DNA from: an uncultured Acidobacteriota bacterium
GTDB lineage: Bacteria > Acidobacteriota > Thermoanaerobaculia > Thermoanaerobaculales > Sulfomarinibacteraceae
NCBI GenBank assembly: GCA_963712805.1
Contig: CAVQJV010000062.1
Span: 14,157 to 78,156 of the forward strand
DNA length: 64,000 nt
Direction: 5' to 3'
Shown: positions 1 through 64,000 of the stretch, piece after piece
How positions within the stretch are numbered: position 1 is the stretch's first letter
Layout of the letters: each line of letters begins with the position of its first letter
Program-made: the position numbers and the translations under genes
Notes under the pieces: generated by a model
Database searches by the model: none
Told to the model about the DNA's origin: nothing
The model's input: only the letters and a program-made list of their open reading frames with translations

Positions 1-132
1 TCTGTTGACGCCGGGGCAAAGACATGATCCCGGAACTTGGACCCGTGGTAGCCGTTTCACCGGCAGGCAGGCTATCATATCTCAGGGCTCCGAGCAACGT
101 GAATTTTATGCCGGCTTCTGAATTTGCTAAAG

Positions 133-171
133 AAAAAGCCGGTCAGGCAAATCCCCTGCCGGCTTTTTTTT
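133..171. terminator. Bidirectional intrinsic terminator
   Basis: AAAAAGCCGG-TCAGG...CCTG-CCGGC-TTTTTTTT: GC stem flanked by an A-tract and a T-tract, downstream of the minus-strand gene ending at 299. Confidence 0.8.
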
Positions 172-298
172 AAAACTATAGATTCCGAACCTTCAAAGCC
201 GTATGGAATAGGGGCCTCTGTGCCGCTCTGTTTCTGTCATCTGAATCCGAATATTTCTATCCTACACCCTATACACTATGCACCATGCTCTTTGCCGC

Positions 299-1092
299 TT
301 ACCGTAAATATTCATGGATCGAATCGGAGGCCTTGAGACCCGCACCATCGACGGTGGCCGCACCGGTGGCGAGATATCACCTCCGGCCCAGACCCCTTTT
401 TTGTATGTCTTGCCTGTTTCCGGGTCCGCGTCGATATACCCCCATTTATTCGATTTTCAGATCCGGGGTCGACTCGGTCAACGGGGATTGGCGCCGGACC
501 CCACCGCCACGACACAGCAGTCTCGCATCCGTCAAACTCCGAGCCTTTGATGGGAACCGTAATATCAGGCTCACCCAGTTCCATCTTCAAACATTCCATA
601 CCGGTCAACCGTCCTTTTTTATTGCCGTAGATCAGTCAATTCGGAAAAATTCGATGCCCTACTTCTGGGCATCATAATTCCCGCAATTTCTGGCCGGCGT
701 TAAAGTGCCTGGAACGGCGGTACACGATGCGGACCTTATCCGCCACCCCAAACGCATGGGCGGTCCAGGGGCGGAATCCATCCGCCCTACCGGCTCCCAG
801 GCACGACGACATTTTTGGCCCGGGGAATCGGGGTGTCCACCTCAGGGTAAAGATAAGCCTTCATCAGATTGGCCCGGGTCAGATATTCGTTGGCGGAAAG
901 AATTCGGATAAGATTTTCGCCGGAATATTCAACCGCGGCGGAATCCGGCACCGACACCGATATGGACCGGCTCGTAACCTTCTTCGAAACCTCATCCAGG
1001 GTTACGGTTCTTCCCACCACACATGCACTCGACCGGTTACGCCCGACGTCAGACCCAGAAACCGTTTTTCCTGGGCGACGATGGCTTTGTCG
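299..1092 (-). CDS. 3' fragment of an NfnB/SudA-type (homotetrameric glutamate synthase GltA-like) flavoprotein; frameshifted, 5' part missing
   Basis: Pieces in shifting frames read VVGRTVTLDE, GENLI.ILSANEYLTRANLMKAYLYPEVDTPIPRAKNVVV, TGMECLKMELGEPD, PIKGSEF and a terminal ASDSIHEYLR*, all typical of this family. Confidence 0.8.
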
Positions 1093-2005
1093 AGACCGTG
1101 CATCCGCTGCATCACCACCCCGTCCGAAGGAGCGAAGAGCCCGTGAGGGTTCGGTGGATCGCGCCGGTGGCCTCGATCTCGGCAACGCGATCGGCAGATT
1201 CCAGTACTCGAGCCTGGTCCGCGCAGCTTCAACGAGTGCCTCGGCGCGGGGCACTGGTCGATGGTTGATGAAAACATTTGCGCATAACTGACCGCCAATC
1301 AACTCGCGCTGGGTCTGCACCAGTTCGGAGAGTGTAGACCTCGAAGAGTGGGTCGCCGCGGCGCACGGGCTGACCGACGTGGTTGACAAACACCTTCTCG
1401 ATGAAACCCGAGTACCGGGTGGTCACGGAAACCATTCGTTCTTCGTCATAGTCCAGGTTCCGACTGTTGAAATCCGTCACTTCAGATCTCGCCGTTCGCC
1501 TCAGCGAACCGGACATTCATCTTCTGCACCATGGAACGGTCGATGGTGACTTCCAGCCCGTCTTCGGCTGCCGACCGGCCGCCGTGCTTCACGTGGGCAT
1601 CGGCGCCTACCACCGGGACCAGATCCATCCGCAGATCGGACGCACCTCGGGTCTTGAGATCACGTTGTGCATGGGGCAGGTCCAGACCGTGGCGGCTCGG
1701 TGGCGGGCGCGGGTTGGTTCATGTCTGAGCGGAACCAGATCCATCTGACAGAATTCGGGCAGGTGCCCGGCTTCCTGGATCACGTTGGGGTGCATCCCGC
1801 AGGTCCAGAGCTGCACCTTGGCGTCGCTCGATGACGTGTGCATTGTGGTCACCAAAGGATCCGCGAAGCCGATCATCGACACCGTGAAGATCAAGCAGGT
1901 CACGGGAACAACATGAGTGCGACGCCCACAACAAGACGCCGATGGGGCCCGCGCCGAGTCGAGTGGACCCGGAAACCCTGGTCGGTGAAGCTGAGAGTTT
2001 CTCAT
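1093..2005 (-). CDS. CusB-like RND efflux periplasmic adaptor with two heavy-metal-binding repeats; frameshifted, truncated at 3' end
   Basis: WTCGMHPNVIQE...CQMDLVP and WTCPMH...PICG motifs, then LDYDEERMVSVTTRYSGFIEKVFVNHVGQPVRRGDPLFEVY and ELVQTQREL; GAAGGAG RBS before ATG 2005. Confidence 0.8.
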
Positions 2006-3312
2006 GACCGGTCTCCTTCGGTGGTGGTGACGGGTGCAGCGACGGCGGCCTCGAGATCGATGAATGCGATGGCGAGATCGGTCGCTCCGCGGCGGTCGAG
2101 TCGGACATCGAGGAGCAGCCTTTCGGCGTCGAGGAGCGCGAGGGCGTCGACCCCGGCCCGCCGCATATGCGGTACGGGCCGAGGGCGAGGGCCTGCTCGC
2201 TCTGGATCGGCAGGATGTCTTCAAGCAATGCGAGCCGGCGTTTTGCTCTTGGGATCCTCCCGAAGATCTTCGAGCTGACGTTGGATCCCGTTGATGGTGG
2301 AGCGCCGCGATCCCTCCTCGGCCAGCTGCATCTGGGTGGCGGGATCGATCTCGGCGTCGTTTCCGTCTTGCAAGACGGAATCGTGATTCCGCCGCTGATA
2401 CCGAGCACATCCTGACCGTCTCAGGGACATCGACGTCGGTTCGTCGGCTCAAGACATGTATAGGTGAGACCGACGCTGAAGTCCGGGGAACGGCCCTTGC
2501 CGGCGAGATCGATGAGCGCCCCGATCGCTCGATCCGCGCCATGTCGACGGTCAACTCGGGGCGTCGGCCAGGGCGAGATCGTGGAACCGGGCCCAGTCGA
2601 TCCGAAGGCGCCGCCACCGGTACCTCAAGGTCAACTCGCGCCCGGATCGGTCGCGCAAGTGGTTGATCTCGGCGACCACGCCGGCCCGCCGTTAATCGAA
2701 TTCGGTTTGTCGGTCGAGGCGGACATTTCTGCCTGAAGCTGGGAATTACATCCATCTGCAGACCCTCGCCGGAGGCGTATCGTGCCCGGGCGAGCTCTTC
2801 ATAGTGTTTCAAGGTCGTGTGATCGCGGGCGATGATACGCCGGGCCTCGTCGATGCCCCTCGCGACGTCGGCGCGCGCCTCGCTGATGAGTTGGAGACGG
2901 AGGACCTGGATCTCGGCAGACCTGGCGCTCGAAATCCGCGGCCTTTTCGGAGATGCCGCTTGCCGCCTCCGGAAGTTGGTTGAGGCGCGCCGCAAAACGC
3001 TGCGGTTCGACCCGGTTCCGGCGGCAACAAGAACGCCGTGACCTCAGCCGTCGGATCGGGGAGTTTTCGTACGGCGGTCGATCGGGAACCCGCCGCCGAC
3101 ATCCGGGCTTTTGCCGAGCTCGGCGATCCCGGGATTGCGTTCGAGGATCTCGGTCAGGAGATCCCGGACCCGGTTGTCCGACAGGTTGGCGATGATGAAA
3201 TCGGCCGGCCCCGGTTCGAATCTTGTTGATCTCGAGCGTCTCCAGCGCTGAGCGGCGTGATGGCCGACAACACGGAAAATATACCAATGATCCAGTTCGC
3301 ATATGCCTTCAT
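2002..3312 (-). CDS. TolC/CusC family outer-membrane efflux protein (frameshifted)
   Basis: Signal-like start MKAYANWIIGIFSVLS; fragments LPDPTAEV, HYEELARARYASGEGLQMDV, RRLALLEDILPIQSEQAL; directly upstream of the cusB-like gene. Confidence 0.7.
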
Positions 3313-3376
3313 GATCTGATATTCTGTTTCATGGGCGCAGATACGCCCAGCCGCAAATCGCCTCGGCGAATTGCGC

Positions 3377-3768
3377 TCAGATCAGAAAGCTGCAGTCGAG
3401 AAGAAGACCGGTGGGGGCGGATCATGCGAACAAGGCGATCGCGGCACGATCAGACTTCTGGAGGGTGCGGGCGAAGAAACGGTCTTTGGTCCTAGATCCA
3501 GCGACGTGTCATCGCCGGGCCCGGGTGAGGCGGTCGAAGCCACCACATCGAACGGTGTGGATGGGGGATGCCGGTCGTCGCATCCGGTTTGATGGTCGGC
3601 TTCGGTTCGAGATTCCGATTCGTCCGCGTTCGAACAGCAGGAAGAAGTCGGTTCGGGCGCCGGTTCGGCGCAGCATGCATGTTCAGCAGCGGCGGCCACC
3701 GCACACCCACCTGCGCCGGGAGGTGCACGGTGAAAAATGCCGATGAGAACAAGTGCAGATCTGCTCAT
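3377..3768 (-). CDS. Small Cys/His-rich protein preceding the metal-efflux genes
   Basis: ORF 3382..3768 with HACC, SSCC, CDDRH and a C-terminal PPPPVFFSTAAF tail, the style of small proteins found upstream of cus/czc-type operons. Confidence 0.5.
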
Positions 3769-3907
3769 CTATTCAATTCTATACCGATCAACTCGGGATG
3801 GTTACAAATATTCTCCCACCCTCGCGATGGTGGCCTTGCGGAGCTCCATGTGCTCTTTTCACTTCGTGTCCTTCGGGCCGCCAAAAAACTCAATTTCGGA
3901 GAGTGCA

Positions 3908-5123
3908 ATGGCGCAGATCAAGCCCTTCCGTGCGTGGCGGCCTCGGCCGGACCAATTTGGCGACGTCTCCGCCCGCCCTACGATGTCCTTTCCAGCGACG
4001 AGGCGCGTCAGATGGCTGCAGAAGCCGACCCGCTCGTTCCTGCACGTCGTCAAACCCGAGATCGATCTCGAGCCCGGCATCGACCTCTATTCCGACCGGT
4101 ATTGCCAAAGGGGGCGGAGAATCTGCAAAAGCTCAAAGACGATGGTGTGCTGATTCAGGAGGACCGTCCGGCGCTTATCTCTACCGACAAAGGATGGGCG
4201 ACCATGTTCAGACGGGGCCGGAGCCAGCGTCGACGAGTACGAAGCCGATCTGATCAAGAAACACGAGCACACTCGACCCAAGAGGACGATAGGGACTCGC
4301 CACGTCGAGGCCCTCAACTCGAACACCGGTCCGGTCTTCCTGATGTATCGTCCGCCCGAGATCGATGCTCTGGTCGAGAGGTTGACCGCCGGGGATCCGA
4401 CCTATGATTTCATCGCCCCCGACGGCATCCAGCATGTGCTCTGGGTCGCCGCCGATCCGGCCGATGTCGATGCGCTGGTCGCGGCCTTTGCCGATGTCCC
4501 CAAACTGTTACGTCGCTGATGGTCATCATCGTTCGGCAGCCGCGACCCGGGTGCGAGCGCTGCGCAACCACAGGAACCCCGACCACACCGGTGAGGAGGC
4601 ATACGACTACTTCCTCAGCGTGATCTTCCCGCACGACCAGATGTTGATCATGGATTACAACCGGGTGGTCAAGGACACCGTCGGTCTGGATCGGGACACC
4701 TTTCTGGCCAAGGTCAAGGAGGTCTTCGAAGTGGCCCCTTGTGCGGCGCGGAACCGATTCTCCCGGAGACCTTCGGGATGTACCTCGGGGGGCAGTGGTT
4801 TCGCCTTCAGGCCAAGAGCGGGAGCTTTCGGTCCGTTGAGAGTCTCGATGTCGCCATTCTGCAGAACAATCTGCTCGCGCCGGTCCTCGGCATCGGTGAT
4901 CCGCGGAGCGATGAGAATATCGATTTCGTCGGCGGGATCCGAGGACTCGAAGGACTCGAAAAAAGTAGACTCGGGTGAGTGGAGCTGGGCGTTCGCGCTC
5001 CATCCGACCGCCATCGAACAGCTTTTCAGCGTGGCGGATGCCGAAAACGGTGATGCCGCCGAAATCGACGTGGTTCGAGCGAAGCTCCGCTCCGGTTTGA
5101 TTGTGAGACCCTTGGACGACTGA
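3908..5123 (+). CDS. DUF1015 family protein (frameshifted)
   Basis: MAQIKPFRAWRP, PPYDVLSSDEAR, SFLHVVKPEIDL, YVADGHHRSAAA, IMDYNRVVKD and terminal KLRSGL motifs. Confidence 0.85.
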
Positions 5124-5165
5124 TCGACCGATCGCCGCCGACGGCTGGTCCATCGAGGAGGCAAA

Positions 5166-6037
5166 ATGAAAATTCTGATATCTGACGCTTTTGATCCGCC
5201 CCTGCCCGAGAAACTCACCGCGTTTGGTGAGGTCACCGAGGACAAGGACCAACTCGCCGAGATGGATGTCGTGCTGGTCGAAGACCAAGTGCGGGACTAT
5301 ATCGATCAAGCAACGAATCTGCGACTTATCATCAGAGGTGGAGTGGGTCTCGACAACATCGATGTCGAGTACGCGCGGTCAAAAGGCGTTCAAGTCTTCA
5401 ACACCGCCGAGGCGTCGGCGGTGGGCGCGGCCGAGCTCGCCTTCGCGCTCATGATTTCGGTCCCCACCCGTCTGGTCGAAGGCCACCTCGGCATGACCAG
5501 GAAAGAGTGGCTCAAAGGTTTCAAACGGACCAAGTCATGGGTAAGACCCCTCGGGCTCTTCGGCGCCGGAAACATCGGCACCGAACTCGCTCGCCGCCGC
5601 ATCGCCTTCGGGATGCGAGTGATCGCCTACGACCCCTTCCTCAAGAGCCACGAGGCGGTGGATCTGGTCAGCATGGAGGAACTCCTCACCGAGTCCGACT
5701 ACATGTCGCTTCACGTACCGCTCACCGACGAAACCCGAGGAATGATCGACACCGAGACCATCGGTCGGATGAAGGACGGTGTGGTGATCGTCAACACCTC
5801 TCGCGCTCTATGTCAACGAAGTCGATATGAAGGCCGCGCAAATACGGCGCGGTGCGCGCCTACGCCACGGATGTCTTCATGTCGGACCCGCCGCCGGACG
5901 ACTGTCCTCTCTACGACGCACCCCAAACATCATCATCGTCCCGCACCTGGGAGCATCATCAAAGAAACATGCTCCGTATCGGCGATGTCGTCGTACGGAT
6001 CCTCGAAGATTTCCTACCAACGACACTTTGAACTTGA
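5166..6037 (+). CDS. serA: D-3-phosphoglycerate dehydrogenase (short form, frameshifted)
   Basis: IIRGGVGLDNIDV, GLFGAGNIG NAD motif, SLHVPLTDETRGMI, IVNTSR, PHLGAS; lies between DUF1015 and serC. Confidence 0.8.
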
Positions 6038-6048
6038 CGGAGATAGCC

Positions 6049-7120
6049 ATGAATCGAACCTGGAACTTCTACGCCGGGCCCGCGAGACCCGCTCCCGCCA
6101 TCGAGCGCGCCGAAGCCGATCTCGATTGGGCACGGACATGGTCCATGGAGACCTCACACCGATCCAAGGAATACGATGTCGTTCCACTACGGCGCCATGA
6201 ACCTCATGAGCGAACTTCTGGGTCTCGATGAGGATCATCAGGTGCTTTTCACCAGTGGGGCCTCGACGCAATTCGCCATGCTGCCGATGAACTTCATCCC
6301 GCCGGGTGGCTCGGCCGACTACGTGGATACGGGCACATGGGTCCACCAAGGCGATCAAAGAAGCCAAGATCGTCGCCGACGGGCGGGTCGCGGCGACGAG
6401 TGAACCCGATGGATTCACCCGGATACCGAGACGGGGTGGGTCTGACCTCGACCCCTCGGCGGCCTATGCTCACATAGCCAGCAACAACACCATCAAGGGG
6501 ACCCAGTACCACGAGTTCCCCGATGTGGGGACACCTCCCGCTGCGTGGCGGACATGTCGTCCACTTCTTGTGGCGGCCTTTTGACGCCAATGCCTTTTCG
6601 CTCATCTACGCCGGCGCGCAACGTAACAGCCGCTGCGGGGTCACCATCGTGGTCGTCAAGAAATCGTGGATCGAGACCGCCAACAAGAATATCCGAGCCA
6701 GTGCTGAGGGTGCTCGACCCCACTCGTCGAAGGACTCGCTCTACAACACTCCGCCGACCTTTTCCGTTGCATGGTGCGCAACGTTCTCGAGTGGGTGAAG
6801 GATGCGGCAGTATGCGGGGCGATGGAGTTGGGAATCGCGGCAAGGGCGATCTTCTCTACAGCGTCATCACCGATCATCCGACTTCTACCGCTGCCCGGTC
6901 GAACCTGCAAGCCGGTCATACATGAATGTCGTGTGGCGTCTGCCGTCGGAGGAACTCGAGGCCAGAAGTTCGTCGCCGAAGCGACCGCTGCCCGGATGTG
7001 CGGTCTCAAGGGCCACCGCTCGGTCGGCGGCTGCCGGGCATCGATCTACAACGCCATGCCTCTCGAGGGCGTCGAATACCTCGCCGATTTCATGACGCGA
7101 TCGCTGCCGCGAATCGCTGA
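6049..7120 (+). CDS. serC: Phosphoserine aminotransferase (frameshifted)
   Basis: [80 protein letters not shown]. Confidence 0.9.
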
Positions 7121-7151
7121 CTCGGCGGCGCTTGCGCCGCCTGACCCGATC

Positions 7152-7185
7152 ACAACCCCCGACGTTTGTCGGGGGTCGTTGTTTC
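7152..7185 (+). terminator. Probable terminator hairpin after serC
   Basis: CCCCCGAC-GTTT-GTCGGGGG stem-loop followed by TCGTTGTTT. Confidence 0.6.
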
Positions 7186-7324
7186 AGGAACGGCGCGGCC
7201 GGAGCGGGGTCAGCGTCCGGTGCCGCGGCAGCGACAGAGACCGGGGCCACGCCCGCGACAGCGTCCGGGGCAGCGCCAGCGTCAGCAGCAGCGCTCCAAG
7301 GCGCGCGCAAGACCACCGCTCACC

Positions 7325-7408
7325 GGGGCGTCCGGGTTTGACATTGTGCTCCCCTGACCCATCCGGCAACGCATGGCCTTCCGCACAATGTCATACCGGG
7401 CAACCCCT
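7325..7408. repeat. REP-like inverted repeat pair
   Basis: TGACATTGTGC (7339-7349) and GCACAATGTCA (7383-7393) are perfect complements; pairing extends imperfectly to GGGG...CCCC ends. Confidence 0.7.
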
Positions 7409-7459
7409 CGCGGCACAACGCACCGGTGCATCTCTCCCGGCCGCGGGACAGGCCGCCGG

Positions 7460-7519
7460 CGCTCGATCAGCGTGGTCGCAGTTCTTCCCGTTCTGCTCTC
7501 CGACCACGCTGATCGAGCG
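7460..7519. repeat. 19-bp perfect inverted repeat (REPIN-like dyad)
   Basis: CGCTCGATCAGCGTGGTCG (7460-7478) and CGACCACGCTGATCGAGCG (7501-7519) with a 22-nt spacer. Confidence 0.85.
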
Positions 7520-7735
7520 ACGCTGGGACGCCACAGGCCGCCCAGAAGGCCGAGCTCCGGGAAGCCGTCAGCGCGGCGGCCGGGGCAGCATGATCACCTC
7601 CTGGTTTTCAATCACGCGTAGCCGCTGAGATGGCCGATGGCAAGGGCATGACGAATCGCCGCGAGGCAACCCTTGACATGGGATTTCATAGCAACTGGCC
7701 ACTCCTCCACCCGAAACCGTGATCTGCGATGGATT

Positions 7736-7762
7736 GTCGGGGCGGGCTTTTCAGCCTGCCCC
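7736..7762. repeat. Single REP-like palindrome
   Basis: GTC-GGGGCGGGCT-TTTC-AGCCTGCCCC, a GC-rich hairpin behind a GTNG-type 5' tetramer. Confidence 0.55.
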
Positions 7763-7954
7763 TTCAGACCCGTTTCAGCAGGTGGCGCGCTGCCACAAAG
7801 TCAGACATCGTTCAATCCACGTGCTGCGAACTTTCATTCGCGATGGCTTCGTGAAACCTTCGAGTCTTTGCGTCTTCGTGTTTGCGACGTGCGATGGCTA
7901 TCTGCGCCCTCGTTGAATTGCGATGGTGCGATGGCCTTATCCAGCCCCCAGCCT

Positions 7955-9018
7955 CTACTCCGGCGCTTCCTCATCCAACCGGCTGCCGAAGATCGTGTTC
8001 GGCCTCTGTTCGATGAGGCTCGCCGAGAGGGGTCGGGGCCGGAGGGTCGGGTCGATCCACGGGTGCGCCGACAGGCTCGGAAAGTACTCTCTGAGATATA
8101 GTCCCTGAGGGTCACGTTGGTGGGTCCTCGCCATAGCCATCGTGAGATAGAGATGGTATTCGAGGGCGTAACCCATATCGGCGGCGGTCTGGAAGCGATC
8201 GGCGGGATCGGGTTGGAGCGCACGGTCGATGATCGCTGCGAGATCGTCGGGGATATCGGGCCGGGTCTGGGCAATGGGTTTTGGGAACGACAGTCCCGAG
8301 CTTGTGGAGGCGTTGAAGCGACCATCGGCCGCGGTCGGGCAGCCCTCCGGTCAGCGGTTCGTGGGTGAGAACACCGAGGGCATAGACATCGGCGCGGGCG
8401 TCGGTGGGTTACGAGTGGCCTGTTCGGGAGGCATGTATTCCAGGCGTCCGACGAGAAGTTCCTCGTTTTGTTCCGTCACCTCGCGTGCTTTCGCGATCCC
8501 GAAGTCGGTGATCTTCACCACCCCTTCGTAATTCAAAAGGACATTTTTTGGTGAGATGTCCCGGTGAACGATGCCGAGAGGGACGCCGTTCCGGTCGGTT
8601 CGCTGGTGGGCGTAGTCAAGGCCCCCGGCAAACCCGGCTGGCGATAAAGGCCCCGAGATCGGGAGGAAGGGGAAGACCCCGGTCGAGGTGGGTTCGGACA
8701 AAGACCTCGAGATTGAGCCCGTCGACGTACTCCATGACGATGTAGTACTTTGCCATCGGCGAGAATCCCGAGGTCGTAGACCTGGACGATGTTCTCGTGA
8801 ACGAGATCAGCAACGAGCTTCGCTTCGCCGATAAAGAGGCGGACGACTCCGAGTGTTGGCGTAGGTTCTCGAGAATGGTCTTGATGGCGACGTTCTTTGA
8901 AGATCCACCGCGCCGAGCAGGACGGCCTCATAGACCGACCCCATGCCTCCATCTGCCGATATGGCGGAGAATCCGATAGCCGCGCTCGCGCCCCGATTTC
9001 TTCAGGTTTCATCGCCAT
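7955..9018 (-). CDS. Hanks-type Ser/Thr protein kinase, apparently soluble (frameshifted)
   Basis: EAKLVADLVHENIVQVYDLG, YYIVMEYVDG, IVHRDISPKNVLL, VKITDFGIAK, YMPPEQ; C-terminal MGYALEYHLY...RLDEEAPE*. Confidence 0.9.
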
Positions 9019-9076
9019 AGATTAACCTCACCCGTCGAGAACAGGGAAGGGCGAGGAAACCGGCGACAAGATCGGA

Positions 9077-10676
9077 TCAGTCGAAGAGTCCCATGAAGAT
9101 GGTCAGGAGATCGTCGACCCGGATTCGGAAGTCGCCGGTGACATCGCCGCCCGGCGCCGTGAGGTCGCCGCCGCCGGCGCCGACGACCGGTCACCGTCGC
9201 CATCGGTAAGCTCGGTGACGAGCGCCGATACATCCGCGGCGTCCGTGGTCCCGTCGAGCTTGCGTCTCCGTTCTCGTCCCCGCAGTTGTTCAGGACAACC
9301 GTCGTCAGGAGCGTGCCCCCAACAACCCGTACCGTCATTGATATTGACCCAATAGGCGCCCGCCGGGGGTTGCGACGGTCCTCGTGGTAGCGCCGGTGCT
9401 CCAGAACCACGCACTGCCCGGGGCTGCGGTGAGGTGAACCGGGCCGCCGTGGCGTGTTCCCGCCTGGAGTCGGTGAAGGCGGCCAACAACTGCCGACGGT
9501 CACGGGCACGGAAACGAGATCGCTGCCGCCTTCATTGGCAACGGTGAGCGAAACCGAATAGGTAGCCGGGACCTCCCATGCGTGGCTCGGGTTCGCAGCG
9601 TCGCTGTGCCCGCCGTCTCCGAAATCCCAGCTCCAACTGCAGTCTCCGTCACAACTGCCGTCAAATGCGAGGTTGGCCAACTGCCGGATCATGGGTGCTG
9701 TCGGCGTCAGGGTGAAGGACGCAACCGGAGGCGCCACCGGATCACCGACCTTGACCGTGTGGGTCCGCGAGAAGATTTCGTCGGCGGTTTCGACGGTCAC
9801 CGTCACGTCGTACCAACCTTCGGTTGGATAGGACGGGAATCCACTCGAGACACGAGCCCCACGGCAGCGGGCAGAGTTCGTGGACTACGACGGTCCCGTC
9901 CCCGAAATCCCAGGTCACCCGGATGAACTCACTCTCCTGCATCTGAGGCGACACCGATGCGATGAAGTGAACAAAATCGCCGGGATCGGGTTCCGTCGGA
10001 GCCCAGCTGAAGTCGACAGACAGAGGCACGATTTCGATGACCTCGAAGTCGGCCGTCGAAAGGCTGTTCTGACCCGACGAGGATCGGTCGAGGAGCAGCC
10101 CCGCGGTGTGCCATCCCGGTGAAAGCCAATTCCCCGGAATGGTGCAGGTCAGATCTCCGGGATTTGACGGTGGTGGCCCTCCATTGCACGAGCCGAGGGC
10201 CTGGCCGTCAACCCGCCACTCGACCGATGGAGTCACTCCGGAAGACCACTGCGAACCGAAACCATGGATCTGGAGATCTTCATCGGTGGCGACCTGATTG
10301 CTCGCCAAACCGATGGACGCAACCACGCTGGCGGCATGAACCGTGACGCAATCGTCGGATGACCATAGTCCTCCGAGCGGGGCGGTGTGCCGGTAGTGGG
10401 GTCTCCAGACCGACGCTCCAGAGTCCTGGGTCGTCCGGCGAGAAGGAGTGCACCGGGGTGGTCGAGGTGGGCCTGTTAGGGACCGGACCGCCCCGGGGGG
10501 GTGATGAACCACGAATAGGTGTTCGGGTGCCCCTCGCTGTCGAGTCCCGACACGCTGATGGAGTCGCCCGTGAGAACGGTCAGCGCTGGCGGCCCATCAC
10601 AGAAAACCTGTGCGCTGATGGTCCCGCCGGTGACGGTCAGTATCAGGGTCGTAAGCAGGGCAAGGTGGCTTCGCAA
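9077..10676 (-). CDS. Secreted PKD-domain protein with a C-terminal dockerin-like Ca-binding repeat (frameshifted)
   Basis: Signal peptide MRSHLALLTTLILTV; PKD motifs VTWDFGDG and WSWDFGDGGHS...PSHAW...TYSVSLTV; C-terminal GDENGD...DAADVSALV and GDVTGD...VDDLL. Confidence 0.7.
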
Positions 10677-10871
10677 GCGCGCAATTCTCCTTCATCTTGA
10701 TGATAGTCACGGCGCTGGTTGTGGCGGGTGACCGGGATCACGAGCCGGTTCGATAGTTCGCGAATCCAACAGAAGAGTGCCGTCGGCGTCTCGGCGGAAT
10801 TTACGGGCTGTGGGTGCCAGTCATCGGGACGTTGCCGTCGTAAACAAAAACCTCGACGTCGCGGTTCAGGG

Positions 10872-13800
10872 TCAGGGGAGCTCGGCAACGGGAACGAAAT
10901 GGCGTCGCCCGAAACCGCGTCGATGACCGAAGCAAAGGCGAAGAAACCGCCGGAACCCGAGGTCCGGACGAGCTCGATCCGAGCGTTGCGTTGGCCGGGG
11001 ACCGAGAAGAAGGAGAAAACGTCGTTGATCTGGATCGATTCCCATGCGCCGAGGGTCATCCCCTCCGGGGCCGCCAGGGATCGACCGAGGGCATCGAAGA
11101 GCCGGATCTCCACCCCGACGCTCAATCCGTCGGTTTCGACGATCCCGAGGTTGCTTCGAGAGTTCGCATCGCTGTCGATGTGGATGAGGACGCCGCGACC
11201 GCGCAGACCCTGGTTGGGACGGATCCCGGGACGTACTGGCCGTAGGTGCCTTCCGATCCGTGATTGGCGGTTCGCGAGGTCGCACAAAGCGCCGCGGGTC
11301 CCTCCCGCGGCACGAGCCGCAGGGAGCCCGCGACGCCGCTGAAACCGAAGAAGCTGCCGACCACATCGTCGATGGTCCTGGCCTCACCGGGTCGGAGCTC
11401 GAAGGTCGCGAGCACCGGCGGGAGTCCAATGGCGCCTTGAAATCGAAGTTCCGCGTCGACGTGAACCGAAAAGCTGCCGTGGTTGAGGACCCGGAGATCG
11501 CTTCGCCACTCGGTGCCGGCCTGGCCTTGTTTGTTGGCGACCACGGGAACCAGGAGAAACGGGGTGACCTCCGGTCTTGAACCGGTGACAAATACGGCGT
11601 CGCCGGTCCGGTTGTCGATGACCGATCCGTAGGCCGTGACACGCCCGTCGCCCTGGACCACGGCGATCGCGACATACGGGTCTGCACCGGGCGCGCGTTC
11701 GTGGTCGGGCAGGACACCGTTGATCTGGACATTGGAGTGGGGTTCGATCAGGAGGAAGGTGGATGCCCCCAGGGCGACGCCGCTTTGACTGTCAAGGAGG
11801 GTGACGGCCACCTTGGCCGGGTGGCCGGTGGTCTCGGTGACCCCGATGTTGACCCTGTGGTCGGGACCGGCGGTGGGGAGCACGATCATCGCGGGTTCGC
11901 CGGCTCCCGTGGATTGATCCCCCGCCACCCTCGGTGGCACGAACTGACCGTAGGTCCCCGAGGCGGCGGTCGTGTAGGTCCTCGATGTGCCATGAACCAC
12001 GACGCCCGCGGTGTCCTGGACGAGGAGACTGCCTTGGGCGGAGTCGAGGCCAAATCGTTTCTTGACCAGATCGTCCAACGCAACCACGGATCCGTGCGGA
12101 ACAATCACGTCGGTCTGCCGTACACCGACGCCGGTCGAACCCGAGGGCGGAGTGAGGAGAAGACGGACCTCGGCTTCCGTCGACGGCGCGGCGTTGAAGA
12201 TCCGCACATCGGAGCGCCAGGTGGTGTTCTGGGCACCTTCGGAATGCGCCACGACGGGGTAGATCATGGTTGCGGATTCGAAGGGCGGTTGTGATGGTTC
12301 CTGAATGCTCAACGCCCAGCCGTTGAGGATCGTTCCTTCTTCGGGGTCGTCGAGGATGCGGTCATCCTCGACGGTCAGCGTCCAGGGTCCGATCATCGGA
12401 ATCTGGGAGAGGAGGCCGAGACTCTGCACCGGTTCGAAATCATCCGGGTAGGTTCCGGAGATGCCGTTGTGTCCGGCGGTGTGGTCGTGCAGCACGACCT
12501 GAGTGCCCTCCGGCGCGGTCAGAATGAGCCGGAGGTGCTCCGGCGCCGGGTGGGCGAGATCGACAAGCACCTTGAGGCTGCCGACGACGCCTTCCCGATC
12601 GACGAAGATTGCCGAGATCGTGGGCGTACTCGGCAGCGTCCGGAGGGGGATGGCGGACTCCGGGGAGACAAAAACTCTCGAGGCGGCCTGCACGGCCTCG
12701 ACGAGATCGACAATCGGCCGGATGAGGCCGTTCTTGTCGTCCATGGTCGGCTGCCCGGTGGCGGCGAGGAGAAATTTGATCGTGTGGGGATCGCTGCCGG
12801 GTCTGGCCTCCTCGATGAGCGCCGCCGCGCCGGTCACGTAGGCCGCAGCTCCCGAGGTGCCGCCGAAATCGACGGTGACGCTGTTGGCAGCCGCCGCCTT
12901 GAGAAACTCGGATGGAGCGACGAGATCGAGGTAGGAACTCGAGTTCGAGTAGCAGGTGACAGCGCGTTTCCATCGGAAGCTGTCGTCGCACAGCTCAGCG
13001 CACTCGGGATCGAGGCAGAAACGGTAGGGGAGCCATCCGGGGTCGGCGTCCCAGGCAGAACCGACCGCGACGGTCCTCGTGATGCAGGCCGGCGCGTTCA
13101 GGGCACCGCGGTAGCCGTTGTTCCCGGCCGCGGCGACGACCGTGATGCCGGCTTCGGTCGCGGTCTTGATCGCCTCTGCATAGGCGAGGTTGGCCTCGTC
13201 ACAGGGCCCGAAGAACTCGCCGCCGCCAAGGGAGATGTTGATTGCGGCCAGCCTGTAGTCCTCGCCGTTGCGGTGGAGAACCGCGTCTTCGATGGCTTCG
13301 ACCACCGCACTGGTGGTCGCGATTCCGCATTCGGCGTCAGAGGTCACCTTGTAGGCGAGGATCTTGGCCGATGGGGCGACTCCGCCCGCAAACGTCGATT
13401 GGGGCTCCACTGATACGACGAGCCCGCCGCCACGGAAGCGACGGCGGTGCCGTGACCGTTGCAGTCCATGGGATCGTCGTCATCATCGGCGGTGTCGAGC
13501 CCGTAGACCACCTTCGCGTTCGGGATGAGTCCTCCACCAAGGGTCGGGTGGAGATAGTCGACGCCGGAATCGATGATCGCGACGGCGGTTCCCTCACCGG
13601 CGACGCCGAGTTGGTGGAGCGAATCGGCGCCGATCAAGCGGAGTCCCTCGAGGGTCTGCAGGGTCCAACGACGATCGGGCTCCACCCACGTCACCTTCGG
13701 GCTCAGGAGGAGTTCGGCCAAACCCCGGGCCGAAACCACGGCCGTCAGGGCCGGTTGCAGGCGAAAGCCGCGGACCAGATCGAAATCGCCGGGCTCGGAT

Positions 13801-14073
13801 GGTTTCGGTGAACCCTGAACGGCTGCGGCGACGCTCGTGCGACGGCGTTCAGGCGGCGTTCGTCGGCGGCGCCGGCTGCGCGGCCGAGGACCATCTTGGT
13901 GTCGGTGTCGGCGGCGAGGTGGATGATGACCTGCTGGGTCCGGCCGGCGGCAAAGGCCTCGGCGACCTCGGGCGCCAATTCGGCGCTCGAGCAGAGCCCG
14001 GCCGGGCCCACGCCGGCGAGAACAAGAGCAGCGATGGACGCCAGGAATGGGGGTGCAGGTCGCGTCGAATCAC
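10872..14073 (-). CDS. Secreted S8 (subtilisin) peptidase with a P-proprotein domain and repeated C-terminal domains (frameshifted; start approximate)
   Basis: Triad motifs VAIIDSG, HGTAVA and GTSGAA; oxyanion AAAGN; P-domain LILTAPEG...GPWTLTVED...LNGWAL; hydrophobic N-terminal signal. Confidence 0.85.
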
Positions 14074-14256
14074 GCTCGCCAAGCCTCCGAACTCGACCCA
14101 CCCTCCCAGGTCTCCCGATGGATGGCGGAAGCCCATCCGGTCGATTCGCCGCGTATCGCGAACCCTTCGAGGGAGGCGGGTTCTCGAGATGAACCGTCAT
14201 TATACCGCACGGTGGTCCGAGCCGCGGGCCGCCGACCTTGCGGTAGTATGGCCGTT

Positions 14257-14999
14257 GTGAAACGACTCATCATTGCCGATGCCCATGTCGGCCAGCGGAC
14301 CGACGATGTCGCGGACATGGTCTCGATGTTACTCAACGCCCGCGATTCGGGTGTGACCGAGATCATCTATCTCGGGGATGGGTTTCAATACCTGATCGGG
14401 ATGTCCAAGTTTTGGACAGCCGGAGTCATCGAGGTCATCGAGACCTGGCGGCTCCTGCGGCGTTCGGTGTCGGGATCGGGGTGATCGAGGGAAACCGGGA
14501 TTTTTTTCTCGATGCGCCCGAGTTGGCGTCCGAGATCGACTGGTCCGGGCTCGTCCATGATTTTCAGTCGGGGTCGCGTCGGTTCCGACTCATTCACGGC
14601 GACAAGGTCAACCTGAGGGATTTTCAATACCGGTTCTGGTCGCGGGTCTCCAAATCAGGCTTGGCGAGGATCTGGGCTCGTTTGCTGCCCCGTTCCTTGG
14701 CGGTCTGGATCGTCCGGTCCATGGAAGCTCGGCTGGCTGACACCAACCGGCGCTTTCGCTATTACAAGCCGATCGATTCGCTTCGCCGGGCGGCCGACGA
14801 GGCCTGGTCTCAAGGTGTCGACGTGTTGCTCTGGGGCCACTTCCACACCAACTGGGGGTACTCCCGCGATCATCGCGTCGCCGTCATTCTTCCCGATTGG
14901 CTCGACACCGGAATCGCGGTGTTGGTCGATGATGACGGCAACGCCGTGCAGGTGGAGAAAAACTTGACACCCTGCGGTCCGCTTTTCACAATGAGTTGA
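14257..14999 (+). CDS. lpxH: LpxH-like metallophosphoesterase (UDP-2,3-diacylglucosamine diphosphatase family); one frameshift near 14460
   Basis: DAH, GDGF, GNRDF, HGD and GHFH metallophosphoesterase motifs with LpxH-style GNRDF. Confidence 0.65.
14964..14992 (+). promoter_or_regulatory. Sigma-70-type promoter upstream of aroA, inside the 3' end of the lpxH-like gene
   Basis: TTGACA-17 bp-CACAAT. Confidence 0.5.
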
Positions 15000-15077
15000 T
15001 GTTCAAAGGCCCACGAGGAACCGGTTCGGTCGCGTCGACCGTGAGGTTCCGGCAGGCTCGCGGATCGGCCCGCTGCC

Positions 15078-16348
15078 GTGACCCGTCTGCTGCCGGGGCC
15101 GGTGAGCGGGATTGCGGCCGCGGTGCGGGTTCCGACCTCCAAGAGCCTGACCAACAGGGCGCTGATCGCGTCGGCCGCAGCCGGCGGCGGCTGCATCCAC
15201 CGCCCCCTCGACTGCGATGATACGAGGCTTCTTGCCGGCGCCCTGGGTCAGGCGGGCTGGCCGGTCGCCTGGCAGGATGAGATCCACATCTCTCCTCGGA
15301 GACCGGTGCCGGAGGCGGCGGTGAATCTCGGCAACTCGGGAACCGGAGCCCGGCTCATTCTCGGTCTGCTGGCGTGCGTCTCCGGGCGATTTCGAGTCGA
15401 TGGAACCAGCCGCCTCCGGGAGCGACCGATGCTGCCGCTCGTCGAGGCCCTCACGGCGCTCGGTGCGGAAATCTGCAGCCGCGGCGGTTTCCTGCCGGTC
15501 GATCTCGTCGGCGGCCGACTGGTTGGAGGTCGCCTGCAGCTTCGTCCCGGGGTTTCATCGCAGTTCGTCTCCTCCCTCCTGCTCGCAGGGCCCCTCATGA
15601 CAAACGGTCTCGTGCTCGAGGTCATTGGTCCCGTGCCTTCACGGCCCTATCTGGATCTCACCCGTGACGTGATGGTGGATTTCGGCGCGTCGATCATCAG
15701 GGACGAGTCGGATCGCTGGAGGGTCGAACCGGGGGGCCTACGACCGACCACCTATCTCGTCGAGGGCGACTGGTCCGCCATGGCCTTTGCGGCGGCGGCG
15801 GTGGCGGCGGTCGGGGGCTCGGTGACGATCGGACCGCTTTCCTCGACGAGTTCCCAGGGTGACCGCGCGATCTGCGCGATTCTCGAGCGCGCCGGACTCG
15901 AACTCGAGTTTTCGGGGGAGGATCTCGAGATTTCGGGGCGCATGACCCGGCCGTTCGAGGCGGATCTCACGGCAACTCCTGATCTCTTCCCGGCCCTGGT
16001 CGTGGTGGCGGCCGCCGGCCCCGCAGGATCGGTGTTGACCGGGATCGAGCATCTCAAGCACAAAGAGAGCGACCGTTTGACGGTGATGGTGGAAAATCTC
16101 GGTCGGCTCGGCGCGGTCTTCGATCTCGGTCCCAGATCTCTCGTAGTTCGCAAGGGCATCGAGCGGAATCACCCGGGGGTCATCAGGGTGACCGCCGCGG
16201 ACGACCACCGCGTCGCCATGGCCATGGCGGTTGCGGCCCTCGCCGCCGGTGAACTCGAACTCGATGACGGCGGCTGTGTCGGAAAGTCCTTTCCGGAGTT
16301 CTGGAAGATGTGGGACACACTGGTTGATGGGGGAGGGAGGCGAGATGA
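15078..16348 (+). CDS. aroA: 3-phosphoshikimate 1-carboxyvinyltransferase (EPSP synthase)
   Basis: PTSKSLTNRAL, LGNSGTGAR, LRERPM, SSQFVSSLL, KESDRL, DDHRVAMA, KSFPEFW; the ORF track runs on into the next gene through a probable frameshift. Confidence 0.92.
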
Positions 16349-19300
16349 ACCCGCCCTCGCCGCGGTCGCTCCTCGTCGAGCACCCGGCGTTGCCCAGCCG
16401 TTCGAGTCAACTGATGCCGATCCGAGGGCTGGTCCCATTGAGGTCTCTCGGTCACGTCGATCGCTACCGGCCGCGGTCCAGTTGGTGGCGGTCACCGCGT
16501 TGCTCGCCGACTTCGAACTCTGGCCGGGGCGGTGGGCGCTGCGCCGCGCCATGGTCGAGATCGACCGATGACGGACCGCGGGTGCTGCTCCCGTCCCTGC
16601 CGGTGTCGCTTTCACGGATCTGGTCGAAGCTGGGAGGCGGCGACCCGGCGGCGGAACGAACCCGGACCGCGGTGCTGAGCACCATTTCCGAGGCGACCGG
16701 GATCGATCTGAAAGGGCGTGGCACGGTGGGGTTCGAGACCGGTTTCTTTCCTCGACGGGGTCCTCGCGGGATGGCTCGGTGAGCTCGATCTGCCCCTCGA
16801 TGCAGCAACCGCGCGTTCGTTGTGGATGCTGCGGTGGTCGCTGCCGACCTGTCCTGAGGCCGGAGACACGAGGTTTCTCGCGATTGCCGACGCCGCGACT
16901 CGCCGACGGATCGGTGTGGCGATGTGGGCCGCGGCGCATCGCCGCGGGTACGCGGCGAGCTTTGAGATCGTCGGCGCCGATGGCGCGGTCGAGGAGATGT
17001 CGGGGATCCGGGGGGCGGTGGAGTTCGAATTCTGGCGGGGGAGTTCGGCGACCGAATCCTCGCATCGCTCATGGATCGAGACGGCAACCTCGATGGAAGC
17101 GCGGTGGCCCTCGGTCGATTTCCCGAGGGGTGGAACCCGGCACCGGCGCCGGTCTTTCATCTCGATCGTCTTCCGGTCCACCTCACGATAGCGGGTCTCT
17201 CACCGGCGCAGAAGCTGCGTTGGATTGAAGAGCGGAACGGACGATTCAACCCGTTTTCCTCAGCCGATCGCCGGTGGCTCACCGGTTGCGCCGCAGAGCT
17301 CTTTTCCGGGTCCCGTCGGCGCACGAGCGCGAGGTTCCGGGACCTCGTCCACGTCGCCGGGTTGGCTCCGGATGGCGTGCCGGTCCCGAGCGCCCTCGAG
17401 ATGGCTGGAGTCGGCGAGGATGATCTCGAAGCGGCCGCGTCAGGATCGTGCCGTGGTCCTCCGTCACGGGTGTGTCACGGTTCCCGAGCCGCGGCCGTTG
17501 ACCATCGACCCTCGTCACGCCGAGGTGGCCCGGTTCTTCGACGAGGAAGATCCCAGGAGGCTGCTGCACTCAGCGCTCGCCGACGGCAACACCGGAGAGC
17601 TCCTCGCGTGGGCGCGGGCTCGACTGGACAATCTCGACGCAGCGGCTGTCAGAGGGTTGCTGACCGGATTGGAGACCGGCGCCCTCGGGCCCGGGGTTCA
17701 GGCGGCTTTGGCCGAGGCGTGTCTCTGCCTGGCCGATATCCACGGGGCCCGTCGAGCGTTGAACGGGTTGAACGACGAGATCGCGCGGCCGTGGGCGAAT
17801 TGGCTTCGCCTCATGGATCGACCGCCCGAACTCGAGGTCGAGATTCCGCATCCCGTGGATCTTCGTCAGGCTCCTCGCGCCTGCGCCGAGATCGCTCTCG
17901 TGAGCGTCAGACGAGCGCTGTGGTGGAAGACCGAATCCGCCGAGGAGGCGCTGGAACTCGTGCACGCCTGCTTGGCCTGTCTCAACGGTACGGCTCGGCG
18001 ATGGGTGGAGATCAAACTGACCGCTCTGGTCGAGCCCGAGCGGCTGGCCGATGCCGGTTGGCGCCGGGAAATGACCGGAGGCCACCCCGAACTCGTTGGT
18101 CTGATCCTCTTCGAGAGATCGCTCAGAGCGATGTTCGAAGAGCAGTTCAAGCGCGCGAACCGCCTTCTCAGGAGAGTGATGGCGGCGGAACGCGCCCCGG
18201 GAAGATTGGCCCTCATGCAGGTCAACCTCGGCACCCTCGAGGCCGACGCCGGTCACCACCAGGTGGCGGAAGCGTTGACCCTTGGCGCGTTTCGGCTTTT
18301 TCAGGCGGCCGGATTCCGGCATCGCCTCTGGGATGCCCTGCACAATTTGGCCGTGATGGACATCGATCAGCTTCGTGTGGAACGGGCGAGCGCCCGGCTC
18401 GACGCGGTTGCTGAAGCCCAGCACACCCTGTTTGTCGAGATCGAGCGCAGCCGATTGGCATTGGCGGTCGGGGATCTCGATCTCTTTCGATCTCGGCTCC
18501 GAGGATTGCCGTCGATGGACGACCTCTCGAATCCGCAGATCATCCAGGCCCTGTCGTTTCTCAAAGGGGTGGAGGCGTTGTTTTTTTCCTCGGCCGAAGC
18601 GGCGGCGGCGCTGTTGCGAGCCGGGGGACAGGAGGGCCTGGTCTGGCTTGAACTGGCTGACGCCATCGACCGACGAGACGACCGATCGACCGGATCCCAC
18701 AGCGACGGGTGGGGGGTACGACGCGCCGCGTTCCTGGTGCGCGTCAGCCGCGAGAGCCCATCGGTTCGAGAACTGGACGAGTTGATCAACGAGCCTCTCG
18801 ATCATCGCGAGGCCCTCGCGGTGACGCTGTGTGCACAGCTCGCTTGTCGGCCGGGGTGGCCCGGGCCCGACCTCAGGACGCGTGCGGCGGTCGTTCTTGC
18901 CGGCCGCGGGCTGACGGGTTGGGCCGCGCGGATCAGGTGGGGGAGTTCCGAGGTGGAGGCGTTGCTTCAGAACTTCGTTCGGTTGCTGAGAACTCATGAT
19001 TCGGGGCAGGACGTCGATGGCGTCCTCGAGGGTGTGCTTTCGCAGTTCGGCGTGACCGGGCTCGTTGTTCGGATGGTGGATCGGGATTGCGAACTCTTGC
19101 GCATCGGCACCGGCTGGTCGGCCAGCGGCGAAGTCCGCGGTTCGCTCGAAGTGGTTCCCCTGGGTTCGGAACCGATCCGAGGATCGGCATGGACTCTTCT
19201 CTGCGATCTCCTGGAACTCATGATCCCGGTCGCCAGAACCCCCGAGATGAGGGTCGATCGCAGCGAAGTTCGCATTGACGGCTCCTCTCGCGGGATCGAG

Positions 19301-20182
19301 CAGTTGCGGCAGGATGTGCGGCTCCATGCAGGACCCGGATATGCCGTGCTCGTGCACGGTGAGACCGGGTCCGGCAAGGAAGTCGTCGCCAGGGAACTCC
19401 ACCGGCTTTCCGGGCGGAAGGGAGAGTTGGTGTCGGTCAACATCGCCGCGATCCCGATCAACCTTCTCGAAGCGGAACTCTTCGGTTCGGTGAAGGGAGC
19501 CTTCACCGGTGCGGAACGGTCTCGAGGGGGTCTGGTGGCGGCGGCCGATGGTGGCACTCTTTTTCTCGACGAGGTCGGGGATCTCGATCTTGCGTTGCAG
19601 GTCAAGCTTCTTCGTTTTCTCGAGTCGGGCGAGGTCCGGCCGGTTGGTTCCGATCGGACCAGGGTGATGGATGTTCGAGTCGTCTGCGCCACCCATCGGA
19701 AGCTCGACCGTCTCGTTCGGGAGGGTCGGTTCCGGGGCGATCTCTTCTTCCGGATCGCGGTCGCCAAGATCCTCGTCCCGCCGTTGCGGGAACGCGTCGA
19801 GGACATTTTGATGTTGCGGTCGATTTTCGAACACGAAGCGTCGCATCGGCACGGGCTACAGGTGTCGAAATGGAGCGTCGCAGCCGAGCGTTGGCTGCTC
19901 AACCACCGATGGCCGGGCAATGTCCGGGAACTCAAGCACACCGTCGAGGTCGCCATGGCGCGAGCTGGTGGGGAGGCGATTCGACCGGAGCACCTTCCCT
20001 TGACCGAGCAGCCGACCGCGCTGCGTGGAACCTGGGAGAGCACGGTCGGCGATTTCAAACGTCGCTTCTTGACCGAGGTCCTGTCCCGCCACAAGGGGAA
20101 TCGAAGCGCCGCCGCAAGGGAACTCGGCATCTCACGCCAGGCGCTGCTTTATCAAATCAGGAAACTCGGGCTCGGAGCCTGA
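16345..20182 (+). CDS. Very large sigma-54 enhancer-binding protein: divergent N-terminal region, TPR-like helices, AAA+ domain and Fis HTH (N-terminal part frameshifted)
   Basis: Walker [68 protein letters not shown]; 985 aa uninterrupted from 17225. Confidence 0.85.
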
Positions 20183-20299
20183 TCGCATCCTCTGGGTTTC
20201 GGTTTGTCCTCCGATCGCCCGCGCGGTCTGTGGGCACAGGGACAAGCTCGTTGGCATTGTGACGCCTGAGGTCCAGCCTGCAGCGCCGATATGCGGGAC

Positions 20300-20327
20300 A
20301 AAAAAGATGCGGACCGTGCGGTCCGCA
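20300..20327 (-). terminator. Intrinsic terminator of the putative sRNA
   Basis: Minus strand TGCGGACC-GCAC-GGTCCGCA-TC-TTTTTT. Confidence 0.85.
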
Positions 20328-20379
20328 GGAGGAAGGAGGAGGTATGATGCGTTTACCAGGTCGTTGTGTGCCCGGCTAT
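20300..20379 (-). ncRNA. Putative sigma-54-dependent small RNA (~80 nt) with a CU-rich anti-SD seed
   Basis: Consensus -24/-12 promoter at 20390-20406, 5' hairpin CCGGG/CCUGG, single-stranded ACCUCCUCCUUCCUCC, then an 8-bp terminator and U6; no ORF within the predicted transcript. Confidence 0.7.
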
Positions 20380-20389
20380 CTTTACAACT

Positions 20390-20406
20390 AGCAAGCATCG
20401 TGCCAA
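20390..20406 (-). promoter_or_regulatory. Sigma-54 (-24/-12) promoter
   Basis: Minus strand TTGGCACGATGCTTGCT matches TGGCAC-N5-TTGCW exactly. Confidence 0.85.
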
Positions 20407-20426
20407 CATTCCAAGCGGGGAAGAAA

Positions 20427-21347
20427 TTGCTGGTTGGTCAGCGAGACAAATTGGAATTCGGTCTTCGAGAGTTGCGCCGAAATGCGGACGTGGAACTTCA
20501 CGAAAGGGTGGATCTGCGCGCCTGGACGTGTCTCGGCGTCGGCGGCGTCGCAACCCTGGTTGTGCGCTGTCACAACGCATCCTCGGTGGCTGAGACCCTC
20601 AACCTGGCTGCTTCGCACGGATTGGGCTGGTTGGTGCTGGGAAGCGGCTCACGGATCATCGCACCGGACAGTGGGATCCGCGTCCCGGTGGTGAGTGCAA
20701 CCGGGGAGCTCGCGCGCTGGAAGGTGGAGGTGGACGGAATCGAGGCAGGCGCTGGTGCCAACTTGGCACAGGTGTGCCGGGCCGCTCGTCGCGCCGGGCT
20801 TTCCGGGCTGGAGTCCCTCGATTCCAGGGACCACAGCGTCGGCGGAGTGATCCGAGCCGCCATCGACGGGGTGGTCGATCTCGGGAGTGTGCTGGACTGG
20901 ATCGATCTCCAAGCTCCGGGCTGCGGACCGCAGCGGTGGCACGCGACCGACGATGAATCCATTCCCGATCGGCGGCAGATTCACCGCAAGGTCGTCACCA
21001 GGATCCGGTTTCGCCTTCGACCGTTTCCGGTGGTCAGGATCCTCCCTGGCACCCTGAGATCGATCCGAAGCCGGGCCCTGCGTTCGACGGGTCCGATCTT
21101 CCTCGACTCCCAGGATGCCACGGCGGCCGATCTCCTCGCCGAGGCCGGGTGCCGCAATCTGACGGTCGGTGGAGTTCGAATCGGCGGCAACGGGGGCAAC
21201 GACCTCATCGCCGGGCGATCGGCCACAGCCGGGGATGTGCTGGATCTCTGCCGCCGCGCCCGCGATCGGGTCGCCGCCGCCACCGGCGTGGAACTGATTT
21301 CGGCGCTGGTCTTTGTCGACGACGACGGGCTGGAAACCACCCTATGA
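20427..21347 (+). CDS. MurB-fold FAD-binding protein, divergent paralogue lacking catalytic motifs
   Basis: MurB layout recognisable (L..WT.LGVGG.A, LVLGSGS, AGAG, GLSGLE, VGG, V...TGVEL), but the IPG/MNAGA, GS.FKNP, HANF and LE.EV motifs are replaced; TTG start after GGGGAAG. Confidence 0.7.
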   Translation: MLVGQRDKLEFGLRELRRNADVELHERVDLRAWTCLGVGGVATLVVRCHNASSVAETLNLAASHGLGWLVLGSGSRIIAPDSGIRVPVVSATGELARWKVEVDGIEAGAGANLAQVCRAARRAGLSGLESLDSRDHSVGGVIRAAIDGVVDLGSVLDWIDLQAPGCGPQRWHATDDESIPDRRQIHRKVVTRIRFRLRPFPVVRILPGTLRSIRSRALRSTGPIFLDSQDATAADLLAEAGCRNLTVGGVRIGGNGGNDLIAGRSATAGDVLDLCRRARDRVAAATGVELISALVFVDDDGLETTL

Positions 21348-22594
21348 AACGCGGTCGTCGGTTGTTGGTGATCGCGGCGGTGTTCGCGGTACTCATCGAG
21401 ACGGTCGGGTTCGCGGGGTGGTGGAGCTGGCGCAGAGTCAGTCGATTGATCGAAGTGAGCCCGGCCGAGGGCGCACTTGCTCTATCGCGGGATCTGTTCC
21501 TTCGCCTTCCGTCTGCGGTTCGTCGTTCGCGGAGAATGCCGACTCGTGATCTTGGCAAAGCTCGTGATGATCTCGTGGTGGCTGCGTTGGGCTCACTGAG
21601 CCGGAGCCAGATCCGCTGGGTGCCCGCCGACTCCGCCGGGTTTGTCAACCGCGCGCGCGCAGAACTCATCGAAGGATCCTTGGATCTGGCGATGGAGGCT
21701 CTTGACAGCGCCATCGTCCGCAACCCGACCTCGCCGGATCTCCACTGGTTGATGGCGCTCACCGAGCGGGCTCGGGGGTCCAACGCCAGTGCCCTCGACC
21801 ATCTTGCGACCTCAGCCGGTTTGGGATCCCGAGACGGTCCCCTGCGAATGGAGTTGACGCCCGAGGAGACGGACTGGGTCAGAATCGAGGGTCTCGAGCG
21901 CCGATTGGAGTACTACCCGCGGGCTCGAAGCGCGGGGGTGATCGCGCTTGCCAGGGAACTCCGAAAACGGGATCAGGCGAAAATCGGCCGCACCTACCTC
22001 GAGGAGGAACCGTGGGACCCGCGCATCGAGCTCGAACTCGCCCGATGGGATCTCGACGATGGTTTCATCGCCGAGGCGGAGATCCGTCTCAACGGTTTGG
22101 CCGATCGAAGCGGTCTTCCGGCGGCACTGCTCGCCGAAACCTGGGCTGTGATGGCCACCGTTCGAGACCGCCAGGGAGACATCGAAGGCGCGGTCGAGGC
22201 GGCCGATATGGCGTTGACCTACGATCCGCGTTCGGCGGCCCCGTACCGGGTTCTCGCGGGATTGGCGGAACGCCGGGGAGATGTCGACGAAGCCCTCGAC
22301 CATCTGCGGCGGGCGTGGGGGATGAATCCCACCGATGTGCCTCTGCTCCTCTCGGTCGCGCGGATCGCCGAAAAGGCGGGTCAGGTCGATGATGCGCGCC
22401 TTGCGCTCGAACGCGCGAGGAACGCCGATCCGAGCAACCCGAATCTCGCCGCTTCGCTCGTCGAGTTCTATCTTCGACAGGGTCGGTTCATGGATGCGAC
22501 CGTCACCCTGTCGGACGCCCTCGATCGTTTCCCCACCGACCCGAGGCTGCTCGGTCTCGCGGATCGGCTCAGGGCGGAGGTGCGACGGCGGTGA
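21344..22594 (+). CDS. Membrane-anchored tetratricopeptide-repeat protein
   Basis: N-terminal TM segment LLVIAAVFAVLIETVGFAGWW; repeated TPR-type helices ending in NP/DP; ATGA overlap with the MurB-like gene. Confidence 0.75.
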   Translation: MKRGRRLLVIAAVFAVLIETVGFAGWWSWRRVSRLIEVSPAEGALALSRDLFLRLPSAVRRSRRMPTRDLGKARDDLVVAALGSLSRSQIRWVPADSAGFVNRARAELIEGSLDLAMEALDSAIVRNPTSPDLHWLMALTERARGSNASALDHLATSAGLGSRDGPLRMELTPEETDWVRIEGLERRLEYYPRARSAGVIALARELRKRDQAKIGRTYLEEEPWDPRIELELARWDLDDGFIAEAEIRLNGLADRSGLPAALLAETWAVMATVRDRQGDIEGAVEAADMALTYDPRSAAPYRVLAGLAERRGDVDEALDHLRRAWGMNPTDVPLLLSVARIAEKAGQVDDARLALERARNADPSNPNLAASLVEFYLRQGRFMDATVTLSDALDRFPTDPRLLGLADRLRAEVRRR

Positions 22595-22596
22595 GG

Positions 22597-23075
22597 CGTG
22601 AATCGTGAGTCGTAGATCGTAAGTCGATTTCGCGAGTCCCGGCGACGGTTGGACCATCGCAGTTTTACCGCAAAGAACGCAAAGAACGCCGAGATCATCG
22701 CAAAGAACATCGCATTTCTGACTCATCGCACCATCGCACCATCGCACGGAGAAACCGCAGATAGCGCAGATGGACGAAGATTCCACCGCACCATCTCATC
22801 AAGTGGATAACGCGAAGGTCCGCAGCAAAAACGGCCTCCCAGCAATAAGCTCGTTCAATCCAGAAAACACACGTCGACATTCCATTGCGATGGCTCTTGA
22901 AAACTGTTCGTTGAGATGGCCTTCGCGATCTTCGCGGTCTTTGCGTTTCAAATGGTTCGCTGAAGTCACACCGAACGATCCACGAAGTTGTGTGGCGCGC
23001 CGGAGCCGAGATCCCACTCTGGTTTGCGGTGGTTCATGGAGACCCTGGTGGGTCTTTATGTCCTTCGTGTTGAAC
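22597..23075. repeat. Intergenic mosaic of short-period (7-, 8- and 9-bp) tandem repeats, partly in inverted orientation
   Basis: (CGTRRRT)x4 at 22597-22626; CGCAAAGAA units at 22669-22707; (CATCGCAC)x3 at 22724-22747; CGCAGATRG units at 22756-22782; inverse CTTYGCGNT x3 at 22921-22947. Confidence 0.75.
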
Positions 23076-23149
23076 AAGATTCACTGAAGGCGCCACCACC
23101 GATTCACGAAGTCGTCGAGCGCTCCCGAACCGAGGACGCGCCTTAGGAC

Positions 23150-23917
23150 TTACGACCCACCCTCGTCGTCCTTAGACCGATCGCCGGGGACTTTGGCGGT
23201 GGCGACGATCTCGGGATCGGTCTTTGCCGCCCATTGCATCTGGCGACAGATACCGCGGACGATCTTGACTTCATTCTCGGTGATGCCCGCCCGTCCGAAG
23301 AGACGACGGAGCTTTCTGATAATACGTTCGGGGTTGTCCGGGTCGGCGAACCCGATATCGGCGAGGGCGACGTCGAGGTGGCCCATGAGACCGTCCACCT
23401 GGGTCCCGGTGGCCGGCAGTGGCGCGCTGCTGTCCGGCGGTTCGAGCTGGAGGGTCAGATAGCTCAAGAGAATGGCGATGGCCTGGGTGAGGTTGAGGAC
23501 CGGGAAGTGCTCAGCGGTGGGGATCCGAATGACCATGTCGGCGCGATCGAGATGGCTGCGACTCAGCCCACGGGTCTCGTTGCCGAAGACGAGCGCCGCG
23601 CCGCCAAAGCCGCGTCGAGCGAGTTGGGTGGCGCCCTCGGACGGCGTCAGGACGGGAAGATCGGTGCGGCCACGCGTGGAAGCCGTTGCCGCCAGGGTCC
23701 GGTAGTCGGCCACCGCCTCGTCAAAACCGTCCCAGGTGCGGATGTCGAGATGATCCCTGGCGCCGCACGACCAGCGGACGACTTCGTCGTTGTCTGCGCT
23801 GATCGATGGTCTCACCAGATCGACTCGTGGCACCGCGAAGTTGGCGGCCACCCGAAACGTGGCGCCGATGTTCCCGGCGAGCGAGGGTTCAACGAGGACG
23901 AGCGAGGCAACCGGCAT
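23150..23917 (-). CDS. trmJ: TrmJ/LasT-type SPOUT RNA methyltransferase
   Basis: LVLVEP...GNIGA..R..ANF, ALVFGNETRGLS, IPT...FPVLNLTQA, LRRLFGR...ENEV...RGI. Confidence 0.8.
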   Translation of the reverse strand: MPVASLVLVEPSLAGNIGATFRVAANFAVPRVDLVRPSISADNDEVVRWSCGARDHLDIRTWDGFDEAVADYRTLAATASTRGRTDLPVLTPSEGATQLARRGFGGAALVFGNETRGLSRSHLDRADMVIRIPTAEHFPVLNLTQAIAILLSYLTLQLEPPDSSAPLPATGTQVDGLMGHLDVALADIGFADPDNPERIIRKLRRLFGRAGITENEVKIVRGICRQMQWAAKTDPEIVATAKVPGDRSKDDEGGS

Positions 23918-23981
23918 GACGCCGGACATCATAGCCTGGATGATCATCGCCTTCAGGGAAGCGTAAGTCGTAAGCCGCGAC

Positions 23982-24546
23982 TCACGATTCTCCGAAGACC
24001 TCGGCGGAAAAGGCCGAGATCTCGGCGTTGTCGCTCCTCCAACAGCCCGAATTCATCCCCGCTTTGCGGCAGGTCTGATCGAGAAACTCCTCCGGCGACC
24101 AGCCGTAGCGTTCCGCCACCTGGGGCAGGAGCAGGCCGCGGTGGATTCCCCGCTCGATCACGAGTCCGTCTCTGCCGATGACGATCTCACCCGGACTGCG
24201 AAACCCGCCACAGCGGGATGAGAGCCGAGATCTCGATCTCGATGGATGCGAGATCCTCTTCGGTGATCGGCGAAAACCGGGGATCGCGAAAGGCGGCGTT
24301 GATCGCATTTGAGCGAACCGAGAGCCACAGTGGTTCGGTGCCGACGACGTGGCCGATACACCCGCGAAGGGCTCCGTCGCGGGTGAGGGTGACGAATGCG
24401 CCGCGGATTTCGCTGAGCGGGCCCGGCAACGGTGGTTCGTCGGGGAGGTGGTCGCATCGCAGGTGCGCTTTGATGGCGGATCGGGCGAGACCGAGGAGCC
24501 ATTGTCGTTCGTTGCCATCGAGCAGCACGGTTTCGTTCAAAGCCAT
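23982..24546 (-). CDS. AMMECR1-domain protein (AmmeMemoRadiSam protein A family); one frameshift
   Basis: GAFVTL...LRGCIG, AAFRDPRFSP, IEISAL, GRDGLVI...RGLLLPQVA, FLDQTCRKAG, FSAEVF. Confidence 0.88.
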
Positions 24547-24568
24547 GACTCGATGGTATCGTGATTCG

Positions 24569-25836
24569 GTGATTGTCAGGCTTCCATACGGCTCTGATTA
24601 CCTCGCCTTTGATCTTCGGGGACTCAAGGTCCGGCCGCTGCAGCCGTTGGCTCCCCAGGGATCCCGGGATCTCGGGCGGATGCTGTCGCGGGCCGTTGAC
24701 TATCCTGTCGATGGTGAAGGGCTCCGAAATCTCGCTGCGAAGTGCCGGACGGCGGTGATTGTGGTTCCCGATGCGACCCGGAGGGCAAGCCTGCCCGGTG
24801 TTCTCCCGGTGATCCTCAGCCGGTGGCTCGCGGCCGGTATCAGGGCCGATTGCATCACAGTTCTCGTCGCCTGCGGCACCCATCCGCCGGCGCCTCGAGG
24901 CGAGGTCGCGACCCTCCTCGGTGAGCTCCCTCTCGGGGTCAGAATCCGACAGCATTCGAGCCGCGACATCGCCGCCCTCGTTGAGGTCGGCGAGATTCGT
25001 CCCGGCGTCCCTCTCCGGCTCGACCGCGAGGCGGTGGAAACCGATCTGCTCGTCACCGTCGGGGCGGTTCGCCATCACTATTTCGCCGGATTCGGCGGCG
25101 GACCGAAGATGGTCTTTCCCGGTATCGCGGGTCATGACGAGATTCAGGCAAATCACTCGCTGGTTCTGCATCGACCGACGACCGGCTCGAACGCCACCCC
25201 GGTTGCGAGCCCGGTGTCCTCCTTGGCAATCCGGTGGCGGAGGAGATCGCCGGGGCGGCGGATCTCAGGCCGCCCGATTTCGCCGTCTGTCTGGTTCCGG
25301 GGCGAAATGGCGGGATCGCCTGGGTCGGCGCGGGTTCTTGGCGAGAGGCATTCACGGTGGCGGTGGAGAGGGTTCGCGAGTGGTACGAACTCCCAGCCGG
25401 GCGCTTTCAACACATCGTGGCATGTGGTGGCGGCCGGCCAGGCGACTCGACCCTGATCCAGGCCCACAAAGGACTCGACGCCGCGTGCCGATTCGCTGTA
25501 CCCGGCGCCGAGGTGGTCTTCGCCGCCGAGCTCGAATCGGGGCCCGGATCTCCGGCGATGGAGCCGTTTCTCGCCGATCCGCGTCCGTCATCGATTCTCG
25601 ATCGTCTCGATGAACGTTATGTCCAGTACGGACACACCCTGCTGCGCATTCTCGAGAAGACGGAACAACATCGTGTCTTTCTGAAGTCATCCTTGGATCG
25701 AGAGACGGCGATCCGGCTCGGTTTCATCCCCGTCGACGATCTCGACGAGGTCGCCGATCGCTGGCGCGAGGAGGGCGTTCACGATCGGGTCGCCGTCATG
25801 GCCGAGGCCCACGTCTGGCCGCGGTCGGCTCGCTGA
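24569..25836 (+). CDS. LarA-family nickel-pincer-dependent racemase/epimerase (frameshift near 25180)
   Basis: M.VRLPYG start, VVPDATR, VACGTHP, HYFAGFGGGPKMVFPG, ANH, TLIQAHKGL. Confidence 0.8.
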
Positions 25837-25914
25837 GCCGATCGGATTGATTCTCGTCAAGGACGTGTTGGCGGAAAGGAGCGATACTGAGCGCGGATCG
25901 CGAAGGAGGCCGGT

Positions 25915-26703
25915 ATGGCAGTTCGACAGATTATCGAGATCGACGAGGATCTCTGCGACGGTTGCGGAGATTGTGTCTCCGCCTGCGCGGAGGGGGCCAT
26001 CCAGCTCATCGACGGCAAGGCGAAGCTCGTCAGTGACAACTACTGCGACGGGCTCGGTGCCTGCATCGGTGACTGCCATGTCGGCGCCATCAAGATCATC
26101 GAACGCGATGCGGACGGTTTTGACGAAGCGGCCGTTGCGGTTCATCTCACCAAGATCGGCAGGGGCCACGAACCGATTCCGGTCCTGCGTCCTTTGAATG
26201 TCGTGAATCCGATCATGACCGGAGGGGGAGGGGGTTGCCCGGGGTCGCGGGCGCAGACGCTCCAACCGCCCCCGGTCGCGACGTCGGGCGAGATTCCCGC
26301 CGCTGCCTCGCAGCTCGCCACTGGCCGATTCAGCTTCACCTCGTGCCGCCGACCGCGCCGTTCTTCCAGGGCGCCGATGTTCTGTTGGCGGCGGACTGCG
26401 TGCCGTTTGCGGTGGGGGACTTCCACCAGCGGTATCTGGCCGGATCATCGCTCGCCATCGCCTGTCCCAAGCTCGATCACAACCAGGAGATCTACCTGGA
26501 GAAGCTCGTCGCAATGATCGATACCGCGGAGATCGCCTCGATCCACGTCGATGGTCATGGAGGTTCCCTGCTGCAGCGGGCTCGTCCGCCTGGTGGACGA
26601 GGCGCGGAAGCGCGCATCGCGGCAGGTGCCGATCAGTTGCACGGTGATCGGAACCGATGGAGGCGTCCGGCACGAACTCGAGCTCGAACGGACAGCGGTG
26701 TAA
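25915..26703 (+). CDS. 4Fe-4S dicluster protein with a Cys-rich C-terminal domain (frameshifted)
   Basis: [11 protein letters not shown] and [12 protein letters not shown]; then [29 protein letters not shown]. Confidence 0.85.
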
Positions 26704-26869
26704 AGAAACGGAAAATCCACCCGGCGACACGGGTACAATCTGCGATCGGAACGGGGGGATTCCGCTTTCGGGTCCGCTTCTGTCGTGGTGACCGCAGGAT
26801 CGAAGCGACAACGGTCCCGATCTGAAATCACGTCGCGGCGCGACGCGTCCGACGATTTTGGAGGCATTG

Positions 26870-27948
26870 ATGAAGCGAGCTGTTCTGATCCTCGTGCTGC
26901 TGTTGTCGTGGTGGGCATCGTCGCATCAGGTCGAAGCCCAGTCGGGCGGCCCGACCTTTTCGGCGGAGAACCCGAGGATCGATATCGGCGAGATCAAGGC
27001 CGGCAGCGAGGCGGTGGCGACGTTCGTCTTTAACAACAAGGGACCGGTGGATGTGACGATCATCAGGGCCAAACCCTCTTGAGGCTGCACCGTGACCGAG
27101 TTCGACTCGGTCATCCCGGCTGGTCACTCGGGAACGTTGACGGCAAAGATCAAAACCACGACGACTCAGAGTGGTCCGGTATCCAAGAGCATTGCGGTGA
27201 CCACCAACGCCGCCGGCGCCCAGCGGATGACGTTGAGCGTCACCTTCTATCGCAGTTTCCGCGATCACGGTGCTCCCGCGACCGCAGATCTGAACTCAAC
27301 GGCGTCGTCGGCGACGAACCGACGGCAACCCTGATCTTCCACCGTCCGGATGGCGAAGAACTCAAGATCGTCGGTGTCGAGAACACCGAGACGAGCGAAT
27401 CGTGATCACGACCAAACCGGTGACCGAGCCGGTCCAGATCGGACGCGACCAGGCGGTTCCCGGTGACGTTCTGCTGGTGGCCTCGTTGGCGCCGGGAGTG
27501 GCTGATACCACGGCGAGCGGCCAGGTCAGGGTCAACACCAACCACCCGGATTCCGAAGTCTCGATCGCCTATTCGCTTCGAATTCGACCCGTAATCGAGG
27601 CCGACCCGACGGAGATTCGACTGCTTCTCCAGGAGGGGAACACCTCGTCTCGAACGATGCTCGTTCGGGTGCAGCACAATCTCCGAGGGGAGTTCAAGGT
27701 GACCGGGTCCCAGCCTTCGAGTCCGGAGCTCTTCCGGGCGCAAATCGTCGACGGCGACATCAGCAGCAGACCCACACCGTGGCCGTCATGCTCCAGGATG
27801 ACGTTCTTCCGGGTTCCTTGAACAACCGGGTGCTCGAAAGCCTGGTTCTCGACACCGATGACGCCGACCCAGCCGGAGCTCATCATTCCGGTGCTCATCG
27901 AACCGAAAGCGCTTCGCAAGACCGGCCCCGCCGCGGCCGTTGGAGTAA
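26870..27948 (+). CDS. Secreted DUF1573/Ig-like protein, probable selenoprotein (UGA at 27080-27082); later part frameshifted, end approximate
   Basis: Signal peptide, IDIGEI...FVFNNKG...IIRAKPS-UGA-GCT...IPAG.SG.L...KSIAV.TN; the frame stays open across the UGA, which occupies the first Cys of the family SCGCT motif. Confidence 0.75.
27083..27114 (+). promoter_or_regulatory. SECIS-like stem-loop
   Basis: TGACCGAGT-TCG-ACTCGGTCA, a perfect hairpin beginning at the 11th nt after the in-frame UGA. Confidence 0.65.
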
Positions 27949-27974
27949 CCGGCGACGTCCCGGAGACAACGCGC

Positions 27975-29577
27975 TCAACCGCGAGTCGGGGATTTCCCCG
28001 AGGGTGCGGATGAGATGAACCGCCAGGGCGGGTCGCCTTCGACGGATTCCAGTGGCTCGCCTGACCGCGGTGTGCTTGTGGTCGCTGAGAAGCCGGCCGA
28101 GACTGCGGTGATCGGCGAGTTCTTCGATGAGATCGAAGGTCTGCGCATCGCCGCGGCTCAGGATGGCCTGCCAGAGCGCCTCCCGGTAGGACGGCCGGTC
28201 GAATTTGAGGTTGTCGATGGGTTTGAGTTCCTTTTCGATCAGCGCCATCCGTCTCCGGTACTCGGGTTGCGAAAGCACCGGTTCCTTGGAGTACGGCGTA
28301 TAGGGTTTGGGAACAAGCACGCTGCAGCCTGCGTGGAGAGTTCCCATCCGTCCCCGATCGCGGCCGTGGCCGAGCATGATCGTGCGGGTTTCACGGAGGA
28401 GGTTCGCCGATCGCCGCGAGGTCGTCGTCGGTCTCACCGGGCAGACCGACGATGAAGTACATCTTCAGGCTTGCTGATGCCGCAGGCCTGGGCGGTCTCG
28501 ACCGCCTCGAGGATGCGGTCGTTCGGGATCGGTTTGTTGAGCCTTCGCGCGGAGTTCGTCCGAACCGGTTTCCGGGGCGATGGTCACCGATCGAGCGCCC
28601 GAGGCGGCGAGGGGCGCGAGCACCTCGGGAACCATCGCCGGGATTCGAAGCGACGACAGAGCGACGTTGAATCCGAGTTCGCGGCTCTCGTGGAGGATCT
28701 CGGGGCAGTTCGGGGTGGTCGCCGACCGCGGTCGCGACGAATCCGACCCGATCGGTGATTTCTGCGGAGATCCTCGAACCCGGTCGAGGATGGCCTCGGC
28801 CGGGTAGCAGCGGAGCTTGCCGTAGTTATAGCTCACCCAACAGTACCGACACTTCTCCGGGCAACCCCGGGACATCTCGACGAGGCCGCGGTTGCGATAC
28901 TCGGTGTTCGGGGTGACGACGTATGAACTCGGAACCAGCGCCGGGTCGTTCATCTCGCGATCGCGTTTTTCGATCCGACGAAGACGCCCGAGAGGGTCGT
29001 CCCTCGCCGTCGAGATGGTGGCTCGGGACGAAGTACCCGTCGCGGCTGGCGAGTTCGGCCAGCAGGCGATCACGGTCCGGTTCTTCTCGGGCAAGCTCGA
29101 GCAGTTGCGGCCACAGGAGCTCGGCCGCACCGAGGACGAAGACATCGACGGCGCGGCTCAGGGGCAGTGGGTTGATCGAGGCGACGGCGCCTCCGAGGAC
29201 GACGAGGGGTCGCGGGGTGAACGATCGCGTCGTGCGGCGGGCGATGCCGGCGGCGTCGAGGGTGTGGATCAGGTTGACGGCGTCGAGTTCGAAGGAACAA
29301 CTCCATGCCAGGAGGTCGAGGGACGCGAGGGGAGTGTCATCCTCGAATGGTTCGTCCGGCGCCGTCCGGGGGCGCGAAAAATCGCGGACATCGGCGACAT
29401 CCGGGACGCCGGCCGCGAGCTCCACGACCCACTGAAAGGCGAGCGATGAAAGCGCGACGTGGTAGCGGTTCGGATAACCGACACCGACCCTGAGTCGCCC
29501 CTGTCGGGAGCACGAGTCCGACGGCGCTCATCTCCGAGAAGATCCGTCTGCTGGCTGGGATTGATTCTCCGTCCCAC
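27975..29577 (-). CDS. B12-binding-domain radical SAM protein (frameshifted)
   Basis: SFELD, VLGGAVASINPLPL, EMSRGCPEKCRYC (CxxxCxxC), SSLR, TIAPETGS, VPKPYTP. Confidence 0.85.
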
Positions 29578-29708
29578 CCGGCAAACCGTAACACGGGGAC
29601 GGCGGGATAGGTGTCGAGAAGCTGCGGGTGCTGGATCTTTCTCGTGTCTTCGGCATTCGGGGCTGGACTCTCAGCGGAACTGACGTACAATAACGGTCCC
29701 GGTGCGTC

Positions 29709-30476
29709 ATGGAAGAAAGCCTTCCCGCATGTTCCTGTGTCGAACTCCTGAATCAACCAAACCCCTGGTCGTTGCCATCGATGGTCCCGCCGGCGCCGGC
29801 AAGATCGACGGTCGCACGCCTGCTCGCGAGCCGTCTCGAGATTCCCTACCTCGATACCGGGGCCATGTACCGCGCGGTCGGCACTGCTGGCGATCCGGGC
29901 CGGACTCCAGATCCGCTTGACGAAGCCGAGCAGATGCAGGTTGCCGCTCTGGCGAGCGATCACGTCATCGAACTCGAAGACAAGGACGGGTCGGTCCGGG
30001 TCATGGTCGACGGTCAGGACGTCAGCGAGGCGATCCGAACCCCGGAGTGCGCGCTCATGGCATCCGCCGTGTCGGCGGTGTCGGGTGTCCGACGCGCGCT
30101 CGTACCGATGCAGCGTCGATCGGACTGGAAGACGGCTGTGTGATGGAGGGTCGCGACATCGCCAGCGTGGTTTTTCCCGGATGCAACCCTGAAGGTCTAT
30201 CTCACGGCCAGCTCCGGACGAGCGGGCCGTGCGCCGTCATCTCGATCTTCAAGACAAGGGAATCGAGACGTCGGTGGATGAGGTCAAGCAGCAGCAGCAC
30301 CATCGCGATCTGCAGGACACGTCGCGGTGCGGACTCGCCCCTCCACGTCGCCCGGGGGTCGGTGGTGGTCGACACCACCGGAGCTGACCCTCGACGAGGT
30401 CGTGGAGCGGTTGCTTCGCGAGCTTGCAAGCGATCGTCCGATTACTGCCTTGACACAAACGGTGAAAACACCATAA
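29709..30476 (+). CDS. cmk: Cytidylate kinase (frameshifted)
   Basis: VVAIDGPAGAGK, YLDTGAMYRAV, VMEGRDI, DSPL; directly upstream of rpsA. Confidence 0.9.
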
Positions 30477-30543
30477 GGTCTCGAAACCACGGAGAGTTGG
30501 GACGCAGGAGGTCTGCGCCCATCGAGGAGGAGTCGTCTTGAAC

Positions 30544-32618
30544 ATGGACCCTGAACTGAACGGTGAGATGGACAACGGTAGCGGGAATGGATCAGCTCTC
30601 GATGGAAGAGTTGATGGAGACCTCGCTCCAGACCTCTGCGGGAAGGCGAGGTCGTTCAAGGGAACCGTCGTCGCGGTGAACGCGGACGAGGTTCTTGTCG
30701 ACATCGGTTACAAGTGCGAAGGCATCGTTCCCATCGGCGAGATGACGGATCCGGAAACCGGGGAGGTGCATGGTCGCCGTCAACGACATCGTCGATGTTT
30801 TCGTCGAGCGGCTCGACGAATCGGAGGGACGGGTGCGTCTGTCGCGCGACCGCGCCTCGAAGCTCAAGATCTGGAGCGTCGTCGAAGAGGCCTACAAGGA
30901 ACGGGGCCTCGGTCAACGGGTCGAGTCCTCGAGAGGGTCAAGGGCGGCCTCGCGGTGGACATCGGCATCCGGGCATTCCTCCCCGGTTCGTTGGTCGATC
31001 TGCGGCCCAATCGGCGGCTCGAAGACTATGTCGACCAGGAGATCGAGGCCAGGGTGATTTCCTTCGACCGTCGGCGGTCCAATGTCGTGCTGTCGAGAAA
31101 GGCGGTTCTGGAAGAGAGAGGTGGGCAAGGTCAAGGACGAGACCATGGCCGTCCTCGAGGAGGGCAAGCTCGTCACCGGGGTGGCCAAGAACATCACCGA
31201 CTACGGCGTGTTTGTCGATCTCGGCGGGCTCGACGGTCTGCTTCACATCACCGACATTTCCTGGGGCCGAGTCGGTCACCCGAGCGAGTACTTCAAGGTC
31301 GGCGACGAGGTCGACGTCGTGGTTCTACGCTTCGATCGCGAGCGTGAGCGGGTTTCGTTGGGATACAAGCAGCGTTTCGAGGATCCCTGGATTCTCGTTC
31401 CCGAGAAGTACCCGGTCGGCAAGCGGGTTCACGGCGAGGTCGTGAGCATCGTCGACTACGGTGCCTTCGTCGCTCTCGAAGAGGGCGTCGAAGGCCTGGT
31501 CCACGTCAGCGAGATGTCGTGGACCAAAAAGGTCAAGAACCCGCGGTCCATTCTCGACATCGGACGAGGAGATCGAGGTCGTGGTCTCCGAGGTCGACGC
31601 CGACAAGCGGCGTCTTTCGCTGTCCCTGCGAGCCATCGAGCCCAACCCCTGGGAGCAGGTGGCCGACACCCACCACGTGGGCAGCCGGATCAAGGGCGTG
31701 GTGCGCAACCTGACCGATTTCGGCGCCTTCGTCGAGATCGTTCCCGGTGTCGATGGTCTGGTCCACATCTCGGACATGTCGTGGACCCGCCGCATCAATC
31801 ACCCTTCAGAGGTGGTTCAGAAGGGCGAAGAGGTCGAGGCGGTCATCACCTCGGTCGATGTCGTGAACCAGCGGATTTCGCTGTCGATGAAGGAACTGCT
31901 GCCCAACGAGTGGGAGGAGTACGCCAACTCCCACGGCGTCGGCGACCTGGTCGCCGGTGTGGTCACCAACATCACCGATTTCGGCGTCTTCGTCGAACTC
32001 GCCCCGGGTGTCGAGGGTCTGTGCCACATCTCGGAGATCGATCGCGATGGTGGTCTGACGCTGGCCGAGACATTCATCCCGACGCAGAATGTGACCTGCC
32101 GCATTCTCCGGATCGACTGGAACGAGAACCGGATCGGGCTCTCCATGCACAGCGTCGATCAAGATGACGATGGTGAAACGATGGCCTCGGTGGACGCCCC
32201 GGTGATCGAGACCGCAATGGGAGCAGCGTTGAAGGCTGCCGTCGGCATCGTCGATGACAAACTTCCGCCTGAGATCGAGGCAATGACTGACGGCGTTGAA
32301 GTCGAAACCGTGGAAGCGGTCGTCGAAGCCGCCGAAGAAACGGTCGAGGAAGCGGTCGTCGAAGCCGCCGAAGAAGCGGTCGAGGAAGCGGTCGTCGAAG
32401 CCGCCGAAGAAGCGGTCGAGGAAGCGGTCGTCGAAGCCGCCGAAGAAGCGGTCGAGGAGGCGGTCGTCGAAGCCACCGAAGAAGCGGTCGAGGAAGCCGA
32501 AGTCGTGGAAGCGGTCGTCGAAGACGCCGAAGAAGCGGTCAAGGAAGCGGTCGTCGAAGCCGAAGCGGTCGACTCAGAAGATGAGGAAGAAAACAAGGAG
32601 CCTGGCGAGAGCAGCTGA
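30544..32618 (+). CDS. rpsA: 30S ribosomal protein S1 with an acidic repetitive C-terminal tail (frameshifted)
   Basis: VLVDIGYKCEG, AFLPGSLVD, NITDYGVFVDLGGLDGLLHITDISWGR, YGAFV...EGLVHVSEMSW, NLTDFGAFVE. Confidence 0.95.
32313..32570 (+). repeat. 36-bp coding tandem repeat (EAVVEAAEEAVE), about 5 copies plus 2 degenerate copies
   Basis: GAAGCGGTCGTCGAAGCCGCCGAAGAAGCGGTCGAG repeated in frame within rpsA. Confidence 0.92.
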
Positions 32619-32664
32619 CCGGTGGGGGTGATCGACCGGCGAAAGGGAACGGGGGATTGGGCAT

Positions 32665-32949
32665 ATGACGATGACCAAGGCTGATCTTGTGGAATTAGTT
32701 GCCGGGAACGCCGACGTCCCGCGAAAGCAGGCTGACGAGGTGGTTCAAGTCGTCCTCGACAGCATCGTGGATGCGCTGCAACAAAACGAAAAGGTCGAGT
32801 TGCGCGGGTTCGGATCATTTCGGATCCGACAGCGCGACGAGCGGACCGGGCGCAACCCGAAGACCGGCGACAAGGTCCACGTTCCGCCAAAGAAAATCCC
32901 CTATTTCAAACCGGGTAAACACCTCCGCGAAGAACTGCTCCACCAGTGA
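32665..32949 (+). CDS. ihfB: HU/integration host factor subunit
   Basis: MTKADLV, VELRGFGSF, GRNPKTG, PYFKPGK; follows rpsA as ihfB usually does. Confidence 0.8.
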   Translation: MTMTKADLVELVAGNADVPRKQADEVVQVVLDSIVDALQQNEKVELRGFGSFRIRQRDERTGRNPKTGDKVHVPPKKIPYFKPGKHLREELLHQ

Positions 32950-32965
32950 TCGTTGGTGACGGGTC

Positions 32966-33439
32966 GTGACTGCCGAAAAGAAAACACGCGGGAGTGGTGA
33001 TGGGAAGGGCGGCGGCGAGGACGCGTCGAATCCGGTCTCTAAATCGCTCCTCTTCCTGTCATGGTTGGTGCCCGGTCTCGGCCACTGGCTGCTCGGGAAG
33101 CGGGTCCGGGCGGCGGTCTTCGCGGCCATCGTGACCGCATCGTTCATCACCGGGATCCTCCTGCACGGAGAACTCGCGGTACCGCAACAGGACAGCCCGC
33201 TATCGTGGTTCTTCACCCTCGGTTGCATCGGCAACGGGTGGCTTTATTTCGTCAGATTGTTGTGGGTCAATGGGTTCGACGGATTGTTCAGCGCGGCGTT
33301 CCCGTACGGACTGTCTGGTGGTGGCGACCCGGTGTCGGCCGGGTTTTTCTACGGAAAGACTTTTCTCTACACGGCCGGTCTTATGAATCTCCTGGTGGTG
33401 CTTGATGTTCACGACATCGCGCGTGGCGACAAGAGCTGA
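32966..33439 (+). CDS. Membrane protein (DUF6677-like)
   Basis: SWLVPGLGH.LLG and YG..F...AGLMNLLV..DV.D motifs; several TM segments. Confidence 0.65.
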   Translation: MTAEKKTRGSGDGKGGGEDASNPVSKSLLFLSWLVPGLGHWLLGKRVRAAVFAAIVTASFITGILLHGELAVPQQDSPLSWFFTLGCIGNGWLYFVRLLWVNGFDGLFSAAFPYGLSGGGDPVSAGFFYGKTFLYTAGLMNLLVVLDVHDIARGDKS

Positions 33440-33440
33440 G

Positions 33441-33608
33441 ATGGACCACTTTCTTCTCCTCTTCTGGCACGCGTTCTTGGTCGCCGTGTTTTTCGCCTTT
33501 CTCTGGCGGTCCGACACGCGCGGTCGAAAGGGGCTGTTCCTCAAGACCTTTCTGATCATGTTCGTGGGTGCCATCGCCCTGGGATGGCTCATGTTCCCGT
33601 TCCCGTGA
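33441..33608 (+). CDS. Small two-TM membrane protein
   Basis: MDHFLLLFWHAFLVAVFFAFLW...GWLMFPFP, tightly packed between its neighbours. Confidence 0.65.
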   Translation: MDHFLLLFWHAFLVAVFFAFLWRSDTRGRKGLFLKTFLIMFVGAIALGWLMFPFP

Positions 33609-33628
33609 TCGACAAAGTCAGAGGGTCT

Positions 33629-34067
33629 TTGAGCCTCGACGAGGATCCGGACCCACAAGCCGAGCTTGAGCCTCCCACGCCCTCCCGGACGATGCACCGG
33701 CCGTCGATCGTTTTTCGCTGGGCCGCCAACGGCGGCTACGCGATACTATTGGTGACCATGGCGGTACTGCCGTCGACCTCACGGGCGTTGGCTCTCCGTT
33801 CCCGATTGGTTGGCCCATGCGATGGCTTACGGCATCCAGATGGCGCTTGTCTATTGGGCTGCGCTGCCTTCGCTCGGCCATCGCCGGTCCCTGGTCGTCG
33901 GTGTCGTCGCCGCGGGCGTCTTCGGTGCTGTGACTGAATGCCTGCAATTTCTCCAGCCCGCGAGGACGGTCGAACTCAAGGACCTCGCTGCCAACGCCGT
34001 CGGGGCGCTGATTTGCTGCGGCGTCATCGCCGGCATCGGCTGGAGAAATGCGCGGAGGGTCAACTGA
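33629..34067 (+). CDS. VanZ family membrane protein (frameshifted)
   Basis: H...Y, G...E.LQ...PART....DL.AN.VG signature. Confidence 0.7.
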
Positions 34068-35177
34068 ACGACTCGATCATGATCGTGGCCGGTGAGGTTT
34101 CGGGTGATCTCCACGCCGGAAATATGCTTGCGGAGCTGAGGATCCTCAACCCCGAGATCGAGGCATTCGGTGTCGGCGGCGAGCGCCTCTTCGAAAATGG
34201 TCTCGACTGTGTCGCGAGCACGGATGAACTGGCGCACATGGGCCTCATCGAGGTGCTGCGCGAATTGCCGAGAATTCGTCGGATCATGCAACGGTTGGTC
34301 GGTCAAGCTGATCGGAGACGGCCTCGTCTGGCCGTCCTGGTCGATTCACCCGACTTCAATCTCCGTCTGGCGGCAAGGCTCCGCCGGCTCGGAATACCGG
34401 TCGTGTTGTACGTGTCGCCGCAGCTCTGGGCGTGGCGGCGGGGTCGGGTCCGCGCTGTCCGGCGTCTGGCCCGTGAGGTTCTGTGCCTGCTTCCGTTCGA
34501 GGTGCCGTTCTACTCCGAGCACGGAGTGCCCGCCCGCTACGTCGGCCACCCTTTGGTTGACGATGTGGCGAGGGACGGTCTGCTCGACCACGAGGTCGCG
34601 CGGGTCGCGGGCAAGATCGCCCTGTTGCCCGGCTCGCGGGCAATGGAGGTGCGCTCGCTGCTACCGACCATGATCGTGGCGGCGAACAAACTCGAGACTG
34701 ACTGTCTCTCGGAAGCCGTTCTCATCGAAGCCCCCGGAGTGAGTGGCGTGGTGGACGAGATCTTTGCGACCCACGGCGGCGGCGATCGGATCCGTCGCGT
34801 GAGCGGACCGAACCGGCGTCGGGAGCTCGCGTCGTGCTCGCTCGCCTGGACGGCATCGGGCACCGCCACTCTCGAGTGCGCCCTTCTCGACGTGCCCATG
34901 GTGGTGGGCTACCGGCTCCAGCCCTTGACCTTCGCCATCGCCCGGCTTCTGGTGCGGGTTCCCCACGTTGCGCTGGTCAACCTCATCGCCGAAGAACGGG
35001 TGGCGCCGGAACTCATCCAGGGGCAGTGGCAGCCGGAACGCCTGGCTGATGTTTCGCGGCCGGCTGCTGGCGAGCGGTGGGGACGAACAGCGGTCGGCCC
35101 TGGAACGGGTTCGCCGGCGGTTGGGTTCTCCCGGCGCCTCGCGGCGAGCTGCCGAGGCCGTTCTCGAACACCTTTGA
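34064..35177 (+). CDS. lpxB: Lipid-A-disaccharide synthase (frameshift near 35060)
   Basis: IVAGEVSGDLHA, VDSPDFN, YVSPQLWAWR, VGHPL, LLPGSR, ASGTATLE, ASRRAA. Confidence 0.93.
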
Positions 35178-35290
35178 GATGGTTCCTCGCCCGGCGCGAG
35201 TTGGTTTCTCCGACTCGCGCCGGTCGAGCCGTCAGGGGAGAACAAGTCGGTTGTCTCGCCCAATGGTAGAATCGCGCGCCTGGAGGAAGC

Positions 35291-36703
35291 ATGAGCGGCG
35301 CGGCGGCCAAGAAACCGAATCGGAGGAAATCGACCGTCAAGGTCGGCATGATCAGCCTCGGGTGCGCCAAGAACCTGGTCGACGGGGAGGTGATGTTGGG
35401 TCACCTCGAATCCGTCGGGATCCGGGTGACGGCCGATGCCCGCGAGGCCGATGTCGTCGTCGTCAATACCTGCGGTTTCATCACCGACGCGAAGCAGGAG
35501 TCCATCGACTCGATCCTCGAGGTCGTCGAGGCGAAGAACGCCGGTCGCGTTCGTCGGCTGGTGGTTTCGGGTTGCATGGCGCAGGCCTACGCCGAGGAAC
35601 TCAAAAAGGAGATCCCCGAGATCGACGCCTTCATCGGTCTCGACGAGCTCGAGCAGATCGCCGCTGCGGTGCGGGGGGAGCTCGAGGACCACATACCCGA
35701 TCAGCACGGCGCGGTCCGAATTTATGATCACGCCAACCCCCGTCTTCTCTCGACCAGCGGATACGCCTATCTCAAGGTCGCAGAAGGGTGCGGCAACCCG
35801 TGTTCGTTCTGCCATATCCCGAGGATGCGCGGGGACTTCCGATCGCGGGCCCTTGGCGATCTGGTCGCTGAGGCCCGGCGCATCGAGGCTGCTGGTGTTC
35901 GCGAGATCGTGCTCATCGCTCAGGACACCACCCGGTACGGCGAGGATCTCGGGATCGATCACGGTCTTCGACGGCTCGTCACCGCGCTTCTCGACGAGAC
36001 GGATCTACCGTGGATTCGCTTTCTCTACGCCTACCCGGCGACCCTCGATGAAGGTCTTTTCGAGCTCATGGCGGAGCACGATCGGTTTGTCTCCTACCTC
36101 GATATCCCGTTGCAGCACGCGAACCGGAAGGTCCTCAAGGCCATGAGGAGGGGCGGCGACGCCAAGAGCTACTCGGGTTTGATCGAACGGGCGCGAGCGA
36201 CAGTTCCCGATCTGGCATTGCGGACGACCTTTATCGTCGGTTTTCCCGGCGAGGGCGACGACGAACACCGGGAATTGTTGGATTTCATCAGAGAAACGCG
36301 GTTTGACCACCTCGGTGTCTTCAGTTATTCCTGGCAGGAGGAGAATCCCGGAGCGGAGCTCGGTGATCCGGTTCCCGAGGAGCTCAAGATCGAACGCCGC
36401 GCAGAGGCGCTCGAGGTGCAACAGTCTGTGTCCATGGAACAGAACCTCGCTCTCGTGGGTCAGACCCTCCCGGCGATGGTCGTCGGCCCGTTGGCCGAGA
36501 TGGAGTTGCTCACCGAAGCGCGATTGAAGCGCCAGGCTCCGGAGATCGACGGTCGACTGCTCATCAACGACGGCGTCGCCGCTGCCGGTTCGCTCATCGA
36601 GGCCGAGATCACGGAAGCGCATCCCTATGATCTGGTCGGAAAGGTTGTTCGGGTGGTGCGGGCACCGGCCGAGGCGCCGCGGATGCTTCCGGTGATCGGT
36701 TGA
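35291..36703 (+). CDS. rimO: Ribosomal protein S12 methylthiotransferase
   Basis: SLGCAKNLVD, NTCGFI, GC, AYLKVAEGCGNPCSFC, QAPEIDG. Confidence 0.95.
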   Translation: MSGAAAKKPNRRKSTVKVGMISLGCAKNLVDGEVMLGHLESVGIRVTADAREADVVVVNTCGFITDAKQESIDSILEVVEAKNAGRVRRLVVSGCMAQAYAEELKKEIPEIDAFIGLDELEQIAAAVRGELEDHIPDQHGAVRIYDHANPRLLSTSGYAYLKVAEGCGNPCSFCHIPRMRGDFRSRALGDLVAEARRIEAAGVREIVLIAQDTTRYGEDLGIDHGLRRLVTALLDETDLPWIRFLYAYPATLDEGLFELMAEHDRFVSYLDIPLQHANRKVLKAMRRGGDAKSYSGLIERARATVPDLALRTTFIVGFPGEGDDEHRELLDFIRETRFDHLGVFSYSWQEENPGAELGDPVPEELKIERRAEALEVQQSVSMEQNLALVGQTLPAMVVGPLAEMELLTEARLKRQAPEIDGRLLINDGVAAAGSLIEAEITEAHPYDLVGKVVRVVRAPAEAPRMLPVIG

Positions 36704-36713
36704 CGGTGACGAC

Positions 36714-37681
36714 ATGAAGATCTACTCAGACCCGCTCGGAGTCGACGAACCTCCTCGCGGAGCGGTTCTGACGATCGGCAACTTCGACGGCGTCCACCTC
36801 GGACACCAGGCGATCCTGAGATATGTCGTCGACCGAGCCGACGGGCTCGGTACCGTCGGCGCGGCCATGACCCTCGATCCGCACCCGATCAAGCTGCTCC
36901 GTCCGCGAATGGCGCCGAAGCTCCTCTCGACCCTGGACCAGCGACTCGAACTCATCGGTCGGACCGGGATCGAGGTCGCGCTCGTGGTTCCCTTCACCCA
37001 CCGGCTCGCGAGGATGCCGGCCGAATACTTCGTCAAGGAGGTGCTCGTCGAACGACTCGGGATCCGGGAGGTCTATATCGGCGCCAATTTCCGATTCGGC
37101 GCCGATCGCGGCGGTGATGTCGCCCTGCTCGAACGGATGGGCGCCGAACTCGGCTTCAAGGCCGCGGCATCACCCATCGTCGAAATCGAAGGAGGCGTCG
37201 TCTCTTCAACCCGGGTCCGTCGAGCGGTCGCGGACGGAGAGATGATGGAGGCCGCACGACATGCTCGGGCCGCGATCACTTCATCGACGGTTGCGTACTG
37301 GAGGGTAAGCGTCTGGGACGAAAACTCGGCTTTCCGACCCTCAACATCGAGGTCGAGAACGAGATCGAACCCGCCAACGGGGTGTACATCTCCGCGGTTC
37401 ACATCCCATCCTTCGGTCGCACCTTCGCCTCGGTGACGAATGTCGGCACCAGACCGACGGTGTACGAGAATTCCATTCTGACCATTGAAACCCACCTCCT
37501 CGACTTCATGGCTGATGTCTACCGTGAGTCGGTGCGGTTGTTTTTCGTCAAACGTCTTCGCGACGAGGTGAGTTTCCCCTCGACGGTCCAATTGATGGCA
37601 CAGATCCAAAAGGACGTTGAGGCGAGCCGGTTGTATTTTCTCCAGCACCCGGTCGAGTCGCAGGGATTCATCGTTCCGTGA
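36714..37681 (+). CDS. ribF: Bifunctional riboflavin kinase/FAD synthetase (frameshift near 37265)
   Basis: TIGNFDGVHLGHQ, FRFG, VSSTRVR, LGFPTLN, NVGTRPT, ETHLLDF, LRDE..F. Confidence 0.93.
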
Positions 37682-38688
37682 CACCGATCGACATCGTCGC
37701 TTTGGCGGTTGCGTTGTTCGTGTCGACCATTCTTCTGGTCACCGTGGTTGCGGCGGTGTGGTGGTTCGATCGCTATGATCGGGAACCCGTGCACCTCGTG
37801 GTCGGCGTGTTTCTTTGGGGAGCGCTTGCGGCGCCGGTCCTTGCCGTCGTCGGCTCATCGGCTTTGGCCGCCGGTTTGGGATTAGATCCGACCGTCTTGG
37901 CAGTTGGATCGGCCCCCTCGTCGAGGAGTTCGCGAAAGCGATCGGGGTGATGCTCGTTGTCCTTTTGTCGAAGGAATTCGACAATCCGACCGACGGCCTC
38001 GTCTACGGCACCGCCGCGGGTCTGGGTTTCGCGGCGACGGAGAATCTCGTCTACACCCTCGCTGGCGTGGGCGGATGCCGCCATTGGTGGAACCCTGCTG
38101 CTCGTCCTCGTCCGCACCGCTCTGGCCGCAGGCATCCACGCGGTGTCGTCGGCGACATTTGGCGGCTTCCTCGGCTTCGCCTATCTGTCGCGGAAACGGA
38201 GCGAGCGGGTGATCTGGTTGGATCGTCGGCCTCAGTCTGGCGGTCGCGATCCACGCCGGGTGGAATTTCATGCTGCTGCAGATGGAAGTCCTCGGAGTGC
38301 TGCGGTTCCCGTGGCACGGTGGTTTGTCGCGGTCCCGGTTCTGTACGCGCTTGTATTTCTCGGGCTTGTCGGCTTTCTCCGGTCGGAGCAGCGAATCCTG
38401 GGGGTGGAGCTCGCCGAAGAGGTCGAACTCGACGTCGTTCCCGCCTGGGTGGTCGAGGTCATCCCGTACTACCGTCGCCGCGTTCGATCCGATTGGTGGC
38501 CGTCCCGCCGCGAGCGGACGGTTCTCGCACGGCTGCTCACCCGGCTGGCCTTTCGCAAGCACGCGGTGAGGCGGCTTCCGGACGAGGAGTCGCAGCTCGC
38601 GGGGCTCGAAGTCGTCCGGCTTCGGCAGCAGATCCGGGCCAAGCTTCAATGTCAAAGCTCTGTTGAAGAAGATGATCTGACTGGCTGA
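37678..38688 (+). CDS. PrsW family intramembrane metalloprotease (frameshifted)
   Basis: DRYDREP, PLVEEFAKA, DGLVYG..AGLGFAATEN, conserved His motifs IHA...HAGWN. Confidence 0.85.
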
Positions 38689-38717
38689 GAGGGCGTGCCC
38701 GGACCTACCATGGTCGT

Positions 38718-39372
38718 GTGAAGAAGCGCATCGCCGAACTCGCCTCCGATGAACTCATGGCACTCGTCCGTGGTGGCAACCTCGACGATTTCCAGATGCT
38801 CGATGTGCTTCGGAGTCCATTCTGCACGACTCAGATCGCGGAATTGGTCGCGTCGAACCGCGCAGCATCTGGGAACCCAGGCGATCCGGGAAAAGTTGGC
38901 GGGCTTCCCGGGATTGAGCAACGCGCAGGCCATGAATCTCTTGGGATCGCTGTCCTGGGTCGGCGCTGATCGCGGTGGCCCAGACGCCGAGAGACGCCGG
39001 CGCTCGTCCGTCGCCAGGCCGAACGGAAGTTGATCTATCCAGATGCCCACCATGAGCCTCGGAGAGAAGATCGCCGTGGCGCGACGCGCCCACCGCGCGC
39101 TTTTCCCGGCCTTGATCGCCGGCTGCGACGACCAGATCCTGACCGCGCTTCTCGACAATCCTCGTCTGGTCGAGAACGACCTCGTGGTCCTCATCAACAC
39201 CGGAAAACCGCCGGTCGAGTTCATTACCGTGGTGGCGCGCCATCATCGGTGGGGTAAGAGCTATGGCGTTCGCAGAGGCCATCGTCGAATCCTCGATACG
39301 CCGTCTGCCTCTCGCCCTGAGCGTCCTCGTTCAGTTGCCCAAGTCGGATCAGAAGCGAATCGCCGAGCGTAA
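38718..39372 (+). CDS. Conserved helical-repeat hypothetical protein (frameshifted)
   Basis: MSLGEKIAVARR, ALLDNPRLVENDL and W..SYGVR motifs resemble those of the protein at 40532-41607. Confidence 0.55.
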
Positions 39373-39684
39373 CCGATATCTCCGATCGAGTGAGGTCTGC
39401 AGCCGCGGCCCTGTCGGCGAGGAGCGCAGACCCGCGAACGGCGCAGCGCCGCATCCAACCGAATTCACAATCTTGACCGAGTCTCACCGTCAGAATCGCT
39501 CAATCTTGGAGACCAACGAGCGAATTTCGCCGGATGAGCTGTGCCAAGTCCTTGATGCTCTGGTGATTTGCAAAAAATGCAGGAATACTGGTGGTATGGT
39601 CGAGGCTTTTTGCGAACGCTGAAGCGCAAGGAGTTGGTGCAGATCGCCCGGTGAGAATCGCTCGATTTAGGTTAAGATCAATCG

Positions 39685-40535
39685 GTGGTGAACGTTAACA
39701 ACGCGGAGTCGGTCAGTCCCGCTGTCTTTGCAGAGCAGCTGCGGGGAACCCGCGAAGAGTCCGGGTTTACGGCTCGAAGACATCGTTGCAGAGACAAAAG
39801 TCTCCAGGGCGATCCTCGAGGCCCTGGAAAACGGCAGCTTTCAGTTTCTTCCGGAGCGCGTGTTCAGTAGGAGCTTTGTCGCCCAGTACGCCCGAATCGT
39901 CGGGTCCGACGAGGGTCCGCTGCTGGAGGCCTTCGACTCGGCATGGGAGCAGTACTCCTTGTCATCCGGGATCCACCCGAACCTCGAGGTGCTCTCCGAC
40001 GATCTCGGGCCCTCGATCAGGTGGAGGTTCTGGCTTCCCATCGCCGCGGGTGTCTTGATCCTCTTGATCGCGGCGGCGGTGATCCTCCGAAGTACGACCT
40101 CGATCAGCGAGGGACTCGCTCCCGATCCTCGTCGATCAGGCGCCAGACAGGTCGGGGAGACCGCGCGGCGCAGTCCCGGCAATCCGCCCGACTCCACATT
40201 CGAAACCGGCCCGTTCGCCGGAGGAGGAGCGGGAGGAGGAGCAGGACGAACCGATGGTGAAGATGACGGTCCAGGTGGATCCCGGGGAAGAGTGCTGGAT
40301 CCACTATCGGGATCGTGACGGGATGACCGGCCAGCGACTCCTGGCCAACGGGCAGCAACTCGATCTCGAACTCGCAGGTCCGATCAAGCTCACGGTGGGG
40401 AATGCAGGCGCCGTCGAACTCACCGTCGACGGTCTTCTCTACCGCGATCTCGGTCTGCCGGGACAGGTGATTCACACCGAAGTGACTCACGGGAGATTCA
40501 CTCCGCTCGGGTCGGACGAGAGCGAGACTCCGTGA
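39685..40535 (+). CDS. rodZ: RodZ-like protein (HTH, TM, DUF4115) (frameshifted)
   Basis: TKVS..ILEALENG.F..LP..VF.RSFV.QYA, TM segment, C-terminal CWI...DG and LTVGNAGAVEL.VDG. Confidence 0.8.
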
Positions 40536-41607
40536 CACGATTTGAAACCACCGAACAGCTCTTGAACGGCATTCTCGAAGGTCAGGTGCCGCGACAGGTT
40601 CGGCTCTTCGCGGCGCAGGGCCTGTTGCCGATTTCTCAAGAAGATCTGCTTCGCCTGCAGTTCATGTTGTCGACCGATCCTGACGACGAACTCGCTGAGA
40701 TCGCGAAGGCCTCCATCGCCGAAGTCTGCACCGGAGAAGATCGTCGAGTGGCTCAGGTCCTATGACCTCGAGCCGATGGTGCTCGATCTGGTCCTCCGGC
40801 TCCGCGACGAAGACGAAATCTGGATCGAGGTGGCAAGACACGCGAGCGCGTCGGACGAATCGCTTCGGGTTCTGGCCAAGAACGGCCCCCGGTGGTCCAG
40901 GACATCGTCATCACCAACCAGGTGCGGATTTTCGGCTGTCTGGAGATTCTCGATGATCTGCGCGACAACGTGCGGGTCACGGAGACGGTGCTCCGAAGAG
41001 TCGTCTGAGTTCGAGCACGAGTTCATCGAGAAGGCCATCGCCGCCGAGGAGTCCATCGCCAGCGGTGAGACTCCCACCATCGAAGAGGCGCTGACGTCCC
41101 TTGCGCCAGATCGGCGCCCACATTCCCGAACTCGTACGGCTGCCGTACCAGGGGTCGGAGGACGAGGGTCTTCGGGAAGCGCTCGCTCATGCCGAAAGTC
41201 AGCAATCGACCTTTGCTCGCCTGGTTAATATGAGCATCAAGGACAAGGTGCTGTGTGCGCTCAAGGGAAATCGGGAGGAGAGGGCGATCCTCATCAACTC
41301 GCGTAACCGCCTCGTGGTACGTGCGGTTCTGGGCAGCCCGAAGCTGAGTGACGCCGAGGTCGAGAAGTTCGCCGGGATGCGAACAGTCGATGCCGAGGTT
41401 CTGCGGGTGATCTACCGCAATTCACGCTGGATGAGGCGTTACCAGGTGGTCTGGCAGCTGGTATCGAACCCGAAGACTCCGGTGGATCTCGGGATGCGAT
41501 TGGTCAATCGGCTCAATGTCCGAGATTTGAAACGGCTTTCGGACAGTCGCAACATCAATCCAGTGATTCGCCGCACCGCAGTGAACTTTGCAGGCAGGAG
41601 GCGTTGA
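40532..41607 (+). CDS. Conserved helical-repeat hypothetical protein (frameshifted)
   Basis: RLFAAQGLLP, MSIKDKV..ALKGNREERAILI..RNRLVVRAVL.SPKLS..EVE, W...Y.V...LV.NPKTP. Confidence 0.65.
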
Positions 41608-41733
41608 GTTGTCTTGCCGAACCCGGAATCTCATTGTGACCAAAGCGTTGCTGGACGTTGTATCATTGCTTTGATCTTATGATTATGGTAGTTAATCAAC
41701 GCGGCACGACCGCACAATCACCGTGAGAAGGTA

Positions 41734-42409
41734 ATGGCAAGCGCATTCAGTCTTTATGACATTCTCGGGGTCGAACGAGACGCAACCGAGGCGCAGATTC
41801 GGTCTGCGTTTCGCAAGTTGACGTTCAAGCATCACCCCGATCGGTTCTCCGGTGACAAACGGAAGCAGGCGGAAGACGCATTTTCAGGAAATCACTGAAG
41901 CGTTCAACGTTCTCAGCCACCCGGATAGTCGAGAGAAATACGATGACGAACTTCGCCCAAGGACAGAACCGGTGGAACGGGCGCCGCCATGGATCGCAAG
42001 GAGATCGCGCGCAGGCTCGCCGCGAAGGCGTCGCAGACCATGCGCGAAGGCAGGTTGACGGACGCCCTGTCGGAGCTCAAGTCCGCTCTCGACCACGACG
42101 ATTCGTGCGCGCGCGCTCACTATTTCATGGGAGTCGGACTCGGCAAGATCAGCGGCCGCGAGAAGGACGGGCTGCGCCATCTGGAAAGGGCCGATTTCAC
42201 TCGAGCCCGGAAACGCGGTGATGTTGTCCGAAGCCGCCGATCTCGCTTTTACGGTCGGTATGCGGGCCCGGGCCCAGCGACTGGCCGAAGAGGCGCTGAG
42301 CTTCGATCCTACAAACAAGAAAGCCTCCTCGGTGCTGGCTCAGGTTCAGAGCGAGGGTGATTCACAGTCGGGCGAGGGTCTGATTGGCCGCCTCCGGCGG
42401 AGGAGCTGA
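41734..42409 (+). CDS. J-domain plus TPR protein (frameshifted)
   Basis: LYDILGV...IRSAFRKL..KHHPDRF (HPD), FQEITEAFNVLS...R.KYD, followed by TPR helices. Confidence 0.85.
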
Positions 42410-42415
42410 TCGATC

Positions 42416-43229
42416 GTGGCCACCAACCCAAATCGTGTAGTCGGCTACCGACTCCAAGCCTTCGGCGCCACCGACGTCGGACGGAAACGGCAACTCAACG
42501 AGGACGTATTCCTCGTCGACGAGCGAGTTGGGTGTCTTTCTCGTCGCCGACGGAATGGGCGGACACGCCGCAGGTGAAGTCGCGTCGCGGCTGGCGGCTG
42601 ACGAGATCTTCCGCGGCTTCAGCGATCGCTCGACGTTGAGCCAGGAGACCTGGCCGGATCACTGGGACATGAAACGAAGCGCCGCGGCCAATCTGCTGGT
42701 CGATGCCATTCTTGCCGGGCACGAACGAGTGACCAACGCCGTCACCCGTGATCAGAACCTCAAGGGCATGGGTACGACGGTGGTCGTGGCCGTTCATCCC
42801 GCGGCGAGCCGCAACATGGTGGTGTGTCACGTCGGCGACAGCCGGGCATACCGCCTGCGGCACAACCGTCTCGATGTTCTGACCGCGGATCACTCCTGGG
42901 TTCACGAACAGGTGGCGGCCGGTTTTCTCACCGAAGAGGCAGCCCGGACCCATCCGTTGAAGAATGTCGTGACCCAGGCTCTCGGCGGAAGCGCCGAGCC
43001 GAAGGTCGATCTTTTGGAAACCGAGCTCATGAATGGTGATCTCTATCTTCTGTGCTCGGATGGCCTCAACTCCATGCTGACCGACGACGAAATCCAGACC
43101 CTGCTCGCAATCGAAGGAACGCTGGAGGAGAAGGGCAAGAAGCTCATCGACGCAGCCAACGACCACGGCGGCAACGACAACGTCACCGTGGTTCTGCTCG
43201 GTGCATCCCAGATCACCGCCGAGGCGTAA
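42416..43229 (+). CDS. PP2C-type Ser/Thr phosphatase (Stp1/IreP family) (frameshift near 42525)
   Basis: TDVGRKRQLNED, VADGMGGHAAGEVAS, GMGTT, HVGDSRAY, LCSDGL, GGNDNVTV. Confidence 0.93.
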
Positions 43230-43356
43230 GATCGGCGGCGGACGGCCGAGCCAAGGTCCGATCAGCGGCACACGGTCCAGCCCAGGCACGTGGTGGTCGT
43301 TCTGCGACGTCGGGTTTTGAAACTCACGCATCGACCGATATTTGAGAGGTTTGTAG

Positions 43357-45067
43357 ATGGACGATTTCAATCTCCCGCCGAATCCCGATTTCGCCGGCGT
43401 GTCGGGTCCCTTGCTGTTGGTGATCATGGACGGGGTGGGTCTCTACCGCGGACAGGCGGACGGATATCCGGCCAACGCGGTCGATCTGGCGATCGACCCC
43501 GAATCTCGATCGACTCCTCGCACATGCTGACGTTCGGATGGAGCTCGCGGCCCATGGCCCAGCGGTGGGTCTTCCCGACGCGGGTGACATGGGCAACTCG
43601 GAGGTCGGACACAATGCGATGGGAGCGGGGAGAATCTTCGCGCAGGGCGCGAAACTCGTCGCCGACGCCATCGCGAGCGGGGCGATTTTCGAGGGACCGG
43701 TCTGGCGCCGCCTCATCGACGAGGTCGTCGCGAACGACGGGACGCTTCACCTCCTGGGACTGGTTTCCGATGGCAATGTTCACAGTCACATCGATCACAT
43801 CGAGGCCCTCGTGCGACAGGCGGCCGCCGAGGGGATCAAACGGATTCGACTGCACGCGCTCGCCGACGGCCGTGATGTCGATCCGGTGAGTTTTCACCGC
43901 TATGTCGAGCGTCTGGAGAGGTTGTTCGAAGCACTCCGATTCACGCGGCTGTGACGCGGCGATCGCCTCGGGCGGAGGGCGAATGACCATCACAATGGAC
44001 CGCTACAACGCCAACTGGGAGATGGTGCGGTTGGGTTGGGAGACCCATGTGCTCGGTCGTGGTCGGGCCTTTTGCCGACGCCATGGAGGCGATCGCGACC
44101 TTGCGGGAGGAACATCCGGGGATCATCGATCAGGATCTGCCGCCATTTGTGATTCACGATGGAAACGGTCACCCTGTCGGAACAATCAACGACGGGGACG
44201 CCGTCGTGTTCTTCAATTTTCGGGGCGACCGCGCCATCGAAATCTCGAGAGCCTTCACCGAGTCGGAATTCGATCGCTTCGATCGCGGCAGGCTACCGGT
44301 TGTCACCTACGCAGGGATGATGGAGTACGACGGTGATCTCGGGATCCCACGCGCTCTATCTTGTCCATCCGCCGGCCATCGGTCGGACCGTTTCAGAGTA
44401 TCTCGTTCACAACGGCGTCCGCCAACTCGCCACCGCCGAGACCCAGAAGTTCGGTCACGTGACCTATTTCTGGAATGGCAACAACTCCGAGAAGTTCGAT
44501 TCCGAACTCGAAGAGTGGGTGGAGGTCCCCAGCGACGTCATCCCGTTCGAAAATGCACCGGCGATGAAGGCGCCGGAGGTCTGTAGGGTGGTCCTCGATG
44601 CTCTTGCCGGCGGCCGTTTCGGTTTCATTCGGGTCAATTTCGCCAATGGCGACATGGTCGGTCATACCGGCGTTCTCGAAGCGGCGATCTCCGCTATGGA
44701 GACGGTGGACGAGTGCTTACGGCTCCTGGAGGAGGAGATTCACAGGGTTGGTGGGACCATGATCGTGACCGCGGATCACGGCAACCTCGATATGATGCTC
44801 GAAGTCGACAAGAAGACCGGTGAGATCAAGTGCGGACCGGATGGGATCCCCGTGGTCAAGACGAGCCACACGCTCTCTCCGGTACCCTGGTTGTTGACCG
44901 GAAAAGACGCCGATCGCTTCGAGCCGAATCCCCGGGTCGAACGACCCGGTCTTGGAAACCTGGCCGCCACGTTGCTCCTGCTGCTCGGATTCGAGTCGCC
45001 AGCCGACTACCTGCCTTCCTTGATCGTGACCCGATCAGGAGAGGGCAACTCCGCGGTGGGTTCGTGA
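43357..45067 (+). CDS. gpmI: 2,3-bisphosphoglycerate-independent phosphoglycerate mutase (frameshifted)
   Basis: [61 protein letters not shown]. Confidence 0.93.
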
Positions 45068-45075
45068 AGGTGCGA

Positions 45076-45105
45076 TTGACCCCCTCTTCGCCTCTCTGGT
45101 AGAGT
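45076..45105 (+). promoter_or_regulatory. Sigma-70-type promoter positioned for a leaderless accA mRNA
   Basis: TTGACC-18 bp-TAGAGT with a TG extension; ATG follows 6 nt later with no SD. Confidence 0.45.
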
Positions 45106-45111
45106 CCGGCA

Positions 45112-46065
45112 ATGGCGTCTCCCACCTTACCCTTTCTCGAGCCCATCGAGAGTCTCCGAGCGCAGATCCGCGATCTCGAACTCGCGTCGGCAGGCTCGAA
45201 GCCGAGCGCAGCACTTGTCAAGACTCGGCGAGCACTCGCATCCACCATCGACAGCGTCTTTTCATCGTTGACCCCATACCAGCGCTGCCAGGTGGCCCGG
45301 CACCCGGATCGGCCCTACACCCAGGACTACATTTCGTCGATGTTCAGCGAGTTCACCGAACTCCACGGGGACCGTCGATTTGCCGATGATCCGGCTGTGA
45401 TCTCCGGTTTTGCCGTCTTCGACGGCGATCCTGTAGCGGTCGTCGGCCACCAGAAGGGGCGCGACACGACAGCCAAGCTCTACCGCAATTTCGGAATGCC
45501 CCGACCTGACGGCTACCGCAAGGCGTTGCGGGTCATGGAGATGGCGGGTCGCTACCGCCGGCCGGTGATCTCCTTCATCGATACTCCGGGAGCGTATCCA
45601 GGGATCGATGCGGAAGAACGCGGGCAGGCGGAGGCGATCGCCTTCAATCTGATGGAGATGGCTCGGCTTCCGGTGCCGATCATTGTGGTGGTGACCGGAG
45701 AAGGTGGTTCCGGCGGGGCCCTGGGTCTCGGGGTAGGGGACCGCATCCTGATGCTCGAACACGCGGTCTATTCGGTGATTTCCCCCGAAGGGTGCGCAGC
45801 GATCCTCTGGAAGGACCAGGCCCGAGCCGAGGACGCGGCACGGGCGCTCAGGCTGACCGCCAAGGACCTCAAAGATCTCGGGGTCACCGACGAGATTCTT
45901 CCGGAACCGTCAGGGGGCGCGCATATGGATCCCAAGGTCATGGCGAAGACAGTTGAAGCGGCAGTGAGGCGCAATCTCAAGCAGCTTCGAAGGATCAGAC
46001 CGGACGCTTTGGTCGCCCGTCGCTACAAGAAGTACCGGGCAATGGGAATGGTCGCCGTTCGCTGA
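45112..46065 (+). CDS. accA: Acetyl-CoA carboxylase carboxyltransferase alpha subunit
   Basis: ARHPDRP, ELHGDR, NFGMP.P.GYRKA, IDTPGAYPG..AEERGQ, GEGGSGGAL, VISPEGCA.ILW. Confidence 0.96.
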   Translation: MASPTLPFLEPIESLRAQIRDLELASAGSKPSAALVKTRRALASTIDSVFSSLTPYQRCQVARHPDRPYTQDYISSMFSEFTELHGDRRFADDPAVISGFAVFDGDPVAVVGHQKGRDTTAKLYRNFGMPRPDGYRKALRVMEMAGRYRRPVISFIDTPGAYPGIDAEERGQAEAIAFNLMEMARLPVPIIVVVTGEGGSGGALGLGVGDRILMLEHAVYSVISPEGCAAILWKDQARAEDAARALRLTAKDLKDLGVTDEILPEPSGGAHMDPKVMAKTVEAAVRRNLKQLRRIRPDALVARRYKKYRAMGMVAVR

Positions 46066-46147
46066 GACGGGGCCGCACAATGGCTTTGCCCATCACCGAC
46101 CCCACCGTGTCGCCGGTCGTCGTCTGCACCCGGCACCGTAACGCGGT

Positions 46148-48106
46148 ATGAGCGCGAGAAGCCGAGCCTGGATCCGCTACGGATCGGCTCTGCTGATCGC
46201 GGCTTTCCTGATTGGGGTTGCCGCGGTCGGCTACCAACGGACCCGCCGGAACTCAGACGGTGCCAGGAGGGTTGACCCCACGGAGGTCGGTTTCGATGCG
46301 GCGGATGTCGCCATCGGGCTCTACAAGGGATTCCAACACACCGAGACGATGAAGGGTAAACCGATCTTCATCCTCAACTCGTTACGAACGCTGAGCATGG
46401 CCTCGGGGTGGCAGGAGATCGAGGGTGTCCGCCTGGAGTTCTTTCGCGAGGGAGAGCAGGGACCCGTTCTGACCGCCGAGAAGGCGAGCTTCAACATCGA
46501 CACCCGGGATGCGAGGCTCGAGGGCGGTATCCACGTCGTCTTTCCCAACGGCGCATTCCTCAACACCGAGGCCGGTCAGTTCCTGTCGAAACAACAGACC
46601 TTTGTCTCCGATGCGCCGGTGCTGTATGTCGACGGACCCACCTTTGGCCAGGCGCAAAGGGCAAGTTATAACCTCAAGGAGGATTGGGTCAGGCTCGAAG
46701 GCAACGCGGCCCTGAGAGCCGAGGACGGCGCGATGCTGATCGCGCCGAGGTTGGTGTACCGCCGGGACGAGCGAAAGGTGTTCTTTTCCGACGGCGTCGA
46801 TCTCACCCAGTACCATTCTCGACTCAGGGCGCCGCGGGCCACGGTTTCCCTCGACTCGAACGACGGCCCACCGGAGATGATCGAAATGTCGGGCGGGGTT
46901 GAGCTCACGACGACCGTCGAGTCGACCGGTGCGCTGGTCGAGATGTGGGGCGAGAGGGTGGTGTTGAAACGAGACGCCAACGGACAGTGGCACATCAAGG
47001 TTCGCTCCACGGGACAGTGGGTCGATGTTCGTTTCACCGGCGGACCGGACTATTACGAACGGACGCTGCAAACCATGGTCCTCAGCGGGGTGATGGGAAC
47101 CGAGGGAATCATCAGCATGAATGCGGACAAAGGAGTCTGCCTCAACGAGGTTCCCTTGGAGGGTCCGCCGCGATCGGTGACTGCGGAGAGCGCCCGTGCC
47201 TGGTTCAACAACGGGCAGTTGACCGATGTCGAGTTTGACGGAGAGGTTGAAATCACCGCCGAAGACATGCTCGCGCGAGGACAGCGGGCGCGGCTTGTCC
47301 AGGCTTCGGGGTTGGCCATGCTCCAGGGTGATCCGACCGGTCGAAACCGGGTCGGTTTGGATTCCAGTCGTGGGAGGATGTCCTGCGACGAGGCGACCCT
47401 CTTTGATCGTGAGGGCCGAATCGAAGCCAGGGGCCAGGTTCATGGTGAGCTTCTGGACGCCAGCCTCCTGGGGTCGGAGGGTCCGAGGGACGATGACGAT
47501 CCCGTCCGTTTTGCCGGTGAACTCATCGAGGTCGAGGAGGGGGGCGGAGTCTACTCTCTCCGCGACAACGCCCGAATCTGGCAGGGCCATCGCCTGCTCC
47601 TCGCCGATGACGTTGTGTATCGGCACGAGACCGAATCGGTCGCCGCCCGGGGCCATGTTCGGCTGACCTTCCCGGCCGATCAGATGGACGCCGCCGCATC
47701 CAAGGACGAGGATGTGGTGGTGGTCGCGCGCTCGTTGGACTACGACGGGCCGGGGGGCCGAGCGGTGTTTCGCGGCTCGGTCCACTACTCGGATCCGAAG
47801 TACACACTCGCCGCCAACCGACTGGTGATCGCCTTTGACGAGAACGACGAGATCTCCGATGTCGAGGCCGAAGGGGCGGTGGAAATCAATGATCTCGCGA
47901 TGGGAAGGCGATTGACCGGCCAGCACGCAACGCGTGAGGTCAAGAGCCAGGTCATTACCGTCACCGGATCTCCCGCACAACTCGCCGACCCGCGCGGAAA
48001 TATCGCCTCGGGCGAGTCGTTGACCTGGAATCAGGCCGATGGTACGGTCTCGATCGGTGGCGGCACCGAATTGATCTACTACCCGGAGGAGACCCCTGAG
48101 CCCTAA
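46148..48106 (+). CDS. LPS export periplasmic bridge protein, LptC/LptA-like multi-beta-jellyroll fusion
   Basis: N-terminal TM, then 600+ aa of beta-rich OstA-like repeats; immediately upstream of lptB-rpoN. Confidence 0.75.
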
Positions 48107-48830
48107 AGCGCTCGACCTTGTCGCCCATGAACTGAGGAAGTCCTATCGTGGGCGCTCGGTGGTCGATGGGGTTTCACTGACCATCGAACCTGGCGAGATT
48201 GTCGGGCTATTGGGACCGAACGGCGCCGGGAAGACCACGACCTTCTACATGATGGTGGGTCTCATCGAGCCCGATCAGGGGAGGGTCGTCCTCGGCGAGC
48301 GTGACATCACCGCAATGCCCATGTTCCGGCGAGCTCGGATGGGGGTTGCCTATCTCGCGCAGGAGCCGAGCGCCTTCAAACATCTTTCGGTGGAGGACAA
48401 CATCTGGTTGATTCTCGAGGCGTTGGGAGTTGATTCCAAGACCGCGCACGACAGAATCGGGAAACTGATTCGGGATTTTGGACTCGAGTCCCTCAAGGGC
48501 CAACGGGCCGAGACCCTCTCGGGCGGCGAACGTCGAAGGCTCGAGATCGCCCGGGCGTTGTCGACTGAACCGACCTTTATTCTCCTCGACGAACCGTTCG
48601 CCGGCATCGATCCCATCGCGGTACTTGATCTACAGCGGATCATCGCTCATCTCAAGTCATTGGGAATAGGCGTTTTAATCACGGACCATAACGTTCGAGA
48701 AACATTGAAGATCACCGACCGAGCCTATATAATCAAAGACGGCAAGATTTTTGCAACAGGGCACCCGGTTGATCTTGCCGGTAACGAGGATGTTCGCAGG
48801 ATATACCTTGGCGAGGACTTTCAACTCTAG
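48096..48830 (+). CDS. lptB: LPS export ABC transporter ATP-binding protein (probable CTG start at 48096; first GTG at 48159)
   Basis: [56 protein letters not shown]. Confidence 0.95.
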
Positions 48831-48973
48831 ACCCGTCGGACACGATCGCCGGAATCAAGGGCGACCGACCGTGAGTTTGCGAGCCCGAAAGCTGGAGGTG
48901 TCCGATCTGACGAATCAACAACATCGAGAACCCTCCCCGCGGCGCCGCAGCGCAGGGTGAGATAGCGAGATAC

Positions 48974-50515
48974 ATGGCGCTCGAGCAGAAGCTCCGTTTG
49001 AAGTTGGCGCAGCGGTTGGTGATGACGCCGTCGCTGCAACAGGCCATCAAGCTGCTCCAGCTGTCTCGGCTGGAGCTCGAGGAGACTCTGGCTCAGGAGA
49101 TCCTCGAGAACCCGGTCCTCGATGTCGAGGAATCGACGGAGGAGTCTGACGAGGCATCGGCCGCGGAGCTGGAAACCGACGATGGAGATTCGGCGGCCGC
49201 CGCTGCCGAGATCGAATTCGGGGAGGAATCGCTCGCCGACATTCCGACCGAAGCCGCCGACGGTGAAGATATTTTGCCATCGGCGGAGGAGGCCTACGAC
49301 GATATCGACGTCGAGGCGTTTTTTTCCGACTACCTCGCCGATCACCGACCGGAGGGTCCCTCGATGGCCGCCTCCGATCCCGGCAACGGGATCCCGCTGG
49401 AGAACGTCGTTTCGTCATCAGAAGGGCTCGGCGAACACCTGATATGGCAGCTCCACATGATGGACTGCGGCGAGCGAATCGTGAGGATCGCCGAGTACAT
49501 CGTCGGAAATCTGGACGAGGACGGGTACCTTCACGTATCTGACGAGGAGATTGCGTCAGGAACGGGCGCGCGGTCTGAAGAGGTGGTCGAGGCGCTCGAA
49601 GCGGTTCGTTCGCTTGATCCACCCGGGGTGGCGGCGAGAAGCCTGCAAGAGTGCTTTCTGATGCAGATCAACCTGCTCGTCGCGGTCGCCGACGACGATG
49701 CCGAAGCTGAATTGCTCAAGCGCGCGCAGATGGTGATTTCGGAATACTGGGACGATCTGCTGCACCAGCGGTGGGAGAAACTCGCGAACGCATGCGATTG
49801 CGAGATCGCCTCGTTCAAGGATCTCGTCTCGGTCATTCACCGACTCGAACCCAAACCCGGTCGCATCTTTCATCAGGAACGGAATCAGTACATCGAACCC
49901 GATGTCCATATTCGTAAGGTTGATGATGAATACACGATTCACCTCAACGATGACGGATTGCCTCGGTTACGGATCAATTCGAGGTACGCCCGGATGCTCG
50001 AAGGTGCGACGGTCGACCCTCAGGTGGCGGGTTATCTGCGCGAAAAAATGCGAAGCGCCGTCTGGTTGATGAAGAGCATCGACCAGCGTCAGCGCACGAT
50101 CTACAAGGTCGCGAACAGCATCGTGACCTTTCAACGGAATTTCCTCGACTTCGGGATTGAACACCTCAAACCCATGGTGCTCCGGCAGGTGGCGGAGGAC
50201 ATCGGAATGCACGAGTCCACCATCTCGAGGGTGGTGAGCAACAAGTACATGTACACGCCGCGCGGACTCTTTCCGATGAAATACTTCTTCCATTCCGGCG
50301 TCGACTCGGCGCGCGGGGAGAATATCTCTTCGCTGGTCGTCAAAGAGCGAATCAAAAAACTGGTCGAGGCGGAAGATCCGTCGCGGCCGTTGTCGGATTC
50401 GAAAATCATGCGAATGCTCCAGCGTGAAGGAATTCGCCTCGCGCGGAGGACTGTTGCTAAGTACCGAGAAGAGATGGCGATTCCGTCATCCGACAAACGC
50501 AAAAAGGTTTTCTGA
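48974..50515 (+). CDS. rpoN: RNA polymerase sigma-54 factor
   Basis: MTPSLQQAIKLLQL, HESTISR, RpoN box ARRTVAKYRE. Confidence 0.97.
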   Translation: MALEQKLRLKLAQRLVMTPSLQQAIKLLQLSRLELEETLAQEILENPVLDVEESTEESDEASAAELETDDGDSAAAAAEIEFGEESLADIPTEAADGEDILPSAEEAYDDIDVEAFFSDYLADHRPEGPSMAASDPGNGIPLENVVSSSEGLGEHLIWQLHMMDCGERIVRIAEYIVGNLDEDGYLHVSDEEIASGTGARSEEVVEALEAVRSLDPPGVAARSLQECFLMQINLLVAVADDDAEAELLKRAQMVISEYWDDLLHQRWEKLANACDCEIASFKDLVSVIHRLEPKPGRIFHQERNQYIEPDVHIRKVDDEYTIHLNDDGLPRLRINSRYARMLEGATVDPQVAGYLREKMRSAVWLMKSIDQRQRTIYKVANSIVTFQRNFLDFGIEHLKPMVLRQVAEDIGMHESTISRVVSNKYMYTPRGLFPMKYFFHSGVDSARGENISSLVVKERIKKLVEAEDPSRPLSDSKIMRMLQREGIRLARRTVAKYREEMAIPSSDKRKKVF

Positions 50516-50526
50516 TCGGAGACACT

Positions 50527-51072
50527 ATGAGAGTTGACTACATCGCCCGTAAAGTCACCCTGGATGAGAGCTTTCGCCAACTGACCGAGAAAAAGCTGGC
50601 CAAGATCACCAAGTACTTCAACGACATCCTCGATATGAGGGTGGAGGTTGCTCAGGAGCGCCACCTCTACAAGCTGGATCTCTTTGTCAAGGGAAAAGAC
50701 TTTGACATCCAGGCAACGACCCAGAACAAGGAACTCGGCGCCGCCCTTCAGGAAGGCGTCGACAAGCTTGAGATTCAGGCTCGCCGCGCCAAGACGCGGC
50801 TGAAGGACCACAAACCTCGTGGCGGTGAAATGAAGAAGGTGCAGGATTGGGAGGTCGAGGTCTTCGAGAGCGACACGGAGACATCCGGACCGCCGCGGAT
50901 CGTCGAGCGCTCAAGCATGCCCATCAAGCCGATGACGGTCGAGGATGCCATTCTCCAGCTGGAGAAGAGTCCGGACCAGTTCATGGTTTTCCGCAACGCG
51001 AACACCGACCGGATCAACGTGCTCTACAGGCGGGGCGACAAGCACTTGGGGCTGATCACCCCGGAGCTTTGA
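50527..51072 (+). CDS. hpf: Ribosome hibernation promoting factor (long HPF)
   Basis: S30AE-like N-domain plus KPMTVEDAILQL...F.VFRN...INVLYRR..GLI; follows rpoN. Confidence 0.9.
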   Translation: MRVDYIARKVTLDESFRQLTEKKLAKITKYFNDILDMRVEVAQERHLYKLDLFVKGKDFDIQATTQNKELGAALQEGVDKLEIQARRAKTRLKDHKPRGGEMKKVQDWEVEVFESDTETSGPPRIVERSSMPIKPMTVEDAILQLEKSPDQFMVFRNANTDRINVLYRRGDKHLGLITPEL

Positions 51073-51539
51073 TGAAAATCCGCGACGCCATTCAGCCGGA
51101 TCTCGTCTTCCTCGGCCTTGAAGCCGAGGATGCCGAGTCGGCTATTGACGTCATGGCGCGTGAGCTTTCCGCCGCGTCACGGCTCGATGCGGTCATGGTG
51201 AAAAGCGCGCTCATCGAACGAGAGCGGCTCGGATCGACTTCGGTCGGGAACGGATTTGCGATCCCGCACTGCAAGCTCCAGGACCTCGGTGAGATCGTCG
51301 TCGCGCTCGCGCGTTTTGACGAGGGCGTCGATTTTGGTGACGCCAACAAACACGCGGCCGCGAGGTTCTTTTTTCTGGTTCTCTCGCCACCGGATCAACC
51401 GGCGGAGCACCTCCAGGTGCTGTCTCAAATCGCTCGGATTTTGAAAAATGCGGATCTCCGAAAAGAGCTTCTCGATGCGACTGACGTCGAGTCCATTGCC
51501 ACCGCGATTCAGCGTGCTGCGGAGCAGGAGGGTCTGTGA
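51072..51539 (+). CDS. ptsN: PTS EIIA(Ntr)-like protein
   Basis: ERERLGSTSVGNGFAIPH, HLQVLSQIAR. Confidence 0.85.
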   Translation: MKIRDAIQPDLVFLGLEAEDAESAIDVMARELSAASRLDAVMVKSALIERERLGSTSVGNGFAIPHCKLQDLGEIVVALARFDEGVDFGDANKHAAARFFFLVLSPPDQPAEHLQVLSQIARILKNADLRKELLDATDVESIATAIQRAAEQEGL

Positions 51540-52522
51540 AGCTCCCGCCGCCGATTACGGTGAGTCGACTCCTGCGGGAGCCGAGACTTGCGCCTCTCAA
51601 GTTGCACATCACCGCCGGCGAGGGCGGGCTCGAGTCGCGAGAAATCTCGAACCCGAGAATCCAGAAGCCGGGACTCGCGTTGGCGGGGTACCTGCCGTAC
51701 GTCAAGACGGGGCGCCTTCAGATTCTCGGCGAATCTGAATATTCCTATCTCGATACCCTCGGCGAAGAACTCGCCGCGGATCGACTCAGCAAGATCGTCG
51801 ATCTCGAGGTTCCGTGCGTGATTTCGACCAAAGGGAATCAGCCGCCGCAACGGGTCATCGAGACCTGCAACGAGCGCAAGCTGCCGGTACTGACAACCAT
51901 GGCCCAGACCTCGGAGACGATCGAGATCATCTCGGGTTTTCTCGAGGACGAGCTCGCGCCGAGGGTTCAGATGCACGGCGTCCTCCTCGACGTGTTTTCA
52001 TTGGGGACCCTCATCGTTGGTGATGCCGGCATCGGCAAATCGGAGTGCGCCCTCGAGTTGATCTATCGAGGGCACCGGCTCGTCGCCGACGATCTCGTGA
52101 TCGTCCGCCGCACCCACAATCGCGGTCTGGTGGGTTCTCCGCACGAGCTCCTGCAAAACTACCTTGAACTCCGAGGCGTGGGAATCATCGATATTCGAAA
52201 GCACTTCGGAATGACCGCGACCCAACCTTCGGTCACCATCTCGCTGGTGATCCAGCTCATCAAGTTGAGCTCGGGCGCCAAGGCGATGGAGCAGAGGTGG
52301 CGCGAGCAGATGATGGAACGTCCGCGCGCGTGGACTTCCACCGAGACCATTCTCGGCGTGGAGATCCCGAAGTACACCATGGTCGTCGCCCCCGGCCGAG
52401 ATGTCGCGATCATGGTCGAAACCGCGGTTCGAAAATGTCTCCTGGCACAACGGGGCATCCAGGATGAACGCGATTTTCTCGATGTGGTGAACCAACTCGC
52501 GCAGGGGGACCCCGATGACTGA
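51536..52522 (+). CDS. hprK: HPr kinase/phosphorylase
   Basis: KPGLALAG, HGVL, GDAGIGKSE, HRLVADD, LELRGVGII, PGR. Confidence 0.93.
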   Translation: MKLPPPITVSRLLREPRLAPLKLHITAGEGGLESREISNPRIQKPGLALAGYLPYVKTGRLQILGESEYSYLDTLGEELAADRLSKIVDLEVPCVISTKGNQPPQRVIETCNERKLPVLTTMAQTSETIEIISGFLEDELAPRVQMHGVLLDVFSLGTLIVGDAGIGKSECALELIYRGHRLVADDLVIVRRTHNRGLVGSPHELLQNYLELRGVGIIDIRKHFGMTATQPSVTISLVIQLIKLSSGAKAMEQRWREQMMERPRAWTSTETILGVEIPKYTMVVAPGRDVAIMVETAVRKCLLAQRGIQDERDFLDVVNQLAQGDPDD

Positions 52523-53390
52523 TCATCGCTTTGGCGGCCCTTTCGTCATCACCGGTCTCTCGGGTTCGGGCAAGACGATCCTGTCGCGGGCGCTCGAGGA
52601 CATCGGATATCTTTGCGTCGATAACATCCCCCTCAAGCTCGTCAGTTCGCTTTTCGACACCACCGACAAGGACATCCAACGACTCGCGATCGTGCTCGAT
52701 GTTCGCGCGCAGGGAATGGCCGAGGAATTTCCAAGGATCTTCCGCGATCTCAAGCTCGGCTATGAGGGGCTGAGGTTGATTTTTGTCGAGGCCGATCCCG
52801 TGGTGTTGCTGCGGAGATACTCGGTGGCGCGCCGGCCGCACCCGATTCGGGACCGAGGGATCGAGGAGTCCATCGCCGCCGAACGAAGCTCGCTCGTCGC
52901 GGTTCGTGAGTTGGCTGACCTCATCGTCGACACGACGAATCTGTCACCGCATGACTTGAGGCGACAGATTCTCACCCTCGGTTCAGGCGTCACCGAACGT
53001 CCCGAGACGCTGACCGTCGAGGTGGAGAGTTTTTCGTATCTCCAGGGGGTTCCTTCGACGGCGAGCCTGGTCTTCGATGTCCGATTCCTGCCAAATCCAT
53101 ACTTTGAACAGGATCTCCGCGGTCTGGCCGGAGATGACGAACCTGTAAAGGACTGGCTGAACGGGCAGGAGGAGGTCGAGGAGGCGGTTCGACGCATCGT
53201 CGACCTCGCGCTCTACCTCGTGCCCAGGTACCGAGATGAGCTCAAGAGCCACGTCACCATCGCGATCGGCTGTACGGGTGGGCGACACCGATCCGTCTAT
53301 GTCGCCGAAAGGGTGGCGGAAGCGTTGAAGGCTCAAGGGCGTGAGTCGGTATTGCGCCATCGAGACAAGGAGCAGTGGAGGTATTCATGA
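52515..53390 (+). CDS. rapZ: RNase adapter RapZ/YvcJ
   Basis: GLSGSGKT, CVDNIP, RRPHP, FDVRFLPNPY, IGCTGGRHRSV. Confidence 0.95.
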   Translation: MTDHRFGGPFVITGLSGSGKTILSRALEDIGYLCVDNIPLKLVSSLFDTTDKDIQRLAIVLDVRAQGMAEEFPRIFRDLKLGYEGLRLIFVEADPVVLLRRYSVARRPHPIRDRGIEESIAAERSSLVAVRELADLIVDTTNLSPHDLRRQILTLGSGVTERPETLTVEVESFSYLQGVPSTASLVFDVRFLPNPYFEQDLRGLAGDDEPVKDWLNGQEEVEEAVRRIVDLALYLVPRYRDELKSHVTIAIGCTGGRHRSVYVAERVAEALKAQGRESVLRHRDKEQWRYS

Positions 53391-53794
53391 TCCCGGTGCT
53401 CGTGCTCACGCACGGTGATCTCGCAATTTCGATTCTGGAATCGGCGCGGATGATCGATCCTCATCTGGTCGACAACACCGACGCGGTGACTCTGCCCTGG
53501 GAGGTGGACACCGATGCCGCAACAGCTGATTTGAGGAAACGTCTGAAACTGATGGATAACGGGACCGGCGTTCTCATTCTCACGGATATGTTCGGCGGGA
53601 CCGCGACCAACCTCGCGCTGCCGTTTCTGGAGCCGGATCGCATCGAGATCGTGACCGGAATCAACCTTCCGATGTTGGTCAAGTTGGGATCGTTACGAGG
53701 ACGTGAGATCCCCCTGAATGAACTCGCGAGCCGATTGGCCGCGGCCGGGCAGAAGAGCATTCGGCTTGCCAGCGAATTTCTCAGGGGTCGTTGA
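53387..53794 (+). CDS. PTS mannose/fructose-type EIIA component
   Basis: VLTHG, ILTDMFGGTATN, TGINLPML. Confidence 0.9.
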   Translation: MIPVLVLTHGDLAISILESARMIDPHLVDNTDAVTLPWEVDTDAATADLRKRLKLMDNGTGVLILTDMFGGTATNLALPFLEPDRIEIVTGINLPMLVKLGSLRGREIPLNELASRLAAAGQKSIRLASEFLRGR

Positions 53795-53905
53795 CCACGG
53801 CGCGGCCATCCCAACACCGGTTACAATAGGGACAGGCATCCCCGGCTGAAAGCGATGACAACCGCCGGTGGGTGCAACACCACCGCAACGAGGAGTTCGA
53901 AGGAC

Positions 53906-54175
53906 ATGATGCAGCAGCAGGTGATGATCACCAACAAGCTCGGTCTGCACGCGCGCGCCGCAGCCAAGCTGGTTCACACCGCGAACACCTTCCGATCTGA
54001 GGTCTTCGTTGGTGGCGAGCATGAAGAGGTGAACGCCAAGTCGATTCTCGGTTTGCTGACCCTTGCCGCGTCGAAGGGAACTTCGGTGACGGTCCGCGCG
54101 GACGGCCCCGACGAAGAGGATGCGGTCCGAGCGCTTGTCGAGCTCTTCCACGACAAGTTCGGAGAGGGCGGGTGA
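53906..54175 (+). CDS. ptsH: Phosphocarrier HPr
   Basis: GLHARAA (His15) and NAKSILG (Ser46). Confidence 0.93.
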   Translation: MMQQQVMITNKLGLHARAAAKLVHTANTFRSEVFVGGEHEEVNAKSILGLLTLAASKGTSVTVRADGPDEEDAVRALVELFHDKFGEGG

Positions 54176-55935
54176 GCAGCAGCCTGACCGGGCTCGGGGT
54201 CAGCCCCGGGATCGCCATCGGCGAGCCGGTGGTTCACGAGACGCGCCCGATCGCGACCTTGCGGATCACCATTGCTTCGGACCAGGTCGAATCCGAAATC
54301 GACCGGTTCTCGATTGCGGTCACGACCACCGTCGACCGGATCTGGGAGAACCGGGAACGCGCCCGCATCCAGATGGGCGATGAATATGCGGGGATTTTCG
54401 AGGCGCACCAGCTCATCGCCACCGACCCGTCGTTTGTCGAACCGGTGAAGAAGATCATCCGGGAAGAACGGGTCAATGCCGAGTGGGCCACCGATCAAGT
54501 CGTCGGTGAGCTGGTTTCCCGATTTGAAGCGCTGCCCCACGCGGATCTCGCCGACCGAAAGCTCGATGTTCTCGACGTCGCGAGACAAATTCTCAACGCC
54601 TTGCACGGTCTCGATCTCGGACAGCTCGACCATCTCGACCGCGCGTCGATCCTCGTCGCGGATGACCTGCCGCCGTCCAAGGCCGTCCAGCTTCCCATGG
54701 ACAAAATCCTCGGATTCGCGCTCGAAACCGGCGGCCCGACAGCCCACACAACGATCATCGCTCGGTCGTTCGGAATTCCCGTCATCGTCGGCGCTCAAGG
54801 TCTTTGCGAGGCGGCGAGGAAATCGAGGCTGATCGCCCTTGACGCCTTCGAAGGTAAGATCGTCTTCGATCCGGAACCGGCGGTCGTCGCCGAGTATCGG
54901 AACCGGCAGACCGAGTACCAGGAGCAGCAGACCAAGCTCCTCGCCATGCGGGCGATGCCGTCGGTGACCCGCGACGGTCACGAAATCACCATCCTCGCGA
55001 ATATCGACCTGCCGAACGAGGTCGAACTGGCGCAACAGTGGAACGCGGCCGGTATCGGACTCTACCGGTCCGAGTTCCTCTACATGAAGATGAGCCCGAA
55101 CCTGCCGTCCGAGAAAGACCATATCGACGCCTATCGCGAAATCACCTCTCGAATCAGTCCCTATCCGGTGACCATTCGGACCTTCGATCTCGGCGGAAAG
55201 AAACTCGCGCGGGAGGTCATCGGTTCAACCGAAGCCAACCCGGTCCTCGGTCTGAGGGGGATTCGACTCTGTTTCTCCCAACCGGATTTCTTCAGGACCC
55301 AGCTGCGGGCCTTGGTTCGACTCGCGGGTGAGTTTCCACTCGGCCGGGTGCGGATCATGTTCCCGCTCATCAGCGGACTCGAGGAATTTCGGATCGCGCG
55401 GCTGCTGGTGCGAAAGATCACTGAGGAGATCCGCGCCGAAGGTCACCAGGTCCACGACAAGGTGCCGATCGGCGCCATGGTGGAGGTTCCGTCTGCGGCG
55501 GTCATGGCCCACGAACTCGCTCGTGAAGTGGACTTCATCTCCATCGGAACCAATGATCTCATTCAGTATTCGCTCGCCGTCGACCGGTCGAACGAACTTG
55601 TCGCTCATCTCTATCGGCCGACGAGCCCGGCCATTCTCCGGCTGATCTCCAAGGTGGTGGAGGCGGGAATCGCCGAGGGCATCCCGGTTTCGATGTGTGG
55701 AGAAATGGCCGCGGACCCCTTGATGGTGCCCGTGTTGCTCGGTATCGGTCTCACCCAATTCAGTATGAATCCTCAGGCGACGCCGGTCGTGCGCGCTCTG
55801 GTGAGACAATTGTCCTATCGGGAATCGGTCGAACTCGCGAGGCAGGCGTGCAAGATGGCGACGGCGCGTGATGTGGAGGAGTTTCTCTTGGAAAAGCTTG
55901 CGATTTCCCTCGCGAAGATCAAGATTCGGGTATAG
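54172..55935 (+). CDS. ptsI: PEP-protein phosphotransferase (Enzyme I)
   Basis: GGPTAHT.I.AR, GIGLYRSEF, IRTFDLG, NPVLGLRGIR, SIGTNDLIQY, MCGEMA. Confidence 0.96.
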   Translation: MSSSLTGLGVSPGIAIGEPVVHETRPIATLRITIASDQVESEIDRFSIAVTTTVDRIWENRERARIQMGDEYAGIFEAHQLIATDPSFVEPVKKIIREERVNAEWATDQVVGELVSRFEALPHADLADRKLDVLDVARQILNALHGLDLGQLDHLDRASILVADDLPPSKAVQLPMDKILGFALETGGPTAHTTIIARSFGIPVIVGAQGLCEAARKSRLIALDAFEGKIVFDPEPAVVAEYRNRQTEYQEQQTKLLAMRAMPSVTRDGHEITILANIDLPNEVELAQQWNAAGIGLYRSEFLYMKMSPNLPSEKDHIDAYREITSRISPYPVTIRTFDLGGKKLAREVIGSTEANPVLGLRGIRLCFSQPDFFRTQLRALVRLAGEFPLGRVRIMFPLISGLEEFRIARLLVRKITEEIRAEGHQVHDKVPIGAMVEVPSAAVMAHELAREVDFISIGTNDLIQYSLAVDRSNELVAHLYRPTSPAILRLISKVVEAGIAEGIPVSMCGEMAADPLMVPVLLGIGLTQFSMNPQATPVVRALVRQLSYRESVELARQACKMATARDVEEFLLEKLAISLAKIKIRV

Positions 55936-55944
55936 GAGACATCG

Positions 55945-56319
55945 GTGAAAGTCCACCTACAAGCGCGTGTTGTCGATAAACCCTGGGGACATGAAGAAGT
56001 CTTTGCCCAGACCCAGGACTATGTCGGCAAGATCCTATTCATCCGCCAGGGTGAGGCGCTGAGCCTGCAGTATCACGAGGTCAAGGAAGAAACCCTGCGA
56101 GTGCTCGATGGCGAACTCGAACTCGTCGTGGGAGCCGATGTCGACAGCCTCGAAACTCATCTCCTCGAAAAGGGAGCCGTTTTCCACGTGTCGCCGGGCA
56201 CGCTTCACCGAATGATCGCGGTGACGGATTGCAGCCTTCTCGAGGTCTCGACCAATCATCTCGATGATGTGGTCCGGCTCGAAGACCGCTACGGACGACG
56301 GGGAACCAACGCTCCCTGA
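55945..56319 (+). CDS. Cupin-domain protein (mannose-6-phosphate isomerase-like)
   Basis: KPWGHE, LSLQYH..KEET, PG.LHR, EVST...DDVVRLED.YGR. Confidence 0.85.
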   Translation: MKVHLQARVVDKPWGHEEVFAQTQDYVGKILFIRQGEALSLQYHEVKEETLRVLDGELELVVGADVDSLETHLLEKGAVFHVSPGTLHRMIAVTDCSLLEVSTNHLDDVVRLEDRYGRRGTNAP

Positions 56320-56345
56320 GTCGGAGATATGCTGGAGGTGCGCCG

Positions 56346-57023
56346 ATGAGAAAATATCTCGCTTCAAATCACCTGGGTGCAGCCATTCTGGTCGCCACCG
56401 TCGCGGCCTTTGCCGGGGCGAGCGAACCGACGAAAACGCCGACACCGAACACCGGTTCGGAAAAGACGCTGTCCGACGTCGCCGGTGGCATCGAGCTTGA
56501 CAAGAAGGCCGCGGGCGCATCAGAGTCCATCGTCATCAGCAATGAAAATCTGTCGACTCTCGCCGGTAAGGGTCACCTCACCGAGGTCACCAAATCGGGA
56601 CCCGCCCAGCCTGGTCGGGGTCTGGCCGATGTGACGGGCACCGGGGCCGGGGTCGAGGGTCAGAACCCGGAGTTCATCGAATCCCAGGAAAAGAAACAGT
56701 ATTGGCAGGCGATCTACGGCCAACAACTCTCGTTGGTGGAGGACATCCGCAAACAGATCGACATCCTCGACTACAACATCCCGGGACTCTGGCGGGATTT
56801 CTACTCCTGGGATGATCCCGCATACCGGGACGGCGTGATCAAACCGAAACTGGATGAAGCTCTGGCCCAGCGCCAAAAGCTCGAGGTCGATATGCAGAAG
56901 GCCGAAAGCAAACTGGACAAGATCGTCGTCGATTCACGGAAAGACGGCGGCCAGCCAGGTTGGTTCAGGAGTTTCAGCAAACCGCCGACCCCGAAACCGA
57001 CGGAAGGCATCATGCCTCGCTGA
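56346..57023 (+). CDS. Secreted hypothetical protein with a coiled-coil C-terminus
   Basis: GGAGG RBS, signal peptide, intact 225-aa ORF with host-like codon usage. Confidence 0.7.
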   Translation: MRKYLASNHLGAAILVATVAAFAGASEPTKTPTPNTGSEKTLSDVAGGIELDKKAAGASESIVISNENLSTLAGKGHLTEVTKSGPAQPGRGLADVTGTGAGVEGQNPEFIESQEKKQYWQAIYGQQLSLVEDIRKQIDILDYNIPGLWRDFYSWDDPAYRDGVIKPKLDEALAQRQKLEVDMQKAESKLDKIVVDSRKDGGQPGWFRSFSKPPTPKPTEGIMPR

Positions 57024-57157
57024 GCGTCCTCTGCCGTGATCGGCGAGGTTTGATCGAGGCCAACCCATGTCTGCACTGTCATTTGCAGATTCCAACTCGA
57101 CAGGATAAGATCCGCTGCCGTGGAACGTTGAACTTGTGAGTGAAAATCAATCTCAAT

Positions 57158-58492
57158 ATGAAAACATTCTTTATCGAAACCTGGGGCTGTCAGATGAATC
57201 AGCACGACAGCGAGCTGATCGAGGGACAGCTGCGTCAGCACGGGATGTCACCGGTGACGGCCGCCGACGAAGCCGATCTCGTCATTCTCAACACCTGTTC
57301 GGTGCGTGAAAAACCGGTACAGAAAATCATCAGCCGGATCGGATTTCTCGCAAAACAGCGGCCGGAGACGGTGATCGGCGTCTGCGGCTGTGTCGCCGAA
57401 CAGGAAGCAGGTTCGCTCCTCGATCGATCCAGCGCCGTCGGATTTGTCCTCGGTCCGGGTCAGACCGCACGGATCGGCGAGGCGGTGCGAGCGGTGGAGC
57501 AGGGGGAGCGTCCGGTCCTGACGGGTTTTGACGCCGAGGCCGAGTACAACTTCCACACGATATTTCGAAAAAGCACAACCCGTGGGATGGTCACGGTCAT
57601 CGAGGGCTGCAACGAGTTCTGCACTTTCTGCATCGTTCCCTACACCCGGGGACGAGAGGTGAGTCGCCCGCTCGGAGCCGTCGTTGAAGAGGTACGCTCC
57701 ATCGCCGGAGATGGAATCAAAGAGGTGGAACTGCTCGGACAGACCATCAACGCCTACAAATGCCCCGAGACCGGTGCGGGACTTGCCCGGTTGCTCGAGG
57801 CCGTCGCATCGGTGGAAGGCCTTTTGCGGGTGCGTTTCATCACCTCCCACCCACGTCACTTCGGCGACGACCTCATCGATGTCCTCGCCGCGAACCGCAA
57901 TGTCTTCCGTTATCTCCATCTCCCGATTCAATCCGGATCGGACGCCATCCTCAAAAAGATGCATCGCAATTACACCCGCGATGAATACCTGGCCCTGGTG
58001 GACAGGATTCGCGCGGCCGCGCCGGAAATCAATCTCTCCACCGATGTCATCGTCGGATTCCCGGGCGAAAGTGAATCCGATTTCGAGGACACCATGAGAG
58101 TGCTGACCGAGGTGCGTTTCGGCCAGGTCTACGCCTTCGGCTATTCGCCTCGTCCGAAGACTCCCGCCGCCAGGTACCGGCCGGAAGTCAGCGAAGAGAT
58201 CAAGAGCGCACGTCTGCAACGATTGTTCGCGGTCTCGAACCAGATCTCGTTGGAGCTCAACGAGGAACTGATCGGTCGCCTGGCGCAGGTGCTCATCGAC
58301 GGCGAGAGTCGGCGCAGCCCGGATCACTGGCAGGGAAGGGGAGAGGACAACCGGGTCGTCAACTTCCCCAAGAGCGGACTCGAGGATATCGGTGATGTCG
58401 TCGAAGTCGAAATCCACCGGGCCGGCCCGCACTCGCTGAAGGGGCGGATCGTCGGCGGCGAAAAGAGGTTGCCCTTGGTTTCCGCGGGGTGA
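57158..58492 (+). CDS. miaB: tRNA-2-methylthio-N6-dimethylallyladenosine synthase
   Basis: TWGCQMN..DSE, NTCSVRE, GCNEFCTFCIVPYTRG.E.SR, TSHP, TRAM domain. Confidence 0.96.
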   Translation: MKTFFIETWGCQMNQHDSELIEGQLRQHGMSPVTAADEADLVILNTCSVREKPVQKIISRIGFLAKQRPETVIGVCGCVAEQEAGSLLDRSSAVGFVLGPGQTARIGEAVRAVEQGERPVLTGFDAEAEYNFHTIFRKSTTRGMVTVIEGCNEFCTFCIVPYTRGREVSRPLGAVVEEVRSIAGDGIKEVELLGQTINAYKCPETGAGLARLLEAVASVEGLLRVRFITSHPRHFGDDLIDVLAANRNVFRYLHLPIQSGSDAILKKMHRNYTRDEYLALVDRIRAAAPEINLSTDVIVGFPGESESDFEDTMRVLTEVRFGQVYAFGYSPRPKTPAARYRPEVSEEIKSARLQRLFAVSNQISLELNEELIGRLAQVLIDGESRRSPDHWQGRGEDNRVVNFPKSGLEDIGDVVEVEIHRAGPHSLKGRIVGGEKRLPLVSAG

Positions 58493-58538
58493 CCACCGCC
58501 GGCTTGACTTCTCGGGTTCGCACGGACACATTGGAAGC

Positions 58539-59036
58539 ATGACAATCGAGAAAGACTCTGACCCGGTCAAGATGTCGGTTCGGGCGTTGGTCGTCGATCC
58601 GGCGACCAACAGCCCCGTCGTGATTCTCGGCAGGGAGGAGGACAACATCTACCTGCCGATCTGGATCGGTATCTGCGAGGCCAACGCCATCGCCATCAAT
58701 CTCGAGGGCGTCGAGGTTCCTCGCCCCATGACCCACGATCTCATCGGAAGCCTCATTCGGGATCTCGGTTTTTCCCTCGACCACGTCCTCATTCACAGTC
58801 TCGATGAGAGTGTGTTCCTGGCATCGGTTCATCTCAGCGGCAGCGATGGCGAAACCCGAGAAGTGGATGCCCGTCCTTCAGACGCCATTGCCCTTGCGCT
58901 CCGAGCCGATGCCGACGTTCTGGTCGCAAGGTCGGTATTCGAACGAGCTGTGGTCAGCGAAGCCACCCGGGAAGAGGCGGTGAAGGCGGTCCTCGAGCAG
59001 ATGCGCCCGGAGGATATGGGAGACTACGAAATGTAG
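58539..59036 (+). CDS. Bifunctional nuclease family protein (DUF151)
   Basis: LPIWIG..EA.AI, PRPMTHDL, DARPSDAIALALR. Confidence 0.92.
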   Translation: MTIEKDSDPVKMSVRALVVDPATNSPVVILGREEDNIYLPIWIGICEANAIAINLEGVEVPRPMTHDLIGSLIRDLGFSLDHVLIHSLDESVFLASVHLSGSDGETREVDARPSDAIALALRADADVLVARSVFERAVVSEATREEAVKAVLEQMRPEDMGDYEM

Positions 59037-59065
59037 TCGCAGAGTCCGATTGTGACCGAGATCGT

Positions 59066-59095
59066 TTGACACTCTGCAAGCCGCGCCCCTATGAT
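59066..59095 (+). promoter_or_regulatory. Sigma-70-type promoter for parAB
   Basis: TTGACA-18 bp-TATGAT. Confidence 0.55.
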
Positions 59096-59130
59096 TGTCG
59101 TCGCGGGTCCCAGGAGGCACATCCAAGTTC

Positions 59131-59889
59131 ATGATCGTTGCAATCACCAACCAGAAGGGCGGGGTGGGAAAGACCACAACAGCGGTCAACCTTGCCGCCG
59201 GATTAGCACAAAAAGGACTCTCGACGCTCCTGGTGGACACCGATCCCCAGGCCAACTCGACCATGTCCAATACCGATCTCAGGCAGGTCGAGGGCAACAT
59301 GTTCGATGTCCTCACCGGGCGGTTGGCTTTGGAGGAGATCATCATCCAGACCGGTCAGGAGAATCTGTGGATCGCACCCTCGCGGATCGCCATGGCCAAA
59401 CTCGAAGTCGCCATGGTGGGGGAGTTGGACTCGCCCTACCGGTTGAAGGACCGCCTCGACGAAGTCGCCGATCGATTCCAGGCCATCGTGATCGATACCC
59501 CGCCGACCCTGGGGCTGACCACGGTCAATGCTCTGGTTGCCGCGACCCACGTCATCATCCCGATTCAATCGTCGTACTTCGCCCTGGAGGGCACCGACGA
59601 TCTCCTCGACACCATCGACAAGATCAAGGCTCGTCCCAACACCGAGCTCAAGGTTCTCGGTGTTCTGATCACCATGTTCGACCGCCGAACGATTCTGGCC
59701 CGGCAGGTTGCCGAGGAAATTCAAGGTGTCTTCGGGGATCTCGTTTTCGACACCACCATCACCAAGTCGGTTCGGCTCGAGGAATCCCCGGCGCACCAGT
59801 GCAGCATCTTCGACCATGCACCGGATTCGAGTGGCGCCTACGAGTATTACCGTCTGTGCGAGGAGGTTCTCGAGCGTGTCGGACACTAG
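59131..59889 (+). CDS. parA: ParA/Soj family ATPase
   Basis: NQKGGVGKTTT, DTDPQAN, IDTPPTLG, VRLEESP. Confidence 0.92.
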   Translation: MIVAITNQKGGVGKTTTAVNLAAGLAQKGLSTLLVDTDPQANSTMSNTDLRQVEGNMFDVLTGRLALEEIIIQTGQENLWIAPSRIAMAKLEVAMVGELDSPYRLKDRLDEVADRFQAIVIDTPPTLGLTTVNALVAATHVIIPIQSSYFALEGTDDLLDTIDKIKARPNTELKVLGVLITMFDRRTILARQVAEEIQGVFGDLVFDTTITKSVRLEESPAHQCSIFDHAPDSSGAYEYYRLCEEVLERVGH

Positions 59890-60784
59890 TCGAAAGAACG
59901 TGGGGCTCCCGCCTCGACGCCGAATGCGCCACGATCGGCATTATGTCGATGAGCTCGTCACGCCACGTTCCGGTGACGGGTTCGGGGTGATGGTGCGGGT
60001 GACGCAGATTTCATCGAATCGTGATCAGCCCAGAACCAACCTCGGAGACCTCGCCGACCTGGTGGCCAGCATTCGCCGACACGGCGTGCTGGAGCCGCTG
60101 CTTGTCCGGCAGCGTTCTGATGGGGGACATGAGCTCATTTCAGGAGAACGTCGTTTTCACGCTGCGATGATGGCCGGTCTTGATGAGGTTCCGTGTGTCG
60201 AGCTCGAGATCAAGGACCAGGAAGCCCTCGAAATTGCCCTCATCGAGAATCTCCAACGCAAAGACCTGACTCCTTTTGAAGAGGCCGAAGGTTTCACAAC
60301 CCTCATCGATACATATAGTTACACTCATGAAGAAGTGGCGGCGGCTGTTGGACGCTCGCGGGTCACCGTCACCGAGACCCTCAAGCTCCTCGTGATTCCG
60401 CCCGAAGTTCGGAACGCATGTCGGCATGCCGACATCACGGCCAAGGGCATGCTCCTGGAAATTGCACGGGCGGGCGATGCCGATTCCATGTTGGCGCTGG
60501 TTCAGGAGATCGTCGAGGAGCGCCTCGACCGCGCCGAACTCCGCCGTCGTCGACAGGAGAAGCAGGAGCAGGCAACCGGGGAGAACGCATCGAGCTCGGC
60601 GCTGCGGCCATTCATCGTACGCTTCAAACCGTCTGATGCGCGTCCCTTCGGGGTTTCCCTGTCATTCCGCACCGAGTCGGAACCGGAACCCCGGGATGTG
60701 ATCGAGGCTCTGCGGAGTTTGATTCGTGAAATCGAATCGGGTTTGTCGCAAGAGAGCGAACCCTCCGGCTCCGACGAGAACTGA
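59876..60784 (+). CDS. parB: ParB/Spo0J family protein
   Basis: QPR, LVASI...GVLEPLLVR, GERR CTP-binding motif, ALIENLQR.DL...EEA, HTH. Confidence 0.9.
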   Translation: MSDTSRKNVGLPPRRRMRHDRHYVDELVTPRSGDGFGVMVRVTQISSNRDQPRTNLGDLADLVASIRRHGVLEPLLVRQRSDGGHELISGERRFHAAMMAGLDEVPCVELEIKDQEALEIALIENLQRKDLTPFEEAEGFTTLIDTYSYTHEEVAAAVGRSRVTVTETLKLLVIPPEVRNACRHADITAKGMLLEIARAGDADSMLALVQEIVEERLDRAELRRRRQEKQEQATGENASSSALRPFIVRFKPSDARPFGVSLSFRTESEPEPRDVIEALRSLIREIESGLSQESEPSGSDEN

Positions 60785-60844
60785 TTTCCTTTTTGAGGGC
60801 ATTTCGGTGGAGAAGTGTGTCCATCCTCGGTCTTTTCGGATTCA

Positions 60845-60872
60845 GGTTTACATAATATATCTTATCGGACAT
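60845..60872 (-). other. dif-like XerC/XerD recombination site
   Basis: Minus strand ATGTCCGATAA-GATATA-TTATGTAAACC has the 11-6-11 architecture; the right arm matches the E. coli XerD arm TTATGTTAAAT at 8/11 and the inner ATAA of the XerC arm is conserved; intergenic and AT-rich. Confidence 0.75.
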
Positions 60873-60891
60873 TGCATTCGAACAGTGGATC

Positions 60892-60930
60892 TGTGGAAAA
60901 GTGCTGACCTGTGGATAATCCTGCGGATAA
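60892..60930 (-). promoter_or_regulatory. Cluster of three co-oriented DnaA-box-like 9-mers
   Basis: TGTGGAAAA 60892-60900, TGTGGATAA 60910-60918 (perfect TTATCCACA on minus), TGCGGATAA 60922-60930. Confidence 0.65.
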
Positions 60931-60969
60931 CTCTGATGTAGACTGTCGGCTGGTTTTTGAGGGAGTCTT

Positions 60970-63423
60970 GTGAAGTCTTTCGGGCGTCTCGATCGATTCG
61001 CCATCCGTGAGGTGGCTCCACCCGCTCTGATGGGTTTACTGGTCTACACCTTCCTGCTGATGATGCGCCCGATTTTCGCCCTGGTTGAAATGGTTCTGGT
61101 CCGGGGCGTGGCTTGGGAAGCCGCATCGAGGGTCCTCGCGAACACCATTCCACATGTCCTGGTTTTGACGATTCCAATGAGTTTTCTCTTTGGCGTTCTC
61201 ATCGCCGTCGGCCGAATGAACTCGGACAACGAGATCATCGCGATGCAGGCTGCGGGAATCCCCTCGATCCGACTGCTCAGACCGATCATCATCATCGGGA
61301 TTTTCCTCACTCTGCTCAACGGTTGGATGTGCCTGATGGTGATTCCCCAATCCAATCGAAGCCTCAGGGAGATGAGGGTCGAGATCTTCGCCAATGCCAA
61401 AAACATCGGTCGAATCGAGGCCGGGGTCTTCTACGAGGAATTCCCGAATCTTCTGCTCTATGTCCGTGAAGTCGCCGATCGGGGCGGTCGCTGGCGAGGC
61501 GTGATGATCTTCGACTCGTCGGACCCCGTCGAACAGCGTTTAACCCTCGCGCGGCACGGCCGGATCGTCACGACCGAAACCGAAGCCTCCCCTGCTCATG
61601 TGTCCGGAACCGGTGTCGGATCCGAGCGGTGGATTCTTCTCGAAGATGTCGTCAACCACCAGTTCAGCCGGAGCGAACCCGAGTCCTATCGCTTCAGCCG
61701 CAGCGATCAGCAGATCGTTCGTCCCAGGGGATCCACAGGGAACAAGGGCGTTTCACGATATCAACTCAATATGCGCGAGAGACAGACGACCGACATCGTG
61801 AACTATCTCCGCGGCGGTTCGTTCGATGACGAGACCGTCAATGACGATCTCGAATCACCGGATCCGGAAAAGGAGTCACTCCAGAGACGGCTGGCGGTGA
61901 TCGAACTCAACCGTCGAGTTTCGATTCCTTTTGCCTGCGTGGTCTTCGCACTCCTTGCGGTGCCCCTCGGCGTCGGTTCGAGGTCCGGTGGTCGGGGTCG
62001 CGGGTTCATCGTCTCGATCGGGGTCATCCTCGCCTACTACATCATGAACAACAACGGTGAACTCCTCGCCGTCGAGGGTCGGATTCCGGCCTGGACGGGG
62101 GTGTGGATCGCCAATTTCGTGTTGGCTTGTTTTGCTCTCGTCCTCATTTTTCGGATGGGGCGATGGATGGGTGAACGGCAAAGACCCGAGGGTCCGATCG
62201 CACGTTGGATTCGGCGGTGGAAGATCAAACGGAGGGTTCGGGCGATCTCGGGACGAGCGGGGGCCGACGAGGAGGCGTTGTCGAGCGCCTACCCGGTGGG
62301 TCTCCAGCGGCGAAGGGTCTCCTCGGGTTTTCCAACGCTCCTCGATATCTACGTCATTCGTCGCCTCCTCGGGCCGTTCGCGATGGTCCTCGTGAGCACA
62401 TCGCTGCTCTACGTGGTCATCGATCTCACCGACAACGTCGATGACATGGCGAAGAATCACACGCCATTGGATGTCATCGTCGGCTACTACGTCAACCTCG
62501 TGCCCCAACTCATCATGGACATCATGCCGCTTGCGTTGATGATCTCGGTCCTGATTCTGCTGACCCTTCTCGAGCGCAAACAGGAGTTGACCGCCTTCAA
62601 GGCCGCCGGCATCTCGCTTTATCGCGTTGTGGTGCCGATTCTTTTGATCGCTTCCCTGGCGGCGAGCGCCATGTGGGTTCTGAGCGAATCGGTGGTGCCG
62701 AACTCGAACCGGAAGGCCAAGAAGTTACTGGACATCATCAAGGGGCGCGAAACCCCCCGATCGTATTCGGCAGGAGGTCGGCAGTGGCTCCTGTCGCGCG
62801 ACGACCTCAGCTTTTACAATTTTCTCCAGTTCGACGAATCGGATCAGTCCATGGTCCGGTTTACAAAACTCACCATTGACGAGGGCATGGAGCTCCGCCT
62901 TCATCTCTTCGCGCAACGCGTCACCTTCACAAATGGCGCATGGATCGCGCAGTCGGGCTGGTTCAGGCAGATCGAGCCCGACGGCACGGTGAAGTTCGAG
63001 ATGATCACCGGGCCCACCGAAGTGGGGATTCCCGAGAATCCGGAGTACTTTGCAGTCGAGCGGAGGGTGCCCGCGGAGATGTCGGTGAAGGAGCTGCGCG
63101 CCCATATCAACGAGCTCGTGGATTCGGGACACCGCCCGGCCCGGTTGACCGTGAGATGGCACCAGAAGCTCGCCTATCCCCTGTCGGCGTTTTTGATGGT
63201 TTTCCTCGCGTTGCCGTTTGGTCTCAACCGCGGCGGCCGCCGGGTGACGACCATGCAGGGGATCGCCCTCGCCCTGGTGCTCGGGATCATCTACTACGTC
63301 GCTGTGGCGTTCTTCGGTAAGCTCGGCGAGGCCGAGGTCCTGCCGGCGGTGATCGGCGCCTGGGCGCCCGCCATCCTCGCCACCCTCTTCGCCATCAACC
63401 GCCTCACCACTCTCCGCACCTGA
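60970..63423 (+). CDS. Fused LptF-LptG LPS export permease
   Basis: Two tandem YjgP/YjgQ halves, each starting LD.(F/Y)..R with 3 TM, a periplasmic beta domain and 3 TM; motifs SDNEIIAMQAAGI and QELTAFKAAGISL. Confidence 0.9.
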   Translation: MKSFGRLDRFAIREVAPPALMGLLVYTFLLMMRPIFALVEMVLVRGVAWEAASRVLANTIPHVLVLTIPMSFLFGVLIAVGRMNSDNEIIAMQAAGIPSIRLLRPIIIIGIFLTLLNGWMCLMVIPQSNRSLREMRVEIFANAKNIGRIEAGVFYEEFPNLLLYVREVADRGGRWRGVMIFDSSDPVEQRLTLARHGRIVTTETEASPAHVSGTGVGSERWILLEDVVNHQFSRSEPESYRFSRSDQQIVRPRGSTGNKGVSRYQLNMRERQTTDIVNYLRGGSFDDETVNDDLESPDPEKESLQRRLAVIELNRRVSIPFACVVFALLAVPLGVGSRSGGRGRGFIVSIGVILAYYIMNNNGELLAVEGRIPAWTGVWIANFVLACFALVLIFRMGRWMGERQRPEGPIARWIRRWKIKRRVRAISGRAGADEEALSSAYPVGLQRRRVSSGFPTLLDIYVIRRLLGPFAMVLVSTSLLYVVIDLTDNVDDMAKNHTPLDVIVGYYVNLVPQLIMDIMPLALMISVLILLTLLERKQELTAFKAAGISLYRVVVPILLIASLAASAMWVLSESVVPNSNRKAKKLLDIIKGRETPRSYSAGGRQWLLSRDDLSFYNFLQFDESDQSMVRFTKLTIDEGMELRLHLFAQRVTFTNGAWIAQSGWFRQIEPDGTVKFEMITGPTEVGIPENPEYFAVERRVPAEMSVKELRAHINELVDSGHRPARLTVRWHQKLAYPLSAFLMVFLALPFGLNRGGRRVTTMQGIALALVLGIIYYVAVAFFGKLGEAEVLPAVIGAWAPAILATLFAINRLTTLRT

Positions 63424-63504
63424 TCAGTACGCGGGGATAGAGGACCGATGGCGGCGGGACGATCGATGACTTCCGGTGTCGGGTGTCGATTCCGGTAGCG
63501 AGTG

Positions 63505-63709
63505 TGAACCGCCAGGGGCGCCAAGCGCGGACGCCAAGGGCGCGAAGGCCATCGCATTCCTGAGTTGGGCTCTGGCAACGCTGCAGTCGATGCCTTCGCC
63601 TCTCCTATCGTTTCAATACTCGATGGAACCCTGGGACGGTGCGATGGATCAACCATGCGATGTTCTTTGCGTGCTTTGTGATGGATGCCTTGGCGTACTT
63701 AGCGGTTCA
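63505..63709. mobile_element. MITE-like ~205-bp non-coding element with imperfect terminal inverted repeats
   Basis: Left end TGAACCGCCAGGGGCGCCAAG versus right-end reverse complement TGAACCGCTAAGTACGCCAAG (17/21); both ends continue as CGCNAAG 9-bp-period units. Confidence 0.5.
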
Positions 63710-64000
63710 TTCGTTCTTGAAGGGCGGAGAATCGATGAACCAATGAGGCCGGACGGCGGCCCAGGAACGTACAAACAGAATTCGAGAGCACCATGTCGGC
63801 ATGCCGACATTGTTGGTTCAACTCAGGACGAGTTGGTGGAACCGTCTCCTCAGAGGATGGAGATCGGTGGGACGGTGGCCGGGGTGGACCCGGTTGGTCA
63901 GGAGGGTCATGGCGAGGCCCCTGGTCGGATCGATCCACAACGAGGTCCCGGTAAAGCCGGTATGGCCGAAGGCCGACGCAGCGAGGGCGGGCCCGGCCGA

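Follow-up and report, generated by a model that had tools for sequence, protein, structure and literature searches.

The window, that is, the entire stretch of 64,000 nucleotides analyzed here, contains a gene for a sigma-54 enhancer-binding protein that ends at position 20182, followed by murB, the gene for UDP-N-acetylmuramate dehydrogenase, which begins at approximately 20427 (Table 1). Both genes are on the plus strand, so that the small RNA (sRNA) gene predicted between them, on the minus strand, is convergent with the activator gene and divergent from murB. The activator encompasses Sigma54_activat (AAA+) and AAA_lid_14 domains and a C-terminal HTH_8 domain, and the GAFTGA motif is present in its translation. 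Orthologs of this protein consist of about 1300 amino acids; in the present assembly, the first ~390 codons are frame-broken and the last 913 are intact, which could mean either that the assembly is wrong here or that the sensory end has decayed. The first ~1000 residues of the activator have no match in Pfam or NCBIfam, and a protein-atlas search with its N-terminal region yielded TPR-like leads at 0.77-0.78 only, under the meaningful level. This N-terminal query was found in 17 of the 20 genomes of one of the two families of Thermoanaerobaculales considered below (denoted f1) and in none of the 16 genomes of the other (f2). The window also contains rpoN, the gene for sigma-54 itself, and hfq is encoded in the source genome.

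Table 1. Genes and predicted features discussed in the text; positions are those of the window.
Feature	Position	Strand	Basis
Activator gene, 5' third, at least four reading frames	16274..17436	+	tblastn with the 1303-aa ortholog from the same genus
Sigma-54 enhancer-binding protein gene, intact 3' part, 913 codons	17438..20182	+	Pfam and NCBIfam
Predicted sRNA, ~80 nt	20300..20379	-	Start from promoter geometry, end from U-run; fold, alignment of 48 homologs, covariance model R1
Intrinsic terminator, UGCGGACC-GCAC-GGUCCGCA and U6	20300..20327	-	Terminator scan
Unpaired linker, AAACGCAUCAUACCUCCUCCUUCCUCC, 27 nt	20328..20354	-	Single-stranded in minimum-energy and centroid folds
Candidate leader ORF, MMRLPGRCVPGYLYN, 15 codons	20344..20391	+	ATG after a sequence resembling a ribosome-binding site
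5' hairpin, GCCGGGC / G-CCUGGU, 7 pairs and one bulge	20355..20376	-	Predicted fold
Sigma-54 (-24/-12) promoter, TTGGCACGATGCTTGCT	20390..20406	-	Exact fit to TGGCAC-N5-TTGCW (match span 20405-20390)
murB (UDP-N-acetylmuramate dehydrogenase)	20427..21347	+	Pfam MurB_C, FAD_binding_4; NCBIfam murB models below cut-offs
rpoN (sigma-54)	49007..50503 (G000:C62:63163-64659)	+	TIGR02395, 453.8 bits, above cut-off

The promoter of the predicted sRNA, in which the -24 GG is located at 20404-20403 and the -12 GC at 20392-20391, is the single exact match to TGGCAC-N5-TTGCW in the 64-kb window, compared to 0.01 matches expected from shuffled sequences (one of 100 shuffles had one). Given that 0.84 matches with one mismatch are expected per window in the shuffles, only the exactness of the match is unusual, and an inexact match alone would be weak evidence. 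Counting from C20391 as position -12, the transcript is predicted to start at about A20379. The RNA from 20379 to 20296 folds with an energy of -23.5 kcal/mol (z = -2.4), and 3 of 200 shuffled sequences were as stable. The 3' hairpin (20327-20308) consists of 8 pairs, 6 of these G-C, with a loop of 4, and the terminator scan placed the T6/U6 run at 20305-20300. The linker contains a core, ACCUCCUCCUUC (20343-20332), within a 16-nt CU tract, ACCTCCTCCTTCCTCC / ACCUCCUCCUUCCUCC (20343-20328); even when 2 mismatches are allowed, ACCTCCTCCTTCCTCC occurs nowhere else in the window, with 0.09 matches expected. The earlier note on this DNA listed, on the minus strand, a promoter and, downstream of it, an unpaired tract between a 5' hairpin and a terminator with U6, and all of these are present; its description of the unit as ~80 nt long, lacking an ORF and converging on the 3' end of the activator gene holds as well, with no ATG, GTG or TTG opening a frame in the 80-nt transcript. 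The sRNA gene is present in a single copy in the source genome. A scan of positions 20100-20600 for sigma-70-type promoters found none. A weak TTTACA-N17-CAACAT sequence on the plus strand was noticed by eye only.

A BLASTN search with a 131-nt query matched the sRNA locus in 43 of 61 related genomes (31 of 36 from f1 and 11 of 24 from f2), and a scan for exact occurrences of the pattern in 185,579 species, each represented by one genome, found 45 loci. The records with these loci are labeled Thermoanaerobaculales/Thermoanaerobaculia, Candidatus Sulfomarinibacter(aceae), Holophagae or Acidobacteriota, with three exceptions, labeled Methylomirabilota, Deltaproteobacteria and uncultured bacterium. 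The two loci labeled outside Acidobacteriota (L043 and L062) were taken as mislabeled bins because their gene order is the same as in the other loci. Pooling all loci for the promoter count gave 75, of which 2 are cut by contig ends and many represent the same genomes twice, with 48 distinct transcripts among them; the TGGCAY-N5-TTGC sequence is present at a fixed distance from the conserved linker core (the putative seed) in all 73 loci with enough upstream DNA.

To this, the covariance model R1 adds a line of evidence that does not involve the promoter. The model was built from the transcript only, with the promoter left out, and was run against 151 genomes of the class, where it matched 20 of the 20 genomes of f1 (one of these, G033, through the sibling RNA described below only) and 14 of the 16 genomes of f2. 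Among the 13 further copies that R1 revealed, mostly in f2 and with the linker CGCAUCCAACCUCCUCCUUC, all 13 have a sigma-54 promoter upstream, which is independent confirmation because R1 is blind to the promoter. In all other families, R1 matched 4 of 114 genomes, with E values of 0.002-0.006; these marginal matches, from families f9 and f6 outside the order, come without the promoter, and three are located directly after a stop codon, so that R1 yielded no credible copy of the sRNA in the rest of the class. Two more weak R1 matches, L077 and L078 from the source genome of the window, have neither promoter nor seed and are ordinary terminators. By record titles, the sRNA family spans the two families, f1 and f2, of a single order of Acidobacteriota, the Thermoanaerobaculales.

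The 48 distinct transcripts were aligned (alignment A1) and a structure of 15 pairs was scored. RNAalifold recovered both hairpins from this alignment, and 92.1% of the cells of the 15-pair structure are paired, compared to 23-39% when the partners are slid by 1-3 columns. Changes on both sides were observed in 7 of the 15 pairs. The covariation score of 0.261, compared to 0.144 +/- 0.012 in shuffles, was reached by none of 500 shuffles, a figure that is overstated because the sequences are related, so that the slid controls are the fairer comparison. In the 5' hairpin, 4 of the 7 pairs changed on both sides, one of them occurring as GC, UA, CG and AU; in the terminator stem, one pair occurs as GC (23 sequences), AU (22) and GU (3), and the closing pair as UA, AU, GU and GC. 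A T-run follows the terminator hairpin in all 48 sequences. The linker behaves differently from the stems, with columns that are invariant or at least 90% conserved and ACCUCCUCCUUC near-invariant; the linker core is the same in f1 and f2, although the flanking proteins are just 28-60% identical between loci, and in f2 the core is kept while the 6 nt upstream of it differ. These variable 6 nt of the linker read CAUCAU, CAUCCA or AAUUCU. The covariation of both stems and the conservation of the seed, which the earlier note had singled out as informative, are thus both apparent in relatives, and the promoter, the seed and the terminator are all kept across the order.

These data also bear on the strand. 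Among the 720 pair cells of the alignment, there are 60 G-U cells compared to 19 A-C or C-A cells, and this excess points to the minus strand because a G-U pair would be an A-C mismatch on the other strand. Together with the promoter and with the U-run, which follows the hairpin on the minus strand only, these pairs support the minus strand as the functional one. Judged from the sequence comparisons, the locus is almost certainly a genuine, independent and so far unannotated sRNA gene, and its transcription is very likely sigma-54-dependent.

The nature of the linker suggests what this RNA might do. The 3' end of the 16S rRNA of the same genus reads ...GGAUCACCUCCUUUCU, and the linker contains the CCUCC core of this sequence exactly, that is, it repeats the anti-Shine-Dalgarno core. 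By its sequence, the linker offers several registers for pairing with GGAGG and can also pair with longer tracts, GAAGGAGGAGGU for example, and a conserved CGCAU, located 3 nt upstream of the core, could provide additional pairing with AUG-CG. Action in trans through such anti-Shine-Dalgarno pairing appears reasonably likely to us.

We compared gene order across 64 distinct sigma-54-type loci, 59 of which had enough flanking sequence for the activator side to be judged. In 47 loci, murB is divergent upstream and the activator gene is convergent downstream; the activator only is found beside the sRNA in 2 loci, murB only in 3 and neither gene in 7, and in the remaining 5, the activator side was too short for a call. 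The proposed link to the activator is well founded, with a convergent activator gene in 49 of the 59 judgeable loci, but the notion of a self-contained activator-sRNA unit stands only as the usual arrangement, given that the activator gene does not adjoin the sRNA in the other 10. The murB gene is divergent and adjacent in 51 of the 64 loci and absent beside an intact unit in 13. Neighbors of the relocated sRNAs include, for example, genes for an acyl carrier protein and for a small protein with a signal peptide. We consider it probable, from gene order, that the neighboring activator drives the sRNA. Upstream activator-binding sites of sigma-54 promoters lie ~80-150 bp from the promoter; inspection by eye and with a palindrome regular expression found no palindrome shared among 62 upstream regions, where possible sites might be hidden because, wherever murB is adjacent, the upstream region is murB coding sequence. 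TGCC-N5-GGCA-like repeats were seen upstream in a few relocated loci only.

The close association with murB raises the possibility of a relation in cis. The inferred TTG start of murB at 20427 is located 21 nt from the -24 element of the sRNA promoter, and this distance is 10-30 nt in the loci read by eye, so that the murB promoter or 5' UTR must overlap the sRNA promoter or gene. The RNA could, then, act mainly in cis, with the bound sigma-54 polymerase, convergent transcription or the complementary RNA setting the expression of murB or the activator; the murB 5' UTR or activator read-through would cross the sRNA gene, and the resemblance of the linker to an anti-Shine-Dalgarno sequence would be secondary. 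Besides the prevalence of the divergent murB, this fits the distance between a conserved MurB residue and the seed, which varies by only ~3 nt across f1, the lack of a separate sigma-70-type promoter in the scanned region, and the plus-strand version of the terminator hairpin, which has no U-run, so that read-through is possible. Contigs from four metatranscriptome runs of three studies (estuary and marine), 90-99% identical over 20098-20471, cover the entire intergenic region, including the promoter. Such contigs are, however, unstranded and carry no ends that would indicate transcript size, some extend past the promoter, and DNA carry-over is possible; they do not prove an ~80-nt RNA and are compatible with plus-strand read-through as well.

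Three observations make action mainly in cis unlikely. An antisense pair needs no invariant sequence because both strands change together, whereas here the stems drift and ACCUCCUCCUUC stays the same throughout the order. In the 13 loci that lack an adjacent murB, 7 of which have no activator beside them either, the unit is still intact. Finally, the seed is present in a second sRNA, found in 11 genomes from 9 genera of f1, first as weak R1 matches in other genera and then by pattern searching across 119 genomes of the order. In this sibling sRNA, the same seed (AACCUCCUCCUUCCU) is accompanied by a hairpin and a terminator, and 10 of the 11 copies have the promoter TGTAACC-N16/17-CGTATCAAC, which we take to resemble ECF sigma factor promoters. 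The sibling is located, in the five loci with flanking sequence, between ArnT/PMT-like and aroE-like genes on the same strand, and the opposite strand is free of genes. No ECF-type sibling was found in the source genome, the assembly of which is just 82% complete. That the seed is retained with a different promoter and at another locus would be difficult to account for if it did not act in trans. The occurrence of one seed under two types of promoters amounts to a natural experiment which argues that the seed, rather than the locus, is the functional unit: the promoter differs and the opposite strand has no gene, so that conservation applies to the seed itself, as a trans-pairing RNA would require.

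In the search for targets of a trans-acting RNA, we used duplex energies at 8-mer seeds and contiguous matches around start codons, for 2083 starts from crude ORF calling. The source genome is rich in strong Shine-Dalgarno sites, and these genome-wide scans returned many matches of 9-11 nt to ribosome-binding sites and no outlier, the longest contiguous matches being 10-11 nt. The ribosome-binding sites of serA and rimO that had been put forward as matching are present (GAGGAGG ahead of the gene at 5166 and, for the gene at 35291, GGAGGAAG) but are ordinary 7-8-nt sites of the kind common in this genome. Hydrophobic N-termini, typical of exported proteins, are predicted for 20 of the 43 genes that match over 9 nt or more compared to 495 of the other 2040 (Fisher p = 0.002), and overall, the N-terminally hydrophobic share among genes whose contiguous matches reach 9 nt or more is 41-100%, compared to 25% among all genes. 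Given that the trend is similar with general Shine-Dalgarno strength and nearly gone with duplex energies, the enrichment of exported proteins is a lead only. AUGCG starts are found in 10.7% of the match genes and in 2.8% of the others. Three adjacent genes, in a cluster at G000:C18:46-52 kb that encodes a DUF3373 protein and multihaem cytochromes, have 9-10-nt matches to the seed. The gene for the DUF3373 outer-membrane protein, the best candidate, has GGAGGAG-N3-AUGAUGCG in all three genomes of the genus that bear it; as a conserved target, this gene was rejected, given that the other 27 loci read have either no two-part match or a weak one. Further candidate targets are the genes for membrane proteins at C53:184439-185704 and C3:248911-249966.

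The lack of an outlier mRNA target would also fit a different role of the linker, namely, titration of a protein. As in the sponge RNAs CrcZ and CsrB, the CU tract might bind a protein, here a pyrimidine-binding one such as ribosomal protein S1 or a KH-domain protein; in this respect, the seed repeats a short motif (CCUCC, UCC, UUCC, UCC), as protein sponges do. Known protein sponges, however, carry many copies of the motif in a longer RNA, unlike the single 16-nt tract here, and this tract exactly matches the anti-Shine-Dalgarno core of the 16S 3' end, for which pairing with Shine-Dalgarno sequences is the simplest explanation. We therefore regard titration as highly improbable. The least probable reading is that the plus strand is the one that matters, GGAGGAAGGAGGAGGU followed by AUG AUG being a very strong ribosome-binding site for a short leader ORF or a standby site for murB, and the minus-strand features being incidental: an ATG does follow 1 nt after GGAGGAGGT in 39 of the 48 sequences (f2 reads GGAGGTTGGATG, and the remaining clade has a TTG 8 nt downstream), so that the conservation could be due in part to the plus strand, but the peptide varies by frame between close relatives (MMRLPGRCVPG, MMRYQVVVCPA, MMSCTRSLCAR) and is not a conserved coding sequence because single-base insertions and deletions shift the frame, the sigma-54 promoter (73 of 73 and 13 of 13) and the minus-strand U-run are left unexplained, the G-U pairs point to the minus strand, and the seed of the sibling RNA has no ATG and no downstream gene on that strand.

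Our preferred model, then, is that of a trans-acting sigma-54 regulatory RNA of ~80 nt that represses translation through ribosome-binding sites, and we hold to it with moderate confidence. For transcription, the identity of the activator, mRNA pairing, repression and the role of Hfq, we infer the following steps. Sigma-54 RNA polymerase would transcribe the sRNA from the -24/-12 promoter once an enhancer-binding protein, most likely the large orphan activator encoded convergently downstream, becomes active. The U tail of the terminator hairpin could bind Hfq. Through CGCAU and ACCUCCUCCUUCCUCC, the linker would base-pair with Shine-Dalgarno regions that are rich in purines; in some mRNAs, AUG-CG at the start codon would be paired as well, and this pairing would block binding of the 30S subunit and lower translation. 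By analogy with the cuckoo/alpha-r14 sRNAs and NfeR1, occlusion of ribosome-binding sites is the most likely mode of action.

A broader version of this model can be envisaged, in which one seed is deployed by two sRNAs, one under the giant orphan sigma-54 activator and the other under an ECF-type sigma factor, in a circuit with two inputs that is interlocked with the murB promoter and shuts down exported or respiratory envelope proteins. The target mRNAs of such a circuit would combine an extended GGAGG tract with AUG-CG, as in signal peptides that start with Met-Arg. Weak trends among the seed matches, namely the hydrophobic N-termini, the AUGCG starts and the three adjacent genes of the DUF3373 and cytochrome cluster, are all that speaks for this version, which we consider speculative and rather unlikely.

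A search of Rfam 15 yielded no matches at the gathering score in the whole window and none at E values of up to 10 within 20150-20550, in agreement with the initial impression that this is not a named family; the families without a covariance match include Qrr, Pxr, alpha-r14, Acido-1 and Acido-Lenti-1. Searches of full-text literature found no description of an sRNA of this kind in Acidobacteriota. There are, nevertheless, instructive parallels among the known systems. RsaE/RoxS and RNAIII of Firmicutes use unpaired C-rich motifs to pair with G-rich Shine-Dalgarno sequences; the architecture, the promoter and the phylum all differ from those of the present RNA, which has no match in Rfam. In Vibrio, qrr1 adjoins luxO. 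Qrr sRNAs are reported to repress the translation of their targets and to be expressed from sigma-54 promoters, which require an enhancer-binding protein (bioRxiv 10.1101/2021.07.01.450815). The present RNA resembles Qrr1-5 and LuxO in being a sigma-54 sRNA linked to an activator gene; however, the activator here has no receiver domain and instead has an uncharacterized N-terminal region of ~1000 amino acids, the seed is CU-rich and anti-Shine-Dalgarno, the phylum is different, and there is no Rfam match.

The sRNA NrsZ of Pseudomonas aeruginosa is described as dependent on RpoN, and its gene as directly following those of its activator system, NtrC (PMC9731577). Whereas NrsZ follows its own activator, the sRNA here converges on the activator gene, again with no Rfam match. 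A precedent for the seed comes from the cuckoo/alpha-r14 sRNAs of Alphaproteobacteria (CcsR/RSs0680, NfeR1), which are reported to consist of 2-4 adjacent hairpins with an anti-Shine-Dalgarno motif, CCUCCUCCC, in each loop (PMC4615179). NfeR1, which is activated by LsrB, covers the ribosome-binding site of ntrB and so silences it (PMC10746234). The common feature is a CU-rich anti-Shine-Dalgarno motif that is the sole strongly conserved sequence while the stems drift by compensatory change. The differences are that the present RNA has a single 16-nt tract, CCUCCUCCUUCCUCC, in the linker rather than a repeated loop motif, that its hairpin loops contain no CCUCCUCCC-like motif, and that the types of promoters differ. 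We conclude that this is a previously undescribed RNA family of a known functional type.

The order Thermoanaerobaculales is known almost solely from metagenome-assembled genomes of sediments and waters. For these bacteria, we now have a well-defined RNA family of 64 distinct loci, with a covariance model, a class of promoter and a likely activator, which could be entered into Rfam and used for genome annotation. The sRNA provides a tractable route into sigma-54 signaling by an activator of ~1300 amino acids, ~1000 of which match no known domain. If the circuit with two inputs outlined above were to prove true, its interlock with murB would tie the response to the synthesis of cell-wall precursors. 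If the targets are envelope or respiratory proteins, the system would correspond to that of the sigma-E-dependent sRNAs in enterobacteria, a different phylum.

The sRNA promoter lies close to the divergent murB gene, with only 21 nt between the –24 element and the inferred murB start, a TTG codon at 20427 that is preceded by GGGGAAG. The promoter or 5′ UTR of murB must overlap the promoter or gene of the sRNA. The spacing between murB and the seed, the CU-rich anti-Shine-Dalgarno tract of the sRNA, varies by only about 3 nt within a family, and the GGAAT directly upstream of the –24 element is retained. The plus strand facing the seed reads as a very strong Shine-Dalgarno-like tract, after which come ATG ATG and a frame of 15 codons (MMRLPGRCVPGYLYN). 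An ATG is present at this place in 39 of the 48 homologues, and the frame of the peptide is not conserved among them.

The activator gene, which converges on the sRNA, is broken at its 5′ end: compared with the orthologue of 1303 aa in a genome of the same genus, its first ~390 codons are split among at least four reading frames, the other 913 codons being intact, and the aroA ORF continues in frame into part of the broken region. This reflects either an assembly error or true decay of the sensory end of the activator.

Positions of features in the window, in its genome (G000) and in related genomes
Feature	Position	Strand	Remark
Activator, broken region	window 16274-17436	+	
aroA ORF	window 15078-16571		
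Tract and frame facing seed	window 20344-20391	+	
murB start to –24 element	window 20390-20430	opposite strands	
rpoN (sigma-54)	window 49007-50503	+	~29 kb from sRNA, same window
(GTGAGGAR)n arrays	G000 C18:179713-179744, C23:163081-163104, C23:178307-178338, C44:220583-220614, C55:1607-1686, C59:64386-64425		outside window
DUF3373/cytochrome cluster	G000:C18:46269-52500		L153, L149, L154; outside window
Extra sigma-54-type copy	G049:C15:15768-16046		L114
Sibling sRNA loci	L112-L117, L121-L125, L128, L130-L139		
Sibling sRNA, example	G014:C5:43400-46419		L133; seed at 44900

A second, sibling sRNA was detected in 11 genomes from family f1, which represent 9 genera. It is flanked by an ArnT/PMT-like gene on one side and an aroE-like gene on the other; a search of the window's own genome found no copy. 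It shares the seed AACCUCCUCCUUCCU with the sigma-54-type sRNA and also comprises a hairpin and a terminator, and its promoter, TGTAACC-N16/17-CGTATCAAC, resembles those of ECF sigma factors. In one small f2 genome, the sigma-54-type sRNA has an extra copy at a separate locus, with its own promoter (TGGCAC-N5-TTGC).

Elsewhere in the window's genome, a purine-rich octamer forms tandem arrays, some followed by inverted copies; the seed contains 8 nt complementary to every GAGGAGGU unit. A cluster in the same genome encodes a DUF3373 protein together with a multihaem cytochrome and another exported protein, and the sRNA linker matches the translation start regions of all three genes over 9-10 nt.

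Follow-up and report, generated by a model that had tools for sequence, protein, structure and literature searches.

A UGA codon in a DUF1573 gene of an uncultured Acidobacteriota bacterium is very probably read as selenocysteine in a divergent, exported OS_HP2 paralogue

In bacteria generally, SelB together with Sec-tRNA(Sec) binds a hairpin of the message and delivers selenocysteine (Sec) at a UGA codon instead of termination. In the SECIS of the E. coli fdhF type, this hairpin is a stem-loop within the coding sequence, about 11 nt after the UGA, with a G in its apical loop. DUF1573 domain-containing proteins (PF07610) with the motif UGC are listed in the tables of prokaryotic selenoproteins of a 2022 review (PMC9312934) and of a 2026 review (PMC13188914), both of which cite Zhang & Gladyshev (2007; PMC1976440). 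As presented in the two reviews, the selenoprotein status of OS_HP2/DUF1573 comes from computational lists. The entry for OS_HP2 in the 2007 study (PMC1976440) gives two Sec members, from the deltaproteobacterial delta-1 and delta-4 symbionts of Olavius, and no Cys homologue known at that time. Literature searches joining Thermoanaerobaculia with selenocysteine, or Sulfomarinibacter with "seleno-", returned nothing, and the DUF1573 literature that we found holds no functional work.

The names OS_HP2 and DUF1573 are linked by the NCBIfam model NF041425, "OS_HP2 family (seleno)protein", which matches the domain of the protein described here. This model asks for an x-G-C motif with Sec or Cys in first place, and the window protein carries U-G-C. 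Its score of 63.4 bits lies below the model's cut-off of 100 bits, as do those of four other members of the Sec clade (63-77), of the Cys orthologue L056 (65.8) and of a Cys paralogue from the same family (94.8); two Cys paralogues from the sister family score 119 and 121. A preliminary description of this locus had presented it as a hidden selenoprotein. Our analysis supports the selenocysteine, but the novelty was overstated, DUF1573 with UGC being an already catalogued family. The locus is a new, mis-annotated branch of that family and opens no new question, since family and motif have been listed since 2007.

The gene lies on the forward strand of the window, the whole 64-kb stretch of DNA that was analysed. 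In the list of open reading frames it is broken into 26858..27082 (74 aa, terminating at the TGA 27080-27082) and 27092..27334 (80 aa). Read through this codon, the frame goes on as MKRAVLILVLLLSWWASSHQVEAQ...IIRAKPS-U-GCTVTEFDSVIPAG. The split at the TGA and the continuing frame had both been pointed out before, and they are confirmed. The Pfam domain DUF1573 (PF07610) crosses the TGA (residues 31-123, 26960..27238, forward strand; E 2.7e-17, 63 bits against a gathering cut-off of 26.1). The orthologue of genome G009, a congener, reaches 56 bits against the same cut-off. The UGA is codon 71 and aligns to the first Cys of the family C-G-C motif, as the preliminary description had it. The end that it gave for the feature, 27334, has to be revised: the TGA found there is met after a frame-breaking indel. 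According to a collinear DNA alignment with the intact genes of four congeners, the whole selenoprotein gene occupies 26870..27948 (forward strand), ends at the TAA 27946-27948 and has about 359 codons in the intact congeners. Intact orthologues are 358-425 aa long.

A Sec-pathway signal peptide, MKRAVLILVLLLSWWASSHQVEA (26870..26938, forward strand), was predicted by eye from the sequence; cleavage likely occurs after VEA. It shows a basic N-terminus, a hydrophobic core and an A-x-A-like site, and has neither a twin arginine nor a lipobox Cys. An AlphaFold model of the G009 orthologue (27-sequence alignment, mean pLDDT 88.2) consists of a signal-peptide helix, given with low confidence at residues 3-18, and three beta-sandwich domains; the S-U-G-C sits in the turn joining strands 63-70 and 75-79. 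The predicted architecture is a signal peptide followed by three tandem Ig-like (ASH/HYDIN/PapD-like) domains, the first of which bears the S-U-G-C turn. A Foldseek search of this model against the PDB returned generic tandem Ig-like proteins only (ciliary central-apparatus proteins, adhesins, titin, cadherins) and no functional lead. A family-profile sequence search of solved structures gave one weak and uninformative protocadherin match (E 0.0031).

We searched the read-through protein in six frames against 40 relatives, comprising 24 other genomes of the same family (f1) and 16 of the sister family (f2). The best match contains exactly one in-frame TGA in 23/24 of the f1 genomes, while all 16 f2 genomes give stop-free matches only. 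In all 24 TGA loci, our own included, the context is K/R-A-K-P-S-[TGA]-G-C, and in 6/6 sister-family homologues the TGA aligns to the first Cys of R-P-T-C-G-C, encoded there by TGC or TGT. The search was widened to the whole order (119 genomes), and 48 further f1 loci were fetched: 46 carry TGA at the site, G091 has TGC, and the contig of G048 stops just 3' of it. Compared letter by letter, the window's own copy and 69/76 other f1 genomes (23 + 46 loci) have TGA at the aligned site. Two genomes (G072 and G073, 83% and 65% complete) show matches at the level of the Cys paralogue only, and three (G053, G020 and G080; 72%, 100% and 85% complete) have no match at E <= 1e-20. Some low-identity Cys-paralogue rows, with matches to query 350-357, were flagged "TGA"; we assumed that they read through a terminal stop. 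The comparison of homologues that the preliminary description had proposed thus bears it out, with TGA at the same position in these 69 genomes and aligned to Cys in the Cys forms.

Over the class as a whole (401 genomes sampled from 23 families), matches at E <= 1e-32 occur in 61/64 f1 genomes and in 0/336 others, so that the Sec form appears to be a paralogue limited to one family among the genomes sampled. Downstream of the TGA, the frame is open and conserved over about 290 codons in the intact orthologues (30-83% identity). These genomes also use TGA as an ordinary stop, with which several orthologues terminate. Decoding of TGA as Trp, or another altered genetic code, was considered and discarded, given that orthologues end in TGA and that the site aligns to Cys. 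A peptide-pattern scan of genome contigs, whose pattern starts with Cys and therefore detects Cys forms only, found 349 Cys-form relatives.

Among sequencing runs, the best match to the window contains 12% of the words. At the DNA level, contigs of relatives from four sequencing runs were aligned at 85% likeness; none covers the whole stretch, and they pile up at 27058-27136. Among the 40 differences listed, part of a longer set, none falls at 27080-27082, and we draw no evidence from this. This segment, which holds the UGA and the SECIS, is the gene's most conserved DNA across relatives. It is aligned by marine-sediment, sediment and aquatic metagenome contigs that match nothing else of the stretch.

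The preliminary description had reported a perfect 9-bp hairpin with a G-containing loop from the 11th nucleotide downstream of the UGA, and this is exactly what we found. The hairpin (27093..27113, forward strand) pairs T27093-T27101 with A27105-A27113 in nine Watson-Crick pairs around the apical loop UCG (27102-27104); it can also be drawn as 8 bp with the loop UUCGA. The first base of the stem is the 11th nucleotide after the TGA, and the invariant loop G is at 27104. The 64-kb window contains 11 perfect 9-bp hairpins whose loop is 3-8 nt long, against 0-7 in 10 Markov simulations, from which the odds of one starting within a given 16-nt span are about 0.003. Taken whole, the 67-nt stretch has no unusual stability (z -1.44; 17/200 shuffles equal it), so that one sequence by itself gives modest evidence and the case rests on the comparisons. 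An Rfam scan of 26800-27400 (E <= 10) returned three chance-level matches and no SECIS family. Within 2.5 kb, the only other perfect 9-bp hairpin is found at window position 28426, with an 8-nt loop, in the radical SAM region, where the gene is on the opposite strand.

The hairpin is kept in 70/70 Sec-form sequences (67 distinct). Six of its pairs are always paired, and the loop G is invariant in all 70. Over these sites 95.4% of the cells are paired, against 20-52% when the partners are slid. Pair 23-31 is AU in 64 sequences and GC in 3, the latter being loci L187, L191 and L194 (genomes G067, G066 and G065), where E-x-D-S becomes G-x-D-P and GAG/TCG becomes GGG/CCG at the SECIS stem. In these three genomes the base pair is preserved, and two amino acids have been exchanged along with it (E to G, S to P). 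Pair 18-36, formed by the third positions of two Val codons, is GC in 24, CG in 18, UG in 4, UA in 1 and unpaired in 20. The observed covariation score is reached by 0/500 shuffles. Changes on both sides affect only 2/15 pairs, a count that 75/500 shuffles also reach and that kinship inflates. The check on hairpin conservation suggested earlier thus gave a hairpin that is kept and covarying across Sec forms, though the covariation lends thin support.

Codon use offers what looks like a line of evidence independent of covariation. Among 21 intact orthologues, 8/59 conserved codon columns use a single codon, and six of these eight belong to the stem segment, codons 78-88 (E GAG, D GAC, S TCG, I ATC, P CCG, S TCG). 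Outside the stems, Asp, Pro, Gly and Arg residues conserved to the same degree switch freely among synonymous codons. The hairpin is absent in 6/6 Cys homologues and in the single Cys orthologue that lies within the Sec clade. This pattern argues that the hairpin is selected as RNA. A second, adjacent helix, CCCGGC...GUCGGG (27115..27132, forward strand), forms 5/6 of its pairs in the window's copy, and 96.8% of its cells are paired across the 67 distinct sequences; no pair is altered on both sides, and its codons P84 (CCG) and S88 (TCG) are invariant. This helix may extend the SECIS, or may simply follow from the IPAGGSG motif.

The genome assembly comprises 62 contigs and is 82% complete. 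It contains selB (330 bits, above the cut-off), selA in three frameshift-split pieces on contig C60, each below the model's cut-off, and a tRNA-Sec of 95-99 nt with anticodon TCA (75 bits), found by both Rfam and ARAGORN. A search for selD in this 82%-complete assembly did not find it: the best score of the family model was 33 bits, and tblastn with a congener SelD gave no match at E <= 1e-3. As selD is above the cut-off in 24/24 relatives, including all 11 congeners, we attribute its absence here to the 18% of the genome that the assembly lacks. The look for Sec machinery that had been proposed was therefore successful for selA, selB and tRNA-Sec, and left selD unfound in an incomplete assembly. 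Separately, a selD with an in-frame TGA (Sec-type SelD) was seen in 8 rows, all from the sister family f2 (genomes G025-G033) and none from f1, so the two families differ in which proteins use Sec.

The window's copy is itself disrupted, and we had to weigh whether it could be a dead member of a true selenoprotein family, decayed through real frameshifts. In the MAFFT DNA alignment with the four congeners, it shows six frame-breaking indels between 27252 and 27920 on the forward strand (+1 near 27252, +1 near 27290, +2 at 27391-27392, -1 at 27762, +1 at 27864 and +1 at 27920) beside an in-frame -3 at 27562. The preliminary description had taken the other breaks of the window as indels, and this gene alone has these six. 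So many within 1.08 kb would suit a decayed gene, as would the selD missing from the assembly. Between the indels, however, the translation is 50-83% identical to the congeners and has no extra stops, and short-read contigs of relatives depart from the window in the same way at 27763, 27864 and 27920. Neighbouring genes within the same 22 kb are split likewise (AMMECR1, LarA-like, radical SAM, cmk and rpsA), as is selA elsewhere. Most genes of window 19000-34000 are frameshifted relative to congeners, among them LarA-like (24190-25830), ferredoxin-like (25900-26800), radical SAM (28060-29740), cmk (about 30000-30540) and rpsA (30830-32190). Breaks that reach such housekeeping genes fit an indel-rich assembly rather than selective decay, and G009, a congener assembled in few contigs, has split selD and rpsA as well. 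Since the genes around it show the same kind of breakage, we read the six indels as assembly errors and not as decay; the death of this copy is improbable. The assembly looks indel-rich, of the long-read type, which probably lowered its completeness estimate.

Two further explanations concern the UGA itself. It could be a true stop between two genes, one for a 70-residue exported peptide and one for a separate protein starting from the GTG at 27092. All 67 public homologues are called in this way (212-313 aa), and TGA is a normal stop in these genomes. Yet a single Pfam domain bridges the TGA, and the Cys homologues run uninterrupted through the site. In the model, a protein starting downstream would be left without the signal peptide and with only half of the first beta-sandwich. 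The frame and the TGA are conserved in 69/76 genomes, with synonymous sites frozen just downstream, and we regard a true stop as very unlikely. It would be just as far-fetched to see in the hairpin a by-product of the conserved peptide E-F-D-S-V-I-P-A-G instead of a SECIS, the UGA being read through otherwise, for instance by near-cognate suppression. The peptide is indeed conserved, no Rfam family matches the region, invariant pairs make up 3/9 of helix 1 and 2/6 of helix 2, and most others change on one side only. A constraint on the peptide, however, does not account for the use of one codon each for the E, D, S, I, P and S of the stems, when residues just as conserved elsewhere are free to vary synonymously. 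The joint replacement of E by G and of S by P, which preserves the base pair, also speaks against it. Peptide and hairpin moreover both dissolve wherever the codon is Cys, and the lineage has the full Sec machinery.

We consider it very probable that UGA 27080-27082 is decoded as selenocysteine in a real gene for an exported selenoprotein, that this gene is a divergent OS_HP2/DUF1573 paralogue, and that its frameshifts are assembly errors. The locus combines a UGA aligned to Cys with a conserved downstream frame, a conserved stem-loop with a loop G, and selA, selB and tRNA-Sec in the genome. In the mechanism that we propose for this gene, SelB with Sec-tRNA(Sec) would bind the hairpin 11 nt downstream and selenocysteine would be inserted at the UGA. 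The product would have about 359 aa, with a Sec-type signal peptide and three Ig-like domains, and Ser-Sec-Gly-Cys would form the tight turn that joins two strands of domain 1. The selenol and, two residues on, the thiol might then act as a pair in the cell envelope, a step to which we attach low confidence. By analogy with the motif and with other selenoproteins, the chances are about even that this pair is a redox-active selenenylsulfide. A soft-metal site, suggested on the same grounds, is conceivable, with rather less than even chances. No copper or other metal genes were found within 16 kb.

Directly upstream, on the same strand, lie the LarA-like gene (nickel-pincer racemase family, below all equivalog cut-offs) and a gene for a 267-aa 4Fe-4S ferredoxin-like protein (window 24190-26800; L148:4815-7634 in a relative). 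The gene order AMMECR1, LarA-like, ferredoxin-like, Sec gene, (radical SAM,) cmk, rpsA recurs in five genera, the Cys-form genome among them. As evidence of a functional link this order is weak, because it is kept within one bacterial family and beside housekeeping genes. The LarA-like, ferredoxin-like and selenoprotein genes may form an operon or merely share an inherited gene order.

That standard annotation would miss this gene had been foreseen, and the public records agree. All 67 public homologues start after the TGA, are 212-313 aa long and cover 57-79% of the query, whereas the search range of 197-629 aa would show full-length forms. The Sec clade is therefore uniformly mis-annotated in public records. 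These records lose the signal peptide and the active-site motif, and NF041425 would not rescue them, the clade scoring below its cut-off. Correctly read, the gene would add an exported selenoprotein of non-thioredoxin fold to a sediment lineage, together with a well-sampled SECIS (70 sequences) that comes with natural compensatory and loss-of-Sec controls.

One of these controls is the Cys orthologue in L056:4125-4170 and G091:C1, whose letters are identical and which we counted as one observation. Its codon is TGC, the hairpin is dissolved, and the residues read D-Y-D-R-V-I-A-P. It looks like a secondary replacement of Sec by Cys, though it sits on a long tree branch. The tree was a quick maximum-likelihood one (LG+G4, SH-aLRT support only, unrooted) of 101 rows, of which 21 are intact Sec orthologues and 80 are Cys forms; we excluded three Sec copies that are broken or truncated, and 8/82 Cys loci that lack a clean ORF. 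The 21 Sec forms and the single Cys orthologue are split off by a branch with an SH-aLRT of 100. As the tree is unrooted, the direction of the change between Cys and Sec cannot be read from it.

The same genomes also hold a Cys paralogue (G000:C36:17345-18331; sister-family orthologues, e.g. L050 and L157). Like the Sec form, it has three collinear domains, a signal peptide and, at the same turn, C-G-C. It differs in having Cys for Sec and no hairpin, is 23-30% identical, and adjoins a Mur ligase gene in both families, whereas the Sec form adjoins the LarA-like and ferredoxin-like genes. We tentatively suggest that a Cys-type OS_HP2 was duplicated ancestrally in one Thermoanaerobaculales family and that the new copy gained Sec independently. 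A SECIS would have been written into the coding sequence, where it would now dictate E-x-D-S-V-I-P, and one later reversal to Cys would have dissolved both hairpin and residues. An inherited or transferred Sec form is just as possible, because the tree has no root and covers none of the original OS_HP2 members. If the gain was independent, the gene would be a clean natural example of the birth and loss of a SECIS within a reading frame, in this case that of an envelope protein peculiar to Acidobacteriota of marine sediments.

Compared with the described systems, the window gene shares with OS_HP2 the Pfam domain, the position of U-G-C (with Sec in place of the first Cys in C-G-C), a hairpin of SECIS-like form after the UGA and the fact of being known by computation only. 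The window's clade differs from OS_HP2 as a divergent, three-domain paralogue of one family, below the NF041425 cut-off. Its hairpin departs from the SECIS of the fdhF type in its unrelated sequence, its shorter loop (3-5 nt) and the second adjacent helix, and its binding by SelB is predicted. It resembles that type in being a stem-loop within the coding sequence, about 11 nt past the UGA, with a G in the apical loop.
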